62,527 nt of DNA from Patescibacteria group bacterium (GTDB lineage: Bacteria; Patescibacteriota; UBA1384; JBBRAU01), in assembly GCA_038206475.1 (NCBI GenBank), contig JBBRAU010000005.1, positions 1 through 62,527 of the forward strand, written 5' to 3'. The translations under genes were made by a program, and so were the position numbers. Below the pieces are notes generated by a model. The model saw only the letters and a list, made by a program, of their open reading frames with translations, searched no databases and was not told the DNA's origin. Positions 1 to 62,527 of this stretch are shown piece by piece (the first letter of the stretch is position 1; every line of letters starts with the position of its first letter).

Positions 1-2275
1 GGTGAGGATGGCGAGAATTTAGCACTTGAGGCAAAAGGCATGTTCCGTCTGGCTAAAGAGTACTATGATTTTCCGGGCGTGATTGAGCCTGGCGACAGAT
101 TTCATGTTGAGCCCGGGTATGGTTTGTTGACAAAAAAACGCGACGGTCAGACAACGGCTTTCTCAGAAGTGCAGGTGGTGCGTATTCTGCAGGATGAGTC
201 TGCCGCGGGAGGGCCACTCAACCCATCGACCGTTAGGGTCGTTATGCGACCAGTGTTGGGCAAGGGAAAAAATGCGGGCTTTGGTAGTGGTGAAATTGCC
301 TACTCGCTTGGGACACTGATGCAGGGCAATATAGCTCACTACCTGGGAAATGAATCAAGGGACCGTGGAGCAGCGTCATCGTCCGGCATATCAGAATCAA
401 ATGAATCGAGTGGTGCTGAACAGAATTCATCTGCAGAGAATCTGATTCATCCCGACAAGGCTGCAGCAGTGAATGGGGACTCGTCAGCAGAACAAATAAG
501 CGACCAGGCTACTCCTACTCAACCGACCGAAGCCGAAGAGGCTAATTCAGTAACTGCGACGGCTCCTACTGGACCGGAACAGCCAGCGGAGGTCGAGCCT
601 GGCCGCTACGCAGTAGGTCAAATTTATATGCTTCAGAATCGTCAACGTTTGGAAATAGAGGATAGCTACGTTAACGCTCGCGGTGAGACGATCTACGCTA
701 TTCGAAATTTGAGTCAACCCAACCAACCGCCATCAGTTTTGGTGCGCAATCAAGAAATGACTAATATGATGGTTGGTGCTCAGCTTGTTGAGCCGAGGGT
801 GTTTAAGCCAAGTAAATCTCGTGAAATCACCACTGAACAAATGGCTCACCGTGTTCATCAATCAGAATTAGCTGAGATTCGACGGGTAATGGAAGCGCGT
901 AATGGTGGTCAAACAGTCACTGATGAAGTAGTTCGGGTTGAGCGAGAGCGCCAGCTGCGACAACTCGCGGCGCGACAACCCGTCAGCCGAGAAGCACCCG
1001 CTGTTGTAGAGCGGTCAGAGGATAGACGGGCCGCCGAGCCCCACGTGGGCGATGTGGTGGCGGTGAGTTTGCGTGGAGAGCAAGCCGATCAGCAGTATTT
1101 GGTAACGGCACTATACGGCGACTGGGAGCATCCTCAGGCTGGTGAGCAAATTGTGCTGACTCCACTAGAGCAAGCGGCCGAGACGCCATACGGTGATGCG
1201 AAGATTATAGCCCTCGAAACGTATCGCGACGCCGATCCTCGCTTCCTGGGCAATGAAGAAGCACTGGTGGCAGAAAATCAGGAGCTAGCACAGCGTAAGC
1301 TGTTGGACAGCGTATTTCTCTATCGCATTAATACGCTGGAACAGACTGAAATTCGCAATTGGCCGTTTCCTCGGGAGGGTGACTTTTGGCAAGTTCAGGG
1401 GGAGCGTGCCCAAATCCTCGGCTTCGATGTGGTCAATCAAGGCGTTCGCTTAAGTGCCGATCGAACTGGTGAGTACACTTATCCGCTCTACCTCTTTGGT
1501 TTGCAAGCTGAGTATTTGGGTGGACCAGATGCCTTACCCGCGACAACTGGAACTACTACTCCGACTAACCCGTTGGAGCCGGAGGCGATAGAGCAGCCCA
1601 CTCCGCCAGCAGGGGAGCCGCCAGAGGCTGAAGCCGAGTCGACGGCCGAAAACCCACCCAGCGAAACAGAGGCTCCGGTTCCTCCTGAAATATGACCCCC
1701 TGTTGAGGAGAAATTGCGGGATGCCATCAATCGCAACATAGACGGCTTTAAGCCCTTTATCGTTGGTAAATATGTGGGGAAAGATGTTCTAGCTAAAGAC
1801 GGGTCTTTAGTTGCGGCGAGAGGTCAGATGATCACTGAGGACACTGCCAACCAGGCATTCGAGCAGAATAGACTGTATGATCTTTGGGTCGCCGCTTCGA
1901 CCCACCCTCCGGAGACTGAAACAGAGCCGTCTGCTGTTGGTACTGCGCTTGAGCCTTCCGAGCCGACGGTTGCCGCTCCAGAATCAGCGCAAACAGAGAC
2001 TCCTGAAAAATCGGCGGAGCAGACGGTTGGTGATGCGGAGACGCGACGTGCTGAGCTGTTTAGACGATTGTTTAACGAAAGAGAGCGACATGACCCAGAC
2101 GCAGCGCAATATCCGGTGCCGAAACAAGGTGACATCTGGGATCTGGCTGGTCAGCCCTGGCGGGTAGATGGGTTTACGAATAATGATGAGATTGCCCTTA
2201 CAAACGAAAACAGTGGGATAAAAATACTCTTTACATATTGAACCATTTGCCAGCATGGCTAAACCAGCTTTCTAA
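1..2275 (+). pseudogene. Large acidic Pro/Glu-rich multidomain protein, 5'-truncated by the window edge; interrupted by an in-frame TGA at 1693-1695 and a probable +1 A at ~2220
   Basis: Frame is open from base 1. ORFs 40..1695 and 1714..2241 share a frame. Internal repeat WPFPREGDFW / YPVPKQGDIW. Removing one A from ATAAAAATAC gives GIKYSLHIEPFASMAKPAF* ending at 2275. Confidence 0.55.
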
Positions 2276-2298
2276 CCGTTTGCAACAGAGGAGAGGGA

Positions 2299-2796
2299 AT
2301 GGATAACACACTGATGCCGGACAGTGAGGCGCCGCTACCTTCACCGCCCGAGCAACTACCGCCGCCGGTTGATTTGGCACAGTTAGAGCCGGCAAGACCG
2401 AAGGTAGCCAGTCCGTCGCTTGAGGGTGCGCCGACAGGTGAAGTGATGCCAGAGCCACGTGAAACTGTGCGGGCAGCGGTTGAGGTGCCGGAAGCCGAGC
2501 GAATGCCCACCGAGGTGCCTTTGGCCCACATTGATGTACCGCATGAGGACGTAGCGGGCGAGTTTGCCCTGAGCCAGCAAGTGGCAGGCCTTGACGATGT
2601 ACGGACGGCCGAAATGCAAACTATCGAGTCTGCAAAAGATACAGCGGCGCAGCATATGACCGTGATGAAAAAAATGCCGCTGAGAGAAATAGCTCGACAA
2701 GCCGGCCAAGTTGAACGCTGGGCGATTGCCACGCGGGCGATGCGGCAACAACTCAACCTCGACCGCACCGGCCAAGATCGGACCGAGGCAGCCTAG
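2299..2796 (+). CDS. Hypothetical Pro/Glu-rich protein
   Basis: 165 aa ORF with a GGAG-type SD; ends 3 nt before the ATPase gene. Confidence 0.65.
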   Translation: MDNTLMPDSEAPLPSPPEQLPPPVDLAQLEPARPKVASPSLEGAPTGEVMPEPRETVRAAVEVPEAERMPTEVPLAHIDVPHEDVAGEFALSQQVAGLDDVRTAEMQTIESAKDTAAQHMTVMKKMPLREIARQAGQVERWAIATRAMRQQLNLDRTGQDRTEAA

Positions 2797-2799
2797 ACC

Positions 2800-5259
2800 G
2801 TGGACTCCGCCGCCTACTTTATTTTGCCGCTGGTTATCGCTATGGCTGCCCTCGGGGCGGCCGCTATTTGGTGGGCTTGGGCTATGGGTCAAAAGCAGGA
2901 GGAGGAGTTTGAGCGCGGTATAGATGTTGTTGCTCTGCAGGTGTCAGTGCCGCGTGAGCAAAAAAAAGAGGACGAGCGCAAAGATTTTAAAGAGTTAATT
3001 GCGGTGGCCGAGCCGTTTTTGGCCGCCATCTCTTCGCTCTACCAGCGTGATTTCAAATACAGCTGGCTTGGCCAAGAGCATGTCACGTTTGAAATTGTCG
3101 CCCATTCGGGCGAGATTTGGTTCATCTGCCTGGTGCCACGCAGCCTTAAAAACCTGTTTGAGCGCCAAATTCACGCCCAATACCCAACCGCTCAAATTGA
3201 AGAGACAACCGACTACGGCGTTTTCCGGACAGACGAAGCGGCCGTTGCAATCGGCCGGTTAGCCCTAAAGCGCAAATTTGTTTTTCCCATTCGCACCTAC
3301 AAAGAGCTCGAATCAGATTCGCTGAACGCCATCACGAACACCCTCTCTAAACTGCCGGAGGGAGCAACCGCCGCAATTCAGTACGTGGTCGCACCCAAAA
3401 ACGATCGGTGGCGCATTCCGGTTGCCAAAGTGGCCAAATTAATTCAAAAGGGCAAAAATCCGCACGCTTCCAAATTCTCGCTGTTTTGGCAGAAGACGGC
3501 TGAGACGGTGGCCACCACAAAAAAGGAAGAGGAGCAAAACTCGTACCAGCGTTTAACGCCCATTCAAGAGACGCAAATGAAGCGGCTGGAAGAGAAAGGC
3601 GCCAAGCTTGGTTTTGATGTGGAGGTCAAACTGGTGGTCACGGCCGGAAGCCAGCCGGAGGCCGACACGCAACTGCAGAATATGTTTTCGGCCTTTGGCC
3701 AGTTTGATAACCCGGAGGAGAACGCATTCAGGTTGTCAGGCAGCGACCGCGACGAATTAATAGCCGCCTTTATTCTGAAAAAAGCGGCCAAAAAGTCGAT
3801 GATATTAAACACCGAGGAATTGGCCTCCATTTTTCACTTTCCTAACCGCAACGTTGACACGCCAAATATTCACTGGCTACGGGCGAGAAGCCTGCCGCCG
3901 CCGACCAACCTGCCAGCCGAAGGCACGATAGTTGGCCAATCTATCTACCGAGGTGAGAGCAAAGAGGTCAAAATTACCGCCTCCGACCGCCTACGTCACG
4001 TTTATATGATTGGCAAAACCGGCGTTGGCAAAACGGTGCTATTTGAAAACATGGTCATGCAGGATATCCGGTCCGGTCAGGGTGTCTGCTACCTAGATCC
4101 AAATGGTGACGCTATCGAGTACATTTTAAACCACCTACCGGCTGACCGGGCGAAGGATGTCATCTTGTTTGAGCCGGCGGATGTCGATCGTCCAATGGGC
4201 CTCAATTTGCTTGAGGCCTCAACGACAGAGGAAAAAGACTTCTTAGTGCAAGAGTCGATCCAAATCTTTTACAAACTGTTTGACCCGGGCAAAACCGGCA
4301 TCGTCGGCCCGCAGTTTGAGCACTGGATGCGCAACGCGGCGCTGACTGTGATGGCTAACCCGAAGGGTGGCACGTTAATTGACATCCCGCGTCTGTTTAC
4401 CGACAAGGCGTTTGAGGACGAGAACGTGAAGTATGTGACCGACCCGGTGGTCAAGTCGTTTTGGCAGCAGCAAATGGCTAAAACATCCGATTACCACAAG
4501 TCAGAGATGCTCAACTATTTCGTCTCAAAATTTGGCCGCTTCATGACCAACGATATGATGCGCAATATTATCGGCCAACCGAAGAGCGCCTTTGACTTTC
4601 GGGCGGTCATGGATGGCCAAAAGATTCTCCTCATTAATTTATCAAAGGGATTGGTCGGTGAAATTAATGCTAACCTGCTTGGCATGATTATTGTGACTAA
4701 GTTGCAAATGGCGGCCTTTTCACGTCAGGACACACCAGAGGAGCAGCGAACACCGTTTTATTTATACGTCGACGAGTTCCAAAACTTTACCACGGATGCC
4801 TTTGCCACCATTTTGTCTGAGGCGCGCAAATATAAATTAGCTTTGGCAGTGACCAACCAATATATTGCCCAACTGCCGGAGATGATTCGCGACGCTGTGA
4901 TGGGTAATGCCGGCACCTTAATTGCCGCGCGTATTGGCGCTGCCGACGCCGAGTTTATGGTCAAAGAGTTTGAACCGCTGACGGTTGATGACATGATCAA
5001 CATCGATAAGTATAATTTTTACCTGAAAACCCTGATTGACAATGCGCCGACGCGGCCGTTTAATGTCCGTAGTCTGCCGCCAGAGCCAGCCGAGCCAGGG
5101 GACTTGCCAGCTGCTATCCGGCAGTTGTCACGCTTAACCTACGGCCGTGATAAGAAAATCGTCGATTGGGAAGTTCGCGAACGCACCCGCATTTTAGATA
5201 TTTTACCGGAGCAGACGCCGGCGCCAGCTGCGGCCCCGGTTGTGCCTGCGCAAAGTTAA
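2800..5259 (+). CDS. Membrane-anchored VirD4/TraD/HerA-like ATPase (type IV secretion coupling protein, DUF87-type)
   Basis: N-terminal TM helix, Walker A GKTGVGKT, Walker B LYVDEFQNF, SEARKY motif. Confidence 0.85.
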   Translation: MDSAAYFILPLVIAMAALGAAAIWWAWAMGQKQEEEFERGIDVVALQVSVPREQKKEDERKDFKELIAVAEPFLAAISSLYQRDFKYSWLGQEHVTFEIVAHSGEIWFICLVPRSLKNLFERQIHAQYPTAQIEETTDYGVFRTDEAAVAIGRLALKRKFVFPIRTYKELESDSLNAITNTLSKLPEGATAAIQYVVAPKNDRWRIPVAKVAKLIQKGKNPHASKFSLFWQKTAETVATTKKEEEQNSYQRLTPIQETQMKRLEEKGAKLGFDVEVKLVVTAGSQPEADTQLQNMFSAFGQFDNPEENAFRLSGSDRDELIAAFILKKAAKKSMILNTEELASIFHFPNRNVDTPNIHWLRARSLPPPTNLPAEGTIVGQSIYRGESKEVKITASDRLRHVYMIGKTGVGKTVLFENMVMQDIRSGQGVCYLDPNGDAIEYILNHLPADRAKDVILFEPADVDRPMGLNLLEASTTEEKDFLVQESIQIFYKLFDPGKTGIVGPQFEHWMRNAALTVMANPKGGTLIDIPRLFTDKAFEDENVKYVTDPVVKSFWQQQMAKTSDYHKSEMLNYFVSKFGRFMTNDMMRNIIGQPKSAFDFRAVMDGQKILLINLSKGLVGEINANLLGMIIVTKLQMAAFSRQDTPEEQRTPFYLYVDEFQNFTTDAFATILSEARKYKLALAVTNQYIAQLPEMIRDAVMGNAGTLIAARIGAADAEFMVKEFEPLTVDDMINIDKYNFYLKTLIDNAPTRPFNVRSLPPEPAEPGDLPAAIRQLSRLTYGRDKKIVDWEVRERTRILDILPEQTPAPAAAPVVPAQS

Positions 5260-5263
5260 ATCT

Positions 5264-5370
5264 AAAAAATCGTCTGTCTTGTAAAGACAAGACAGACGGT
5301 GAGGTCGAGGGCCAGTTAGCGCTGGGTAGTCGCTGACTGGCGGGGTGATGTGCAATAAACGTCATCCCCG
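5264..5370. other. Three consecutive intergenic hairpins
   Basis: CGTCTGTCTT/AAGACAGACG, GCCAGTTAGCG/CGCTGACTGGC, GGGGTGATGT/ACGTCATCCCC. Confidence 0.6.
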
Positions 5371-5791
5371 TCTCCTCTGGACCAGATAGGGTACGACAGT
5401 GACTTCCTGTTTGTACCACATTCAACCGAGCGTTTGCAAGATTGATTTTTTTGTCTGGGCAGCCTAGCGTGAAGTCATCCCAGTTTGTTAGAACACACCG
5501 CGAAAAAGGAAAAAATGAGGGTTTGGCCGCTGTGCCAGGCCTTCATTTTCTTTCAGCCGGGGACTGACCACTAATATTGCGCTCTATACAATTTATGGTA
5601 GAGTGACATTATAAGAACAACAGAAAAGGCCACGCCTGCCAAGATTCCGAAATGGACATTTCATGTTCCTATGGGTGCCTGCCACCGGTTATCACCAGCG
5701 AAACCTGGTGCCTGGCAGGTAAATAAAGGACGGGTAAACAAGTTAGCCTTGAGGGCACCGCGACAAGGTGCCTCGGTCAGCGAGGAGCAGT

Positions 5792-6928
5792 ATGATTGAG
5801 CGAGCCAAAAAGCATCTAGCAACCGAGTCGAGCGACATAATGACGCTTGACCCGCTTAAGATTGTCCAGCAGGCCACTGAAAATTGGAAAGAACGCGAAA
5901 AAGACATTATTACCTCTCGAAACGGCCTGTTCACAGAGACCGGTCGCAAAATGACCCTCGACAGCCTCGGTAAACGCTATCGATTGTCACGTGAGCGTGT
6001 TCGTCAGATTGAGCGCGACGTTTACCGTCGACTGGATAAGGTGCTGAAAGAGCGCTTTACGACGGAGCGAGCCTTCCTCCTTAAAGCCATTGATGCCTTT
6101 GGCGGTATCGCCAGGCACAGCGCTTTAGCCGAAATGATCGTTGAAAAGCCCACCCGTGAGCAAGAGTCAGCACTGCGCGTGCTTTACAGTGCCATTCCGG
6201 AGGCCAAACGGCTGCCGACCACCAAGCAGAACTTCTTTGGCTGGACCACTAAGCAATTGTCATTGACCGACTTGCACAAGATGCTGGCTGGTTACCTGGC
6301 GGTTTTGGACAAGCACGGCAAAATTCTACCGATTGAGCAGGCCTTGGCCAAGCACCCGTCTGTTGACACTGAAGATGAACGCACGCTCGTGTTTTTGCCG
6401 TTAATCGGTTCTCGCCTGGTGGTTTTCCCGGCATCCGGTAACAAACCACACCGCTTGTTGGTTCGGCCGAAAAATATCGGTGACAAAATTGATTTTGTCC
6501 TGCGCGAAGCTGGGCGACCGCTGCATTTCCGCGACATCACCACGCGCATTAAAGAGGCTGCTTTTGACAGCAAACGTGTACTGCCGGAAACGGTGCACAA
6601 TGAGTTGATTGCCGATGGCCGCTTTGCCCTGGTTGGCCGCGGATTATACGGATTAAAAGAGTGGAAGATGCTCGAAGGCCCAGTCTATCGTGTCATTGAG
6701 CATGTCCTGCGCGAAGCCGGCACGCCACTCAAGGTTGAAGAGATTGTTGACCGCGTCTCCGCCCTGCGGAATGTGAAGAAGGGGACCATCGTCGTCAACT
6801 TGCAAACCAAACCCCAGTTCGCCAAGTTGTCTAAGGGTCTTTACAATATCCAAGAGGGTGTCGAGATGCCGCCGCGTAAAAAGCGCGGGCCTTCACATAA
6901 AAAGAAGCTTGAAGAGGGTGCAGTTTAA
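5792..6928 (+). CDS. Sigma70 region-4 HTH plus two HARE-HTH (RNAP delta-like) domains
   Basis: TLDSLGKRYRLSRERVRQIE is a sigma r4 motif; VLREAGRPLHFRDI...GRGLYGL and VLREAGTPLKVEEI...SKGLY are winged-HTH repeats; SD GAGGAG precedes ATG 5792. Confidence 0.8.
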   Translation: MIERAKKHLATESSDIMTLDPLKIVQQATENWKEREKDIITSRNGLFTETGRKMTLDSLGKRYRLSRERVRQIERDVYRRLDKVLKERFTTERAFLLKAIDAFGGIARHSALAEMIVEKPTREQESALRVLYSAIPEAKRLPTTKQNFFGWTTKQLSLTDLHKMLAGYLAVLDKHGKILPIEQALAKHPSVDTEDERTLVFLPLIGSRLVVFPASGNKPHRLLVRPKNIGDKIDFVLREAGRPLHFRDITTRIKEAAFDSKRVLPETVHNELIADGRFALVGRGLYGLKEWKMLEGPVYRVIEHVLREAGTPLKVEEIVDRVSALRNVKKGTIVVNLQTKPQFAKLSKGLYNIQEGVEMPPRKKRGPSHKKKLEEGAV

Positions 6929-6952
6929 ACAAGCGAGATCGCACACTGATAA

Positions 6953-6990
6953 AAACCAAAATCCGCCCTAGACTGGGCGGATTTTGGTTT
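6953..6990. terminator. Bidirectional intrinsic terminator
   Basis: AAACCAAAATCCGCCC-N6-GGGCGGATTTTGGTTT. Confidence 0.75.
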
Positions 6991-7112
6991 GGGACATTCC
7001 GGCTAATGGCACGGTAGCACAGCAACAAGAGGGAGGTGGGGCAGGGCCATGTGGTAGGTATGTCAACAATTTCGGCTCCGCGTCAAACCGGAAATCTGCT
7101 ATACTGAGGCCA

Positions 7113-10100
7113 ATGATTGCGCTCATTCTTGCTCTGTTTACCGCCGCGCTTGGTTTTGCTATGTACGGCTATTTTCAGTACCAGGCAAAGGCGCTTGAAG
7201 AGGAACAGAAGTTCGAGTGGTTGCGCCACCGCGAGCTGGTTGTGCTCACCATCCAAGTGCCGAAAAACAACGATAAATCGCCGCTCGCTGCTGAGCAGGT
7301 CTTCGCCTCGCTGCACGGCATCTTTCAAAAAGGCGCCTTACTGCAAGAGGAGTTGTCGTTCGAAATCGTCGCCATTCCCGGCGCTGTCCGCTTTTATGTT
7401 GTCGTGCCGAAGCAACTGCGCGACTTCGTCGAGGGCCAAATTTATGCCCAGTACCCAAACATAGAGGTGCGCCAGGTTGACGACTACATCGGCGCACTGG
7501 ACCGCAGTAGCTTATGTGTGATTGGGGCCGAACTTGGCTTGGACAAACCGGACGTCTACCCGATCAAACAGTACCAGAGCTTTGACGTTGACCCACTGGC
7601 CGGCATTACCTCGGTACTGGCTAACCTGAAGGAGCAGGAACAAACCTGGATTCAGATGATCATTCGGCCGGAGGATGAAGGCTGGCAGCAGCGCGGCATT
7701 GATCTGGTTGCCGCCATCAAAGCCGGTAAGCCGGCTAAACCGAACTCGCCGCATCCAGTCATAAGGCTGATCACTTTCGGCTTTCATTTCGTCGGTTCGT
7801 TGGTGCGGTTCTTAACCGGCCAAGCGACAAACGCTCCGGCTGCCGCTGACGACAAAGCGGCTAAAGAGCTGTCCTCACCGGTACAAGAGGCATTGCAAGG
7901 GGTCGAAGAAAAAATTACCAAGCTTGGCTACGCCACTAAACTGCGCCTGACGGCCATTGCCAGCAGTGAAGAGGCTGCCCGGGCTAATTTAACCGCTACC
8001 GCTTCAGCCTTCAAACAATTCAACACCAATAACTTAAATAATTTGGTGCTGGGCCCAGTCAAAGCCAACGACGAGGAGTATTTTGGCTACCTCTGGTCGC
8101 GCCTATTCCTCGATAGCGGCCACGTTTTTAATATCACCGAGCTGGCCTCGCTGTTTCACTTTCCGTCCATTTCAGCTGAGACGCCGAACATTGTCTGGGC
8201 CGGCGCCAAAAAATCGGAACCGCCGGCCAACCTGCCATTAGTCAATGAGTATGACCCGGCAGATATTACCATTTTGGGCGTCACCGATTTCCGCCAACGC
8301 ATCGAGAAATTTGGCATTAAAATCAAAGACCGGTTGCGCCACATGTATGTTATCGGTAAATCCGGTACCGGCAAATCAACACTGCTCGAAAACATGATTC
8401 TTGACGACATTCGTGAGAATCGCGGCGTCATTGTCGTTGACCCGCACGGGGAGTTAATCGACCATATCATTGACGAAATTCCCGACCACCGCATGCAGGA
8501 CACCATTTTGATGGATCCGGCCGACCGTAACTTCCCGATTGGTTTGAATCTGCTAGAGGCGGTCGACGATGACCTGAAGGGCATCGTCGCCTCCGGCTTT
8601 GTCGGCATCTTAGAGAAAATCTTCGGCAACTCCTGGGGGCCGCGCATGGAACATATTCTGCGTAACTGTGTGTTGGCACTCCTTGATACCCCAGGCCAAA
8701 CCATGCTTGGTATTCCAAAAATTTTGGTTGAGAAGAAGTACCGCATGGAAATCATAAAGAACGTCAAAGACCCGGTAGTGCGCGATTTCTGGGAGTCTGA
8801 GTTTGAAGCCTGGGACCCTAAGTTTCGCACTGAAGCCGTCGCGCCAATTCAGAATAAAGTCGGTCAGTTCTTGTCGACGCCGACCATCAGAAATATTGTC
8901 GGTCAGGCCAAATCAACTATTAATATCCGCGAGGTGATGGACGAGGAAAAAATTCTGCTCATTAACCTGTCCAAGGGCAAAATTGGTGAAGATAATTCAG
9001 CCCTCCTTGGTGCCATGATTATTACCAAAGTTCAATTGGCGGCGATGTCGCGGGCCAACCTGGAGGCCGCCGAGCGGAAAAATACCTTCCTATATGTTGA
9101 TGAGTTTCAAAACTTTGCCACCGAGTCGTTTGCCACCATTTTGTCGGAAGCGCGCAAGTACGCCCTCAGCTTAACGATGGCTAATCAGTACATTGCCCAA
9201 ATGGAAGAGGTCGTTCGCGAGGCAGTTTTTGGCAACGTGGGCTCGTTGGTGTCGTTCCGGGTTGGTGCGGGTGATGCGCCGTTTTTGGCGAAAGAGATGG
9301 CGCCCATTTTTGACGAGCAGGACATGGTTAACTTGGACATTCACCACATCTACACAAAGATGTCCGTTGACGGCAAGAGCGCCCAAGCTTTTTCGGCCAC
9401 CACGTTGCCGCCCATCTACAACCACACCGGCCACGCCGCCGAGATTCGCCGCCTCACTCAGACTAATTACGGTGTTGAGCGTGAAGCAGTTGAAGCTGAG
9501 ATTGCTAAATGGAACGAGGATACACGACCGAAGCTGGTTATTCACCCGGGCCAGGAGCGATTTTTAAATCAACAAAATCGCCCAGCCGGGCAGGGGAGTG
9601 CGCCACAAACGGGAAATGTCGGCAGCGGCCATTTCGCTCAGCAAGTCACTGCCGCACCCGCAGCGCAACCCGCCATACTGACTGTGAAGCCAATGGCAGC
9701 GAATGCTATTAGCGATGCCAAAATGACGGTTGTTACACCCATGGCCGCCAAACCGATTGAACAACTTTCTCCTATTACGCCGGCGCAGCCTATGCCAGTC
9801 GTCTCAGAGCCGGTCGCGCCGGTGGCTGAGCAGCTGCTACCTCCCCCAGAAGCCGAAATTCAACCGACACTGCCTGCACCAGTCGCTGCTCTACCAGTAC
9901 CTGAGTTGCCCTCAGCAGGAGAAGCCGCCGAGTTAGCGTTGCCGGTCCCTGATCAGGCAGTAGGGGAGCCTCATTATTCTGTCGAATCAGAACAGCCAGC
10001 CGGCCGCCCCTGGCCAAAAAATGTTATTAATGGCCTGCACTACCGCGAAGTGGCCAAACGCGGCGGAGAAAAATGGTACTTTGGCGTACCGTACTATCTG

Positions 10101-10535
10101 CCGGACGGTCGTCAAGCTGGTGATTTCAGTGTTCCGGACAAAGCTTCGGTCCAACCACCGCCGCCAATCGCTCAACACCAGCCGACTGGCAGGACAGGGG
10201 AGTCGTCTCGCTCGGATGGGCGGCCAGCCCCGGCCCGCGCTACGGCGCAAACGTCTCTGCCCGCGCGCTTTGCCCAGCCTACCGCCCGCCCCAGTGAACG
10301 TCCGGCATCACCGACAGGCTCTCGTCGCAGTGTGACCTCAGCCGAGAAAAACGATGCCCTGCGCCAAGCTATCTTAAAAATTCGTCAACAACAAGCTGTC
10401 CAACCGGCCGCGTCAGACGCGCCAACTGTACCAACGCCGGTGCCGTATACCCCAGCTCCCAGTCCGGCATCGAGTGGTATTGGCCACAGCACCGATTTTG
10501 CCGCCATTCCTGAAAATCAGCCAATCGAACTGTAG
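7113..10535 (+). CDS. Second VirD4/TraD/HerA-like ATPase, with a ~330 aa Pro/Ala/Gln-rich C-terminal tail
   Basis: TM helix, Walker A GKSGTGKS, LYVDEFQNF, SEARKY; paralogous to 2800..5259. Start moved to ATG 7113, after the terminator and a TG-C-TATACT -10 box. Confidence 0.85.
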   Translation: MIALILALFTAALGFAMYGYFQYQAKALEEEQKFEWLRHRELVVLTIQVPKNNDKSPLAAEQVFASLHGIFQKGALLQEELSFEIVAIPGAVRFYVVVPKQLRDFVEGQIYAQYPNIEVRQVDDYIGALDRSSLCVIGAELGLDKPDVYPIKQYQSFDVDPLAGITSVLANLKEQEQTWIQMIIRPEDEGWQQRGIDLVAAIKAGKPAKPNSPHPVIRLITFGFHFVGSLVRFLTGQATNAPAAADDKAAKELSSPVQEALQGVEEKITKLGYATKLRLTAIASSEEAARANLTATASAFKQFNTNNLNNLVLGPVKANDEEYFGYLWSRLFLDSGHVFNITELASLFHFPSISAETPNIVWAGAKKSEPPANLPLVNEYDPADITILGVTDFRQRIEKFGIKIKDRLRHMYVIGKSGTGKSTLLENMILDDIRENRGVIVVDPHGELIDHIIDEIPDHRMQDTILMDPADRNFPIGLNLLEAVDDDLKGIVASGFVGILEKIFGNSWGPRMEHILRNCVLALLDTPGQTMLGIPKILVEKKYRMEIIKNVKDPVVRDFWESEFEAWDPKFRTEAVAPIQNKVGQFLSTPTIRNIVGQAKSTINIREVMDEEKILLINLSKGKIGEDNSALLGAMIITKVQLAAMSRANLEAAERKNTFLYVDEFQNFATESFATILSEARKYALSLTMANQYIAQMEEVVREAVFGNVGSLVSFRVGAGDAPFLAKEMAPIFDEQDMVNLDIHHIYTKMSVDGKSAQAFSATTLPPIYNHTGHAAEIRRLTQTNYGVEREAVEAEIAKWNEDTRPKLVIHPGQERFLNQQNRPAGQGSAPQTGNVGSGHFAQQVTAAPAAQPAILTVKPMAANAISDAKMTVVTPMAAKPIEQLSPITPAQPMPVVSEPVAPVAEQLLPPPEAEIQPTLPAPVAALPVPELPSAGEAAELALPVPDQAVGEPHYSVESEQPAGRPWPKNVINGLHYREVAKRGGEKWYFGVPYYLPDGRQAGDFSVPDKASVQPPPPIAQHQPTGRTGESSRSDGRPAPARATAQTSLPARFAQPTARPSERPASPTGSRRSVTSAEKNDALRQAILKIRQQQAVQPAASDAPTVPTPVPYTPAPSPASSGIGHSTDFAAIPENQPIEL

Positions 10536-10583
10536 GCTTGACATAGAGTCACCGGTCGACCTTAAGAGTACCTATAAGCAGGA

Positions 10584-11069
10584 ATGAGTAGCATAGCTAT
10601 GCGTAAAACGTGGCAAGAGAAGATGGGGGATAAGGACGCCAAACCGAAGGTCGTTCACTTAAACGCCGAGGGCCAGCGCCATTGGCACGCCAAAACCATG
10701 CTCGTGCCGACGCCGCACTTAGTTGACGACTACATGCGCCAGGTGCCTAAGGGCAAACTGATCGAGGTTAATGATATCCGCGACTGCCTGGCCGATCGCT
10801 TTCAGACCGATATCGGCTGCCCGATGACTACCGGCATCTTCACCTGGATTGCCGCCAATGCCGCGGCTAACACCGCTATGGCTGGTCAAAAAAGCACGAC
10901 GCCTTATTGGCGGACGCTCAAGAAAGGCGGAGAGTTAAATGCCAAGTATCCTGGTGGCCTAACGGGGCATAAGCGCCACTTGGAAGCCTAAGGTCACACG
11001 ATCATCGAAAAAGGCGACCACCTGTTAGCCGCCGACTTTGCCGAGATGCACCACAAGCTGACGAAGTAA
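10584..11069 (+). pseudogene. MGMT/alkyltransferase-like DNA-binding protein with an in-frame TAA at 10989-10991
   Basis: VPKGKLI...CPMTTGIF...PYWRTLK...LNAKYPGG motifs. The frame continues after the stop as GHTIIEKG... to TAA at 11067-11069 (LEAEGH expected). Confidence 0.7.
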
Positions 11070-12018
11070 TATTGTACGACGTTACAGTTGGTTTTGTCGG
11101 AGGGAGAACCAGCCACGTGCTCTGTAGCCGACACTAAGCTTACTGAGGGCAGGGGAGTAGGCGACCAAAAACAGGGAGGACGGGTACCAAACGATAGGTG
11201 AGTGCTGCAGAGTTGGGAGCTGGTCAAGGCTAGAAAGTCGTTTCAGCTAGGTATGAAATACGTGCAGAAACACTCAACGCCGTTCTGAGCACTCCATTAT
11301 TGTACGACGTTAATAATCCGATAAACCATAAGTGTGAAGACAGGCGTTTTGATTATCTGCTGTGCTCGAGAGAAGTGGCAGGTAGGGTAGTTGGAACGGA
11401 AAAAATTCCGCTATCTTGTCCACGCCCATTTTTAACCGTAAACATGATGATAGTAACCGAAACTGCTGTGTAATGTAGCCCGAACAAACCAATAGTTGCC
11501 TGAATGATAAGGACATCTGCCGAGCTAGTCCACATTCTATGCGTGGCTAGGTGCAAATAGAGCGTGGTCTCCCCCGCCGCCCGAATGGGCCGAGAGAGGG
11601 GTCGGAGAAGTGGTTAGCTGACGCCTGGAGCAATCCAGGTGGAGTAACAGACGATGTAGCAGTCGTCTTGAGAGAGATAGCGGGCCGTGAGGGCCGGCTG
11701 AGGTCTTTATGTACAGCACGCTGTCCTGCGTAATTTAATCGAAGCCGACTGTTCATACCTTTCAAATCAGTTTCATAACGTCGTGCAAGGTACAATGTAA
11801 GACGTTAGACTTGGTCCCGATGGCGGCAGCAATGATAGCCGAATTATTATGGTCAGCCGGTTTGTGTAAGATTCAGTGAAAGACTATTTGTGAACACTTC
11901 CTTCGATGTGTGTTCCCTAGCGCTTTAGGTCGTCTGTCTGTATGTATGCATTCTCCCTCTTGCCGAGGTGTTTCTTCTGGGCTGGCTCAATATTGAATGT
12001 GCTAATACGTCGGACAAT
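11070..12018. repeat. Four copies of a TAACGTCGTACAAT-like motif (Xer/dif-like half-site candidate)
   Basis: Exact 15-mer TATTGTACGACGTTA at 11070 and 11298; inverted near-copies TAACGTCGTGCAA at 11776 and ACGTCGGACAAT at 12007. Confidence 0.7.
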
Positions 12019-12091
12019 GTAAAGTTAACGCAGGAAAAAGATGCGGTGGACAACTCTGCGCTACACGGTCGCGCGGCTTTTGACCAAATGC

Positions 12092-12322
12092 TCAAAGCCT
12101 CTTCTGCACGCGATGCTTAGAGATTCGGCTGGTACTTCGCCCTGGCAGAAGTGTGGTTGTGCCAGGGTCGCATAAAGCTCCTGCGGTCAAAGCGGCGCTG
12201 GAGGGGCCGGTTAACGAGAATTGTCCAGCTTCCATTCTGTGAACTCTCCCCCACTCCATACTGTGTCTTGATCGCGATAGCGCGGCATTGCTCGGTCCCG
12301 AGCCGATGGCACAAAATCGCAT
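12092..12322 (-). CDS. Small hypothetical protein
   Basis: SD GGGGAG 6 nt before ATG; no recognisable domain. Confidence 0.3.
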   Translation of the reverse strand: MRFCAIGSGPSNAALSRSRHSMEWGRVHRMEAGQFSLTGPSSAALTAGALCDPGTTTLLPGRSTSRISKHRVQKRL

Positions 12323-12394
12323 TTCACACTCCCCCGCTCTGGCTCCGACCAGGCGGATTTTTTAATATCTCAAGACTTGGTGCGCCTAAGCCGA

Positions 12395-13756
12395 CTAAAA
12401 CAAGTTAATTGCCTCCGCTTCGGACGGCGGCAGAGTAATCTCACGCTCGGCCCAGTGCCGGAAGAAATGGTCAATGCGCGGGTCAGTTTGAATGTCGCGC
12501 ATGTGCACCGGGCTGACTAAGCGAATGCCCGCCAGCGTACGGCAGCGGCTTAAGGCGACGTAGGTTTGGCCGTGGGCGAAGGCGCCACGGCCGAGGTCAA
12601 TTGTGACGCGGTCAAAGGTTTTACCTTGGCTTTTGTGGATGGTTACTGCCCAGGCCAGCTTGAGCGGAAACTGCGTAAACGAACCGACCGGCTCAGCTGA
12701 GATAATGCCTCCGTCAAGGCGCAACTGTGTCATCTCCCAAGTGAACGGCTCGACCTCGACGGTGCGGCCTTCGTCCAGCCGGACAACCAGCTTCGTGATG
12801 CCATCTTTGCTCTCTTCGATTCGCCTAATTTGGCCGATTGAGCCGTTTACCCAGCGGCCCTGGTTGTCATTGTTGAGCATCATAATTTGAGAGCGCGGCT
12901 TAAGCTCCAGCAGCTCGCCGGTCGGCAAATTGCCCTGCCCAAAATTGCCAGACAGTACCCCCGCCACCTGAACCACTCGGCCGGGCAAAGCGGCCAACTT
13001 GGCGGCGTTTAACTCCTCAGACTTTGCATTTGTCGTCGTCAGCGTAATTGCGTAGCAAAAATCTTCGCTTATGACAAACTCAGTCTCCCCCGCTCCGCGG
13101 CTGACTTGGCCATTCAACACCGCTAGCTGATCAGCGTGCAGTTGGTTCTGGCGGATGCCGTTTAAGAGTTCGATAAAGTCGGCGTCCTGTTGCCGGTAGA
13201 CGGTTTTGAGTTCAACGAGCTCCAGGGGCAGATCTTCCATTACTTTGGCTTGGAAGAAGTACGGGCCATCGTAATGGCCGGTAAAAATGTGCCGCTCCTC
13301 CGGTCGCACCACCGGCGGCAGCTGGTAGAGGTCGCCGATAAACAGCACTTGTAGGCCGCCAAACGGGCGGTTTTTGCGCTTGCCGTTCAGACGCAGAAAA
13401 CGGTCAACGCAGTCGAGTAAATCGGCCCGCACCATCGAAATCTCATCAATAATAACCAAGTCCAGCTGTTTGTAGAGGTTTTGGCTGTCGTCAAGCCGCA
13501 GGTCGCGCAGGTCACTGATGGTCACATGCGGCTTAAAGCGGCAGAAGGAGTGGACGGTTTGGCCCTGCACATTGAGGGCGGCCACGCCGGTCGGCGCCAA
13601 CACAGCCACCTTTTTGTCGGTTTGCTCACGCAGGTGGCGTAAAAAGGTTGATTTGCCGGTGCCAGCCCGGCCGGTCAGAAATACGTTTTGGCCAGTTTCA
13701 ATCAAGGCTAAGGCCTCGCGAAACTCAGGGTTGATATCAATTGGGTCGTCAGTCAC
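12395..13756 (-). CDS. PIF1/RecD-like SF1B helicase
   Basis: GRAGTGKS, IIDEISMV, GDLYQLPPV, QFPLKLAWAVTIHKSQG, YVALSR motifs; GTG start 6 nt after a TATACT box. Confidence 0.9.
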   Translation of the reverse strand: MTDDPIDINPEFREALALIETGQNVFLTGRAGTGKSTFLRHLREQTDKKVAVLAPTGVAALNVQGQTVHSFCRFKPHVTISDLRDLRLDDSQNLYKQLDLVIIDEISMVRADLLDCVDRFLRLNGKRKNRPFGGLQVLFIGDLYQLPPVVRPEERHIFTGHYDGPYFFQAKVMEDLPLELVELKTVYRQQDADFIELLNGIRQNQLHADQLAVLNGQVSRGAGETEFVISEDFCYAITLTTTNAKSEELNAAKLAALPGRVVQVAGVLSGNFGQGNLPTGELLELKPRSQIMMLNNDNQGRWVNGSIGQIRRIEESKDGITKLVVRLDEGRTVEVEPFTWEMTQLRLDGGIISAEPVGSFTQFPLKLAWAVTIHKSQGKTFDRVTIDLGRGAFAHGQTYVALSRCRTLAGIRLVSPVHMRDIQTDPRIDHFFRHWAEREITLPPSEAEAINLF

Positions 13757-13851
13757 TGCTGCAGTATACCAGCTCCAAAAAGTGTCGCCGCGCTTGACAG
13801 AATACCTAAAAAAGCGAACGCTAAAGAAAAATGGCCTCAAGAAAGGAAGTT

Positions 13852-14982
13852 ATGTCGCGACACGTCAAATGGCTACTAGCCGCTGCCGCCGCAGCCACGT
13901 TGGCGGTACCCCTGGTTGCTCACGCCGCGGAGTTTAAAACCTTCACCGACAAGCGTACCATCACCATCTCCGAGCGGATGAAGAATCTGTTTGTGGCGGG
14001 TAATGGCGTACGCATCGAGGCGCCGATTGCCGGAGACCTGTTCGCAGCTGGCTCAAATGTTAGTGTGGCAAGCGCGGTTGAGCACGACGCTTTTGTGGCT
14101 GGCCAAAACGTAACTATCGACAGCACGGTTGGCGCTAACTTGTTTGCCGCCGGTCAGACACTCATCGTCCGCCAAGCGGTTGGCAGCGATGCCTTTTTAG
14201 CTGGCAGCGACGTCACGCTGGATAATGCCGCCACGGTGTCGGGCGACCTCCAAATTGCCGGCATGAACCTGTCAATCAACGCCCCAGTTGGTGGTTGGCT
14301 GCGCGCCACTGGCCAAACCATAACCCTCGACAGCACGGTTGGTGGCGACGCCATTATTGACGGCACACCGGTGCTTGGCGACAGCGCCAGCATCAATGGC
14401 AATTTAACCTATTACGCTGACCGCGACGCCACGATCGACCAGAGCAAGGTTAAAGGCACAATCACGCGCAAACCGGTCAGTCAATCCCCTTCAGCCAACA
14501 AGCGCGAGCACGTCGCCCGACCGCTGGCGATCATTGTCGGCATGCTGGCCACGCTGTTGTTTGGCTGGGCGCTCTATAGCTTCTATCCCAAGCAAGCCGA
14601 GAGCACTACGGACACTGCTGAGAAAAAGATCGGCGTTTCTATGCTGACCGGCCTGGTCAGCCTGATAGTGCTGCCGATTGTGGCAGTGCTACTGTTCGTC
14701 TCGCTCTACGGCGCCCCGTTTGGCTTCCTGCTCCTGGTGCTATATGTTGCCGCGATGGTTTTGGCCGCCTTTCTCTCCCCCTGGTTGCTTGGCCGCCTTC
14801 TCAAGCGCTGGCTGATGAAAGATGCCGAAGTTAACCGCGTGGCAATCTACGTGGCTGGTATTATTGTACTATGGGCCATTACCTGGGTGCCGGTGGTTGG
14901 TTGGCTTACCCGTGGCCTGATTTGGCTCTGGGCCTTCGGCGCTATCCTCTATGCCGCCAGGCCGATGAAATCTGCCGTCTAG
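13852..14982 (+). CDS. Exported beta-helix (polymer-forming cytoskeletal/bactofilin-like) repeat protein with C-terminal TM helices
   Basis: Signal peptide, repeated D(L/A)FxAGxxVxI units, then a multi-TM C-terminus. Confidence 0.75.
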   Translation: MSRHVKWLLAAAAAATLAVPLVAHAAEFKTFTDKRTITISERMKNLFVAGNGVRIEAPIAGDLFAAGSNVSVASAVEHDAFVAGQNVTIDSTVGANLFAAGQTLIVRQAVGSDAFLAGSDVTLDNAATVSGDLQIAGMNLSINAPVGGWLRATGQTITLDSTVGGDAIIDGTPVLGDSASINGNLTYYADRDATIDQSKVKGTITRKPVSQSPSANKREHVARPLAIIVGMLATLLFGWALYSFYPKQAESTTDTAEKKIGVSMLTGLVSLIVLPIVAVLLFVSLYGAPFGFLLLVLYVAAMVLAAFLSPWLLGRLLKRWLMKDAEVNRVAIYVAGIIVLWAITWVPVVGWLTRGLIWLWAFGAILYAARPMKSAV

Positions 14983-14999
14983 TCCCCTACTTGACATAC

Positions 15000-15037
15000 A
15001 AACGGGCGGAAGGTGTAAAACCCTTCCGCCTTTGTTG
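15000..15037. terminator. Intrinsic terminator between convergent genes
   Basis: GGCGGAAGG/CCTTCCGCC stem followed by TTTGTT. Confidence 0.65.
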
Positions 15038-15121
15038 GTGTGCCGTGACTACTTGCTTGACGCTGTCGGTGCAGACGCGGCCTGTCTGTCATCCGGCCAT
15101 CTGGCCGTGGATGACGTCGCG

Positions 15122-15337
15122 TTATGGCGCTGGTTGCACCGAGGACGCTTCAGCAACCGCTATCATGACGGCGATGAAGTTACGCATGGATACGCGGCTG
15201 GGCATGTGGATGTCTGCACCGGTGTCGAGCATTAGCCCGACATTCACTTCAGACGGATTCAGCTCGTCCAGCCATACTCCGAGCATGCAGTGTCGGTAGG
15301 TTCTGTTGATGACTTGTTGAACAGCGGATACGCCCAT
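15122..15337 (-). CDS. Small orphan protein
   Basis: SD GAGGTG before ATG; 71 aa. Confidence 0.45.
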   Translation of the reverse strand: MGVSAVQQVINRTYRHCMLGVWLDELNPSEVNVGLMLDTGADIHMPSRVSMRNFIAVMIAVAEASSVQPAP

Positions 15338-15465
15338 ACTTCACCTCGGCGTGGCACCCGGGAGAGGAACAAACGCTTGACCCTTTAAACCTCACAAAGT
15401 TCGTTCATCAAAGATAGCTAGCTCACCGCTTGCCTGATGAGGTCTTTGTCGGTAGCCTCTAGAGT

Positions 15466-16281
15466 ATGTCTGACTACTACAATCCGCATCGGACCAAGAA
15501 TCTTTATCAGCCGGGGGCGGCGGAGCCGTTTCGGCTCAGCCGATCAAAAATTGACCTGTTTTTGAACTGCCCGCGCTGTTTCTATTTAGACCGCCGGCTT
15601 GGCGTTGGTCAACCGCCTGGGTTTCCATTTAGCCTTAACTCGGCCGTGGATGGCCTACTCAAGAAGGAGTTTGATATCCACCGCGCCGCCGGCAGCAAGC
15701 ATCCGCTGTGTGAGGCGTACGGGCTAGACGCCGTTCCCTACGCACATGCCAATCTGGACGCCTGGCGCGACAGTTTGCGTCGCGGCATCACCCATCTGCA
15801 CGCAGCAACCAACTTTTTTGTCACGGGTGGAGTTGATGATGTCTGGGTCAATCCAGCCGGTGAGTTGATTATTGTTGACTACAAAGCAACCTCCAAGCCC
15901 GGCGAAGTGTCGCTTGATGCCGACTGGCAAATTGGCTACAAGCGCCAAATGGAGGTCTACCAGTGGCTATTCCGGCAGAACGGCTTTACCGTCTCCTCGA
16001 CCGGTTACTTTGTCTATTGCAATGGCGACCAAGACAAAACCACCTTCGACGGCAAGCTCGAATTTAAAGTAAAGCTGCTGCCATACACGGGCGATGACAG
16101 CTGGGTTGAGCCAGCACTCATGGACGCCAAGGTCTGCTTGGACGGCGAGCTGCCAGATGGCAGTGCCAGTTGCGACTACTGCGCCTACACGCAGGCCGTG
16201 GCAGAGATGACTTCGGGCAAATCGGCTTTCCTCTCCCCTGCTCCGCTAGTTGAAACAGCGACTGAGCTGAAATTGTTTTAA
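15466..16281 (+). CDS. PD-(D/E)XK nuclease, stand-alone Cas4/AddB-like with a Cys cluster
   Basis: LSRSKIDLFLNCPRCFY, GGVDDVW, IVDYKATS, QMEVY, CDYC motifs. Confidence 0.85.
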   Translation: MSDYYNPHRTKNLYQPGAAEPFRLSRSKIDLFLNCPRCFYLDRRLGVGQPPGFPFSLNSAVDGLLKKEFDIHRAAGSKHPLCEAYGLDAVPYAHANLDAWRDSLRRGITHLHAATNFFVTGGVDDVWVNPAGELIIVDYKATSKPGEVSLDADWQIGYKRQMEVYQWLFRQNGFTVSSTGYFVYCNGDQDKTTFDGKLEFKVKLLPYTGDDSWVEPALMDAKVCLDGELPDGSASCDYCAYTQAVAEMTSGKSAFLSPAPLVETATELKLF

Positions 16282-16330
16282 CCGCTATATTGCCGAGTCG
16301 CCTTCTACTGGCTCGTTGTGACATGTTTTT

Positions 16331-16356
16331 AAAGAGAGGCCTCAGCCTCTCTTTTT
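16331..16356. terminator. Bidirectional terminator
   Basis: AAAGAGAGGC-CTCA-GCCTCTCTTTTT. Confidence 0.7.
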
Positions 16357-16396
16357 GTAAATCGTTAGTGGACTATTTGACCGCTACGCAGGGCGT

Positions 16397-18214
16397 TTAC
16401 GGGCGGAGTTTGCGCCAGGCGCCGGCAATGGCGCCGAGAATAGCGGTGATAATGGCGCCCAGCCCAGCACTGGCTGTGTGGCTAGGGGCGGCTGCGGTTG
16501 AACTCTGGACACCGTCTGACTGAACGCTCAGGTTGAAGTCATTGGTTTGGCTGTTGGATTGTACTACTGAGCTTTGGCTAGCGGTGGTGGCGACTGCTTG
16601 GACGGCAGCAGTTGAAACGGTGTGTGTGGCGCCGGCTAAGCGGATCATCGGGTGGTTGGCTGCGACATTCATGATTAGGCCATGACTGGCGAGAGTGGCC
16701 GCATGCGGTTGGCTAGCCAGCGTTGCGGCAGCCTGGGCGGCGGCTATTGCCGCAGGGTTGGTCGCGGGGACCGGCATCGCATGTTTGTGCCAGCTGCCGA
16801 AGATGTTGATGACACCGATCATTACTTTGCCGGTCTGGGTGCTGCTGGTGTTTAAGAAGTTCATGAAGTTGGCTAGCACCGAGATGTCGCCAGTCGTTAG
16901 ATTGCCGGCTTCGGTATTGCCGGTGATGCGGTTGTGGCCAGTGTTGGCGTTAACCGTCACCTGGTTGTTGACGTTGGCCGTGTTGGCAATATTGGCGTTC
17001 AGGTTGCTGCTCTGGCTGCTGTAATTTTGGTTATCCGAGTTTGGACCAGTGGCAGCGTTCTTCAAGACATTCACCACATACTGGCCTGGTGAAACGCCGT
17101 CGAGGCCGGCTTGGCCGTCCCAATCGCCAAACACGTTGACAATATAGAAGATGGGATTATCGCCGTTGGCCAGTGTCAAATCCTGAGCGTTTGCCTGAGC
17201 GCTGCCGGTGATGACACTGCCGGCCTTGGTGTTGTTATCCACTTTGTTGCCACCGGTGTTGCCATTAACAGCTAATGCATTGTTGGTGTTGGCCTGGTCG
17301 TTAACCTGAATATTGGCGGCGCGGTTTTGGTTGGTATTGTTGACGTTTAAAGAACCTGGCCCTGTCTGTTGGTTGCCAGCCACAGCAATGTCGCCGACCG
17401 CATCGCCTTGCACGGCGTAGGTGTCAATTTGGACGTCAGTATTTGGCATTACCACATTGGCCAGGTTAATGACATTGACCCCGAGCAAAATGTCGCCGGT
17501 GGTCATGTCGCCGGCTGAGGAGTTACCGCTGATTAAATTCTGGCCAGAGTCGGCGTTTAAGGTGATGCCGGTATTTAAGTTAGCGTTGTTGCGCTGAATA
17601 ATGTCGGCGCCGTTTGAGGAGCTTGAGATATTGGTGTTGGCCGAGTTTGGGCCGGTGGTGCTGTTTTGGCCGTCGTTCAATAAGGTGCGGCTGTCTGACG
17701 GTGCCAGCACAATACCGCTGCCGCCAGCCACACTTTGACGGCCGACGCTTGAGCCTGCGCCCAACTGGGCATTGGCAATATTGATAACATTAACTGAGGC
17801 GTCAATTTGGCCGCTTTTTAAATCGCCGGCACGCGTGTTGCCGCTCTCCCGGTTGTCGCCGCTTGAGAGGGTGCCAGTGACTTGGTTGTTGACGGTAGCG
17901 TTATTCGTGGTTTGAGCATTCAGCTGACTGCTCTGGCTACTGGAATTACTGTTGCTGGAATTCGGGCCGGTGTTTGTATTGTTGGCAACAGTGGTCATGT
18001 CGGGGCCGGGGCTGGAAACAGGACCGGGGCTGCTGGTCGGACCAGGCGAGCTAGTTGGGCCAATCGGTCCAATTGGTCCAATCGTTGAAGTTGGCCCCGG
18101 GCTGCTGGTTGGTCCAACGGGTTCGGTTGGCCCATACGCCTGTACAAAACCGACGCTCAGTAAGATAAGAGCAATCATGGTGCCTGCGGTGAAGAAGTTT
18201 CGGAGCTGTTTCAT
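16397..18214 (-). CDS. Secreted Asn/Gly/Thr-rich repeat protein with a C-terminal membrane anchor
   Basis: Signal peptide; GPTSSP/GPI repeats; four NxxTGPxSxNxN...(S/T)GxN...N(T/S)xAG repeats; C-terminal hydrophobic helix then WRKLRP; SD AAGGA before ATG 18214. Confidence 0.8.
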   Translation of the reverse strand: MKQLRNFFTAGTMIALILLSVGFVQAYGPTEPVGPTSSPGPTSTIGPIGPIGPTSSPGPTSSPGPVSSPGPDMTTVANNTNTGPNSSNSNSSSQSSQLNAQTTNNATVNNQVTGTLSSGDNRESGNTRAGDLKSGQIDASVNVINIANAQLGAGSSVGRQSVAGGSGIVLAPSDSRTLLNDGQNSTTGPNSANTNISSSSNGADIIQRNNANLNTGITLNADSGQNLISGNSSAGDMTTGDILLGVNVINLANVVMPNTDVQIDTYAVQGDAVGDIAVAGNQQTGPGSLNVNNTNQNRAANIQVNDQANTNNALAVNGNTGGNKVDNNTKAGSVITGSAQANAQDLTLANGDNPIFYIVNVFGDWDGQAGLDGVSPGQYVVNVLKNAATGPNSDNQNYSSQSSNLNANIANTANVNNQVTVNANTGHNRITGNTEAGNLTTGDISVLANFMNFLNTSSTQTGKVMIGVINIFGSWHKHAMPVPATNPAAIAAAQAAATLASQPHAATLASHGLIMNVAANHPMIRLAGATHTVSTAAVQAVATTASQSSVVQSNSQTNDFNLSVQSDGVQSSTAAAPSHTASAGLGAIITAILGAIAGAWRKLRP

Positions 18215-18251
18215 GTCATCCTTTCGTCCCATGTTTGTTTGTGCTGAAACG

Positions 18252-18277
18252 GATCGGCCGGAGTAATCCGGCCGATC
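18252..18277. promoter_or_regulatory. Perfect intergenic hairpin inside the operon
   Basis: GATCGGCCGGA-GTAA-TCCGGCCGATC, with no long U tract. Confidence 0.6.
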
Positions 18278-18292
18278 TCGCCTAAGCGCAAA

Positions 18293-19441
18293 TTAGTTTG
18301 CGTTAGTCGTGGCGCTGAAGTCCAGCACAATGTTGCCGCTGGAAACGCCACCGGTGGTGGTGTTGCCATTGGATTGGTTGTTGCCAGAGGTCAGATTCGC
18401 CTGGAGATTGTTGTTCGTCGTGACGTTGTCAGTCGCGTTGATAGTCGTGCTGTTGCTCACGCTCGAGACATTTTGGTTGCTCGAGTTTGGACCAGTGGTC
18501 GCATTGCCGAAGCTGGTGGAGTTGTTGCCTGAGCCAGCCAAGGTGCCGCCAGAGATGACTGGGGAGCTGTTAGCAGTCGTGGTCGCGTTAACTACAGCAG
18601 CCACTGTACCGGTGGCGACGCCGCCAGAGGTGGTGTTGCCGTTAGACTGATTGCCGCCAGAGTTGGCCGTAATACCAAACGTGTTGTTGGTGTTGGCGGT
18701 CCGGTTAAGGGTGGCGCTTAAGGTGTTGCTGATGCTGGTCGAGTTGACATTAGAGGAGCTTGGACCAGTGACGCTGTTCATACCGGTGGCCATGCTGCTA
18801 CCGCCGGACATGCCGCCGGTGCCGGTCAGAGCGACTGGCGAGCTGGTGTTGCCACCATTAAGGCTACTCACACCAAACAGGATGTTTCCGCCGGAAACAA
18901 CGCCGATTGAGGTGTTGCCGTTGCCCTGGTTGTTACCAGAGTTCAGGTTGGCCTGGACGTTGTTATTGTTAGTGGTCGTGTCGTTAACTCTCAGGGTGGT
19001 TGAGCGGGAAATACCCGAGACGTTTTGGTTGCTGGAGTTTGGACCGGTCCACGCGTTGCCAAACATGCTGGTGTCGGTGCCGAGGCCGGTGTCCAAGGTA
19101 AACTGCGGGGCGGAGCTGTTGTTGAGCATGCCACCAACAGTACCGGACAGAACGATTGAACCGCCGCCAATGCCACCGGAGATGGTGTTGCCATTACTGA
19201 TATTGTTGCCTGAGTTGGCAACCAGGCCAATGGTGCAGTTATTAACTGCATCACGAACGACGGTGAGCCAGTCGCTGCTATTCAGCGACTGGCTGTTTAA
19301 GTTGTACGAGCTTGGGCCAGTGCCGGTGTTGGTACCAGTCGCGGTTGCACTTGCATAGGTGGTGGAAGCACCCAGGAAGAGCGTGGCGACGGCCATCAGC
19401 ACAGCGGCGCGATTACTCGCCAGCTGTCGAAGAGTATTCAT
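18293..19441 (-). CDS. Secreted Asn/Ser/Thr/Gly-rich four-repeat protein
   Basis: Signal peptide; four ~90 aa repeats NxxTGPxSxNxN...(N/T)SGxNxxNGNT...G; very few charged residues; SD AAGGAG. Confidence 0.85.
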   Translation of the reverse strand: MNTLRQLASNRAAVLMAVATLFLGASTTYASATATGTNTGTGPSSYNLNSQSLNSSDWLTVVRDAVNNCTIGLVANSGNNISNGNTISGGIGGGSIVLSGTVGGMLNNSSAPQFTLDTGLGTDTSMFGNAWTGPNSSNQNVSGISRSTTLRVNDTTTNNNNVQANLNSGNNQGNGNTSIGVVSGGNILFGVSSLNGGNTSSPVALTGTGGMSGGSSMATGMNSVTGPSSSNVNSTSISNTLSATLNRTANTNNTFGITANSGGNQSNGNTTSGGVATGTVAAVVNATTTANSSPVISGGTLAGSGNNSTSFGNATTGPNSSNQNVSSVSNSTTINATDNVTTNNNLQANLTSGNNQSNGNTTTGGVSSGNIVLDFSATTNAN

Positions 19442-19494
19442 TACTCTGTCTCCTTTGTTGTACCTACTATAGAGCAGGTATATCTTAATGAATC

Positions 19495-19868
19495 GTGCCT
19501 GATTGACTGCTCACGTCAGGCGGCGTGCATAGAACGCTGTATCCTCTGCTAATGCCAGCAGCAGATACAGCCAGGGGAGGACGCCTCGATCGCATATGCG
19601 GCGAAAGAGAACGATTGGTACGCTGGGCCTAGGTTCCCGTAGTACCTTGGTCTGTCCAATCGCCTCATATGGCGGCAATCGGTGACCGGTGATGCGGGCA
19701 TCCCACGAAAGCTCCGCTTTGGTGGGTCCCGATGACTAGTCCGGTTACCCACCAAGCCAGAGCTCGGATGGGTACCTGCATCATGTTTTGAAACATCGGT
19801 TAAGGAGTTGTCCCGCCTCAAGCTTTTTAAGGCTTGAAATAGGGTCATCGCCTGTCGCGATATTTCTT
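19495..19868 (+). ncRNA. Candidate ~370 nt structured RNA
   Basis: Several nested long stems whose G-U pairs favour the + strand; no credible ORF. Confidence 0.4.
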
Positions 19869-20060
19869 GATCATTTTCTCTACCTGGTTTGTCCTGTCAA
19901 GCCTACCGGAATTGCCAAGAATATGGCTTTCATACTTTTTCATACTTCGTAATCATCACGTCAAGGCCGATTTTGTGCCTAATTATGGCATGCATCCGAT
20001 TGGTTGCGAAAAGTCGGCCCGACATTTCGGTTGTCGGCTTGGCCTGCTAAACTGGCAGTA

Positions 20061-21113
20061 ATGGAGGAACCGCAAGCCGATCGGCGAGCAAAACGCCGTC
20101 GTATTCAGCGAGTCTTTTTGACCTCGCTTGTTTTGAACTCGGTGCTTATTGTGGCTGCCCTGATTTGGTTCCCGCTCACGACGCTGCACATCCATAAAGT
20201 CAATCAGCAGCTTGGCGAAACCAACAATCAATTAGCGGAAAGCCGGGCTGAAGCGAAGTCGGCCAGCAAAGAGGCACAGCAAAAAGCCGCCGAGGCGCAA
20301 ACCGCCTTACAGGCCCAGGCCAAAATTGCCGACCAGCTCAAAAATCAGCAGGCCCAGCTATCGCAAAATGCCGAAGAGCTGCAAAAATTGCGTAAGCGGC
20401 CTCCCCTCTTTTCCTTTAAAAATGACTCAGCCTCGGCTGACCGCTCGGACGACGAGACGGCCATTAAAACGCTCCTTGAGAGCAGTTTTGATGAGTTGAC
20501 CGCCCTTTACGGCTTCCCCTACCTGCTGCACCAAATCACGATCGATTTTGTTGACCAGTTTGACCGCATCGGCGTAGCCGGCGAAACCGAGATCGACAAC
20601 ACCACCGCCGGTTTTTCTATTACCATTCACCTCAAGGGCTTTTCACCTAACAGCTTTCAGGACATTAACACCGTCATCCATGAAACATCGCATGGCTTCC
20701 ATGGAGTGTCCGCCTTCAACCCGGTCGCTTATGAAGAGGGCATGGCCGTGGCAGTTGCTGACTTAACGATGGACCGGCTGCAAGCGCAGGATAAAATTCG
20801 CACCAGCGAGCGTTACCTAGACCAAAACGACCAGTCACTTGAGCTGCTACGAAACACCGTTAAAGTGCCGCGGACAACGGATGCTTTCTACCAAGGCACT
20901 GACGTCAGCAAGCGCTACCAAATTGTCGGTCGAGCCTTTTATGATTTAGAAAAGAGCAACCCAGGTTTTATGTTGCGCCTGAATGAGCGGACTTACGGTT
21001 ATGTCGCCACCGGCCAAGAGATGGATTACACCACCATGCGACGCTTCATTACTGATGCTTATACCGGCACCAATCCGGATCTGCTGCAGGTCAAGGGCAT
21101 TCTGCTGGACTAG
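20061..21113 (+). CDS. Membrane-anchored coiled-coil protein with a gluzincin-type Zn metallopeptidase domain
   Basis: TM helix, Gln/Ala coiled coil, HETSH followed by EEGMA. Confidence 0.7.
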   Translation: MEEPQADRRAKRRRIQRVFLTSLVLNSVLIVAALIWFPLTTLHIHKVNQQLGETNNQLAESRAEAKSASKEAQQKAAEAQTALQAQAKIADQLKNQQAQLSQNAEELQKLRKRPPLFSFKNDSASADRSDDETAIKTLLESSFDELTALYGFPYLLHQITIDFVDQFDRIGVAGETEIDNTTAGFSITIHLKGFSPNSFQDINTVIHETSHGFHGVSAFNPVAYEEGMAVAVADLTMDRLQAQDKIRTSERYLDQNDQSLELLRNTVKVPRTTDAFYQGTDVSKRYQIVGRAFYDLEKSNPGFMLRLNERTYGYVATGQEMDYTTMRRFITDAYTGTNPDLLQVKGILLD

Positions 21114-21254
21114 CGTTTGTCGTCGCCAAGCAAAAAACGTTCTTCGTGCGTAGCGCCCTTGTGTAACTGTTTGCGAAGCTACACTGTGGTCGCGGTAATA
21201 GTGAATATCAGAAACTTGCTGCCCGCCCCTGGGGCATGATACATATAGTGCTGT

Positions 21255-22097
21255 ATGGAAGATGACTTTATGGTCCGGAGCGGCCGACACGGCGGTGGCG
21301 GCGGTATGGGCTGGATAATCCTTATTTTGGCCGCCTTTGGCGTGGGTTTTGGTTTTTGGAGCGGTGCGCTTAAACTGCCGAACGTGGCTGGATCACCCAG
21401 CCCGTCCGCCAGTTTAGCCACGGCTGCGGCCACCACTGATCTGCCGAGCATCCCAGTTGGCCAAGCCGCCACCAATAAAAATAACAAAACCAAAACAGCC
21501 AACAGCACCGTCGGCACTATTACCGATAGTGCGCTGTCTGAAGCCATCCCGGGCGCTATGGTCGTTGTTGGCAGCAAAACTGATAAGCTGCCCAGCCGCT
21601 CCGATATATTCAACCCGTTTGAGCTGGCGGCCGAGTTTACGCTGCCGGACGACAATGTCTCCTACCAATACAATAAAGATGGCTACGTCATCAACATTGC
21701 CGACGGTCTGGGCGATGCCGTCATTATCGCTCCTTGCTACCAACCCAAAACGCTGAGTGTGGCTGAACTCAAAAAGACGCCGTCACAGACGCTCAAGCGC
21801 AGTTGTCCGGACAACAGTTTCTTCGGCCAGATTGTCGACAGCGTCTCCGGCAAGGGCATCGGGGGCAATATACTTTTATCAGCAACGATTGACGGCACAA
21901 AGCAGCTCAAAATTGATGACTCTGGCTATTACACCGCCTCGGTCAGCAATAAACAGAACCAAAACTTTAGTTTTAGCCTGCAGCTCGGTGGCTTCAAACA
22001 GGCCGGCTACAAAGGCGCGATTGACTCCAGCCAGCCGCCGTCCAATACTTGGCAAGACATTACGCTCATTCCAGCCACGGTTCAAAGCGGGGCGTAA
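21255..22097 (+). CDS. Membrane-anchored protein with carboxypeptidase-regulatory-like beta-sandwich domains
   Basis: TM helix, Ser/Pro/Thr linker, GTITDS...IPGAMV and GQIVDS...GIG...DDSGYY repeats. Confidence 0.6.
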   Translation: MEDDFMVRSGRHGGGGGMGWIILILAAFGVGFGFWSGALKLPNVAGSPSPSASLATAAATTDLPSIPVGQAATNKNNKTKTANSTVGTITDSALSEAIPGAMVVVGSKTDKLPSRSDIFNPFELAAEFTLPDDNVSYQYNKDGYVINIADGLGDAVIIAPCYQPKTLSVAELKKTPSQTLKRSCPDNSFFGQIVDSVSGKGIGGNILLSATIDGTKQLKIDDSGYYTASVSNKQNQNFSFSLQLGGFKQAGYKGAIDSSQPPSNTWQDITLIPATVQSGA

Positions 22098-22125
22098 ACG
22101 TTCATATCTCCTTCTAGCGACTCAG

Positions 22126-22154
22126 AAAAAACGGCGGCTTGGCCGCCGTTTTTC
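22126..22154. terminator. Bidirectional terminator
   Basis: AAAAAACGGCGGC-TTG-GCCGCCGTTTTT. Confidence 0.75.
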
Positions 22155-22166
22155 ATTTCTGACAGA

Positions 22167-22352
22167 CTACCTTTCGTCGTTCGCCCGGGGTTGCGGTTCG
22201 GCTTCATGTGAAGTAGCCACCTGTCGGTTGCGTAACAGCGCTATAATCACGAAAGCGACAAAGACGATAATTCCAACTGCAGCCGTACCAAGCAGTGTCA
22301 AGAAGGCAATGACGTGCGATAGCGGTGTACCGGCGCCGAGAAATTCGAGCAT
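22167..22352 (-). CDS. Small single-TM protein
   Basis: Hydrophobic helix with a polar tail. Confidence 0.5.
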   Translation of the reverse strand: MLEFLGAGTPLSHVIAFLTLLGTAAVGIIVFVAFVIIALLRNRQVATSHEAEPQPRANDER

Positions 22353-22434
22353 CAGAGCGCCTATTCCGAGAGGAAAGAGCCGGCCTTCAGTCCGCTAGGG
22401 CCGGAGCATGCCCCAGGCTTTAGCTTGAAGCAGT

Positions 22435-22869
22435 TCATTCACTGGCTTCTTTGGTGTTCGAAACCAGTTTTGTTTGTCGGTTACTCATGCGAAGCTGCGC
22501 CTCTTCACGAGAGCCTTTTCGACGACGCGCCCGTTCAATCAGCTTGTCCAGAATGTGGTAGCGAATGCCTGAGATATTGGAGAAAATACGCAGCATAAAG
22601 ACAATAATAACCGCCAGGTAGAGATCGAGGGCCAGAGCGTCGCCCAAATAAGTCACGGCGGTGCCGAGCAACATATTCATAATTAAGCCGGACAGAAAGA
22701 TGGTTTGGTTATAATCTTTGTCGAGGTCGGCTCGGAGCGCGCCCAGAATTGAGTCTAAAATGCCGAGCAAGCCGACGGCGGTGTAGCGGGCCAACTCCGG
22801 CGGAATACTGACCGGAAAACGAAAGCCGAGCAAAATGCCAATAATCAGTCCGATTAACGCCATCCACAT
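22435..22869 (-). CDS. Small basic family membrane protein (Sbp/DUF1290)
   Basis: MWxxLIGLIIGILLG...YTAVGLLGILDSILGALRA...LDLYLAV...RIFSN pattern. Confidence 0.85.
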   Translation of the reverse strand: MWMALIGLIIGILLGFRFPVSIPPELARYTAVGLLGILDSILGALRADLDKDYNQTIFLSGLIMNMLLGTAVTYLGDALALDLYLAVIIVFMLRIFSNISGIRYHILDKLIERARRRKGSREEAQLRMSNRQTKLVSNTKEASE

Positions 22870-22959
22870 ACTCTCTCCTTGCTTGAGGTGCTTGTTAGCC
22901 CCACTATATCGTACGTCGTGGTAAAGAAAAACCCGCCTATGGCGGGTTAGGCGCTGCGT

Positions 22960-23493
22960 TTACCGCAGCGCCGATAAGTGGTCGATGGCTAGCAGATTAT
23001 TTGGGTCGGTCACTCGACAGCGGGCATCTTCCAAGCTCAGCCAGGCGCTGTCATAGTATTCGCGCTGATCAACCTGAAAACCGCTGCCGTCAGTCTTGAA
23101 CAAATGCCACAGGTCGAAATGGCAGCGGCAGACCTGTGGCGGGTTGTCGATGTCGGTGATAGTGGCCAAAAACGGCCCGCTGACCATCTGCCGATCGGGA
23201 ACTATCCCCAGTTCTTCTGCGATCTCCCGCAGCACGGTATCAAGTACTAACTCGGCCGGATCAATGTGACCGCCTGGGAATAACCACAGCCCGGCCTTTT
23301 TGTGGTGGCCAAGGAGAACCTGCTTCGTCTCGGGGTTGAACGGTACAAAGTAGGTCGCGAAGTGCGAGAGCTGGTTTTCCGTCCGGACCAAAAACGGTTG
23401 GCTCAAGCGCTCTCGGTAGCGCCGATGCGTTTTAGCGTTCGGGGTGAGTGTCCGGTAGTCGTACTGTTTCAGGTTGTGCAGTAGTGCATTCAT
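22960..23493 (-). CDS. NUDIX hydrolase
   Basis: Nudix box WLFPGGHIDPAELVLDTVLREIAEELG. Confidence 0.9.
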   Translation of the reverse strand: MNALLHNLKQYDYRTLTPNAKTHRRYRERLSQPFLVRTENQLSHFATYFVPFNPETKQVLLGHHKKAGLWLFPGGHIDPAELVLDTVLREIAEELGIVPDRQMVSGPFLATITDIDNPPQVCRCHFDLWHLFKTDGSGFQVDQREYYDSAWLSLEDARCRVTDPNNLLAIDHLSALR

Positions 23494-23519
23494 GGCTCCC
23501 CCGCTATTCTTCGGAGTGT

Positions 23520-24431
23520 TTAGGTGCGGCGGCGTTTCAAGTTTTGCCAGGAGACAAGCAGCATCGAGGCGTTGAAAATGGAGGAGTACGTTCCTGAGCT
23601 GACGCCGATCAGTAGTGCCAGAATGAAGCTGCGCATACTCGGCGCCCCAAGCAAGAATAGCGCCAACAAGGTCAAAAATACTGTCAGCGAGGTGTTGACT
23701 GAGCGAGCCAGGGTTTGCGTCAATGACAGGTCAACTACTTCAGATAGGCTTTGTTTGCCACCCGACAGCCGCAGGTTCTCGCGAATGCGGTCGAACACCA
23801 CAATGGTGTCGTGCACCGAGAAACCAAGCACTGTGAGCATCGCAATGACAAACAGGCTGTCTACCTCGACCCACAGCAGGAAGTGGCCGATGATTGAGAA
23901 TAATCCAGCCGTAACGAGCAGATCGTGCAGCAGGGCAACAATGGCCGCCAGGCCAAATTGCCAAGCCGAGGCAGGTTTGCGCACGCCACGAAAGGCGTAA
24001 GCAATGTAGAGCACAATAAAGACCGAGGCCACCACCACGGCTTTAACTGCTCGGGCTTGGGTGTTTGAGGAGACGGTCGGGCCAACCAGCGAGAAGCTGA
24101 CTTCGGTCACGCCGTCGGCGTCTTTGCTAAGGGCTAATTTTAGGGTGTCCAACCGGCTTTTAGCTTCATCTTGGTTTTTGGCTTCATAGCGCAAGAGCAA
24201 TTGCCGGTCTCCGCTCTGCTGGACGTGCAGGTTGGGTACATTCGTCGCTTCAACATCGTGCTGAATTTGGCTGATTGCCGTGCTGCTGTTTTGCCAGCCG
24301 AGCACCGCTTCGGCGCCGCCGACAAAATCGATGCCGAATCTGAGCCCCCAGAAGATCAACGCCAAGACGCCGGGGATAATCAAAATGAGCGACAGCAGGT
24401 AAAAGCGGCTGCGGAAGCGGACAAAGTTCAT
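23520..24431 (-). CDS. secF: Protein translocase subunit SecF
   Basis: GIDFVGG, VGPTV, HDTIVVFDRIRE, GTYSSIF motifs; overlaps the secD stop. Confidence 0.95.
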   Translation of the reverse strand: MNFVRFRSRFYLLSLILIIPGVLALIFWGLRFGIDFVGGAEAVLGWQNSSTAISQIQHDVEATNVPNLHVQQSGDRQLLLRYEAKNQDEAKSRLDTLKLALSKDADGVTEVSFSLVGPTVSSNTQARAVKAVVVASVFIVLYIAYAFRGVRKPASAWQFGLAAIVALLHDLLVTAGLFSIIGHFLLWVEVDSLFVIAMLTVLGFSVHDTIVVFDRIRENLRLSGGKQSLSEVVDLSLTQTLARSVNTSLTVFLTLLALFLLGAPSMRSFILALLIGVSSGTYSSIFNASMLLVSWQNLKRRRT

Positions 24432-25702
24432 ACGTTCTCCTGTGGTTTGCTCGTGAGCGGCTTGCCAGCCAAGTTGGCCGCGTTGTGGAAGCGTTCTGAT
24501 TGAATTAAGAGGCGCAAAAAGGTGCGTGTAACAACAATCGCCGTAAACAGTGAAACCAAAATACCGATAATTAAGGTGATGGCAAACCCGCGCACCAAGC
24601 CGCTGCCAAACCAGGCTAAGATTGTGGCCGTAATTAAAGAGGAGACGTTGGAGTCGCGAATGGAGGCCCAAGCGCGACGGAAGCCGTCCTCGAGGGCCAC
24701 CGTCAGCGATTTGCCGCGCCGCTGTTCCTCGCGCATACGCTCAAAAATGAGAATATTAGCGTCGACGGCCATACCTACCGACAGGATAAAACCGACGATA
24801 CCGGCCAAGGTTAAGGTAACCGGAATCAGCTTAAATAGCGCCAGGACAAACAAGGTGTACAGGCCAAGGGCTACCGTCGACAGCAAACCAGGCAGGCGGT
24901 AGAGCGTCACCATGAAGATGCCAACGGCGATAAAAGCGAGCAGGCCGGCCGCAACCGCTTGCTTGAGCGGGGCGTCGCCGTAGGTGGCGTCGATGTTGCG
25001 CTGCTCAGTCAGCTTGAGCGGCACTGGCAGCGCGCCGGAGTTTAAGACGCGGGCAATTTGTCGGGCCTCGTCAACCGACCCGTAGCCGGTAATGACGGCA
25101 TGGCCGTCAGCAATAGCCGACTGCACCGTCGGCGCCTGAACAATTTGGTTGTCGAGGATGATCGCAATTTGCTTGCCGATGTTGGCGCTGGTGGCGTCGG
25201 CAAATCTCTTTGTGCCGCCGGCGTTTAAATCAAGCGCCACTTCAGCCCCTTTGGTGCCACTTTGATCTATTTGGGCGGTCGCACGTTGCAGGTCGCCGCC
25301 GCCTATCACCTCTTGGCCGTCTTGGGTGACAAAGCTCAACTTGGCCGTTTGGCCAATTAATTTAACCGCCTGGTCAATATCCTGAATACCCGGTAGCTCA
25401 ACTAAAATGCCGCTCTTGCTGCCGATGCTAACCGTCTGTAGCAGCGGCTCAGACACGCCCAAGCTGTTGATGCGGCGGTCAATGACGTCGAGCGCACTGG
25501 AGAGGGCATTCTTTTGGTCGGCGGCGGCAATGCCGGTCATATCGGCTTCGTACAGCAGATGCGTGCCCCCTTGCAGGTCGAGGCCTTGGTGCAGCGTAAT
25601 GTCGTGGCCAAAAAACTTCGGCCCGCGCGGCAGGTCAACCAAAACGGCTAGGACCAATAGGGCGATAATCCAGAACAGGGTCCAGAGCGACTTTTTGATC
25701 AT
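24428..25702 (-). CDS. secD: Protein translocase subunit SecD
   Basis: GLDLQGG, RINSLGVSEP, SGALPVPL, GMAVDANILIFER, IRDSNVSSL motifs; SD GGAGGT. Confidence 0.95.
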   Translation of the reverse strand: MIKKSLWTLFWIIALLVLAVLVDLPRGPKFFGHDITLHQGLDLQGGTHLLYEADMTGIAAADQKNALSSALDVIDRRINSLGVSEPLLQTVSIGSKSGILVELPGIQDIDQAVKLIGQTAKLSFVTQDGQEVIGGGDLQRATAQIDQSGTKGAEVALDLNAGGTKRFADATSANIGKQIAIILDNQIVQAPTVQSAIADGHAVITGYGSVDEARQIARVLNSGALPVPLKLTEQRNIDATYGDAPLKQAVAAGLLAFIAVGIFMVTLYRLPGLLSTVALGLYTLFVLALFKLIPVTLTLAGIVGFILSVGMAVDANILIFERMREEQRRGKSLTVALEDGFRRAWASIRDSNVSSLITATILAWFGSGLVRGFAITLIIGILVSLFTAIVVTRTFLRLLIQSERFHNAANLAGKPLTSKPQENV

Positions 25703-25721
25703 GATGATAACCTCCGACTCG

Positions 25722-26435
25722 CTAGCGAGTGGTATCCGCGTGGTATTCAATCAACAGTTGGTACTCTTCCAAACTCGGAAAGACATCAGTCTGGAACATG
25801 GCGAAGCCATGGCTTGGAATATAGCGGAAAATGTCCGGTGCGAAAATGTACAGGCCGCGCGACTGTGCCTGGTCGGTGTAGCATACCGTGGCGACGCGGT
25901 TATTACGCTGGTGAAATTGAATAAAGTCAGATAGGTCAACCGCCGGACAGCTGAGTGAGTTCATAATCATCAAAGTGCCTGGGGCAAACAGCTGGCGGTT
26001 GTCGCGCAAGGCGCCGGCGTCGCCGGTTTCAGCGTGGCCAAAGCGTACGTCTAGGCCGCTGGTCTCTTCGGCCCCTAGAGACTCAGTTAAAACCCTGCCC
26101 CAGTAGCCAGTAATTAAGGCGAGCCGGCCAATGTGCATATCGCGGCAGCGGGCCAAATAGTCGGTTAGGCAGGGTTTGAATGTTTGCGCTTTGTCGCCGC
26201 CGGCCAAAAAGACGGCCTGCTCAACGCCGTTTTTGTCAAAAGCCTCCGACAGCATGGATTCTATAACGTGCGAACGATTGCGCAGGTAAACGCCGTCAAC
26301 TCGGCGGTCAACTAAATCCAGCAGCTCTGGCGAAATAGAAATAGTCAGCCGCTCTTTGTTGAGGAGCGGCGACGATGGCGTACGCAAACCGGTTGAGTTG
26401 TCGGTTTGGTCCGAATTGTCCGAAGTGTTTGTCAT
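25722..26435 (-). CDS. Ribbon-helix-helix DNA-binding domain fused to a degenerate sugar-phosphate nucleotidyltransferase domain
   Basis: ERLTISISPELLDLVD...NRSHVIE (CopG/NikR-like), then AVFLAGG, GDAGAL, FHQ...ATV, GLYIF. Confidence 0.7.
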   Translation of the reverse strand: MTNTSDNSDQTDNSTGLRTPSSPLLNKERLTISISPELLDLVDRRVDGVYLRNRSHVIESMLSEAFDKNGVEQAVFLAGGDKAQTFKPCLTDYLARCRDMHIGRLALITGYWGRVLTESLGAEETSGLDVRFGHAETGDAGALRDNRQLFAPGTLMIMNSLSCPAVDLSDFIQFHQRNNRVATVCYTDQAQSRGLYIFAPDIFRYIPSHGFAMFQTDVFPSLEEYQLLIEYHADTTR

Positions 26436-26469
26436 CTCTGTCAAACCTACGGTTTTTCACGTCAAGCCG

Positions 26470-27465
26470 TCAACCCTTGAAAAGTGGCAAAATCATACTT
26501 CTGCATACATCGTCATCAGATTTGCAAGATTCCAGAATAGTTGTTTTTTGCAAAGCGGAACGAAAGTCAATCGGCAGCGGGGCCTGAAAGACCATGTATT
26601 CACGAGACTGCGGATGACGCAGTCTGAGACTTGCGGCGTGCAAGGCTTGGCGGGTCAGACCTAACTGGCTGCTTAGCTCCCTGCAGCCGGCGGTGGTATA
26701 GGTGCGGTCGCCAAGCACTGGCCGTGAAATGCTTTTTAAGTGCACGCGGAGTTGGTGGGTGCGGCCGGTTACCGGCTCAGCGATCACCGCTGACAGTGTT
26801 TGACCACCGAACTCAAGCAGTGCACAGGGCTGAATGCGGGTGACGGCTGGTTTGCCGGCGGCGGTTACAGCCATCAGTTTACGGTTTTTGGCATGGCGCC
26901 CCAGCGGTTTGTTGATCGTCGTCGCTTCATCCACGCGACCGTGCACCAGGGCGATATACTGTTTAAAAAAGCGGTGTGCCTCTAGCTCTTTGGCGAGAAA
27001 GCGCAGGCTGGCGGTCGTTTTAGCCACCACAATGACACCGGAGGTATCTTGATCCAGGCGGTGGACAATACCTGGCCGGAGCAGTGAAATAGCGTTCGTC
27101 GGATCAAACACGGCTTGACTCATGGCTGGCCAGCGCTTGAGTAAGGCGTCGACTAAGGTGCCGCCATTGGTATGAGCGTGGGCTGGATGGACTACCACAC
27201 CGGCGGCTTTGTTGAGCACGATAATCGCTTCGTCTTCATGCAGCACGTCAAGTGCCGGCGCTGGTTTTACGGTCGCGGTTTCCGCTGCGGCCTCAGCTGG
27301 GATATCGCTCAGCGTCAGTTCGCTGTCCTCAGCGAGCGGAAAGTCAGGCTCGATGATAATGCTGCCGTCCACGGAAACGCGGCCGGCCGCAATTTGTTTT
27401 TGCCAAAACCCCCGTGAGTGCTCCGGGTGTTGTTTGGCTAAAACGCGATCAAGCCGCTCTGTCAT
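26470..27465 (-). CDS. RluA/RluD-family pseudouridine synthase
   Basis: S4 domain RLDRVLA, NKAAGVVVHP, IVHRLDQDTSG, TGRTHQLRVH. Confidence 0.93.
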   Translation of the reverse strand: MTERLDRVLAKQHPEHSRGFWQKQIAAGRVSVDGSIIIEPDFPLAEDSELTLSDIPAEAAAETATVKPAPALDVLHEDEAIIVLNKAAGVVVHPAHAHTNGGTLVDALLKRWPAMSQAVFDPTNAISLLRPGIVHRLDQDTSGVIVVAKTTASLRFLAKELEAHRFFKQYIALVHGRVDEATTINKPLGRHAKNRKLMAVTAAGKPAVTRIQPCALLEFGGQTLSAVIAEPVTGRTHQLRVHLKSISRPVLGDRTYTTAGCRELSSQLGLTRQALHAASLRLRHPQSREYMVFQAPLPIDFRSALQKTTILESCKSDDDVCRSMILPLFKG

Positions 27466-27615
27466 GCCACTACTGTAGCCGATGTTGACTAAATTATCTA
27501 CCTTCAGTATTTTGTTTTGAACGAGTGAGCCTCGGTCGCGCCGAGTGCGTAGCATTGTCGCCGCTTCCCGCCGCCTCGACGGGATTTTTAATAGCTATTC
27601 AGCTATATTTTGACC

Positions 27616-28884
27616 ATGCCTACAAACTACGACTCACAAAACATAAATACATCGAGAATCCGCTCGCTGCCCGCTCTTATATTCTCGCTCTTGCTGTGGT
27701 TTGTGGTGGCGGTTCTCTATATTGGCCGAACGCCGGCGACGGTGCGCACGCACGACTTTCAGGGACACATTGACTACGTGCGGCTGATCCAAATACAGCA
27801 CCGCCTGCCACACCCCAGTGAAGGCTGGGAAGGCTGGCAGCCGCCGCTCTACTACCTGCTGATGAGTCCCCTGTCACCCGGCAATCAGGCTAAGCACATT
27901 GTCCTGGTGCGCCTGGTCTCGGTTTTGCTCGGCATGGGCTTTTTAACTGCTGTCTGGTGGTGGCTCAAAGAGATGCGTCTGTCGGCGGAGTGGCAGGCGG
28001 CGTTAATAACGTTTTTGGCTACGACGCCGAAATTTCTCATCCACTTTACAACCTACAATAATGACAGCATGGTGGCAGCACTCTCGGCTTGGTTGCTCAT
28101 CTGCTTTTTGAGTCTCAGGCGAAAGTTTCGCTGGCCGCTGGCCGTCGTCGTTGTCCTCTTAGTCACCGCCGCACTGTACACCAAACTGACCGTCGTCATT
28201 TTGCTGGCCACGCTGGCACTTCTGACGCTGTCTGATCTGTTCACGCCTTCCCGCCGTCCCACGGCGCTGAAACTCATTGCTCTCGGGCTGGTTGCCGGTT
28301 TGCTGTACGCGCCGTGGCTGTTGCTGCACAACCTGCCGCTGTCCGGCAAATTATTCCCGGACAACTTTGGTCTGCTTGGCGACGCCATTAAACTGCAGCT
28401 GCCAACCTGGAAGATATTTCTGCCACCCGGATTTATCCATGGCCAGTGGACGACGCCGTTTGTTTACACCGGGCCGATTGTTGGCTTTATTGCTAAAGGT
28501 CACAACTACTGGTCGATGCTGCTTGCCACCGCTGCCCATGGTGAGTTCTCTTGGCCGCAGCCGAGTGTATTTTGGTTTTGGCTGGATATTTTAACGCTCC
28601 TTGGCGTTTGGTCGCTGGCAGCTTGGGGTACGGTTGCTAACCATTTCTCGCGCTTGCTGGGCGCTGTCACTTTTGGTGCGGTGTTCATCCTCGGCTTGTA
28701 CCCCATCGCTCATCCCTATATCCCCAACATGGACTGGCGTTTTATCGCCTGGGTCTGGCTGCCAGTAACCATGCTTGCCGGCTACGGCGTTAAACGTTTG
28801 GTTAACCGCAACCTGGCCTGGCTGCCAGGCGCTATTCTCGGCCTCGGCATTATTATCCATCTCGTCATTGCCGCTTCAGCTTAG
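27616..28884 (+). CDS. Polytopic GT-C (ArnT/PMT-like) glycosyltransferase
   Basis: HDFQGH, QPPLYY, NNDS, LYTK motifs; many TM helices. Confidence 0.75.
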   Translation: MPTNYDSQNINTSRIRSLPALIFSLLLWFVVAVLYIGRTPATVRTHDFQGHIDYVRLIQIQHRLPHPSEGWEGWQPPLYYLLMSPLSPGNQAKHIVLVRLVSVLLGMGFLTAVWWWLKEMRLSAEWQAALITFLATTPKFLIHFTTYNNDSMVAALSAWLLICFLSLRRKFRWPLAVVVVLLVTAALYTKLTVVILLATLALLTLSDLFTPSRRPTALKLIALGLVAGLLYAPWLLLHNLPLSGKLFPDNFGLLGDAIKLQLPTWKIFLPPGFIHGQWTTPFVYTGPIVGFIAKGHNYWSMLLATAAHGEFSWPQPSVFWFWLDILTLLGVWSLAAWGTVANHFSRLLGAVTFGAVFILGLYPIAHPYIPNMDWRFIAWVWLPVTMLAGYGVKRLVNRNLAWLPGAILGLGIIIHLVIAASA

Positions 28885-29591
28885 CGGCGGCGATTTTCAC
28901 GAATGATAGTGGCGGCTTGCCGCAGGCCGTCGCGCCAGCCGATCTTTTTCCCTTCGGCGTAGGTGCGCCCGTGGTAGCTGACCGGCACCTCAGTGTAGTG
29001 CCATTGCTCGCGACGGACGCCGGCGGCTACTCTGGCTGTCACCTCCGGATCAAAGCCAAACCGCTCTACCTTCAGGTTTGGCAGCACTTCGGCAATCACC
29101 TCGCGGCGAAAGGATTTGTAGCAGGTCTCAGAGTCGGTTATTGGCAATTGACTTAGCCAACGCGTTAGGGCAGATAGGCCGTGGTTGCCGAGGCGGTTGC
29201 TGGTGTACGGAAAGTGCCGCGGTTTGTCGCTTGGCAAAAAGCGCGAACCGTAAACCACATCAGCTTTGCCGGCCAGGTACGGCGCCAGCAGCGCGGCGTA
29301 ATCGGCCGGGTCGTACTCTAAATCGGCATCTTGGATGATAATAACGTCGCCACTGGCGGCTGCCAGTCCGGTCCGTACTGCGGCGGCCTTGCCGCGATTT
29401 TTGGCATGTTCTAGTAATGTGATGCCTGGGTAGCTTTTAACCAGCGCGGCAGTGTGGTCGGTTGAGGCATCATTAATGACGATAATCTCTTTCTTGAGGC
29501 CAACGCTGTTCGCTGCCTGCACGGCGTCAAGCAACTTCTTAAGCGTCGCGGCCTCGTTGTAGACGGGAATGATAATCGAAAGCTTAGTCAT
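28881..29591 (-). CDS. GT2 glycosyltransferase (polyprenol-phosphate glycosyltransferase-like)
   Basis: SIIIPVYNE, INDASTD, NRGK, QDADLEYDP, GSRF motifs. Confidence 0.92.
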   Translation of the reverse strand: MTKLSIIIPVYNEAATLKKLLDAVQAANSVGLKKEIIVINDASTDHTAALVKSYPGITLLEHAKNRGKAAAVRTGLAAASGDVIIIQDADLEYDPADYAALLAPYLAGKADVVYGSRFLPSDKPRHFPYTSNRLGNHGLSALTRWLSQLPITDSETCYKSFRREVIAEVLPNLKVERFGFDPEVTARVAAGVRREQWHYTEVPVSYHGRTYAEGKKIGWRDGLRQAATIIRENRRR

Positions 29592-29834
29592 CGTATTTAC
29601 GGTAGCATGCCGCGCGGTGATCAAAAACCCACCGACGGTGGGTGGATGAACAAAGCTCTTTACTCGGCAATACATATATGTGATTAATCAGTTGTTTGGG
29701 TACGCATGGGTAATTATAAATAAGTTAAAAATTTACGCGTTTGAGAGTAATTTAAAAGGCTTGGCACTATGGAAGCTGCCAAGCCTTTGAGTTTAGGTGC
29801 TGGCCGTTGATCACGGCCAGCACCTACTGCGCCC

Positions 29835-30341
29835 CTATATTCGACCCACGACACCGCGCGGGTCGAACTTCCACGCGTGCCAGTCGCAGCCTCGCGGCTC
29901 GACTGCGCAGCTAAACGTGCCGTCTCCATTGACGGTCAAGCCGTCAATGGAGAAGCCGAACGGAATCAGAGGACGGAGTTTACTCCGCCACTCCTCGTTA
30001 TCCCAACTCGGATCTGAGTTGGGAACGGGGCAGGACCCCAGGTCGCACAGGTGGGGTCGATACCCCACTCCGCAGGCCCTGGCGATCTCTTTGATCGCCT
30101 CGTGAGCATGCGCCCACGAGACAATTTGGAGCACCGGCACCGCATCGCGCCGGCGCGGGTGGAGGGGGCGGTAAATCACGTCCCCCTGGACCTGCGGGAC
30201 CCCCGTAGTCACTTCCGCGGGTTCGCCTGGCCCTTTGAGGGCGTAGGCGAACGGAAGGAAGTTGAACTGGGCAAGGTTGACATTGCCAACCTCGTACCAG
30301 TCCGTGGCCGCATTTCGCGGCCGGTACCAACCGACTTGCAT
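29835..30341 (-). CDS. Orphan hypothetical protein
   Basis: SD AAGGAGG; upstream TTGACA promoter and a perfect hairpin in the leader. Confidence 0.6.
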   Translation of the reverse strand: MQVGWYRPRNAATDWYEVGNVNLAQFNFLPFAYALKGPGEPAEVTTGVPQVQGDVIYRPLHPRRRDAVPVLQIVSWAHAHEAIKEIARACGVGYRPHLCDLGSCPVPNSDPSWDNEEWRSKLRPLIPFGFSIDGLTVNGDGTFSCAVEPRGCDWHAWKFDPRGVVGRI

Positions 30342-30638
30342 GCTTGCCTCCTTCAGCCGGTCAGGCGGCTGTAGAAGCGAGGTCGCCCCGGGACGGGGTC
30401 GAGCTCGAATTGCAAACGGTCCTCCCTGGCATGGGCATGCCAGGGAGGACCGGCTTTCTTTTGTTTATTTGCTAATCGTTAACAAAGATATAGCACATGC
30501 AAAACAAAATGTCAATAGCTGTGCCCTGTTTGAGTAGCCGTGTATCACGGGGGGGGAAAAAAAGAAATGACAGGCTAGGCGCCATAAGCAACGCGTCACA
30601 TCGACATTTGGGGTAAAACAGCCAGCCAGTCGAAGTAA

Positions 30639-32843
30639 CTAAACCCGGATGGTTAAATGACTCCCCTGCTCGTCTTTGGTCACGACAATCTCTTGGTCAA
30701 ACAGTTCTTTGAACTCGAGCAGGTGGGTGACAATAATAATCTGTTTGAACTGCGTACGCAGCTGGTTCAAAACCTGCACGACGGCGTCGCGGCCGGCTTG
30801 GTCGAGCGCGCCAAAACCTTCATCAATAATCAAAAATTCAATTTCAGCGCCGGCTCGCTCGGCCAACAGCAGCGACAGGGCGACGCGGATGGCCATATTG
30901 ATACGAAAGGCCTCGCCGCCGCTATACAGCTCGTACGGCCGCGTGCCCTCAAGGTCCGCGATAAGGATGTCCAGTGTATCGATGGTTCCCTCACCGCTCT
31001 TCTTGGCTCGCTCCGTTTCAAAGGTTAGCGTCATGGTGCCGCCGGACAGCTCGTACAGCAGCTGATTGGCCCGCTCCTCGAGCAGTGGCAGTGTTTCCTC
31101 CAATATGAGCGTTGGGATGCCGTGGCGGCTGCAAGCCTGGGCGAACTCCTCCAGCACGTGCAGCTCACTGCGTTGGCCGGTTAGCTGTTTAGTGAGCGCG
31201 GCGGCCGTTTGAGCCGAGGCTACAGCCGTCGCCAGAAGGCCTTGAATGCGGCCGAGCTCACGCTCAGTGGATCCGGTGGCGGCCTTAGCCGCGCTCAGCT
31301 CAGCGCTCAACCGCGCTTGCTCCTGCGGCGACACGCTGGCGGCGGCAAGCTCGGCACCGACGGTTTGGCGCTCGGCAGCGAGACTCTGCAGGTGCTCCGT
31401 AAGTTCTCCAAGCTCAGCGGTTAGCTGCGCTTGTTCCGTTTGCAACTCCTGCTGTTTGCCGGCGGCGCTGGCCAGCCTTTCGCGCTCAAGAACAACCGGC
31501 TGCAACTGCTCCAGCTCTGACGCCGCCGCTCGGTGCGCCGTTTCACGGTAATTCAGTGCTTGCCGCGCGTCCTCCGTCTGGCTGATTGTTTCAGTCAAGG
31601 CAGCTTCTTCGGCCGAGGGGCTGCTTAAGGCTTTGACCTGGGTAATCAGTGGGTTAATTTGCTGCAGTGTTTCGGTGCGGATAGCGTCGACGCACTGGTC
31701 GGCGGTGTGTTCGGTGCTAAACGGCCGCGTGCACAGTGGGCACTGTTTGCTGGTGCTAATCGCCGCCGCCCGTTTGCTTTGGCGCTCTTTAACACCGGCA
31801 ATTTGGCCCTTTAATGCCTCGGTCTCGGTTTGGCGCTTGCCGACCAACACCGCTAAGCGTTGGCGCAGCTCGGCTAACGTACGTTCCAGCTCACGCTGAG
31901 ATGCCGCTTTGTTTTGCCAAACTTTCTGTTCAGCCGTAAGTGTTTCAATCCGCTCAAAGCGAATTTGAACCGCCGCCTGCTGCTCAAGCAACCGTTGCAC
32001 TTCCGTCTGCTTAGCTTCAATGCCGCGCAGAGTTGCTGTGCGCTCGTCTTTCAGGCGCTGCTGGCGAGACAGCTCTCGCTCGATGTACTGCAGTTTTTGC
32101 TCAATTAAGCTGCGCTCACGGACGGCGGCCATGAGCGGTTGCAGCGCAGCTTCTAACGCTGCAGTCTGGGTGGCCTGCTCAGTGGCTGTTTGCTTCAGCG
32201 CTCTACCCTGCGTTTCAAGCTCTTCGCGCATATCTGCGCTGGTTAGTGTATCAGCCAGCCGCTGCTCGGCCAACTGCATTGCCTGCTGTTTGAAGCGGGC
32301 TTCCTCGCGCGCCCGCTCAGCCAGACGGTCAAAGCGCTCTAAATCTAAAATATCGGCCAGTACTTTTTTGCGCTCAGAGGCCGGCTTCGTCGTAAACTCA
32401 TCGGCGTGGCCTTGGCGCAGATACACTGAGTTGGTGAAGGTGGCATAGCTTAATTTGAGGCGTTCGCTGATGATTGCTTCCGTCTGGCGCAGAGAGATGC
32501 CGTTTTGCAATAGCCATTCATCGCTGTCGTGCCCGCGCGACCAAAAATCCAGCCGCGTTTTGCCGCGGTTGCCCAGTGTGCGTTGGCGCAATACTCGAAA
32601 TTCACGGCCTTGCTCTTCAAATACCAGCTCAACGGTCATGCTGGTTTCACCGCGCGAAACCAGGTCATCGTCAGATGGTGAGCGTGCCTTGCCCCAAAGC
32701 GCCCAAGTCATAGCCTCTAGGAGCGACGACTTGCCGGCACCGTTGTCGCCTGACAGCAGCACGAGCGATAGGCCGCGCAAATCAAGCTCGGTAGACTGCC
32801 GGTAGGATAAAAAATGCTCGATATTCAAATATTTAGGTATCAT
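30639..32843 (-). CDS. sbcC: SbcC/Rad50 SMC-family ATPase
   Basis: GDNGAGKSS, coiled coil with CPLC zinc hook, YSGGE, IDEGFGALD, VTH. Confidence 0.92.
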   Translation of the reverse strand: MIPKYLNIEHFLSYRQSTELDLRGLSLVLLSGDNGAGKSSLLEAMTWALWGKARSPSDDDLVSRGETSMTVELVFEEQGREFRVLRQRTLGNRGKTRLDFWSRGHDSDEWLLQNGISLRQTEAIISERLKLSYATFTNSVYLRQGHADEFTTKPASERKKVLADILDLERFDRLAERAREEARFKQQAMQLAEQRLADTLTSADMREELETQGRALKQTATEQATQTAALEAALQPLMAAVRERSLIEQKLQYIERELSRQQRLKDERTATLRGIEAKQTEVQRLLEQQAAVQIRFERIETLTAEQKVWQNKAASQRELERTLAELRQRLAVLVGKRQTETEALKGQIAGVKERQSKRAAAISTSKQCPLCTRPFSTEHTADQCVDAIRTETLQQINPLITQVKALSSPSAEEAALTETISQTEDARQALNYRETAHRAAASELEQLQPVVLERERLASAAGKQQELQTEQAQLTAELGELTEHLQSLAAERQTVGAELAAASVSPQEQARLSAELSAAKAATGSTERELGRIQGLLATAVASAQTAAALTKQLTGQRSELHVLEEFAQACSRHGIPTLILEETLPLLEERANQLLYELSGGTMTLTFETERAKKSGEGTIDTLDILIADLEGTRPYELYSGGEAFRINMAIRVALSLLLAERAGAEIEFLIIDEGFGALDQAGRDAVVQVLNQLRTQFKQIIIVTHLLEFKELFDQEIVVTKDEQGSHLTIRV

Positions 32844-32874
32844 AAGTCAAATAGTATGACATAGTATGCATTCA

Positions 32875-34134
32875 TCATACTTTGTCATTTTGCCACTCTG
32901 CGTATAACTTTTGCATGCCAGCGACCTCAGTTTTACTCTTTCCGCGACGTTCACCGTACAACTGTATCAACTCTTGGTCGGTGCGCTCCTTTAATTCGCG
33001 ACTGCGTTTTCCGGCCGCCTCCGGCCGGTGCAGATCCCAGACAATGCCGGCGGCAAAGTAGGCTTCGCGCAGCTTTTGCCGCACTTGCCGCTCATCAGTC
33101 AGTTTCCGCACCTCTGGCGTGGCCTCAATCACTAAACGGACAACTTTGTCCTCCAGCGGCTCGATGGCTAAGCGTTTGAGCACGGTGTCGGTTGGGTTCG
33201 GGTCGCTTGGCTGCACGGCCACTTGAATAGACTTAAGCAGTCGAACCGTCAGCGGCTTAAACTGGTAGCCGACCGATAGCACGCCAGCAGTTTGCAATGC
33301 CTCTGGAGCATGCTGCCGCAGTTTTGACTCGCCTATTGAGATGAGTACAACCCCCTTTTCGTCCTGCCACTCCGACCAGTCAATGTAGTTGGGCGAGCCG
33401 GCATACACAACCGGCGGCTGTTCATTGACTACCTGGTAGCGATGGATGTGGCCCACCGCCGTGTAGAGCAATGGCTTGGCCGTAAACCAGGTTTTGGGCA
33501 GTGGCAAATCGCTGCCGCGGAATATGGACGTTTCGCCCTGGTAGGCGGCGCCTTCGATGGCACCGTGTACGAGGGCCACGGTCGGCGCCTTCGTTTTTGT
33601 GGCATCATCCAACAGTTGATGCCACACCTGGCCCATATCCTCGAGTAACTTTGCTTCTACTTGGTCGGGCGGCAAAGGTTGTTCCAGCCGGCCGAGGTAG
33701 AGCGACGGGTTCACCCACGGCAACGTTACCACCTGCAGCAATCCGCTCTTGGTCTCAAGTTTCAGCAACTCTGGCTGGCGGGAAACGGTTAAGCCGGTAA
33801 TTTCCAGCGCGCCAAACACGTCGAGCGCATTGGCTCGGCCTTCAGCGTTCGGCACGTCGTGATTGCCTACCAACAATACGGTCGGCAGGCCGGCTTTGGT
33901 TAAGCGGCGCAGCCGTTTGGCGAACTCGCGCTCAACCGTCGGGGTCGGGTCGCGCGTTTTGTAGGCATCACCGGCAAACAGCACAGCGTCTACATGCTCT
34001 GAAATAGCCAAGTCAACAATTTGGTCCAGCGAAGCCAAAAAATCGCGCAGCCGACTGTGAATGCCGCTGGCCGGATCTAGCCGCCCAAAATTCTCCATTC
34101 CTAAGTGGAGGTCGGAAAATTGCAGAATCTTCAT
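32875..34134 (-). CDS. sbcD: SbcD/Mre11 nuclease
   Basis: SDLHLG, FAGD, GNHD, GHIH, YAGS motifs; adjacent to sbcC. Confidence 0.92.
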   Translation of the reverse strand: MKILQFSDLHLGMENFGRLDPASGIHSRLRDFLASLDQIVDLAISEHVDAVLFAGDAYKTRDPTPTVEREFAKRLRRLTKAGLPTVLLVGNHDVPNAEGRANALDVFGALEITGLTVSRQPELLKLETKSGLLQVVTLPWVNPSLYLGRLEQPLPPDQVEAKLLEDMGQVWHQLLDDATKTKAPTVALVHGAIEGAAYQGETSIFRGSDLPLPKTWFTAKPLLYTAVGHIHRYQVVNEQPPVVYAGSPNYIDWSEWQDEKGVVLISIGESKLRQHAPEALQTAGVLSVGYQFKPLTVRLLKSIQVAVQPSDPNPTDTVLKRLAIEPLEDKVVRLVIEATPEVRKLTDERQVRQKLREAYFAAGIVWDLHRPEAAGKRSRELKERTDQELIQLYGERRGKSKTEVAGMQKLYAEWQNDKV

Positions 34135-34164
34135 GATACTCCAAAAACGTATCAATTTTTGGGG

Positions 34165-34295
34165 GCCCCGGCGAGCTTTATCTCAGCATTCGCAAATAAC
34201 CCGACCGTAAGGTCGGGGGATAAGCGGAGCAGATCAGAACTCGCCTCCTGTGCGAACAGGAGGCTACCCCAACCGTAAGGTCGTGGGTAGTTCAT
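34165..34295 (+). mobile_element. Non-autonomous IS200/IS605-like end or palindromic MITE remnant
   Basis: Two CC(G/A)ACC-GTAA-GGTCG hairpins and a GCCTCCTGT/ACAGGAGGC stem, ending GGGTAGTTCAT like TnpB-element right ends; no transposase. Confidence 0.5.
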
Positions 34296-34372
34296 CTCGG
34301 CTGGTCGTACCGCACCGAGCAAATGAGCAAAAAAACCGGCGTGAGGCCGGCTTTTGTCTTGCGCCGAAGAGA

Positions 34373-34720
34373 CTAATTCAGGCCGAGGGTTTTTTGTAAT
34401 TGGGCTTTGGTTGAGGCGCCGGAGTGTTGGGCGATAATTTTACTGTCTTGAAAAACCACCAAGGTTGGAATGGCTAAAATAGAGTATTGCTGCGAGATGT
34501 TTGGATTTTGGTCAACGTCGACTTTGACAAAGGTGTGGCTGGCTTTTAAATCCTCGGCTAGCTCCTCAAAAATGGGTGCCATCACTTGGCAAGGCGCACA
34601 CCAGGTAGCCCAAAAATCGACGACGACCGGCTTTTCGCTTTTGGCTAAGTTGTCGGCAAAGTCGGCATCGGTCCAATGCTCAACTATTTCCTCAGGATTA
34701 CTGCTGGCGGCATCTGGCAT
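34373..34720 (-). CDS. trxA: Thioredoxin
   Basis: VDFWATWCAPC active site; IPTL cis-Pro loop. Confidence 0.92.
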   Translation of the reverse strand: MPDAASSNPEEIVEHWTDADFADNLAKSEKPVVVDFWATWCAPCQVMAPIFEELAEDLKASHTFVKVDVDQNPNISQQYSILAIPTLVVFQDSKIIAQHSGASTKAQLQKTLGLN

Positions 34721-34728
34721 GGTTCTCC

Positions 34729-35307
34729 TTACTTGCCCGCGGCGTTCAGGTGAACGCTGTCGGGGCGGTTGCTGCTTGCCGTGGCCGGCCAGGCTGGACG
34801 GGCCGACGCGAGTTTTGGCTTGTTCAACGTAAGGCGGGCCAGGACAAATAGGCTGAGGGTGGTGGCCAGGTCAGACAGGACGGTTGGGCCAAAGAAGGGC
34901 AGGGCGGCCACGTAGCTAGCCAGTTGGCCAGCCAGCGTGTGCTGGTAGAGGCCGTGGCCAACCGTCAGCCAAACGCTGTTAGTCAGCAGGAAAAACAGCG
35001 AACTGGCGCCCAAGCTGGCGCCGCCAATAAGCAAAAAGTTAGCTTGGCGTCTGATAGTCGTGCCGAGCAGCCAAATGAAGCCAAAACTGAGGTAAACGGC
35101 CAGCAGTTGACCGTGCCAAAACGGCTGGTGACGTGTGGCAGTCAGCAGATAATCAGAGATGAGCATACTGCCGAGCGGCACCGTCCAACTGGTACGTCTC
35201 GGCAGCGCGGCACCGGCAAATAGGCTCAAGCCGCCGATGGCCGTAAAATTCGGCCAATGCGGGATAAGCCGAGTGAAAACACCCAAAATGATGAGTAGAA
35301 TCGTCAT
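34729..35307 (-). CDS. DUF6580-like membrane transporter (ECF S-component-like; B12 uptake candidate)
   Basis: RLIPHWPNFTAIG...LFAGA...SD...FFLLTN...YVAALPFF pattern; last gene of the riboswitch operon. Confidence 0.75.
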   Translation of the reverse strand: MTILLIILGVFTRLIPHWPNFTAIGGLSLFAGAALPRRTSWTVPLGSMLISDYLLTATRHQPFWHGQLLAVYLSFGFIWLLGTTIRRQANFLLIGGASLGASSLFFLLTNSVWLTVGHGLYQHTLAGQLASYVAALPFFGPTVLSDLATTLSLFVLARLTLNKPKLASARPAWPATASSNRPDSVHLNAAGK

Positions 35308-35419
35308 TGATACACCTTTCTCAGTACATCTGAATTGCCTCAATCAGACAAGACTGTGAAAACGGAATATTTATTGTTTGGTGTCTGTTCGTGCCTACAG
35401 CGAGCGACAGAGAGAATGT

Positions 35420-35443
35420 CTCGGCCGGGATATCCCGGCCGAG
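35420..35443. repeat. Perfect 24-bp palindrome
   Basis: CTCGGCCGGGATATCCCGGCCGAG. Confidence 0.8.
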
Positions 35444-35466
35444 GTGGTAGTAGCGCGGAGCAGCGA

Positions 35467-36054
35467 CTAATCCCAGGTCTGAAGCACCAGGGTATCGCCG
35501 AGAGCAATCGTCGAGCTGGCGATGCTGGCTTGGCCGCCGAGCACCAGTTTTCCGTTCTTCAGAAACCGCCAATACTGCGTGCCATCTGCTCCGATGATCG
35601 TCGTTTGGCCACCTAAGGTAATCGACAACCGGTCCAGGAAGCGACTGCCGCCACTACCGTGGGCAGTGTAATCGACGAACCTCCGGAGAGTCTGCAGGAG
35701 AGCTTCGACCGATGCGGTTTGCGCTTGAATGAATTCGGCATGCAACAGGACGGTTGGGTTGACCTGGTTGGTGAGAATATTGAGCGTGGTGCCGTTTGCT
35801 TTAGCATCCAACCCCACACTCTGTCGTAGCAGTTTGACCGCGTCGGCGATGTCGAGGTTGCCGGTTTGATCGAGAATGGCCTCCGAGGTCAAGGGTGAGA
35901 CGCCAACCACCTGTTTGAGATAAAGTACCGCATCGCTGATGTTGACGACTCCGTCATTGCTCAGGTCACCGACAACCGCCAAGGCGCGTTGCCAGGGCAG
36001 AAGCAGGGCTGCGGTCGTGCCGGTCAGCACGCTGCGCCGAGACAGTGTATTCAA
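35467..36054 (-). CDS. Twin-arginine-like signal, type I dockerin domain and DUF4430-like domain
   Basis: LSRRSVL signal; GDLSNDGVVNISDAV and DQTGNLDIADAV duplicated Ca-binding loops; YWRFLKNG...GD C-terminus. Confidence 0.7.
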   Translation of the reverse strand: MNTLSRRSVLTGTTAALLLPWQRALAVVGDLSNDGVVNISDAVLYLKQVVGVSPLTSEAILDQTGNLDIADAVKLLRQSVGLDAKANGTTLNILTNQVNPTVLLHAEFIQAQTASVEALLQTLRRFVDYTAHGSGGSRFLDRLSITLGGQTTIIGADGTQYWRFLKNGKLVLGGQASIASSTIALGDTLVLQTWD

Positions 36055-36133
36055 AGAGCAAACTCCCCTTTCTTGCCGCTGCGGGCAGTGAACGGCCAGC
36101 GATTGACCGCTCAGTCACCAGCAGCGACGCCTA

Positions 36134-37684
36134 CTACCAACGCTTAGGCCGTGCCGCCCGTGTAAAACTCCAAAGTAAACCACTGCCGGCCAAAATAGCC
36201 ACGATTAACAATGCGATCCTGGTGCGATTTGGTTGGCTGCTTGGTTGGACAAAAGCCGCGGAGGGGGCGTTGGTGACGGCTTGATTGACCGCGGTCGGTG
36301 CCGAAAAAACCACAGGCTGATCTTGGTATCTGGCCAGTAAAGGCTGGACATACGGGGTGCGAGAGCTGGCTGAAACAGGTGTTTCAGACACGTTATCCGC
36401 TGATGACGAAGTATGAAAACTGGACAAAACTGCGGCATTATTGTCGTAAGAATAAATAGTATGGCTGGCCGCGGCCGCTGCGACTGCAGTTTTGGCAGGC
36501 GTTTTACCGGGTATCATCACCAAGCTTTGTCCCGATAAGGCCATCAGAGCATAGGCGTTAGTGAGCGGGCTGGCGCTGTCCTCGCCGCCGCCCGGATTAT
36601 ATTCGACGTGGCCGCTGGGCAAAATGCGGGCGCTGAGCCAGCTCACCGGGTCAGACTGGCGTTGCCAATCCGCTGGGTTCTCACCTATCGCAATAATGGC
36701 TTGGACCACCCAGGCCGTCGAGGCGCTGTCAGAGTCATCGCCCGGCTGATACGGGAAGCCGCCATCGACATTCTGGGCCGTTTTGAGAAAGGTGCGGGCG
36801 CGGCTAATGACGCTCCCCTGTTTTGGCGTGTCTGGCATGGTGGTCAAGGCTTGAATTACCGCCGAGGTGGTATTGGTTTCGCTTGGGTCGGTGGTGTTCC
36901 AGGAGAAGCCGCCGTCGGCGTGCTGCGTACTGGCCAAGTGGTCGGCGGTAGTAGTGACCGCCGGATTGCTGGCTGGCGTGCCGGTGTCGCGCAAACTGAG
37001 CACAGCAAACGCATCGTCATTGATTGCCGCTGAGTTACTGACGCTGCCGCCAGGCTGGCTGGCTAGTTTAATAGCCTGCTGGCGCGCCTGCGAGGCGGGT
37101 GTCGTGGCTTGATTGGTTGCGGCGTCGACCAACAATTGTCGCTCCTGATCGGTGACGGTATCGCTTGGGCTGGTTTGACCGCGCCGGTTGGCGTCATGCG
37201 TAGCGATGGCCGTCCAGTCTTGCTCGCTGGGACTTGAGGGTCTCCCATCGGAAGCTTCGCTTCCACTTTGTTCCCTGGCAGTTGATGCAGCGGCGGGCAA
37301 AGTGGAGGCAACTGTCGCCGGCGTTTGGTTGGCCGACAGGCTCGTCGCGGGAGGCGGGGCAACCACGGCCACCGTTATTGTGACTGGGCCGTCCGGTGTT
37401 GTCGCGCTCAGCGTATAGCTGCCAACCGGCCGCGTGCCAAACTCGACCGAACCGTCAGCAGACGTTAGCTGGCTGGTGCCGCCTAGGCTGACCGGCACGT
37501 TGGCCTCTGGTCGTAGGTCCCCCGTGGTCGGCGTGGCCAGCACGACAGTGGCCGCAATCGGTTCAGTCGGCAAGTATTGGTAGTGTGTGGGCAGAATAGC
37601 CACAGAGTTGCCGGCGGCGTCGGTGGTGGTGGCAAACGACAGCCAAGCGGCCGCGGCCAGGGTGAGGAGCAATACTTTTTTCAC
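36134..37684 (-). CDS. Exported prenyltransferase/squalene-cyclase-repeat (alpha6/alpha6 barrel) protein with a C-terminal TM anchor
   Basis: LASTQHADGGF and LKTAQNVDGGF repeats, DSDSASTAWVVQAI; signal peptide; GTGA overlap with the upstream stop. Confidence 0.8.
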   Translation of the reverse strand: MKKVLLLTLAAAAWLSFATTTDAAGNSVAILPTHYQYLPTEPIAATVVLATPTTGDLRPEANVPVSLGGTSQLTSADGSVEFGTRPVGSYTLSATTPDGPVTITVAVVAPPPATSLSANQTPATVASTLPAAASTAREQSGSEASDGRPSSPSEQDWTAIATHDANRRGQTSPSDTVTDQERQLLVDAATNQATTPASQARQQAIKLASQPGGSVSNSAAINDDAFAVLSLRDTGTPASNPAVTTTADHLASTQHADGGFSWNTTDPSETNTTSAVIQALTTMPDTPKQGSVISRARTFLKTAQNVDGGFPYQPGDDSDSASTAWVVQAIIAIGENPADWQRQSDPVSWLSARILPSGHVEYNPGGGEDSASPLTNAYALMALSGQSLVMIPGKTPAKTAVAAAAASHTIYSYDNNAAVLSSFHTSSSADNVSETPVSASSRTPYVQPLLARYQDQPVVFSAPTAVNQAVTNAPSAAFVQPSSQPNRTRIALLIVAILAGSGLLWSFTRAARPKRW

Positions 37685-38301
37685 GAGGAAGGTTCCAATT
37701 GCCAATCAATCTGATCGCCGTTATGTACCGTTGCACTGCCAGCGCCGCGGGTGGCAAAGGCGCCGTTCAGGCGCAGCAGCCAGTAGCGGCCCCCGTCACC
37801 ATTGGCCTGGCCGTTCAGGCTGGTGACAAGGACGCCCAAACTGCTCGTCTCAATGGTCATGCTAATTTGGCCGCTTTGCTGCAGTTGTTTCAGAGCATCA
37901 TAAACACTGCTGCCGGTCGGCAGGTTAAGCTGGTAGGTTTGGCTGCCGATGTGCAGGCTTGCTTGGATCGTCTCAGGCGTGGAGGTGATTGGTGCAGTAG
38001 TATTTTGCCTGGCTACGCTCGTTTGATTAGGTGCGGAGACCGCACCTGGGGCCGCTACAACGGCGATTTTCGGCCGGCTGTGTTCTGGAGCGCTACTGGC
38101 TATAGATGCGGCGACAGGCTGTTGTGGAGCCGCGGAGGTGACGCTGGCGGGCATGGCGGATGCAGTTGGTTCCGCGCTGACGCTGGACGGGGCAGCTGGA
38201 TATGTTTGGCTGTCGGCCCGCGGTGGCAAATAGGCGTAGCCAAACAGGCTGGCCGCCAGTGCCAGAGCTAACATCACCCGAGTTGCCTGCAATTTCGTCA
38301 T
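37681..38301 (-). CDS. DUF4430 (transcobalamin C-terminal beta-domain-like) exported protein
   Basis: SVYDALK...LGVLVTSLNG...YWLLRLNG...GA...GDQIDW pattern. Confidence 0.85.
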   Translation of the reverse strand: MTKLQATRVMLALALAASLFGYAYLPPRADSQTYPAAPSSVSAEPTASAMPASVTSAAPQQPVAASIASSAPEHSRPKIAVVAAPGAVSAPNQTSVARQNTTAPITSTPETIQASLHIGSQTYQLNLPTGSSVYDALKQLQQSGQISMTIETSSLGVLVTSLNGQANGDGGRYWLLRLNGAFATRGAGSATVHNGDQIDWQLEPSS

Positions 38302-38303
38302 TC

Positions 38304-38331
38304 AAAAAAATCCCGGCCAAGCTGCCAGGAA
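38304..38331 (-). terminator. Riboswitch expression-platform terminator directly before the start codon
   Basis: Minus strand TCCTGGC-AGCTTG-GCCGGGA-TTTTTTT-GA-ATG. Confidence 0.75.
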
Positions 38332-38384
38332 TATCAAAAAGTCCCTTGCTGCTCGGCAAATTACGGAACAGCGTACTGTTCCTG

Positions 38385-38565
38385 GCGGCTTGGTTTTCCG
38401 GCTAAATACTCATCAGGTATGGCCTCAGAGGCCTCGGCAAAAGCTTGCTTCTGTAGAGTATTTTTACGGTTGCGGCACAGCGGTCGATTCACGCGACACT
38501 TCCCAGAGACAATAGCTCCCATTTAGACGCGTCGTCGAAATGAGTAGTCTCTATGGGCCACCATC
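38385..38565 (-). ncRNA. Cobalamin riboswitch
   Basis: Minus strand GGT...GGGAAGT-GTCG-CGTGAAT-CGAC-CGCTGTGCCGCAACCGTAA...AGCCGGAAAACC, matching the conserved core and B12 box, upstream of DUF4430 genes. Confidence 0.85.
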
Positions 38566-38707
38566 AGATTGTTCCCTTCCAATGTGGCAAATCAACAGAG
38601 ACTGTCAATGCTACCGTGGTTGACAAAAGTGTGATACGACGTTACCTTGGTATGGTGCTGTGCCTCAATCACGAGACCGGCTTGCTCTTTACTAAAGGAG
38701 ATCGAAT

Positions 38708-39361
38708 TTGCCATATAAGCCCCGATTCGACGTCATGGTGGTTGGACCAGTTGGTTGCGGCAAAAGCACCTTGGCGCAATCTCTGGCCGAGGTGCTCCCG
38801 GCGCCCTGCTGCGTGCTGGACTGCAGCGCCACCCTAAAAACCGAGGCGACGCCTGAGGAACAGGCGGACATGCGTGCTGGTAACCTGCTCTCGAATGAGC
38901 GCGCCAACGAAATATTCTGCCAAAGCTGGCGCGAGGCGCTTGCGGCCACGCGGTCGTTGGTGCTCACCGGTTTCCCGCGCTCGTTGGAGCAGGGCCGCGA
39001 TGCGCACTGCTGCTGTCTGGAGCCGACTCACCTGTTTCATCTGGCCATCCCGCCTGAGGTTTGCTTGGAGCGGCTGTCTGGTCGGTTAACCTGCCAAAGC
39101 TGTGCGGCCGTGACCAATGTCGCCGTGGCGGCGACACACTGTCCCCGGTGCGGCGGTATGCTCAGCCAGCGCCCGGATGATGCGCCAGAGATCATTCGCA
39201 AACGGCTTGAGCTGGCGGTGGGCGTCGACGGCCAGGGCGGCTACGTCGCTGAAGTCGTCGAGTTCTACCAGAAGCAAACCGAAGTGGCGATCTGCATAAT
39301 TGACCGCCCGCTATCAGAAAGCGACTTGCTGGCGCGAGTTCGCTCCTGGCTCGACCTGTAA
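38708..39361 (+). CDS. Divergent adenylate kinase-family nucleoside monophosphate kinase
   Basis: GPVGCGKST, GFPRS, zinc LID CQSC...CPRCGG, QRPDD; SD AAGGAG; own promoter and terminator. Confidence 0.8.
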   Translation: MPYKPRFDVMVVGPVGCGKSTLAQSLAEVLPAPCCVLDCSATLKTEATPEEQADMRAGNLLSNERANEIFCQSWREALAATRSLVLTGFPRSLEQGRDAHCCCLEPTHLFHLAIPPEVCLERLSGRLTCQSCAAVTNVAVAATHCPRCGGMLSQRPDDAPEIIRKRLELAVGVDGQGGYVAEVVEFYQKQTEVAICIIDRPLSESDLLARVRSWLDL

Positions 39362-39398
39362 CCCCCTCCCCCGCGGTCTCCGCGGGGTTTTTTTGACC

Positions 39399-39612
39399 AA
39401 AAAAAAGGTGCCTTGTGGCACTCTCCTTAATTAATGAAAGGCTTAGCTCATCTGGCATAAGAACTGCTCATGCGGAGCAGAACCTTTTGCCATCGAAGCA
39501 AAAAGAAAACGGCCTTGCGGCCGCCTCCTTATGTATTATTGAGGCTTCAGCTTCGGTGGCATAAACACCTTGTCTGATCTCTCAACCTCGGGGAATTATC
39601 TCCCCTACACAT
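39399..39612 (-). ncRNA. Tandem two-unit small-RNA candidate
   Basis: Two ~100 nt units: AGGTT-N19/20-TTATGCCA-N4-AGCT(G)AAGCCT-AT-rich-TAAGGAG-N3-GCCRCAAGGC-U tract; extended -10 TGTTAGACT upstream. Confidence 0.55.
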
Positions 39613-39692
39613 ATTAGTCTAACATATCCCCGGATGCTGTGAATAAGAGACCAAAAAAATCCCCACCGCGATGTATTGCGGTGGGGAAGGGT

Positions 39693-40082
39693 CTACTGGC
39701 GGGCCTTTATAGCTTCGCCGAGACGCTGGCGCGCCTCAGCGAGCTTCTTCGCCGCATTAGGCAGCGGCGAAGTGGAGCCCTCAAGGCACTCCCGGGCCAT
39801 CCGGGAGCTCGATGGGCCGTACGCGGCCCGTTGCCAGCTTTCCTCTGAGAGCCGGAGGGCCCTCAGATTCAGCTTTGCCGTTTCGACCGCGTCTCGCGCG
39901 GTCTCAACGGCGTCCCCCGCCAGGGGGAAGGAGGTGGGGAGGGGTACCAGCTGGTACCCCTCCAACTTGGCCACGAGGAGAGCAATGCTCTCACTCATGA
40001 CCGTTTCGGTGAGGCTGGCGCCGGTGTTGGCGGCGTGAATCCGCCAACACCCCCCACCGCACTCCTGGGTATAGACTTTCAT
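39693..40082 (-). CDS. Orphan helical hypothetical protein
   Basis: SD AAGGGG; own promoter, leader and terminator. Confidence 0.6.
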   Translation of the reverse strand: MKVYTQECGGGCWRIHAANTGASLTETVMSESIALLVAKLEGYQLVPLPTSFPLAGDAVETARDAVETAKLNLRALRLSEESWQRAAYGPSSSRMARECLEGSTSPLPNAAKKLAEARQRLGEAIKARQ

Positions 40083-40352
40083 GGCGATTCCCCTTTAGCC
40101 ATTGCTCGGCAGACGGTGGCAGCAGGATGCTGCACAGCGTCTAGCGCCAAGCATGGCAATGCCGTATGGCATGGGTGGTTCCGGCGAGGACCGGAGCTCT
40201 GTGAAAGCAGCATACGAGGTACTGTGTGACAGCCATATTAAATTGGCCTGTCAGAAAATGTTGTGAACGAGTACCCCAGATGCTGCTTTCATTAAATTGT
40301 TCAAATTCAATCTTGCTGCTTACAGTATAGCAAATAATACAAAGATTGTCAA
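40083..40352 (-). promoter_or_regulatory. Near-consensus sigma70 promoter with a ~235 nt structured leader
   Basis: TTGACA-17-TATACT with extended TG; stems GAAAGCAGCAT/ATGCTGCTTTC, TGACAG/CTGTCA, GCTTGGC/GCCGAGC. Confidence 0.7.
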
Positions 40353-40561
40353 GCACCACACGCCTAATTAGGCGTGAATAGGGTAGATAAAACCAGCAGT
40401 TTACAGCCCGAAAGCCTTCATCCTGCTGGCACTGTGAGCATACATCAATTACCACACAAAAACAGGCGCCGAAGCGCCTGTTTTCGCTTGTTTTATCCTA
40501 TCTGCTGAGCGAGGTGCTGGCTTTGCCAGGCGCCATAGCGCCTGCTTTATATTACAGATCC

Positions 40562-40680
40562 ATCGAGAAACTGTGCAGCTTTACTGTCAGTTTCGAGCAC
40601 TGAACGGAAAGGGTGACAGCGAGTGAAGCGAGTGTCCTGAGGGGAAACCGCTGCGCAAGCCGGGGTTTCCCCTAGGAGGG
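40562..40680. repeat. REP-like palindromic element just after the nrdJ stop
   Basis: GCGAGTGAAGCGAGTG direct repeat and AGGGGAAACC/GGTTTCCCCT stem. Confidence 0.4.
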
Positions 40681-40682
40681 CT

Positions 40683-43502
40683 TTAGCCGCACTTCGAGTA
40701 GCCGCAGTCGCTGCAGGTGGGGCAGCCAGACTGCAGGACGTAGTTGGCGCTGGAGCACATTGGGCAGAGGCCGAGGTCGCCGGCGACAAAACTGGAGGTG
40801 TGTTTTTTGCCGACCGGGGCGGTCATGAGTATCGGGTTGCTTGGTGCGGCTACCACAGCGGCGTCTGGTGCAAACAGCGACTCCGTGGCGCTAACCTCGG
40901 CTGCCGCAATCGGTGCCTCATTGCTGGCAACTGAATCAGCCGCTTCAGCCGTTGACGTCTGTGCCGTCAGGGGGGATCCGGAGCTGGTCGCCAGGCCAAG
41001 TGAATTTTTGCGGTCAATGTAGCGCTCAAGCGTTTTGGCAATGGCGTCGGGCACGGACAGAATCAGCTCGCCATTTTGCCAAACCGGCGAGCTGCCGCGA
41101 ATGCCTTTTAAGTGCTTGATGATGGTTTTGACTTCGATGCCGCTCCGTAGGCTAACCGAGATCAAACGGCCGATGGCTTCAGTCAGCGAGGTTGTTTCAT
41201 TACCGGATTTGCCGATCGAAGCAAACACCTCAAACGGTCCGTGGCCATCTTCGTTAATTGTGACGAACATTTTACCCATGCCGGTGTTAATCTCTTCGGT
41301 CGTGCCGGCAATGACGGCTGGCCGCGGCCGCGGTTTAATCCTGAACTCCTCTTGGGCCTCTTGGATCGAGCGTACGCTTTGCGAGTCTGATAAAGCCGGC
41401 CCCAGCATGACGGCCGCTGGCGGCTCACCTTGCCCACTAGCGGCTGAGCCGAGAGTAGGGCCCTTGCTGGTTTTGCCGTCACACGGCACCGAAACGTTTG
41501 AATCATTATTAACCGCTTTGTTCTCGTCGACTTTCTCCAGGTTCAGCACCTGAACGTCGCGGCTCTTGTCGCGGTAGATCGTGCCGCCCTTGCAGCCCAA
41601 ATCATACATCTTCTCGTACAGCTCGCGTGTTTGCTCGATAGTGTAGCTCTCGGGCGTGTTGCAGGTTTTGGAAATGGCCGAGTCTACCCAGCGTTGGATA
41701 TCGGCTTGCACCTGCACATGCTCACTGGGCGCCAGGTCCATGGCGGTGACAAAGTAGTCAGGCAGCGTTTTGCCGACGTTCTGCTTTTGCCAGTCTTCAA
41801 CCAGTTTAATTTTTTCTTCATGCGTACCCAAGCGAGAGGTACGGAAGTAGGTCCAGGAATAAAACGGCTCAATGCCGGTTGAGGTGCCGACCATAGTGCC
41901 GATCGTGCCATTTGGCGCCTGGGTCAGCAGTGTGACGTTTCTAACGCCTTTTTCGCGGACCAGCTGGCGAATCTCTTTTGGCATGGCCTGCATGTAGCCG
42001 GACTCTAAGAATTTGTCGGCTTCAAATTGCGGGAAGGCACCCTTCTCCTCTGCCAGCTCAGCCGAGGTTTGGTAGGCTACACCGGAGATAAAGCGGTACA
42101 AGCGGTCAATGAAGGCCGACGAGTCCTCTGAGCCGTAGCGGATACCCAGCTGAATCATCATCTCGGCCAGGCCCATGGTGTTTAAGCCGACACGCCGCTC
42201 GCCCTTTTGCTGATTCTCATTTTCTTCAAAGAAGTAGGGTGTCCAATCAATGACATTATCCAAGAAGCGCACAGCGTAGCTGACGGCCTGGCGCAGCTTT
42301 TCCCAAGCCACGTCGTGGGCGGCTTCGTCGATAAATTTAGATAAGTTAATGGCACCGAGGTTGCAAACGCCCCAGGCCGGCAGCGGTTGCTCGCCACACG
42401 GATTGGTGCAGGTCAAAGGCGCAAAGTACCAGGAGTTAGACATTTTGTTGGAGCGCTCAATAAAGTACAGCCCTGGCTCAGCCGACGCCCAGGCCGACTC
42501 AATTAAGGTATCCCACAGCTCTTTAGCCCGAACCGTTTTGTAGACTTTGGTTGCTTTGCCCTTGGCCCGCCAAGCGTCTAAGTTGCCATCCCAAAGTTCG
42601 TTGTACTGAGGGTCGTCCATGTCAGGGAAGACTAAATCCCAGTCTTTATCGGCTTTGACGGCAGCCATAAAGTCGTCGGTGACGCCGATGGAAATATTGG
42701 CGTTAGTGATTTTGCCGGCTTCACGCTTGGAGTTAATGAACTCAAAGATGTCTGGGTGCCAGACATTCAAAATAAGCATCAGAGCGCCGCGCCGGCTGCC
42801 GCCTTGCTCAATTAAGCCGGTTGAGAAGCTGTACAGCGAGCCCCAAGACACTGCGCCCGAGGAGCGGCCGTTGACTCCTTTGACGTAAGCGTAGCGGGGG
42901 CGCAGCGAGGAGAGGTTAATGCCGACGCCGCCGCCGCGGGAGAAAATTTCGTTCATCTGCGACAGCGTCTGCAAAATGCCGCCGCGCGAATCGTGTGGGC
43001 TAGGGATAACGTAGCAGTTGTAGCAGGTCAACTTTTGGCTGGAGCCGGCGGTGGTTAAAATACGGCCAGCCGGCACAAACTTGTAGCCGTCCAGTAGCCA
43101 GCGGAAGTTGTTTTCCCAGGTCGTTTGGCCTTCTGGTGTGGCTTCTACGCTCGCGATACCGCGAGCAACTCTAGCCATCATTTCGACCGGCTTCGTTTCG
43201 ACTGGCACGTCAATGTGCTCAAGCAGACGCTCGATAATAGTGCCGTCACGCAGCTCAACCGTGATATTCTCACCGAGGTGTTGGGCAACCAGGCCAATTT
43301 CTCGTCGGCCGGTTTTGGTGTCTGTGCAGACGACCACCGTGTCCCCTACCTTGAGGCTCTTTTTGGTACCGTCCTTTAAGGCGTAGCGATCAAGAAAAAT
43401 CTTCTCGCCGATTGACGACAGCGAGTTATCGCCGGAAAAAATATACTCCGGCTCCGTGGCTTTGTTTACGGCGGCTATTTTGGTGCGCGCGGTTCGTGGC
43501 AT
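40683..43502 (-). CDS. nrdJ: Adenosylcobalamin-dependent (class II) ribonucleotide reductase with C-terminal TSCPD domain and zinc ribbon
   Basis: FVPAGRIL, NCYV, GGGVG, TNPCGEQ, CNLG, APNGTI, SAISKT, GCKGGTIYRD; C-terminal CPMC...CSDCGYSKC; no small-subunit gene in the window. Confidence 0.93.
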   Translation of the reverse strand: MPRTARTKIAAVNKATEPEYIFSGDNSLSSIGEKIFLDRYALKDGTKKSLKVGDTVVVCTDTKTGRREIGLVAQHLGENITVELRDGTIIERLLEHIDVPVETKPVEMMARVARGIASVEATPEGQTTWENNFRWLLDGYKFVPAGRILTTAGSSQKLTCYNCYVIPSPHDSRGGILQTLSQMNEIFSRGGGVGINLSSLRPRYAYVKGVNGRSSGAVSWGSLYSFSTGLIEQGGSRRGALMLILNVWHPDIFEFINSKREAGKITNANISIGVTDDFMAAVKADKDWDLVFPDMDDPQYNELWDGNLDAWRAKGKATKVYKTVRAKELWDTLIESAWASAEPGLYFIERSNKMSNSWYFAPLTCTNPCGEQPLPAWGVCNLGAINLSKFIDEAAHDVAWEKLRQAVSYAVRFLDNVIDWTPYFFEENENQQKGERRVGLNTMGLAEMMIQLGIRYGSEDSSAFIDRLYRFISGVAYQTSAELAEEKGAFPQFEADKFLESGYMQAMPKEIRQLVREKGVRNVTLLTQAPNGTIGTMVGTSTGIEPFYSWTYFRTSRLGTHEEKIKLVEDWQKQNVGKTLPDYFVTAMDLAPSEHVQVQADIQRWVDSAISKTCNTPESYTIEQTRELYEKMYDLGCKGGTIYRDKSRDVQVLNLEKVDENKAVNNDSNVSVPCDGKTSKGPTLGSAASGQGEPPAAVMLGPALSDSQSVRSIQEAQEEFRIKPRPRPAVIAGTTEEINTGMGKMFVTINEDGHGPFEVFASIGKSGNETTSLTEAIGRLISVSLRSGIEVKTIIKHLKGIRGSSPVWQNGELILSVPDAIAKTLERYIDRKNSLGLATSSGSPLTAQTSTAEAADSVASNEAPIAAAEVSATESLFAPDAAVVAAPSNPILMTAPVGKKHTSSFVAGDLGLCPMCSSANYVLQSGCPTCSDCGYSKCG

Positions 43503-43814
43503 GTCCCTCCTTTACCCGCTCTAATCACGACAATTGAGCGGGCCCCGTTACTTTGGCCTGCTGCGACCGGAGTACTCCCTCTTTGTGAAGCAAGAGAGTG
43601 TGGCGGAGGGCAGCCGTTGGTTTTCCTTCTCTACTATCCCAGACTAAGCGTTTCTGACAATCTGCCCAAACCACTGCTTTTTCAGTTTTGTTATGCCCAA
43701 AATTGACAAGACATTATTAAGCTATTATTCGTATGCGGATGACATCAAAGCGTAACGGACAATATAATGACAATATAAAAAAACCTGGCCTTATTTGGCC
43801 AGGCTGTAGGGCGT

Positions 43815-44228
43815 TCACTCGCCTCCGAATCCACCGAACAGCATGTGCGGCGAGGAGATCGGCCTGCTAGGCGACGTCCGCGTATACACATCCACGATCA
43901 AGCGTTTGGCCTGGAGACAGTACCAGTGATCCATATCGGACGGGATTAAGCGTGCCAGATTGGTCAGGATGACTAGCGTTGCTTGGGCGTAGTTGTCCAC
44001 TTTGCGATTGGCATTAATCGCCTGCTCCCACCCCGCGGTGATCCGGGTGATTTCGGTCAGATAGCTTCTTTCGACGCCGCCGCTCAGCCTGTTGGCGCGA
44101 TCAGACAAGTGCTCAGCGTAGACCGAAATCTGGTCCAGTGGGTTTTTGTAGCGACCGAGCATCGGTTTTACGACTTGCTCGATATACGCTTCGCCGTGAA
44201 GTGAGCTTTGGCAATTGCTGGCGTCCAT
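43815..44228 (-). CDS. Orphan hypothetical protein
   Basis: SD GGAAGGAG before ATG 44228; terminator hairpin downstream. Confidence 0.55.
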   Translation of the reverse strand: MDASNCQSSLHGEAYIEQVVKPMLGRYKNPLDQISVYAEHLSDRANRLSGGVERSYLTEITRITAGWEQAINANRKVDNYAQATLVILTNLARLIPSDMDHWYCLQAKRLIVDVYTRTSPSRPISSPHMLFGGFGGE

Positions 44229-44307
44229 CGACCTCTCCTTCCTCTCGAAGGTGCAAAACAAAAAGCGTCCGAAGACACTCTTTGTATGCACGCTTTTTTC
44301 GGAAACG

Positions 44308-44934
44308 TCAAACCTTTTTTTCGTTTTTGACGCGGATCTCTTTGCCAATTACCGTACCGTTCTCATCAATTTCGTACATGTGCACCTCGCCGGTGCCAAT
44401 TTCGTGGTTGGCAATATCGTCATCGGCGATACCCTCTAAATGTTTCATTAAGGCACGCAAAGAGTTGCCGTGGCCAGCGATGATGACATTTTTGCCGGCT
44501 TTCAAGTCGGTCAGAATGTGCTGTTCGTAGTGCGGCACGACGCGGTCATGTACCTGCTTCAAGCTTTCGCCTTCTGGAATTGGGTGGTTCCAAGCACGAC
44601 GAACGTTGGTAAACTCCTCGTCGCCCAACGTCTCTTTGGCTTCCCACTTATTTTTGCCGGTGTAGATGCCGTAATGGCGCTCTTTTATCTCTGGTGCCAC
44701 CACCGTTTCAAGCTCGGTATGGCTTAAGGCATGTTTAATCTCTTCCAGTGTTTGCTGTGCCCGTGCTAAGTCTGACACGTAGGCTTTGTGCAGCGTCAGG
44801 TCGCGCAGACCTTCCGCGGCCCGCCTGGCCTCTTCGCGGCCCGCCTCGGTCAGCGAGGTGTCCGTCCAGCCGGTCCACTTCCCTAGCGTGTTCCATTCCG
44901 AAACGCCGTGGCGGACTAACACTAAATAGGCCAT
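44308..44934 (-). CDS. gpmA: 2,3-BPG-dependent phosphoglycerate mutase
   Basis: LVLVRHGVSEWN, ERHYG, GESL, HGNSLRAL; next to eno. Confidence 0.92.
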   Translation of the reverse strand: MAYLVLVRHGVSEWNTLGKWTGWTDTSLTEAGREEARRAAEGLRDLTLHKAYVSDLARAQQTLEEIKHALSHTELETVVAPEIKERHYGIYTGKNKWEAKETLGDEEFTNVRRAWNHPIPEGESLKQVHDRVVPHYEQHILTDLKAGKNVIIAGHGNSLRALMKHLEGIADDDIANHEIGTGEVHMYEIDENGTVIGKEIRVKNEKKV

Positions 44935-44935
44935 G

Positions 44936-46270
<1,335 letters not shown>

Positions 46271-46339
46271 TCAGTTTTTACCGTAGCAGAAAATAAGGCC
46301 TTAGGCAGGCAAAAAAGACGCCGGTAGGCGCCTTTTGGG

Positions 46340-46522
46340 TTAGTGGCCGCGAGCCAGCGCGGAATCAACCGGCTTGATGGCTCCCGCAGAATGCGTCTCA
46401 TTCTGAGGGTAATGTTGGTGCTGCTTTTTTGGCGGCAGCCGGTGAAACGGCAGCTTACCGGAAATCTGCACCTGCCGCTCAGCCCGCTTGGCTGGACCGT
46501 GAGTATCGCGATTTTTGGCCAT
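46340..46522 (-). CDS. Small basic hypothetical protein
   Basis: Strong SD AGGAGG; followed by a terminator. Confidence 0.4.
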   Translation of the reverse strand: MAKNRDTHGPAKRAERQVQISGKLPFHRLPPKKQHQHYPQNETHSAGAIKPVDSALARGH

Positions 46523-46799
46523 ATGCTCCTCCTTCCATTAATACTTTCAGCGCAGTCGTCTGAACGGTGCTGACAAGTTTAGGCCAGGAGTTTGTCCAGA
46601 CTAGGGTGAAACTGAAGGGCCCAGGGGGTAAATCGGGCACTACCAGAGCGGTTGAGCCCTGGGGCTCGCCCTTATGATCCGGGACGAACATGGTGTCCAG
46701 CGTGGCCTGCGTGGCCAACGTGGCCACGCATCCAAGCACTCCCCCGAGCAGTATCTTACTCGCGGTGTGCATCCTTCTGATACGCCGGAATAGGCGCAT
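46479..46799 (-). CDS. Orphan single-TM protein (3' end possibly frameshifted)
   Basis: SD AGGAG; basic N-terminus then TM helix; overlaps the next ORF by 44 nt. Confidence 0.45.
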   Translation of the reverse strand: MRLFRRIRRMHTASKILLGGVLGCVATLATQATLDTMFVPDHKGEPQGSTALVVPDLPPGPFSFTLVWTNSWPKLVSTVQTTALKVLMEGGAYGQKSRYSRSSQAG

Positions 46800-47138
46800 G
46801 CCTGTTCTCCTGCTAAGACGGTGACACTTCGGGCAAGTGTCGAGAAGTTGTTCAGGTGGATTGCACTCCCGATGTGCAGCTTTATTATGTATTGATGACA
46901 CTATAAAACAAGTATGTCAATATTGGGCACGCCACAAAGAGTAGGGCACAATCATTTTTGGCTGTTTTGTTTGTAACAAAGCGTTTATGGGTTTGCTGTG
47001 CCGGCTACACGTGGCTCGTATATAAACATTGTCTACGCCGAGAATGATATATGACCCTGATCGTCAGAATGCCCTGGCGGTGAGGGAGCGCGCCTAGAGC
47101 TTACGGGAGGAAGCCCATGCCATAAGCTTGCCCGTCGC

Positions 47139-48569
47139 TTACTTCAGTTTACGGCGGATAAAGACAGGCACGTCCAGCTCGGAAGTATCTTCTTCAACGT
47201 CTGGGTCTTGCTGCATGGCATCATAGGCTGAGGACGGCTCAGGCGAGGCGACGTCGTAGGGCCGGGCGGTGGGGTAAACTGGTTGCGGTGGCTCGGGCTG
47301 CGGCGGCGGATCATTTGGCATTGGCCGGAAGGGGTGGAAGGGGCTTTTTTTGGCCGCCGGTGGCACCTCGGGCAGCGAGCTGCTGCGTGAAGCGTAGGGA
47401 TTAACCGGCTGCTGCTCTTCACGCCGAATCGGTGATGGCTGATTAACGTAGTGGCCGAAACCGGTTTGGGTCGGCGCCATTTGCGGCTGCCGTGACAGAT
47501 TCGCCGAGGCCGGCGAGGTCAGTTTGCGAATTGGCCGCTTCTCTTCAGCGTCAAAGCCGGTGGCGATGACGGTAATTTTAATTTCGCCTTGCATAGCCTC
47601 ATCAATAGTTGCGCCAAAGATAATATTGGCGTCTTCATCGGCCGCCTCTGTGATGGCCTTAGAGGCCTCTTCAATTTCGTACATGCCCATGTCGGCACCG
47701 CCGGTAATATTGAACAAAATACCCTTGGCGCCATCGATTGACAGTTCCAGGAGCGGAGACTCAATGGCTGCTCGGGCAGCCTCAATGGCGCGGTTATCGC
47801 CGGAGCCAAGGCCAATACCCATTAGGGCGCTGCCGGCGTCTTGCATAATGGCTCGCACGTCTGCAAAGTCCACGTTAATTAAGCCGTGCAAGGTGATTAG
47901 GTCTGAAATGCCTTGTACACCTTGGCGCAGCACGTCGTCAACAATGCCGAAGGCGTCAAACAACGAGGTTTTTTTATCGATGACTTGCAGTAGGCGGTCG
48001 TTCGGAATGGTAATCAAGGTGTCAACTTTGTCCCGCAGTTCCTGGATACCCAGCTCAGCCATTCTCTTGCGGCGGGCGCCTTCAAAACTAAATGGCTTGG
48101 TGACCACGCCGACAGTCAGCGCACCCAACTCTTTGGCGATGCCGGCCACAAATGGGGCCGCCCCGGTGCCAGTACCGCCACCCATGCCGCAGGTCACAAA
48201 TACCATGTCCGAGTTTTTCATCGCCTCATATAGCTCTTCTTTATTTTCTTCAGCGGCTTTGCGCCCAAGTTCCGGGTCAGCGCCGGCACCCAGTCCGCGC
48301 GTGGTTTCCCGGCCGATGTGAATTTTGGTCGGGGCGTCGTTGACGGCTAAGTCCTGGGCATCGGAGTTAATAGCCACAAACTCTACGCCGCGTAGGCGCG
48401 AGGAGATCATGCGTTGGACGGCACTTGAGCCGCCGCCGCCAACACCTACCACTTTAATACGGGCAATACTGGCCGTGTCGCGTTTGGTTGAATCCATATA
48501 GACGGTTCCTCCAAGGTACGGGATTGCCCCGTTAACGTCGCCTTCTCCTAAGCTGCTTTTTTTGGGCAC
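47139..48569 (-). CDS. ftsZ: Cell division protein FtsZ
   Basis: [26 protein letters not shown]-terminal [10 protein letters not shown]. Confidence 0.98.
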
Positions 48570-48765
48570 GGCGTTCTCCTTAAAACTCTTGTTTCAGGCA
48601 TAGCAAGACTTCAAGCCTGGTGCAATGAAGTTGATATGTGTCTCCAGTATATCATGCCTCGTCAACGCTATTGTGGCGCAAAAGTTTCATATACATATTG
48701 ATAGTGAAGCACTGTAAAAAATAGCCTGCGTGAGGCTATTAATACGCGCAATGAGTGAGTGAGCT

Positions 48766-50016
48766 TTATGGCAAGAAATGCTTAAACATGCCGGTGACTT
48801 TATCTATCACGCCTGAAAGGGCAGCGTTGCCCTTGCCGACGGCATGAAAACTTTGGGCTTGCACGCCAGCGTCGTCCAGTCCCCACATCATCAGGCCAAC
48901 GGCGGTGGCGTACACCGGGTCATCGGCTTTATCAATCATGCCCGACAGGTCTACTGCGGGTTGGCCAATTTGAGCCGGCAGCTTTAGCGACTCTTTGCAC
49001 AGCTCCACCACACCGTCCAGCTTGGCGCCGGAACCAGTCAGGACAATCCCTGCCGGAAGCATCCCCTCTTTTTCCACTTTTTGCAGTTCATCGCGCACCA
49101 TCAGGAATATCTCTGACAGCCGAGCCTCGATAATCTCAGCCACAAAACGGGCCTCAGTTACCTGATCGTCATTTTTATCAAATTTGGCCAGGTCGATAAT
49201 AGTTTTTTCGGAGATGCGTTCTGGCATGGCTGAGCCGTATTTAATTTTAACCAACTCAGCGGTATCAATGGTCGTTTTTAAGCCGATGGCTAAGTCGTTG
49301 GTGATGTGGGCGGAGCCAACTGGCAAAAAGACAGTGTGTAAAATATCGCCCTCTTCAAAAATGGTTAGGCTGGTTGAGTTGGCGCCGATGTCAATCAAGG
49401 CTACGCCAATTTCTTTTTGGCGCTTGGTCAACAGCAGGTTTGCTGTTGCGAGCGGTGTGTAAACCAGGCCATTAATGTGCAGGCCGGCCCGTGTGACGCA
49501 AGTAGTAATGTTTTTAATGGCATTGATTGAGCCAGAGATAACGTGCGCTTCAACCTCCAGCCGAGTACCACTCATGCCGATCGGATCGCGGATGCCTTCT
49601 TGACCGTCAATGGTAAAGCTTTTGGGGATGACGTGAATAATCTCGCGGTTGGGGTGGGCTGGAATAGCTCGGGCGGCCTCAATCACGCGATCCACATCTT
49701 GGGCCGTAATGTCGCCGTCGGCCCGCGAAACAGCGATCACGCCTTTAGACAGCACCGAGCTAACGTGGGTGCCATTTAAGCCAACGTAAGCGTCGGTGAG
49801 CGCAACGCCGGACATGCGCTCCGCTTCTTCTAAAGCGGCGCCAATAGAGGAAACGGTCTCTTCAATATCAACCACCATCCCTTTGCGGATGCCAAATGAA
49901 GGGCTTTGACCGAGGCCAATAATGTCAACGCCAATTTCGGTTCGCGTACCAACGCAAACCGCCACCTTACTAGAACCGATGTCGATGCCAACGATCGCGC
50001 TGCGTTTACTTGGCAT
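48766..50016 (-). CDS. ftsA: Cell division protein FtsA
   Basis: GIDIGSSKV, IDIGA, HITNDLAIGL, IIEARLSEI, YATAVGL, amphipathic C-terminal helix. Confidence 0.96.
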   Translation of the reverse strand: MPSKRSAIVGIDIGSSKVAVCVGTRTEIGVDIIGLGQSPSFGIRKGMVVDIEETVSSIGAALEEAERMSGVALTDAYVGLNGTHVSSVLSKGVIAVSRADGDITAQDVDRVIEAARAIPAHPNREIIHVIPKSFTIDGQEGIRDPIGMSGTRLEVEAHVISGSINAIKNITTCVTRAGLHINGLVYTPLATANLLLTKRQKEIGVALIDIGANSTSLTIFEEGDILHTVFLPVGSAHITNDLAIGLKTTIDTAELVKIKYGSAMPERISEKTIIDLAKFDKNDDQVTEARFVAEIIEARLSEIFLMVRDELQKVEKEGMLPAGIVLTGSGAKLDGVVELCKESLKLPAQIGQPAVDLSGMIDKADDPVYATAVGLMMWGLDDAGVQAQSFHAVGKGNAALSGVIDKVTGMFKHFLP

Positions 50017-50040
50017 CAGAAAGAAATTGGGATAGCACCA

Positions 50041-50586
50041 TTACATGTATTGTATACGGCTTCCGGCTGGTTGCGAAGCATTTAAGCGTCGGTCATTCGC
50101 GTATTGGCCCCTGGTGGTAAAGAGCGTGTTTGCAGTGCGGTCTCCCAGCAAGCTTTCTTGCTTCTGGTGGCTAAAGCCAATGGCCGTGCTTTCGACTTGC
50201 GGTAGGGGGCTTGGTAGGCTGCTGGGCTTGAGACGAGCTAGGTACGGCCAGAAGGTCAGAAAACCGACCACGGCAGCGATGATGGCGGCAATAAAGGTGG
50301 CGCCGGCCATAGCATCTTTAATAAAAGCCACCTGGCGGTGGTTTTCGGGGTGAACTAAATCCAGCAGCTTCTCGATAGCCGTATTGGTGATTTCGACAAT
50401 GAACACCAAAGCGACGGCGAAGAACAACACGGCTGCTTCGAGATGATTAACGCCAAAAAGATAGGCTAGGGCGCCAACTGTAATGCCGACCGTAAAGTGA
50501 ACCCGGGCGTTCTGCTCCGTTTTGAGCAATGTCAGGATGCCCTGCAGGGCGTAGCCGAACGAGCGGATGAACTTCTTCAAATCCAT
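50041..50586 (-). CDS. Diacylglycerol/undecaprenol kinase (DgkA family)
   Basis: SFGYALQGI...EQNARVH...EITNTAIEKLLD...KDAMAGA. Confidence 0.88.
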   Translation of the reverse strand: MDLKKFIRSFGYALQGILTLLKTEQNARVHFTVGITVGALAYLFGVNHLEAAVLFFAVALVFIVEITNTAIEKLLDLVHPENHRQVAFIKDAMAGATFIAAIIAAVVGFLTFWPYLARLKPSSLPSPLPQVESTAIGFSHQKQESLLGDRTANTLFTTRGQYANDRRLNASQPAGSRIQYM

Positions 50587-50630
50587 ATACCCATAGCATA
50601 GCCTGATTGGCCTGAAGCGAAAAGCCGGAT

Positions 50631-50895
50631 AAAAAAGTGACTCCCTGTGCGCGGTGCACAGGGAGTGATTCCGGCATTATTGGGCCGACCTGTCTCTACA
50701 GCCGGGTATGTAGATTCAGGCCCTCCTTTGGGAGTGTCGAGCATAGTCCTGGCGGTGCTGATCCGCAGTGACGTCTTTTATCGCTAACGTTTGGCGGGCA
50801 AGTATTAGTGAAAGACAGACGAAGCCTGTGTGGCCTACTATCCTGCGGTCGCGGTAGCATTGCCTGTGGCTAAAACGGACTTGTCCGCTTGTCAA
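50631..50895. ncRNA. Candidate structured RNA of ~250 nt
   Basis: Nested stems GGCGGTGCT/AGCATTGCC, CCGCAG/CTGCGG, TCGCTAA/TTAGTGA, TCTACA/TGTAGA, CTCCCTGTGC/GCACAGGGAG. Confidence 0.4.
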
Positions 50896-50956
50896 TAATA
50901 AAAAGCCCGGAGGGATACTCCGGGCGGCAGGCAAGACGCGCTATGTTTCCGACGCC

Positions 50957-51919
50957 CTACTGTTTGGAGGGACGGTAGGGCTTGTTCATGGTGGCGGGGT
51001 TCATGGCGTGGTAGATGATGCCCACCACGTCTTTGAGCTCCAAGCTGGTCAGCGGCGTGTCCGGGTAACTGGGCGTGCCGTTGAAGATATTGCCACTCGG
51101 TTTGTCGTAGTACCACTCCTCGGCACCCGCGACTGTCCCTTCTTCGGTCAGCACGGCAACGGGTAGTGGCTGCTCAAGCCCCTTGGCTGCCCGCTCCTGG
51201 ATGCGCAGGTGCTTGACGACGGTGTCCAGGCAGACACCCTGGCGGGGGTTGCGGAAAATCTGGATCCAGCCGGTCTGCGGATTACGCAGTACCACCACCG
51301 ACATGTCCCCTTCTTTCCGTGCATAGCTGGCGATCTGCGGGTCAGCGATTTCGACGACGGCCAGCTTGCCGGTTGAGCCGTTGGGCAGTCCGATGAAACT
51401 CCTTTTCGCTGCGGCAGCAAACAGGCGAGCGCACTCTAGGTAGTAGTGGGTCAGCGAGGCGTATTCCACCTCGATGCCAGTGATCATAAAGTCGATGACG
51501 TCCTTAGGATCGCGTTCAAGGACGAACATCTTTTGGGCGAGCCTGCCCAGGTCGAGCGGTCCAGCCCCGCCTTTCGTGTCGACGCGGCTGACGTAATCGA
51601 CGATCTGGTCCAGAGCGCGATTTTCGTACAGCCGAAGCTCACGGAAAACCAGGGACGCTGAGCTGTGTGCCTCGTCTCGCTCTTTGCCTGGACGGTTGTG
51701 TTCGTCGAACCGACCACCGCCGACACCGAGTAGTAGCGCGCCTTCTGCTTCCCACTGCGCTGCAGACTTGCCGTCGAACTGGCCGAATACCAGCCCTGCC
51801 GTTTCGACGCCCGGAAACTGCTTGCCTCCGAACTTTTGGAGCATCCAGTACCCGAGAACCTCGTCCAGATGCGGACGTTGGTGGGTGCCGATCCTCAGTA
51901 CCCTTGTGCGACTAACCAT
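50957..51919 (-). CDS. MYG1/DHH-like phosphoesterase (divergent)
   Basis: GTHQRPHLDE, GVGGGRFDEH, SSASLV motifs; SD AAGGGG. Confidence 0.55.
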   Translation of the reverse strand: MVSRTRVLRIGTHQRPHLDEVLGYWMLQKFGGKQFPGVETAGLVFGQFDGKSAAQWEAEGALLLGVGGGRFDEHNRPGKERDEAHSSASLVFRELRLYENRALDQIVDYVSRVDTKGGAGPLDLGRLAQKMFVLERDPKDVIDFMITGIEVEYASLTHYYLECARLFAAAAKRSFIGLPNGSTGKLAVVEIADPQIASYARKEGDMSVVVLRNPQTGWIQIFRNPRQGVCLDTVVKHLRIQERAAKGLEQPLPVAVLTEEGTVAGAEEWYYDKPSGNIFNGTPSYPDTPLTSLELKDVVGIIYHAMNPATMNKPYRPSKQ

Positions 51920-52026
51920 CTGTCGACCCCTTTCCAGAGTCAAAGTGGCGCTTCCGTGTTGCCAAAAAACAAATCGGCACGAATGCCGATGTAATAATTA
52001 CATGCAATACTTAATAATGTCAATGT

Positions 52027-52473
52027 TTAGGCTTCAAATCCGATTGTTTGGACTTGGTTGGGCAAGGCGGAGAGGTCAACGTTTCCCAGACAGTTTTTGC
52101 TTGCCTGGTATACCTCGGTCCAAGCAGTAGGGTCGGTGTGATGATCATAGCCTAGTAGGTGTAGTAAACCGTGGTGGACTAAAAAAAGCATCGGCTCTCC
52201 CCTATTGATGGCCACTTCGGGGCAAATGACAATGTCGCCAAGCTGACGTTCGACGGCGCCAGGGATGGCGGCAACCGGAAAGGACAGTACATCGGTTGGC
52301 CCACTATGCTGCAGGTGTGTCTCGTTTAACGTGGCAACTTCGACTGGGCTGACGAAATGGATCGACAGTGCCGTCGGTTGCTCCGGCAATAGCTTGGCCG
52401 TCACGCAAGACACTAGCGTCTCAACCGCGGTTGACTGGACCTCGTCCGGCACAATACCCGCCAGCTCAATCAC
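52027..52473 (-). CDS. ybeY: rRNA maturation endoribonuclease YbeY
   Basis: PTDVLSFP, LGDIVIC, HHGLLHLLGYDH. Confidence 0.93.
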   Translation of the reverse strand: MIELAGIVPDEVQSTAVETLVSCVTAKLLPEQPTALSIHFVSPVEVATLNETHLQHSGPTDVLSFPVAAIPGAVERQLGDIVICPEVAINRGEPMLFLVHHGLLHLLGYDHHTDPTAWTEVYQASKNCLGNVDLSALPNQVQTIGFEA

Positions 52474-53452
52474 GGTGTTTCGGTTTACTGGCTTGCATCA
52501 CCCGCTTGGCTGTTTGTTGCAGCACTGACACTTTCGGGTAACTGATGCGGCGGTGAAACACCGGCAACAGCGCATTGGTAAAAGCCTCAGACAGATTAGT
52601 GAGATCTAGATCAGATAAGTGCGACTCGGCCAACTCCCCCTCTGTCTTGCGCGCCTCGATCGTTGCCTCGACGACCTCGCGGATGGTTGGCTCGGTGATC
52701 TCCGCGAGGGCGCGAGCGCGAGCCTCAATCGCATCGGCCAGCATCAAGATGGCCGTTTCGCGGCTCTGCGGTTTGGGCCCGTCGTAACGAAAATCGGACT
52801 CGCGCACCCACTCCAGCTTGCCGGCGGCCACCCACTCTTTGGCGCGGTGTTTAAAATAGGTAATTTCAGTCGTGCCGTGGTGCTCGGCGATGAAGGCGAT
52901 GACCTCTGGCGGCAATTTGTAGGCCGCGGCCAAAGCCTTGCCGCCCTTTACGTGCTGCTTGATCATCTCGGCCGACTGGCGCGGATCAAGTGCGTCATGC
53001 GGATTGTCTGATTTAGCCTGGTTTTCGGTGAAAAATTCTGGGTGCTTCAGTTTGCCAATGTCGTGGTAGTAAGCACCGACACGAACGAGCAGAGCGTCAG
53101 CCTGAATAGACCGAGCAGCGGCGTAGCACAGGTTGGCTAGGTTGAGCGAATGGTGGTAGGTGCCAGGCGCTTCCACCGACAGACGCACGAGCAGCGGATG
53201 TGACAGGCTCTCCAGGCGTAGCAGGCGGCGAAAAGTAGCCAAGTAGTCGGAAAAGACGCGGGAGGAAAAGATAAACAGCAGCGACACAACAAGACTGTCC
53301 AGCAGGATGGTTACCGCCAGCCAGCCCAAGCCGCGTGAAAGCTGGCCGGCTTGGTCGAGTGCCCACAAGGTCAAGGGCGCTAAAATAACGAGATGGATGA
53401 GCGATAGGCCCAGGATGAACAGCAGGAGGGCACGAGTACCTCGACCAAACAT
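52466..53452 (-). CDS. Membrane HD-domain (HDIG) phosphohydrolase, shortened PgpH/YqfF-like
   Basis: EAPGTYHHS, YYHDIGK, EHHGT, GPKPQSRE, MLAD; two TM helices. Confidence 0.88.
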   Translation of the reverse strand: MFGRGTRALLLFILGLSLIHLVILAPLTLWALDQAGQLSRGLGWLAVTILLDSLVVSLLFIFSSRVFSDYLATFRRLLRLESLSHPLLVRLSVEAPGTYHHSLNLANLCYAAARSIQADALLVRVGAYYHDIGKLKHPEFFTENQAKSDNPHDALDPRQSAEMIKQHVKGGKALAAAYKLPPEVIAFIAEHHGTTEITYFKHRAKEWVAAGKLEWVRESDFRYDGPKPQSRETAILMLADAIEARARALAEITEPTIREVVEATIEARKTEGELAESHLSDLDLTNLSEAFTNALLPVFHRRISYPKVSVLQQTAKRVMQASKPKHRD

Positions 53453-53461
53453 GGAGGGCCG

Positions 53462-53899
53462 CTAGACGGCGAGTTTGGCTCTAAGAATGACGGTGACGCG
53501 GTCGCCACCGGCTCGGCCAGCTACCGCTTTCATAACCTGACCCATCAGTGGACCAAAATCACGGTTGTCGGTATCGGCCAAAACATCTGAGACGATGATC
53601 TCAAGCTCTGTGTCTGACAGTTCGGCCGGCAGATACTGCTGCAGCTGGTCAACGGCGGCTTGGTCAGCGATCGCCGTGTCAGTGCGGCCGACCTTTTCGG
53701 CAAAACTGATGCTGTCCTTGAGCTGTTCAATCTGTTTTTTGATAATGGCAGCGACTTGTGGCTCAGCCAATTCCGATTTGCTCTTAATCTCCTCGTTTTT
53801 AAGGGCAGCCTGAAGCATACGAAGAGTAGAGACTTTGGCGGTCTCGCCGGCTTTCATGGCGGCAATCAGGTCAGTTGAAAGTTGAATTTGTAAGCTCAT
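53462..53899 (-). CDS. GatB/YqeY domain protein
   Basis: DLIAAMKAG...LRML...YLP...GPLMGQVM...GRA. Confidence 0.9.
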   Translation of the reverse strand: MSLQIQLSTDLIAAMKAGETAKVSTLRMLQAALKNEEIKSKSELAEPQVAAIIKKQIEQLKDSISFAEKVGRTDTAIADQAAVDQLQQYLPAELSDTELEIIVSDVLADTDNRDFGPLMGQVMKAVAGRAGGDRVTVILRAKLAV

Positions 53900-53984
53900 G
53901 GGTTTATTTTCTCGTATGGTTATGTGCGCTGCAAGTAGCGGATGTGTATTGAAACAAAAAAAGGTGCTTGCGCGCCTTTTTGTG

Positions 53985-54188
53985 TTAGTAGCCGCGGCGA
54001 GATTGGCGGGTGGCGGCTTTGCGAATGGCCGAGGCGCGGCGGAAGCGGCGGGTGATTGGCTTCTGAAAGTAGCGAATAAACTTAACCGTACGGGCTAGGC
54101 CGCTCTCTTGGACAACGCGATTAAAGCGGCGCAGTACTACATCTGGCCGTTCGTTGTCGCGGGCTTGGACGTCGTTATTGGTGGTCAT
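53985..54188 (-). CDS. rpsU: 30S ribosomal protein bS21
   Basis: VQARDNE...LRRFNRVVQESG...RYFQKP, Arg-rich; conserved hit-rpsU-yqeY order. Confidence 0.8.
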   Translation of the reverse strand: MTTNNDVQARDNERPDVVLRRFNRVVQESGLARTVKFIRYFQKPITRRFRRASAIRKAATRQSRRGY

Positions 54189-54272
54189 ATACAACAGAGA
54201 TTAGCATAACCTGCCAATTGTTTCAAGCCAATAAACGGGCTCTAAAAAGCTGTTCCCTGGCACCTACGGTAC

Positions 54273-54306
54273 AAAAAAGGCGCCACCGGAGAAACAGGTG
54301 GCGCCA
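54273..54306 (-). terminator. Intrinsic terminator
   Basis: Minus strand GGCGCCACC-TGTTTCTCC-GGTGGCGCC-TTTTTT. Confidence 0.75.
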
Positions 54307-54395
54307 GGAACTGTCCTTCACTGCGAACGCTCTTGGAGGTGAAGTTGAGCTTATTTATGCTCCCATATGAAAGATGTGTCAAGCAGACGTTGCTT

Positions 54396-54737
54396 CTAGG
54401 CGATCGGGCCGAGTTCTTTGCCACCGAGCAGGTGCAAGTGCAGGTGGTCCACCATTTGGCCGGCATGCAAGCCCTGATTAATCACGACGCGGTAGCCGTT
54501 ATCATTTAAATTCTCTTTGTCGGCCAGTTGCTTAGCCACCATCAGCATTTTGCCCAAAGTCGGCATATCGGCTTCGGTGGCGCCGAGCAAATCGGCAATA
54601 TGTCTGACCGGGATAATGATAATGTGCGTGGGCGTCTGCGGATTGGTGTCACGAAAGGCCGCTATGTCAGCGTCTTGGTACTCGATTGTCGCCGGCGACT
54701 GGCCGGCAGTGATAGCGCAAAATATACACTCGTTCAT
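54396..54737 (-). CDS. Histidine triad (HIT) nucleotide-binding protein
   Basis: CIFC, AFRDTNPQ, HLHLHLLGG. Confidence 0.93.
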   Translation of the reverse strand: MNECIFCAITAGQSPATIEYQDADIAAFRDTNPQTPTHIIIIPVRHIADLLGATEADMPTLGKMLMVAKQLADKENLNDNGYRVVINQGLHAGQMVDHLHLHLLGGKELGPIA

Positions 54738-54759
54738 GGCGACTCCTCACATCCGTTCG

Positions 54760-55182
54760 TTAGCGGATAGTGTTGATAATTGGCAGCCAATTAGTCTTAA
54801 CCCAGGCTTTTTGCTCTTTTAGCGCTGGCCCCAAGCCGCGCCGTTTAATTTCTTTATCTACGATGCCACCCTGATGCGGGTAACGGCACAACTGAGGCAG
54901 CGGCGACTGAAAGCCGTGGCTGTAGTGGACCAGTTCGTGGGCCAGCACGGCATCCAGCACCACGTCAGGGATGCGCCCATCGCGCATATAGCCAGACAGG
55001 GTGATAACACTGGCCCCTTTGAGTTTTTGGCTGCGCATGAGTTGAATTGAGCCCAGCCGTGTTTTTGAGCAGCGGCCAAAACGTACGTACACGTCATTCG
55101 GTTTTGACACATCAACAAAATAGCTTTGCCAAAGCCAAGCCAGTTTGGTGGCCAACCAATCGTTTGTGCGTGCTTCCTCCAT
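54760..55182 (-). CDS. SprT-like Zn-binding protein
   Basis: RLGSI, AHELVHY, PHQGG. Confidence 0.7.
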   Translation of the reverse strand: MEEARTNDWLATKLAWLWQSYFVDVSKPNDVYVRFGRCSKTRLGSIQLMRSQKLKGASVITLSGYMRDGRIPDVVLDAVLAHELVHYSHGFQSPLPQLCRYPHQGGIVDKEIKRRGLGPALKEQKAWVKTNWLPIINTIR

Positions 55183-55257
55183 CTGCCCGCATTGTAACCG
55201 TCTCTCGTCTGAAAGCGAAGGGGGAAAGGAAAAATAAAACTGAATAATCCCGGCGTT

Positions 55258-55479
55258 TTGGTATCGACGCTAGAGCTGCGTCCGGGCGCGGCGCCACAAT
55301 GCCACCGAAGTACTCCGGGCAGGCTGACGGCTTGGCCTCGTGGAGGGTGCGTACGTAGCGGCTCTGGAGGGCACACGTTCCACGTGCTTAAGAATGTCCA
55401 GGAGGAGATTCGAGAAGAAGTAAATATTTTTGAGCTCTTCAAGATCCTCCGGGTCAATCCGGAGGTCCGGTACTTCTAA
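55258..55479 (+). CDS. Small hypothetical protein
   Basis: ORF followed by a terminator-like hairpin; start uncertain. Confidence 0.3.
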   Translation: MVSTLELRPGAAPQCHRSTPGRLTAWPRGGCVRSGSGGHTFHVLKNVQEEIREEVNIFELFKILRVNPEVRYF

Positions 55480-55649
55480 CCGGTGCCGAAGCGTGAAATT
55501 GTAATTTTCACTTCCCCTTTTATGCCTGGCAGTATGCCAGGCGTTTTATTATAACTCAAGCAATCTCACGCCTACGCCAGAGCCTCTATTTGTCTGTTCA
55601 CGCCTGTAGATATTGACTTATCTGGCCATTATGATACCCTCAAACAGTC

Positions 55650-56573
55650 GTGCAAAACGACAGAAAGGCTTTAAAAGTCAATATGTATCTCCGCTACAAG
55701 CGGATGCTCACGCTGAGTATTCCGTTTGGGGGCAGCCGCCAGAAGCGCATTGTTTCTGCGCGACTCGCTAAGGTGGGACAAATGGGTACCCAATTGAAAC
55801 TTCGTTTCACTTGGGCTAAAAGTACCTTAACACGTATCTTTGACAGTCTGGCCACTCGTGGTCAGGCCGCCGCAGTCGTTTTGCGTAAAAATGGCTGGTC
55901 GGTATTGCGACACAGCCTGGTGGTGCTCATTTTAGCGGTTGGCTCAGCGGCGGTTATCCCCGTCGCCAGCAAGCCCGCCAGCGACGCGTCAAACCACGAG
56001 CTGCGCTCGCTGCCAAACCGGTTGGCCGTAACCACGCCCCAACCGATTGCGGTCGTGGCGGTCAAAAGCCGCTCAGCTGAGGCCCAAGAGGCCGAGGTAG
56101 CGCGTGCCCAGGCAGCGGCTCAGGCTGACGCCGCCGCTCGGCTGGAGCGCACCAGCGCCAACCGCAGCACGGTTGGCCGTGCTGAAGTGCCAAGTAACGC
56201 CCAAGCGTTGTCGTACTCCAGTTTGCGTGGCCTCTACCAAGCTGCCGCCGCACAATTCGGCCTGAATTGGCAAATTTTGGAAGCGGTGCACCAAGTAGAG
56301 ACCGGGAAGTGCAGCGCCAACTGCCGTTCGAACTCGTCTGGCGCCAGCGGACCAATGCAGTTTTTGCCATCGACTTTCCGCAAATACGCGCTCGATGGTG
56401 ACGGTGACGGTGTGGCGTCTATTCACGATGTCTCCGACGCCGTACTGACGGCGGCGCATTACCTGGCCGCGGCTGGTGGCCAGAGTAATGTCGACCAGGC
56501 TTTGTTCGCCTATAACCATTCGTGGTCATACGTGGACATGGTCAAGCGTGTTGCCGCCGGAATCGGTGGGTAA
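55650..56573 (+). CDS. Membrane-anchored lytic transglycosylase
   Basis: WQILEAVHQVET, GASGPMQF, DGDGDG, AYNHS motifs; exact start uncertain. Confidence 0.88.
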   Translation: MQNDRKALKVNMYLRYKRMLTLSIPFGGSRQKRIVSARLAKVGQMGTQLKLRFTWAKSTLTRIFDSLATRGQAAAVVLRKNGWSVLRHSLVVLILAVGSAAVIPVASKPASDASNHELRSLPNRLAVTTPQPIAVVAVKSRSAEAQEAEVARAQAAAQADAAARLERTSANRSTVGRAEVPSNAQALSYSSLRGLYQAAAAQFGLNWQILEAVHQVETGKCSANCRSNSSGASGPMQFLPSTFRKYALDGDGDGVASIHDVSDAVLTAAHYLAAAGGQSNVDQALFAYNHSWSYVDMVKRVAAGIGG

Positions 56574-56640
56574 ATAACCTGGCGCAAAGCGCCAGAACCT
56601 TGCCCACTTCGGTGGGTAATAACCTGGCACGTTGTGTCGG
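56551..56640 (+). repeat. Tandem two-unit hairpin repeat overlapping the transglycosylase stop
   Basis: TCGGTGGGTAA(A)TAACCTGGC at 56563 and 56609. Confidence 0.65.
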
Positions 56641-56670
56641 CCCTCGTCCGCAAAAGTTGGTAACCACGGT

Positions 56671-56703
56671 AAAAAATCCCCGGGCGCAAGCTCGGGGATT
56701 TTT
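56671..56703. terminator. Bidirectional terminator
   Basis: AAAAAATCCCCGGGC-GCAA-GCTCGGGGATTTTT. Confidence 0.8.
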
Positions 56704-56746
56704 GCTTGCCCCTGGCGATAAAAATGTCTTAGACTAGCGTGGGTAT

Positions 56747-57212
56747 GTGTCTACAAACAGTGAGCCGACTTTTGATCGCACCAGCTCAGAGGATCAATCC
56801 CCGAAGATATATTTACCGTTTGCGCCAGGATTCGGCGAACAGCGTAAGAAGGTCGAGACCGAGCGACTGCACACAATACTTGAGGACGTCGCCGGGTCTT
56901 GCCTGTCACAATTAGCCAAGAAGATGAGCAGCTTAAAGAGAACATTGGTCAAATGGGCATTGGGGTAGATTCGCACAACGGCAACACGTTGTATGCTGCC
57001 ACCAAGAAATTACAGCAGTACATGATTATTCAGAAAACTGGCAGGAAGAAAACGACATTCAGCGCTCTGTGCAAGGTATGATTTTCGTTTTTTATGGCCT
57101 AGCATCCAACGCCCCGATGATCGGCGAGCAGCGTGCGACATTGTTGGCGGATGATCAAGCTGTTTTACTTCAGCAAGTCAAAGCAGTAATCCATAACATG
57201 TACGAATGTTGA
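56747..57212 (+). pseudogene. Multiply frameshifted hypothetical gene
   Basis: Protein-like reading passes between frames: 56747..56968, 56899..57081, then NWQEENDIQRSVQGMIF. Confidence 0.4.
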
Positions 57213-57354
57213 CAAACGCATTTATACGTGTCAAAAAAATGTTTCTACGTTCATTGAGAGGAGAAGCTAATGAATGAACCTGATGACACAGTGGTATCCT
57301 CGCCCGACAACATGGACTACGAGCGTAGTCCGCTTTTGATGGATGAGTTTGCCT

Positions 57355-57918
57355 TCAGCCGAGGTCGATAAATTGCAGCGTCCTTGCTTCGGTGTCCAGC
57401 ACCGCCGCGCGCAGGTTCATGGCGGATGGCACTTGGACAACCGTGGTTTGGCCCATCTGCCAAATACGTTCTAAGCTGTGCAGATGGCCGGAGAGGTGCC
57501 AGGTTGGCATGTCGGCCAAGCCAGGCGGCACGCTCCCCTGCCGCGGAGGCACGTGCGTTAGCAAAATACTGCCAGCCAGGCGCGGCCGAAACGGCTGCTC
57601 TCCCGCTCGGTAGCCTAGGCCCACCACCCGTTGGCCGCTGGCGAGCGTCTGCTCTGCGTTATCCAAAAGACAGCCGGCCTCAACCAAAACAACCAAACTG
57701 GCCGGGTCATCGTTATTGCCGGAGATACACAGCACCGGTCGCCTGTCGTAGCCGCAGGCGGCTAAAAAACGCTGGGTATACGGTCCGGCCGACGGGCTAT
57801 GAATCGTCAAATCACCCAAGCACAAAACGGCCTCAATTTGCCGGCGAGCCACGGTGGAGGCTAGCGGCGCCAGGACCATCTGTTGGCTGTGCAAGTCAGT
57901 GACAATAAGAATACACAT
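57355..57918 (-). CDS. Calcineurin-like metallophosphoesterase
   Basis: TDLH, LGDL, GNND, THVPP, GHLH motifs. Confidence 0.88.
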   Translation of the reverse strand: MCILIVTDLHSQQMVLAPLASTVARRQIEAVLCLGDLTIHSPSAGPYTQRFLAACGYDRRPVLCISGNNDDPASLVVLVEAGCLLDNAEQTLASGQRVVGLGYRAGEQPFRPRLAGSILLTHVPPRQGSVPPGLADMPTWHLSGHLHSLERIWQMGQTTVVQVPSAMNLRAAVLDTEARTLQFIDLG

Positions 57919-57965
57919 GTCTTCCAGTGTAGGCGTGGTTTAAGCGTAATTCAAGCGTGTTGGTA

Positions 57966-57994
57966 TTGACATAATGTACAATACTTGCTATAAT
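57966..57994 (+). promoter_or_regulatory. Perfect sigma70 promoter
   Basis: TTGACA-17 nt-TATAAT with extended -10 TG. Confidence 0.85.
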
Positions 57995-58000
57995 ATTAGT

Positions 58001-58301
58001 AATAATTGAGCTTGACATTTCGAGGGCAGCGCGAGGGGCATCCCCCAGCAACCACGCATTATATATTTGCATATTTTATTCGCGTGAAAATGGGGCCCCC
58101 AGAGCAACTTGTTGCTTCGGGAAAATAGGGTGCCTCCCACACTGTCCTCACAACTGAGTGTAGCAAGCTGGATACGAGCTCCCCTTACTCGCATCTGGCT
58201 TGCTGCACTCATCTATGTACAACCATCGGGAGGAGAGAATAGTTTCTGATTAGTTCTAACACTCCAAAGGCCACGAGCTTCTGCCGAAGGAGCTCTTTTT
58301 T
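58001..58301 (+). ncRNA. Candidate ~300 nt structured ncRNA
   Basis: Perfect promoter, long stems with + strand G-U pairs, intrinsic terminator, no + strand ORF of 60 aa or more. Confidence 0.65.
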
Positions 58302-58342
58302 ATATGCAAAATTGTCGAGCGCGAGAAGCTCGTAATGGCGAC

Positions 58343-59143
58343 CTAGCTTTTGCCAAGAACGAGCTGGAGGGTCGAAGAGATTGATGATTCCTCGAGTTTG
58401 GCCGCCTTGCCGTAGGCAGTTTTTAACGCTTTCGCTTCGTCCAGTCGGCCGGATTGGTAGTAGATGATTGTTGAAGCAAAGGTGAAGCTACGGGCGTTAC
58501 CGACTTTAACGTTGACGTAGCCATCTTTTTTAAGGTTGGCCGCCACGGTGCTAGCCTGACCGGTTTGGCCGTTGCCATTTAACACCTGGACACTCACCTG
58601 GCTCTTGCTGAGCGCAGCTGGCGCGTCTGGAGTTGGTGAGGCGGCCGGTGGAGTTGGTGCCGCGCTTGGGCTTTCGGACGGCGAAGGCGACGGGCTGGGG
58701 CTGGACGATACTGACGGATTGACTGACGGCGAGGGCGACGTCACACCAATGTTGCCAAGTGTGCTTGACAGGGTCGGAACTGGCGATTGGCTGATGGTAC
58801 CTACAACTGACTTGTTTTTTGATTGACGGTAGAGCTGCCCTCCGGCGACGCTGGCAAATAATAAAACGCCAACAAACAGGGCAATATTCAGCCAAGCAAT
58901 CCGGCGTTGGCCTTTATGCATAGCCGGGGCAAAGCTGGAGGTGAAATTTTCTGGATCAGCCATTGGAGGTGGCACCTCAATAACCCGGGGTTCGACCTTT
59001 TTTGCCGGTTTGGCGACAGGCTTGATTGCCGGCGCAGTCAGCTCGGGATCAGTAGCAAGCACCACCTTGGCCGGCTTCTCCCTCCTCACCGGCTTCTTGC
59101 CAGATGGACGCGGAGCCGGTTGGATATCAAAAGATTTGACCAT
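58343..59143 (-). CDS. Single-TM protein with LytR C-terminal domain
   Basis: VQVLNGNGQTGQA...VGNA...TIIYY...LVLG; Ser/Pro linker. Confidence 0.85.
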   Translation of the reverse strand: MVKSFDIQPAPRPSGKKPVRREKPAKVVLATDPELTAPAIKPVAKPAKKVEPRVIEVPPPMADPENFTSSFAPAMHKGQRRIAWLNIALFVGVLLFASVAGGQLYRQSKNKSVVGTISQSPVPTLSSTLGNIGVTSPSPSVNPSVSSSPSPSPSPSESPSAAPTPPAASPTPDAPAALSKSQVSVQVLNGNGQTGQASTVAANLKKDGYVNVKVGNARSFTFASTIIYYQSGRLDEAKALKTAYGKAAKLEESSISSTLQLVLGKS

Positions 59144-59185
59144 AGGCTTATGATAGCCGGAATGGCCTGGTAACAAAAACCGGAG

Positions 59186-59755
59186 CTATATTGGCCGGCT
59201 GAGACATATAGAAACCGGATCCGCGAACCGCCAAGGTTTCTTGGCCCATTGGCCCGCATACTCAACACCGATGCGTGGCGTAGCAATAACCTGCTGTGGC
59301 ATCCGGGCGGGCTCAAGCCACAACTCTGTGCCATGAGTCATATCGCAGCCACTAAGCGCTTGGTCTATCTGCAGCGCACGGGTGAGCTTGCCGGGGCCAC
59401 TGAGACAGCCTGAATCGCTCACGAGAGATGTCTCAGTTGTCGGCTCTAAAGCACGAATGAGCACGGCCGACGGTTGGCCCTCAATTTCAGTCACTACATT
59501 CAGTAGCCAGTACATGCCGTAGATGAGATAAATGTAGGCACGGCCGGGTGGTCCGTACAACGGTTCGCTACGCTTCGTCCGGCCAAAACGGGCGTGACAA
59601 GCTAAGTCCTGCTCGCCCCAATAGGCTTCGGTTTCCACTATTCGGTTGCCTACTTTTTGTCCGGTCGGCAATTGCCGCCAGAGCATACTGCCAACTAGGC
59701 CACGGGCGACCGAGACCGGATCTTGCAGAAAAAAGTCGGTAGTAAATCTTGACAT
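59186..59755 (-). CDS. 3-methyladenine DNA glycosylase (Mpg/AAG family)
   Basis: IVETEAY, ACH, YIYLIYGMY, AVLIRALEP, GPGKL, PRIGV, PWRF. Confidence 0.93.
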   Translation of the reverse strand: MSRFTTDFFLQDPVSVARGLVGSMLWRQLPTGQKVGNRIVETEAYWGEQDLACHARFGRTKRSEPLYGPPGRAYIYLIYGMYWLLNVVTEIEGQPSAVLIRALEPTTETSLVSDSGCLSGPGKLTRALQIDQALSGCDMTHGTELWLEPARMPQQVIATPRIGVEYAGQWAKKPWRFADPVSICLSRPI

Positions 59756-59807
59756 ATGTCCGCTATTATTACCCATAAAGCACGAAACGGACAAATAGCG
59801 TGGTAGT

Positions 59808-60499
59808 TTACTCTGCCAGATGCGCCTGGTCGTTCCAAGTCACTAAGCGCCAACGTCCGGTATTATCTTGCTCGCAGATAGTCATGCCGGTGTTACCTAA
59901 AACCGTGTGCATCAGAAATTGTTCGTGAGTGTAACTTGAGAAGTGGTCCTCGAGCATGATCAGGCCAACCAAATAGCGCAGGAAACGACCGTGACTGACG
60001 ACAGCAATATGCTTGTGTGGCAGAGTATTCAGTAAACCAATGACGCGTTTTGCCTGTATTTTCGTATCCACAAAATTTTTCTCATCAGAGTTATGCCAGT
60101 CAGACTCATGATAATGCTCGATAATCTCGGTTTGGACAGCTTCCCACTCTGGGCTTCGGGTGGATTTGCCACGCGTAGCGCTAGGCCGCCGTTGTTCCAT
60201 GAGGTCGTCGGATGGTTCTACCGCAACGCCGGTTATCCCTGAAATTGCCTTGGCAGTATCATGGGCCCGCCGGTACGTACTGGTTATGATCTTCTCAAGC
60301 GGCAGCGTCCGAAACCGTTCGGCTAACTGCTCAGTTTGCTCAACGCCTCGCTTGTTAGCTCAGATTCGCCAGCCCGATAAACGTAGTCAACATTGGCTTG
60401 GCTTTCGCCATGCCGAACGAAATAAACTACCTTGGCTAAGACCTTCGGCGCCATTTGGCCTTCAGGAGACGTCGGCCAGTCTTTTTCTCTCGGATTCAT
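59808..60499 (-). pseudogene. Histidine phosphatase family protein with a 1-nt deletion at ~60352
   Basis: VRHGES lies in one frame; SHG and WND lie in another. Adding one A gives LTKRGVEQTEQLAERF. Confidence 0.8.
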
Positions 60500-60662
60500 G
60501 CAGGGGCGGCCGTCCATGGTGCTCGCCACAGCGGAATGAACAATTTTAGACAAGGAGACTCCTCGTTTTGTCCTTACTCTTCCGACTGTCTTGACAGGCT
60601 TGTACTCCTCAATATATATTTGACAAAGAATTACGATGAAAAGGCTCCAAAAGGGTTGCTCC

Positions 60663-61178
60663 CTAAGGGGTCATTTTCTTTTTTATGTAGCCAAGTTTTT
60701 TCTCAAGCCCATTGAGAAAAGCACCGTATTGACCTCGAATCACCTTTCGCAGTAATGCCGAATATTTATTTTGGTTAGGAATAATGACTCGCTCCAATTT
60801 CTGCTGCTCTAATAGATACCTCACCAAGCAAGTGAGGTCCCCATCACCGGAAACAATAACGGCTTTGTCGTAGTTTTTGAAATCAATCATAGCCTGGAGT
60901 ACCAGTTCAGCATCGCAATTGCCTTTGACGGTCCCATCTTGCTGTTCAAGCGTTGGCTTAAAAATTAAAATATAGCCAGATTCTTACAGTGAAGCGCAGA
61001 GGACACTGTTGTCCTCTATATAGCCAATGAAATAGTAGGCTTTTTCGACGTTATACTTCTCTTGCAAGTACACCCTAAACCGACGCCAATCAAGTTTCCA
61101 GCCTAATAAGCTACGAACGGCTAGATCTAAATTCTGACCATCAATAAACGCATAGTTAGTTTTCTGGCGCTTCGGCAT
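60663..61178 (-). pseudogene. NYN (PIN-like) domain protein with an in-frame TAA at 60984-60986
   Basis: AFIDGQNL...*ESGYILIFKP...KGNCDAELVL...IVSGDGD in one frame. Confidence 0.82.
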
Positions 61179-61184
61179 AGGGTC

Positions 61185-61574
61185 TTACTTGTTTTCTTCT
61201 CTTAGGACAAATTCGGCCCATTCGACTTGGCCAGCTTGGATGAGACTTTTTATTTGTCGCTGTAGGGCCGATAGCTGGCTGCCGCCGGTTTTAAACTCCA
61301 TGAAGATAATTTTATCGTCCTGAAATTGGATGCCGTCAATTGGTGTGCCGATAAAACGGAAGCTCTGCGGATTGTACGGGTAGTGATCCAGAAACGGCAT
61401 GAACTGTTCGGATAGTTTACCATACTTGGTTGATTGGCTCTGCTTAGCAAAACGCAGCGACTCAAGCTCGGATTGTAACCGAATGTGGTCGCGTCGCAGC
61501 TGGCGCAGTAAAAAGATAGCGACCACAAACAGAAGCAGAACGGCGTACACCAGCAGCGCGGGCAGCGTGATCAT
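61185..61574 (-). CDS. Membrane-anchored Holliday junction resolvase-like endonuclease
   Basis: TM helix, then GKLSEQFMP, RFIGTPIDG, FMEFKTG, LSALQ. Confidence 0.85.
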   Translation of the reverse strand: MITLPALLVYAVLLLFVVAIFLLRQLRRDHIRLQSELESLRFAKQSQSTKYGKLSEQFMPFLDHYPYNPQSFRFIGTPIDGIQFQDDKIIFMEFKTGGSQLSALQRQIKSLIQAGQVEWAEFVLREENK

Positions 61575-62173
61575 GCAATATGAAACTTGCGGATGACGCC
61601 CTTGACACGGCCCTGGACCACCACTTTGGTGGTTAAAATAGGCTGGTACTTGGCGTTCCTCGGCTGCAGCCGAATGTGGTCCTTTTCACGGTAGAAGCGC
61701 TTCAAGGTGACCGCGTCGCCGTCAACTAAGGCCACGACAATTTCGCCATTTTGCGGATTATCGGTTTTTTCAATAATGACGTAGTCGCCGTCTAAGATAC
61801 CGTCGTCGACCATTGAGTCACCACGTACTCGTAAGGCAAACACGTTCTTGCCCATCATGTCACGAGGGATATCGATGGTTTCGGCGGTGCGGATGGCCTC
61901 AATCGGTGAGCCGGCGGCAATGGCGCCCATTAAGGGAATCGAGAAGGTTTGGACATCGAAGGCCGGGGTCAATTGCAGTGAGCGGGCCATGTTCTCTTCG
62001 CTTTCCAAGTAACCTTTGCCCTTCAGTGAGCTGATGTGCTCGGCCACGGTTGAGACAGACGACAATTCAAAATATTCGGCGATTTCTCTGAAGCTGGGTG
62101 CGTAGCCGTGATCACGCAAGAAATCCTGAATAAAATCTAAGATTTCTTTTTGACGTTTGGTTAGTGGTTCCAT
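61571..62173 (-). CDS. lexA: SOS repressor LexA
   Basis: LTKRQKEILDFI, PSFREIA, IAAG cleavage site, GDSM catalytic Ser, TLK catalytic Lys. Confidence 0.97.
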   Translation of the reverse strand: MEPLTKRQKEILDFIQDFLRDHGYAPSFREIAEYFELSSVSTVAEHISSLKGKGYLESEENMARSLQLTPAFDVQTFSIPLMGAIAAGSPIEAIRTAETIDIPRDMMGKNVFALRVRGDSMVDDGILDGDYVIIEKTDNPQNGEIVVALVDGDAVTLKRFYREKDHIRLQPRNAKYQPILTTKVVVQGRVKGVIRKFHIA

Positions 62174-62283
62174 ATTCGCCTCCTTATTTGGGTGGTTACC
62201 GTTGATTTGCGGGGTTGGTTGTTATGTACGTTTGCGAAGAGCGGGACCTCTGTCACACGCAATCTATTCGTATAATGTACGGG

Positions 62284-62313
62284 TTATACACATGGGGACA
62301 AGGCTGGGGACAA
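62284..62313. promoter_or_regulatory. Cluster of DnaA-box-like 9-mers upstream of lexA
   Basis: TTATACACA at 62284 and two TGGGGACAA (reverse complement TTGTCCCCA). Confidence 0.4.
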
Positions 62314-62527
62314 GTTCGGGTAGAGAGCGGTATTTGTTTCTGCTTTGTTCGTATCTAGTGTAAACCAGACAAAAACCGTCTGCAATACGTTCCCTAATCA
62401 ATACCTTCGCAACACTTGGAGTGGTGTTTGGAAGTCAAGACCAATGTGCAGACGTTCGTTATTGTAGTGCGGCAGGTATTCGATTATGGCTGCTTGAAAC
62501 CCGTGAGGGTTGAAAGCAGCTTTCTGC

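Follow-up and report, generated by a model that had tools for sequence, protein, structure and literature searches.

We found a row of five minus-strand genes behind a divergent cobalamin riboswitch and terminator in a Patescibacteria group genome (730,669 bases, 97.4% complete), in the order DUF4430 protein (g1), alpha/alpha toroid protein (g2), orphan secreted protein (g3), DUF6580 membrane protein (g4) and thioredoxin (g5). Our analysis supports this locus as a member of the vitamin B12 regulon, in a genome whose sole detected B12-dependent enzyme is the ribonucleotide reductase NrdJ. We give a probability of about 0.7 to the reading that the locus serves vitamin B12 salvage, with capture at the surface, import by DUF6580 without an ECF module and supply of adenosylcobalamin to NrdJ. 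DUF6580 is a widespread family without an assigned function; B12 import, if true, would give it one, and its role in B12 appears to be new. The window (the whole analysed stretch of 62,527 nucleotides) also holds nrdJ, 2.4 kb upstream of the operon, close to the 2 kb given by an earlier, sequence-only reading of this DNA. The elements named in that reading stand, except for g3 as a dockerin-DUF4430 protein; from its interpretation we retain the B12 regulon, the S-component fold, the lack of ECF genes and the split toroid, but not a two-chain clamp as the conserved core.

Table 1. Features of the locus in window coordinates, in the order of transcription.
Feature	Position	Strand	Evidence and remarks
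nrdJ, adenosylcobalamin-dependent ribonucleotide reductase	40683-43502	-	TIGR02504 581 bits; Pfam; TSCPD domain, Cys-rich tail
Cobalamin riboswitch aptamer, divergent	38371-38529	-	Clade covariance model R1 34.6 bits; RF00174 18.1 bits
Expression platform: putative anti-terminator stretch, then terminator hairpin and T7 run	38304-38393	-	Terminator scan and minimum-free-energy fold
g1, DUF4430 protein of 206 aa with membrane anchor (SLBB domain like the beta domain of transcobalamin)	37681-38301	-	Pfam PF14478 46.5 bits
g2, surface alpha/alpha toroid protein	36134-37705	-	Pfam Prenyltrans 29.2 bits, SQHop_cyclase; likely start GTG at 37684
g3, orphan secreted protein, 195 aa	35467-36054	-	Weak dockerin-like repeats, C-terminal YW..NG..GD motif
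Perfect 10-pair GC hairpin between g3 and g4, no U tract	35418-35441	-	Gap fold -36.3 kcal/mol, z -2.89
g4, DUF6580, membrane protein of six helices with S-component fold; proposed to import B12 as a solitary transporter	34729-35343	-	Pfam 128.7 bits
g5, thioredoxin (WCAPC)	34373-34720	-	TIGR01068 113.7 bits
Canonical intrinsic terminator, GC stem and U7, closing the gene row	34329-34353	-	Fold; first canonical one, behind thioredoxin

At Rfam gathering thresholds the window gave zero matches. With E-value thresholds, RF00174 matched 38391-38505 on the minus strand, covering positions 45-169 of the 189 in the model, with a B12-box-like stretch among them, at a score under the cut-off of 31.5 bits; this is the sole match across the whole genome (E 0.006; 25 candidates scored). 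A covariance model (R1) built only from the riboswitches of 23 relatives, all above the Rfam cut-off, gave one real match in the window (E ~9e-7), with a runner-up of 9.4 bits. The cobalamin riboswitch claimed earlier thus misses the Rfam cut-off but is recovered by the clade model. The terminator claimed behind it was found by a terminator scan as a 7-pair hairpin (38330-38311, minus strand) with a T7 run that ends 3 nt ahead of the g1 ATG at 38301. In the minimum-free-energy fold, this hairpin's 5′ arm is paired with the bases that directly follow the B12 box, suggesting that these bases may act as an anti-terminator. The folding energy of the whole riboswitch region is not unusual (z-score of only -1.48).

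We compared the genome with 60 relatives of the same class (61 genomes in all). RF00174 matched in 33 of the 60 relatives, above the cut-off in 23, and in 18 relatives DUF6580 has a match on its own strand, 0.2-3 kb upstream. The recurring order in these 18 genomes is riboswitch, DUF4430 and DUF6580, followed directly by thioredoxin in 12 and without thioredoxin in 6, usually adjoining nrdJ and cobA; nrdJ lies within the fetched flank at 12 of the 18 loci. In the remaining 10 genomes with both riboswitch and DUF6580, DUF4430 genes, toroid genes or both follow the riboswitch. Under stricter filters, 10 of the 38 DUF6580-positive genomes of the class (nine relatives and the genome itself) carried no riboswitch match. 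DUF6580 was found in 38 of the 61 genomes and DUF4430 in 35, all of them DUF6580-positive. CobA was found in 26/38 DUF6580-positive versus 2/23 DUF6580-negative genomes, and NrdJ above its cut-off in 34/38 versus 8/23, counts that overstate independence because the genomes are kin. Where relatives have both genes, cobA is at most 3.7 kb from DUF6580 in 22 of 25.

In a set of 80 DUF6580 loci from at least five phyla, 48 have a riboswitch match on the same strand at a distance of up to 5 kb, and 32 have none; 53 of the 54 matches near these loci are on the strand of the gene. The riboswitch lies after DUF6580, not ahead of it, in 18 of the 48 associated loci, and at the four diderm loci examined a TonB-dependent receptor is under the control of a riboswitch a short way downstream of DUF6580. 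Records of DUF6580 come from Patescibacteria, Omnitrophota, Bacteroidota, Ignavibacteriota and Planctomycetales. These comparisons strongly support the B12 reading of the locus.

The structure model of DUF6580 (pLDDT 80.6) best matches BtuM (8ovv_A, rmsd 3.3 over 164 residues) at Z 14.1, which for helical bundles is near the level at which chance matches are warned of and here is 3 units above the next family, BioY (Z 11.2). Ranks 1-15 are all S-components, as are the top rows of a Foldseek search, where every E is above 0.2. The model thus supports an ECF S-component fold for DUF6580, with BtuM as its best match. Two DUF6580 profiles (A1 and A7) each matched one PDB chain, the 182-residue “Membrane protein” of 6FNP (ECF-CbrT; E 0.0054 and 0.019), which from its length and name is probably CbrT; the motif R..PN..P is common to the profiles and this chain, and aligned. 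We consider this a possible but marginal sequence link between DUF6580 and CbrT, confined to TM1-3 (E 0.005-0.02). BtuM was not matched by the two profiles at E values up to 10, and an alignment of 52 DUF6580 sequences has no invariant Cys and no counterpart of the essential cysteine of BtuM; in its sole Cys-rich column 34 of the 52 sequences have Cys and g4 has Ser.

The earlier reading had noted that the window holds no BtuFCD or ECF ATPase; in the whole 97.4% complete genome, neither FecCD (BtuC-type) nor CbiQ/EcfT was found. CbiQ/EcfT was found in 0 of the 61 class genomes, compared with 11 of 14 controls. With an ECF module found in none of these genomes and an S-component fold for the protein, the term “solitary S-component” fits DUF6580, as had been proposed.

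The products of g1 and g2 agree with the DUF4430 protein and the coupled, anchored barrel protein described before. g1 has an N-terminal hydrophobic anchor and a C-terminal domain that can be aligned with 26 relatives; a PDB search matched g1 to haptocorrin (E 5.7e-4) and transcobalamin (E 8.9e-3), in the C-terminal domain of each. g2 has a signal-like segment at its N-terminus and a hydrophobic segment (membrane anchor) at its C-terminus, and its GTG start overlaps the TGA stop of g1 as GTGA. The g2 model (pLDDT 84.2) matches intrinsic factor (Z 17.7), transcobalamin (Z 17.2) and haptocorrin (Z 15.9) among many toroids, but it matches terpene cyclases as well or better (Z ~20), so that the match indicates a fold class and not B12 carriers specifically; Cobalamin_bind is absent among the Pfam matches listed. 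DUF4430 is fused to the toroid in 25 of the 53 closest g2 homologues, and “split” is therefore an apt word for g1 and g2. In two other proteins, P0004 and P0005, an S-component/DUF6580-like membrane domain is fused to a toroid. The 18 riboswitch-DUF6580 operons of relatives contain DUF4430 in 17 cases and a toroid in one, suggesting that the toroid is an optional member. The proposed two-chain B12 clamp is thus split as claimed but is not a conserved core.

The last gene of the row is a thioredoxin, as first assigned (Table 1), and is the sole strong one of the genome; it starts 8 nt past the g4 stop and has its own GGAG. We take the Cys-rich tail of NrdJ to suggest a thioredoxin-type reductant, and g5 is a plausible candidate. 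Repressing the main thioredoxin when B12 is plentiful would be odd if its sole role were to serve NrdJ. Among other cobalamin functions, neither the PF02310 B12-binding domain nor QueG nor CobS was found in the genome; an adenosyltransferase of the CobA type, not the PduO type, is encoded outside the operon. The palindrome of the terminator behind g5 is also listed on the plus strand in the terminator scan.

We propose that when B12 is scarce the riboswitch would let transcription enter g1, and that the anchored DUF4430 protein and the anchored toroid would be displayed at the cell surface. DUF4430 would catch cobalamin by itself or, together with the toroid, as a clamp like the two domains of transcobalamin. 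After a presumed hand-off, DUF6580 would bind the corrinoid and, like BtuM, translocate it without the help of an ECF ATPase module. The CobA-type adenosyltransferase would convert the import to adenosylcobalamin for NrdJ, which the co-transcribed thioredoxin most likely re-reduces.

A split clamp resembling transcobalamin has been described before (2007, 2019). In the cited part of their study, Burroughs, Balaji, Iyer and Aravind predicted in 2007 surface B12 scavenging by an SLBB domain and a toroid: their bacterial SLBB proteins resemble the present case in being secreted or anchored, often toroid-fused, frequently accompanied by another paralogue in the same operon, and found in B12 non-producers. 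That study links them to CbiO/CbiQ-type (ECF) genes of Gram-positive bacteria (PMC1796856). Here, in contrast, the partner is DUF6580, no ECF module was found and the genomes are very small. The cited part of a report on Lactobacillus sakei describes Lsa1836-1840 as an ECF transporter with a secreted transcobalamin alpha-like Lsa1840 and beta-like Lsa1839, and proposes a hand-off from this pair to the S-component (10.1101/864751). A toroid and a beta-domain protein as two genes adjoining an S-component are common to both loci, whereas that part gives a full ECF module, heme as proposed substrate and no mention of a riboswitch, and here we found no ECF module, a cobalamin riboswitch in front and nrdJ and cobA as neighbours. 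In animal transcobalamin, intrinsic factor and haptocorrin, g1 aligns to the C-terminal domain and the g2 model superposes on the alpha domain, but here each domain has its own membrane-anchored chain.

BtuM of Thiobacillus denitrificans (PDB 8OVV, 8C7P), a solitary S-component-type B12 transporter, is reported in the part cited to function by itself where an organism has no ECF module (PMC6072759). DUF6580, too, occurs in such organisms, and diderm DUF6580 adjoins a riboswitch-controlled TonB receptor as BtuM adjoins btuB. The two differ in that sequence similarity is not detectable and the essential Cys80 ligand has no invariant DUF6580 counterpart; DUF6580, unlike BtuM, is accompanied by DUF4430 capture proteins, and Proteobacteria are the main group for which homologues of BtuM are reported, whereas DUF6580 was found here in five other groups. 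The Lactobacillus delbrueckii cluster nrdJ-cbrS-cbrT-pduO, as given in the cited part of its description (PMC5997447), shares the logic of NrdJ, small transporter component and adenosyltransferase, and ECF-CbrT (PDB 6FNP) is the only PDB sequence match of the DUF6580 profiles, with R..PN..P in TM1 and loop 1. CbrT, however, requires an EcfAA'T module, which was found in none of the 61 genomes here, and the adenosyltransferase is PduO-type there and CobA-type here.

Several other explanations were weighed against B12 salvage. That the riboswitch is a chance match and the surface and membrane genes are unrelated to B12 is close to refuted: the sub-threshold Rfam score and ordinary folding energy would allow it, but the clade-model match stands at the syntenic position with nothing else in 62.5 kb, 23 relatives score above the cut-off, 28 matches precede the same gene families and DUF4430 directly matches transcobalamin beta domains. 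It is rather improbable that the same architecture carries heme, cobinamide, another cobamide or another tetrapyrrole instead of complete cobalamin. Such a cargo would agree with the heme uptake proposed for L. sakei (10.1101/864751, cited part), with the acceptance of cobinamide by ECF-CbrT (PMC5997447, cited part) and with the missing cobalt-binding Cys of BtuM, whereas the genes stand under a cobalamin riboswitch both here and in relatives, the conserved neighbours are cobA and nrdJ, the operon showed no heme-related gene and, with CobS not found, the known route could not complete cobinamide. Also unlikely is that DUF6580 is B12-related but a receptor, a DUF4430 anchor or a B12-processing protein, with a different protein as transporter. 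Transport is suggested only by fold and gene context, a solitary S-component has no known energy source, and DUF6580 lies upstream of the riboswitch and not under it in 18 of the 80 loci. Against this, the top 15 structural matches are all substrate-translocating S-components, and neither a FecCD nor an EcfT gene was found in the genome, which is 97.4% complete. Module-free transport is reported for BtuM and for solitary BioY (PMC6072759, cited part), and at diderm loci DUF6580 is placed next to the riboswitch-controlled TonB receptor, as an inner-membrane transporter of B12 would be.

We hold it doubtful that the thioredoxin acts in B12 handling, reducing or releasing imported cob(III)alamin for CobA instead of or besides serving NrdJ. 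The Cys-rich tail of NrdJ, which suggests a thioredoxin-type reductant, speaks for the latter. The thioredoxin is missing from a third of the relatives' operons, and as an ordinary TIGR01068 protein without a strong counterpart in the genome it is probably housekeeping. In favour of such a role are its place directly behind DUF6580 and its co-repression by B12, which would suit uptake better than service to NrdJ. BtuM performs thiol-dependent decyanation (PMC6072759, cited part), whereas DUF6580 lacks the Cys.

The remaining member of the row, g3, gave zero matches in Pfam and NCBIfam and no homologues of near length were found. Dockerin chains in the PDB match it weakly (E 0.01-1.7), the clade DUF4430 HMM reaches 9.6 bits confined to one short motif, and hhalign against DUF4430 gives a probability of 6.7% over 32 columns; the earlier dockerin-DUF4430 label is not sustained. 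The GC hairpin behind g3 is a caveat on the word “operon” for g1-g5, as riboswitch control in this genome may not reach past it to DUF6580 and thioredoxin. The hairpin is possibly a partial terminator or an RNA-stability element, and perfect hairpins of the same type are intergenic in 38 of 46 cases in the genome.

The locus proved to be real and related to B12, and the sequence-only reading of it, in which a riboswitch controls a split transcobalamin-like clamp that would hand cobalamin to a putative solitary DUF6580 transporter for the AdoCbl-dependent ribonucleotide reductase NrdJ, is right in outline. The features concerned are collected in the table below, where g1 to g5 denote the five genes of the row.

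Features of the B12-related gene row and its surroundings, with the basis of each assignment
Feature	Position	Strand	Basis or remark
RNA element (divergent cobalamin riboswitch)	38371-38529	-	clade covariance model
Hairpin and T7 run ahead of g1	38330-38304	-	terminator scan
g1, DUF4430 protein	37681-38301	-	Pfam
g2, toroid protein	36134-37705, likely GTG start 37684	-	Pfam; GTGA overlap with g1 stop
g3, orphan	35467-36054	-	no family match
GC hairpin between g3 and g4, perfect 10-pair stem, without U tract	35418-35441	-	fold
g4, DUF6580	34729-35343	-	Pfam
g5, thioredoxin	34373-34720	-	TIGR01068
Canonical terminator after g5	34353-34329	-	fold
nrdJ	40683-43502	-	TIGR02504; 2.4 kb upstream of the row
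Adenylate-kinase-like gene, divergently transcribed, between nrdJ and riboswitch	38708-39361	+	Pfam

At Rfam gathering thresholds nothing was found in the window, the RF00174 cut-off of 31.5 bits being missed. With E-value thresholds, RF00174 matched 38391-38505 (minus strand) at 18.1 bits over model positions 45-169 of 189, with a recognisable B12-box stretch, and this is its sole match in the organism's own 730,669-base genome (E 0.006). Of 60 genomes of the same class (hereafter the relatives), 33 are matched by RF00174 at E up to 0.1, 23 of them above the cut-off. A clade covariance model (R1) built from those 23 riboswitches, with the window left out, matches the window in one place at 34.6 bits (rough E 9e-7; runner-up 9.4 bits). 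The element thus belongs, in diverged form, to a riboswitch found throughout the clade, and it stands at the syntenic position. The terminator-like hairpin and T7 run end 3 nt ahead of the start of the DUF4430 gene that lies downstream. In the minimum-free-energy fold, bases past the B12 box pair with the 5′ arm of the terminator, an alternative that would correspond to the usual anti-terminator logic; since the fold of the whole region is unexceptional (z -1.48), we infer this logic rather than read it from the fold.

Some riboswitch matches in the class precede other genes. In two relatives, G018 (L065:2782-5766) and G020 (L066:134-3173), weaker matches stand before the gene for NrdD, the anaerobic class III reductase (667 bits), and a radical-SAM activase, and in a third, G043 (L064:1975-4755), the match precedes an ATP-cone ribonucleotide reductase that falls below the NrdJ cut-off. 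This looks like B12 repression of B12-independent reductases.

DUF6580 is present in 38 of 61 genomes (the relatives plus the window's own) and in none of 14 controls. It occurs together with a riboswitch match in 28 relatives, and in 18 of these both are on the same strand with the riboswitch 0.2-3 kb upstream. These 18 operons contain DUF4430 in all but one case, between riboswitch and DUF6580 in 16 (often overlapping DUF6580) and after DUF6580 in 1, a thioredoxin directly 3′ of DUF6580 in 12, and a toroid in only 1; nrdJ lies within the fetched flank of 12 of the 18 loci. The riboswitch of the remaining 10 of the 28 stands elsewhere, in front of DUF4430 and/or toroid genes. Furthermore, all 35 genomes with DUF4430 are DUF6580-positive, and where relatives have both cobA and DUF6580 the two are at most 3.7 kb apart in 22 of 25. 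NrdJ is over its cut-off in 34 of the 38 DUF6580-positive genomes vs 8 of the 23 negative ones (37 vs 15 at E 1e-10 or better), and CobA is found in 26 vs 2. The genomes being kin, none of these counts is independent. CbiQ/EcfT was found in none of the 61 genomes, compared with 11 of the 14 controls.

Around the row itself, the adenylate-kinase-like gene, which encodes a Cys-rich lid, occupies the place where 22 relatives have cobA near DUF6580. The genome's own gene for a CobA-type adenosyltransferase is on another contig (C3, 70186-70746), where its neighbours are without Pfam matches. Past the thioredoxin gene follow a Metallophos (SbcD-like) gene (32875-34155, minus strand) and a gene for a 734-aa protein (30639-32843, minus strand); in the relatives, too, a product of about 400 aa is succeeded here by one of about 1,000 aa, and conservation of the neighbourhood thus extends past the B12 genes.

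The g4 product matches DUF6580 (PF20221) at 128.7 bits, over a cut-off of 27. A model made from 19 clade sequences (pLDDT 80.6) has six helices, and when it was aligned with VIA-align to 48,161 representative PDB chains the top match was BtuM with hydroxycobalamin (Z 14.1, rmsd 3.3, 164 of 175 residues), with BioY next (Z 11.2) and FolT, RibU and others after it. ECF S-components fill every one of ranks 1-15 (Z 8.1-14.1), which together with the missing EcfT agrees with the earlier proposal of a solitary transporter of S-component type. The top Foldseek rows name the same S-component families; as none of these PDB matches reaches E 0.001, the fold assignment rests on VIA-align. At the level of sequence, DUF6580 profiles of 19 (A1) and 52 (A7) sequences each match one PDB chain, 6fnp_A (E 0.0054 and 0.019), over TM1-3 only and with an R..PN..P motif aligned; this 182-residue 'Membrane protein' of the ECF-CbrT entry 6FNP is taken, from its size, to be CbrT. 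Neither profile matched a BtuM chain at E up to 10.

Across phyla, seven residues are invariant in the 52 aligned DUF6580 sequences (R25, N32, D64, N122, Y133, G139 and F150), and H29 is kept in 50. A cobalt-ligating cysteine of the Cys80 type, as in BtuM, was not found in DUF6580: none of the cysteines is invariant in the 52 sequences, and the one Cys-rich column (Cys in 34 of 52) has Ser in the window's protein. The AxxxA motif in TM1, which we take to be the EcfT-docking motif of S-components, is present in 3 of the 52 proteins within the 20 residues that precede the invariant Arg. The family is large: a threshold of E 1e-10 yields at least 1,887 cluster representatives. Its members carry only the public names 'hypothetical' or 'DUF6580 family putative transport protein'.

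Our literature searches found no paper on 'DUF6580' and no B12 role for it; Rodionov et al. 2009, reportedly the origin of the CbrT and BtuM predictions, or the supplements of papers could list the family. Nothing was found joining cobalamin, riboswitch and Patescibacteria, and no title on bacterial B12 transport was among the matches listed for DUF4430. DUF6580 is like BtuM in its predicted operation without an ECF module and in its genomic link to B12 genes, and unlike it in that sequence homology is not detectable and Cys80 has no invariant counterpart. With the ECF S-components it shares the predicted six-helix fold, whereas EcfT (in its own genome and in the relatives) and, in most of the aligned sequences, the AxxxA motif are missing on its side. 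In the BtuM paper, BtuM is described as a solitary S-component that requires Cys80, and the membrane proteins for B12 uptake are said to be unidentified for most B12-dependent prokaryotes (PMC6072759); the ECF-CbrT paper gives a cluster nrdJ-cbrS-cbrT-pduO (PMC5997447). The locus is best filed as a variant of solitary-S-component B12 uptake, with a testable candidate function for a widespread DUF.

In g1, the first of the two putative capture proteins, a hydrophobic anchor at the N-terminus is joined by a low-complexity linker to a DUF4430 domain (PF14478, 46.5 bits vs a cut-off of 23.8), a layout also seen in 26 relatives. The domain aligns to the C-terminal domains of haptocorrin and transcobalamin (4kki_A, E 5.7e-4; 2bb6_A, E 8.9e-3). 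The g2 protein begins with a signal-like segment, continues through a beta-rich stretch and an alpha/alpha toroid, and ends in a membrane anchor. The best structural matches of its toroid model (pLDDT 84.2) are terpene cyclases, at Z about 20, and Foldseek also puts cyclases and prenyltransferases first; intrinsic factor (Z 17.7, rank 5), transcobalamin (Z 17.2, rank 14) and haptocorrin (Z 15.9) stand among many other toroids at Z 15-17, so the fold alone does not single out B12 carriers. We nevertheless rejected a terpene cyclase or prenyltransferase enzyme as the identity of g2, given that the protein is predicted to be extracellular and anchored, has DUF4430-fused homologues and lies behind a B12 riboswitch. 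Its link to B12 is made by the fusions of its homologues and not by its fold: DUF4430 is on the same chain as the toroid in 25 of 53 close homologues, a set made up of 48 proteins with one continuous match from the best 150 of 3,073 in a representative library (E 0.001 or better), 4 relatives from the fetched loci and the window's own protein. Two further fusion proteins, P0004 (665 aa) and P0005 (689 aa), join an N-terminal six-helix domain, with weak matches to DUF6580, ECF-ribofla_trS and ECF_trnsprt, to an extracellular toroid and a C-terminal anchor.

Compared with the two-domain B12 carriers, in which both domains share one polypeptide, the toroid (g2) and the beta domain (g1) are here encoded by separate genes. 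The weight that the sequence-only reading gave to such a two-chain clamp was too great, the toroid being optional in the clade, and so was its novelty. Burroughs et al. 2007 predicted that SLBB and toroid proteins of bacteria, which they link to CbiO/CbiQ genes, scavenge B12 at the surface (PMC1796856). A 2019 preprint describes transcobalamin-like alpha and beta proteins of L. sakei, encoded separately next to an ECF S-component, and proposes a hand-off to that S-component, for heme (10.1101/864751). A split clamp is thus not new.

In two relatives the riboswitch has a further DUF4430 gene immediately 5′ of it, which it does not control (L037:6457-6957, L040:3337-3837), and G029 has two tandem DUF4430 genes behind the riboswitch. 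In two fetched loci (L046 and L056) DUF4430 is followed by a small lipoprotein-like gene (149 and 155 aa) without a Pfam match. The relative G005, the only one with the window's gene order, seems to have in its 162-base toroid-DUF6580 gap a short putative open frame encoding a hydrophobic peptide some 26 residues long (L046:8511-8600, minus strand), read by eye from the folded sequence.

Outside the class, a pattern scan of species-representative genomes with an 8-sequence DUF6580 alignment (A6) gave at least 577 confirmed relatives of the family, from which the best 80 loci were kept. By record title these belong to Patescibacteria lineages (38), Omnitrophota (11), Bacteroidota (8), Ignavibacteriota (8), Planctomycetales (3) and MAGs labelled Gammaproteobacteria (10), with 2 label-less records. 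The clade riboswitch model has 54 matches in 48 of the 80 loci, all but one on the strand of the DUF6580 gene. The riboswitch is only upstream in 26 loci, only downstream (0-0.7 kb) in 18, on both sides in 4 and not found in 32; in distant phyla some riboswitches probably escape the clade model. The downstream form is seen in 14 of 14 Omnitrophota and Planctomycetales loci, and in these and some Bacteroidota the riboswitch starts 0-230 bases past the DUF6580 stop. When ten proteins from seven downstream-form loci were scanned, the riboswitch-controlled gene was a TonB-dependent receptor in four loci (L125, L145, L115 and L127, with a DUF5074 protein next in L127); the five other scanned proteins were one FAD oxidoreductase and four without matches. 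The loci with a riboswitch on both sides are three from Bacteroidota and one MAG labelled Gammaproteobacteria.

The genome around the window is 97.4% complete, and no EcfT, FecCD, PduO-type adenosyltransferase, PF02310 B12-binding domain, CobS or QueG was found in it. The nrdJ product matches TIGR02504 at 581 bits (cut-off 399.95), and since no other B12-dependent family was found, NrdJ is the only B12 client among the families searched. The g5 thioredoxin (TIGR01068, 113.7 bits vs 96.8), with the active site WCAPC, is the only strong one in the genome. By its predicted gene content, the cell can adenosylate imported cobalamin and cannot complete cobinamide by the known route. NrdJ itself (939 aa) contains a TSCPD domain and a long insert of low complexity, and its C-terminal tail holds two CxxC pairs. 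In several relatives the NrdJ frame is 1,080-1,230 aa long and the family matches it in two separate parts, a pattern suggestive of inserted elements, inteins for instance.

From the parts, their order, their conservation and their co-occurrence, all of which are observed, we infer every binding and transport step of a scheme that runs from riboswitch to surface capture, DUF6580 import, CobA and NrdJ with thioredoxin, and to which we give a probability of about 0.7. At low B12 the riboswitch would permit read-through, and the anchored DUF4430 protein would capture cobalamin outside the cell, in this organism perhaps by clamping it against the anchored toroid. DUF6580 would then bind the cobalamin and carry it across the membrane without an ATPase module, CobA would adenosylate it, perhaps also trapping it in the cell, and NrdJ would use the adenosylated cofactor and be re-reduced by thioredoxin.

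A broader proposal, held tentatively and at somewhat worse than even odds for its parts taken jointly, is that DUF6580 forms a third family of B12-specific transporters of S-component type, a widespread one that operates without an ECF ATPase module. Under this proposal, an anchored transcobalamin-like DUF4430 protein, with the toroid optional, would feed DUF6580 in monoderm ultra-small bacteria, and this S-component transporter would then have partners that capture its substrate outside the cytoplasm; in diderm phyla DUF6580 would be the inner-membrane partner of riboswitch-controlled BtuB-like receptors; and the conserved, co-transcribed thioredoxin could replace the cysteine chemistry of BtuM when the imported cofactor is processed. 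If DUF6580 has a B12 role, the uptake step could be filled in when the metabolism of ultra-small, host-dependent bacteria is reconstructed, organisms that rely on a borrowed cofactor to make DNA precursors. If true, it would also add a second, sequence-unrelated solitary S-component B12 carrier for the study of ATPase-free transport, and the candidate is directly testable by E. coli complementation, as used for BtuM and ECF-CbrT.

The orphan g3, a candidate dockerin-DUF4430 protein in the sequence-only reading, has no Pfam match at E up to 0.1 and no NCBIfam match. By phmmer it matches dockerin chains weakly (E 0.01-1.7, residues 23-77), with weak dockerin-like repeats. Its short YW..NG..GD motif resembles the end of DUF4430; the clade DUF4430 HMM gives 9.6 bits on that one motif, and hhalign against DUF4430 gives 6.7% over 32 columns. 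No homologues of 107-342 residues were found among 5.8 billion clusters, and the protein atlas held no usable match. A single match to a PolB-type exonuclease, from jackhmmer over the fetched loci, was judged spurious. Tat export, to which an SRR motif might point, was rejected: no TatC was found in the genome, so the signal of g3 is not a Tat signal in practice.

The GC hairpin that follows lies 36 nt beyond the g3 stop, and the thioredoxin gene starts 8 nt past the g4 stop with its own GGAG. A U tract is present in the riboswitch terminator and in the terminator after thioredoxin and absent from this hairpin, which resembles the many intergenic hairpins of the genome and may lessen the read-through that reaches DUF6580 and thioredoxin. 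Perfect hairpins with a 10-pair stem and a 4-nt loop number 46 in the genome, 38 of them intergenic though about 88% of the genome is coding. Most lie 20-60 nt beyond the end of a gene, and such hairpins may be the usual 3′-end signal of this organism.
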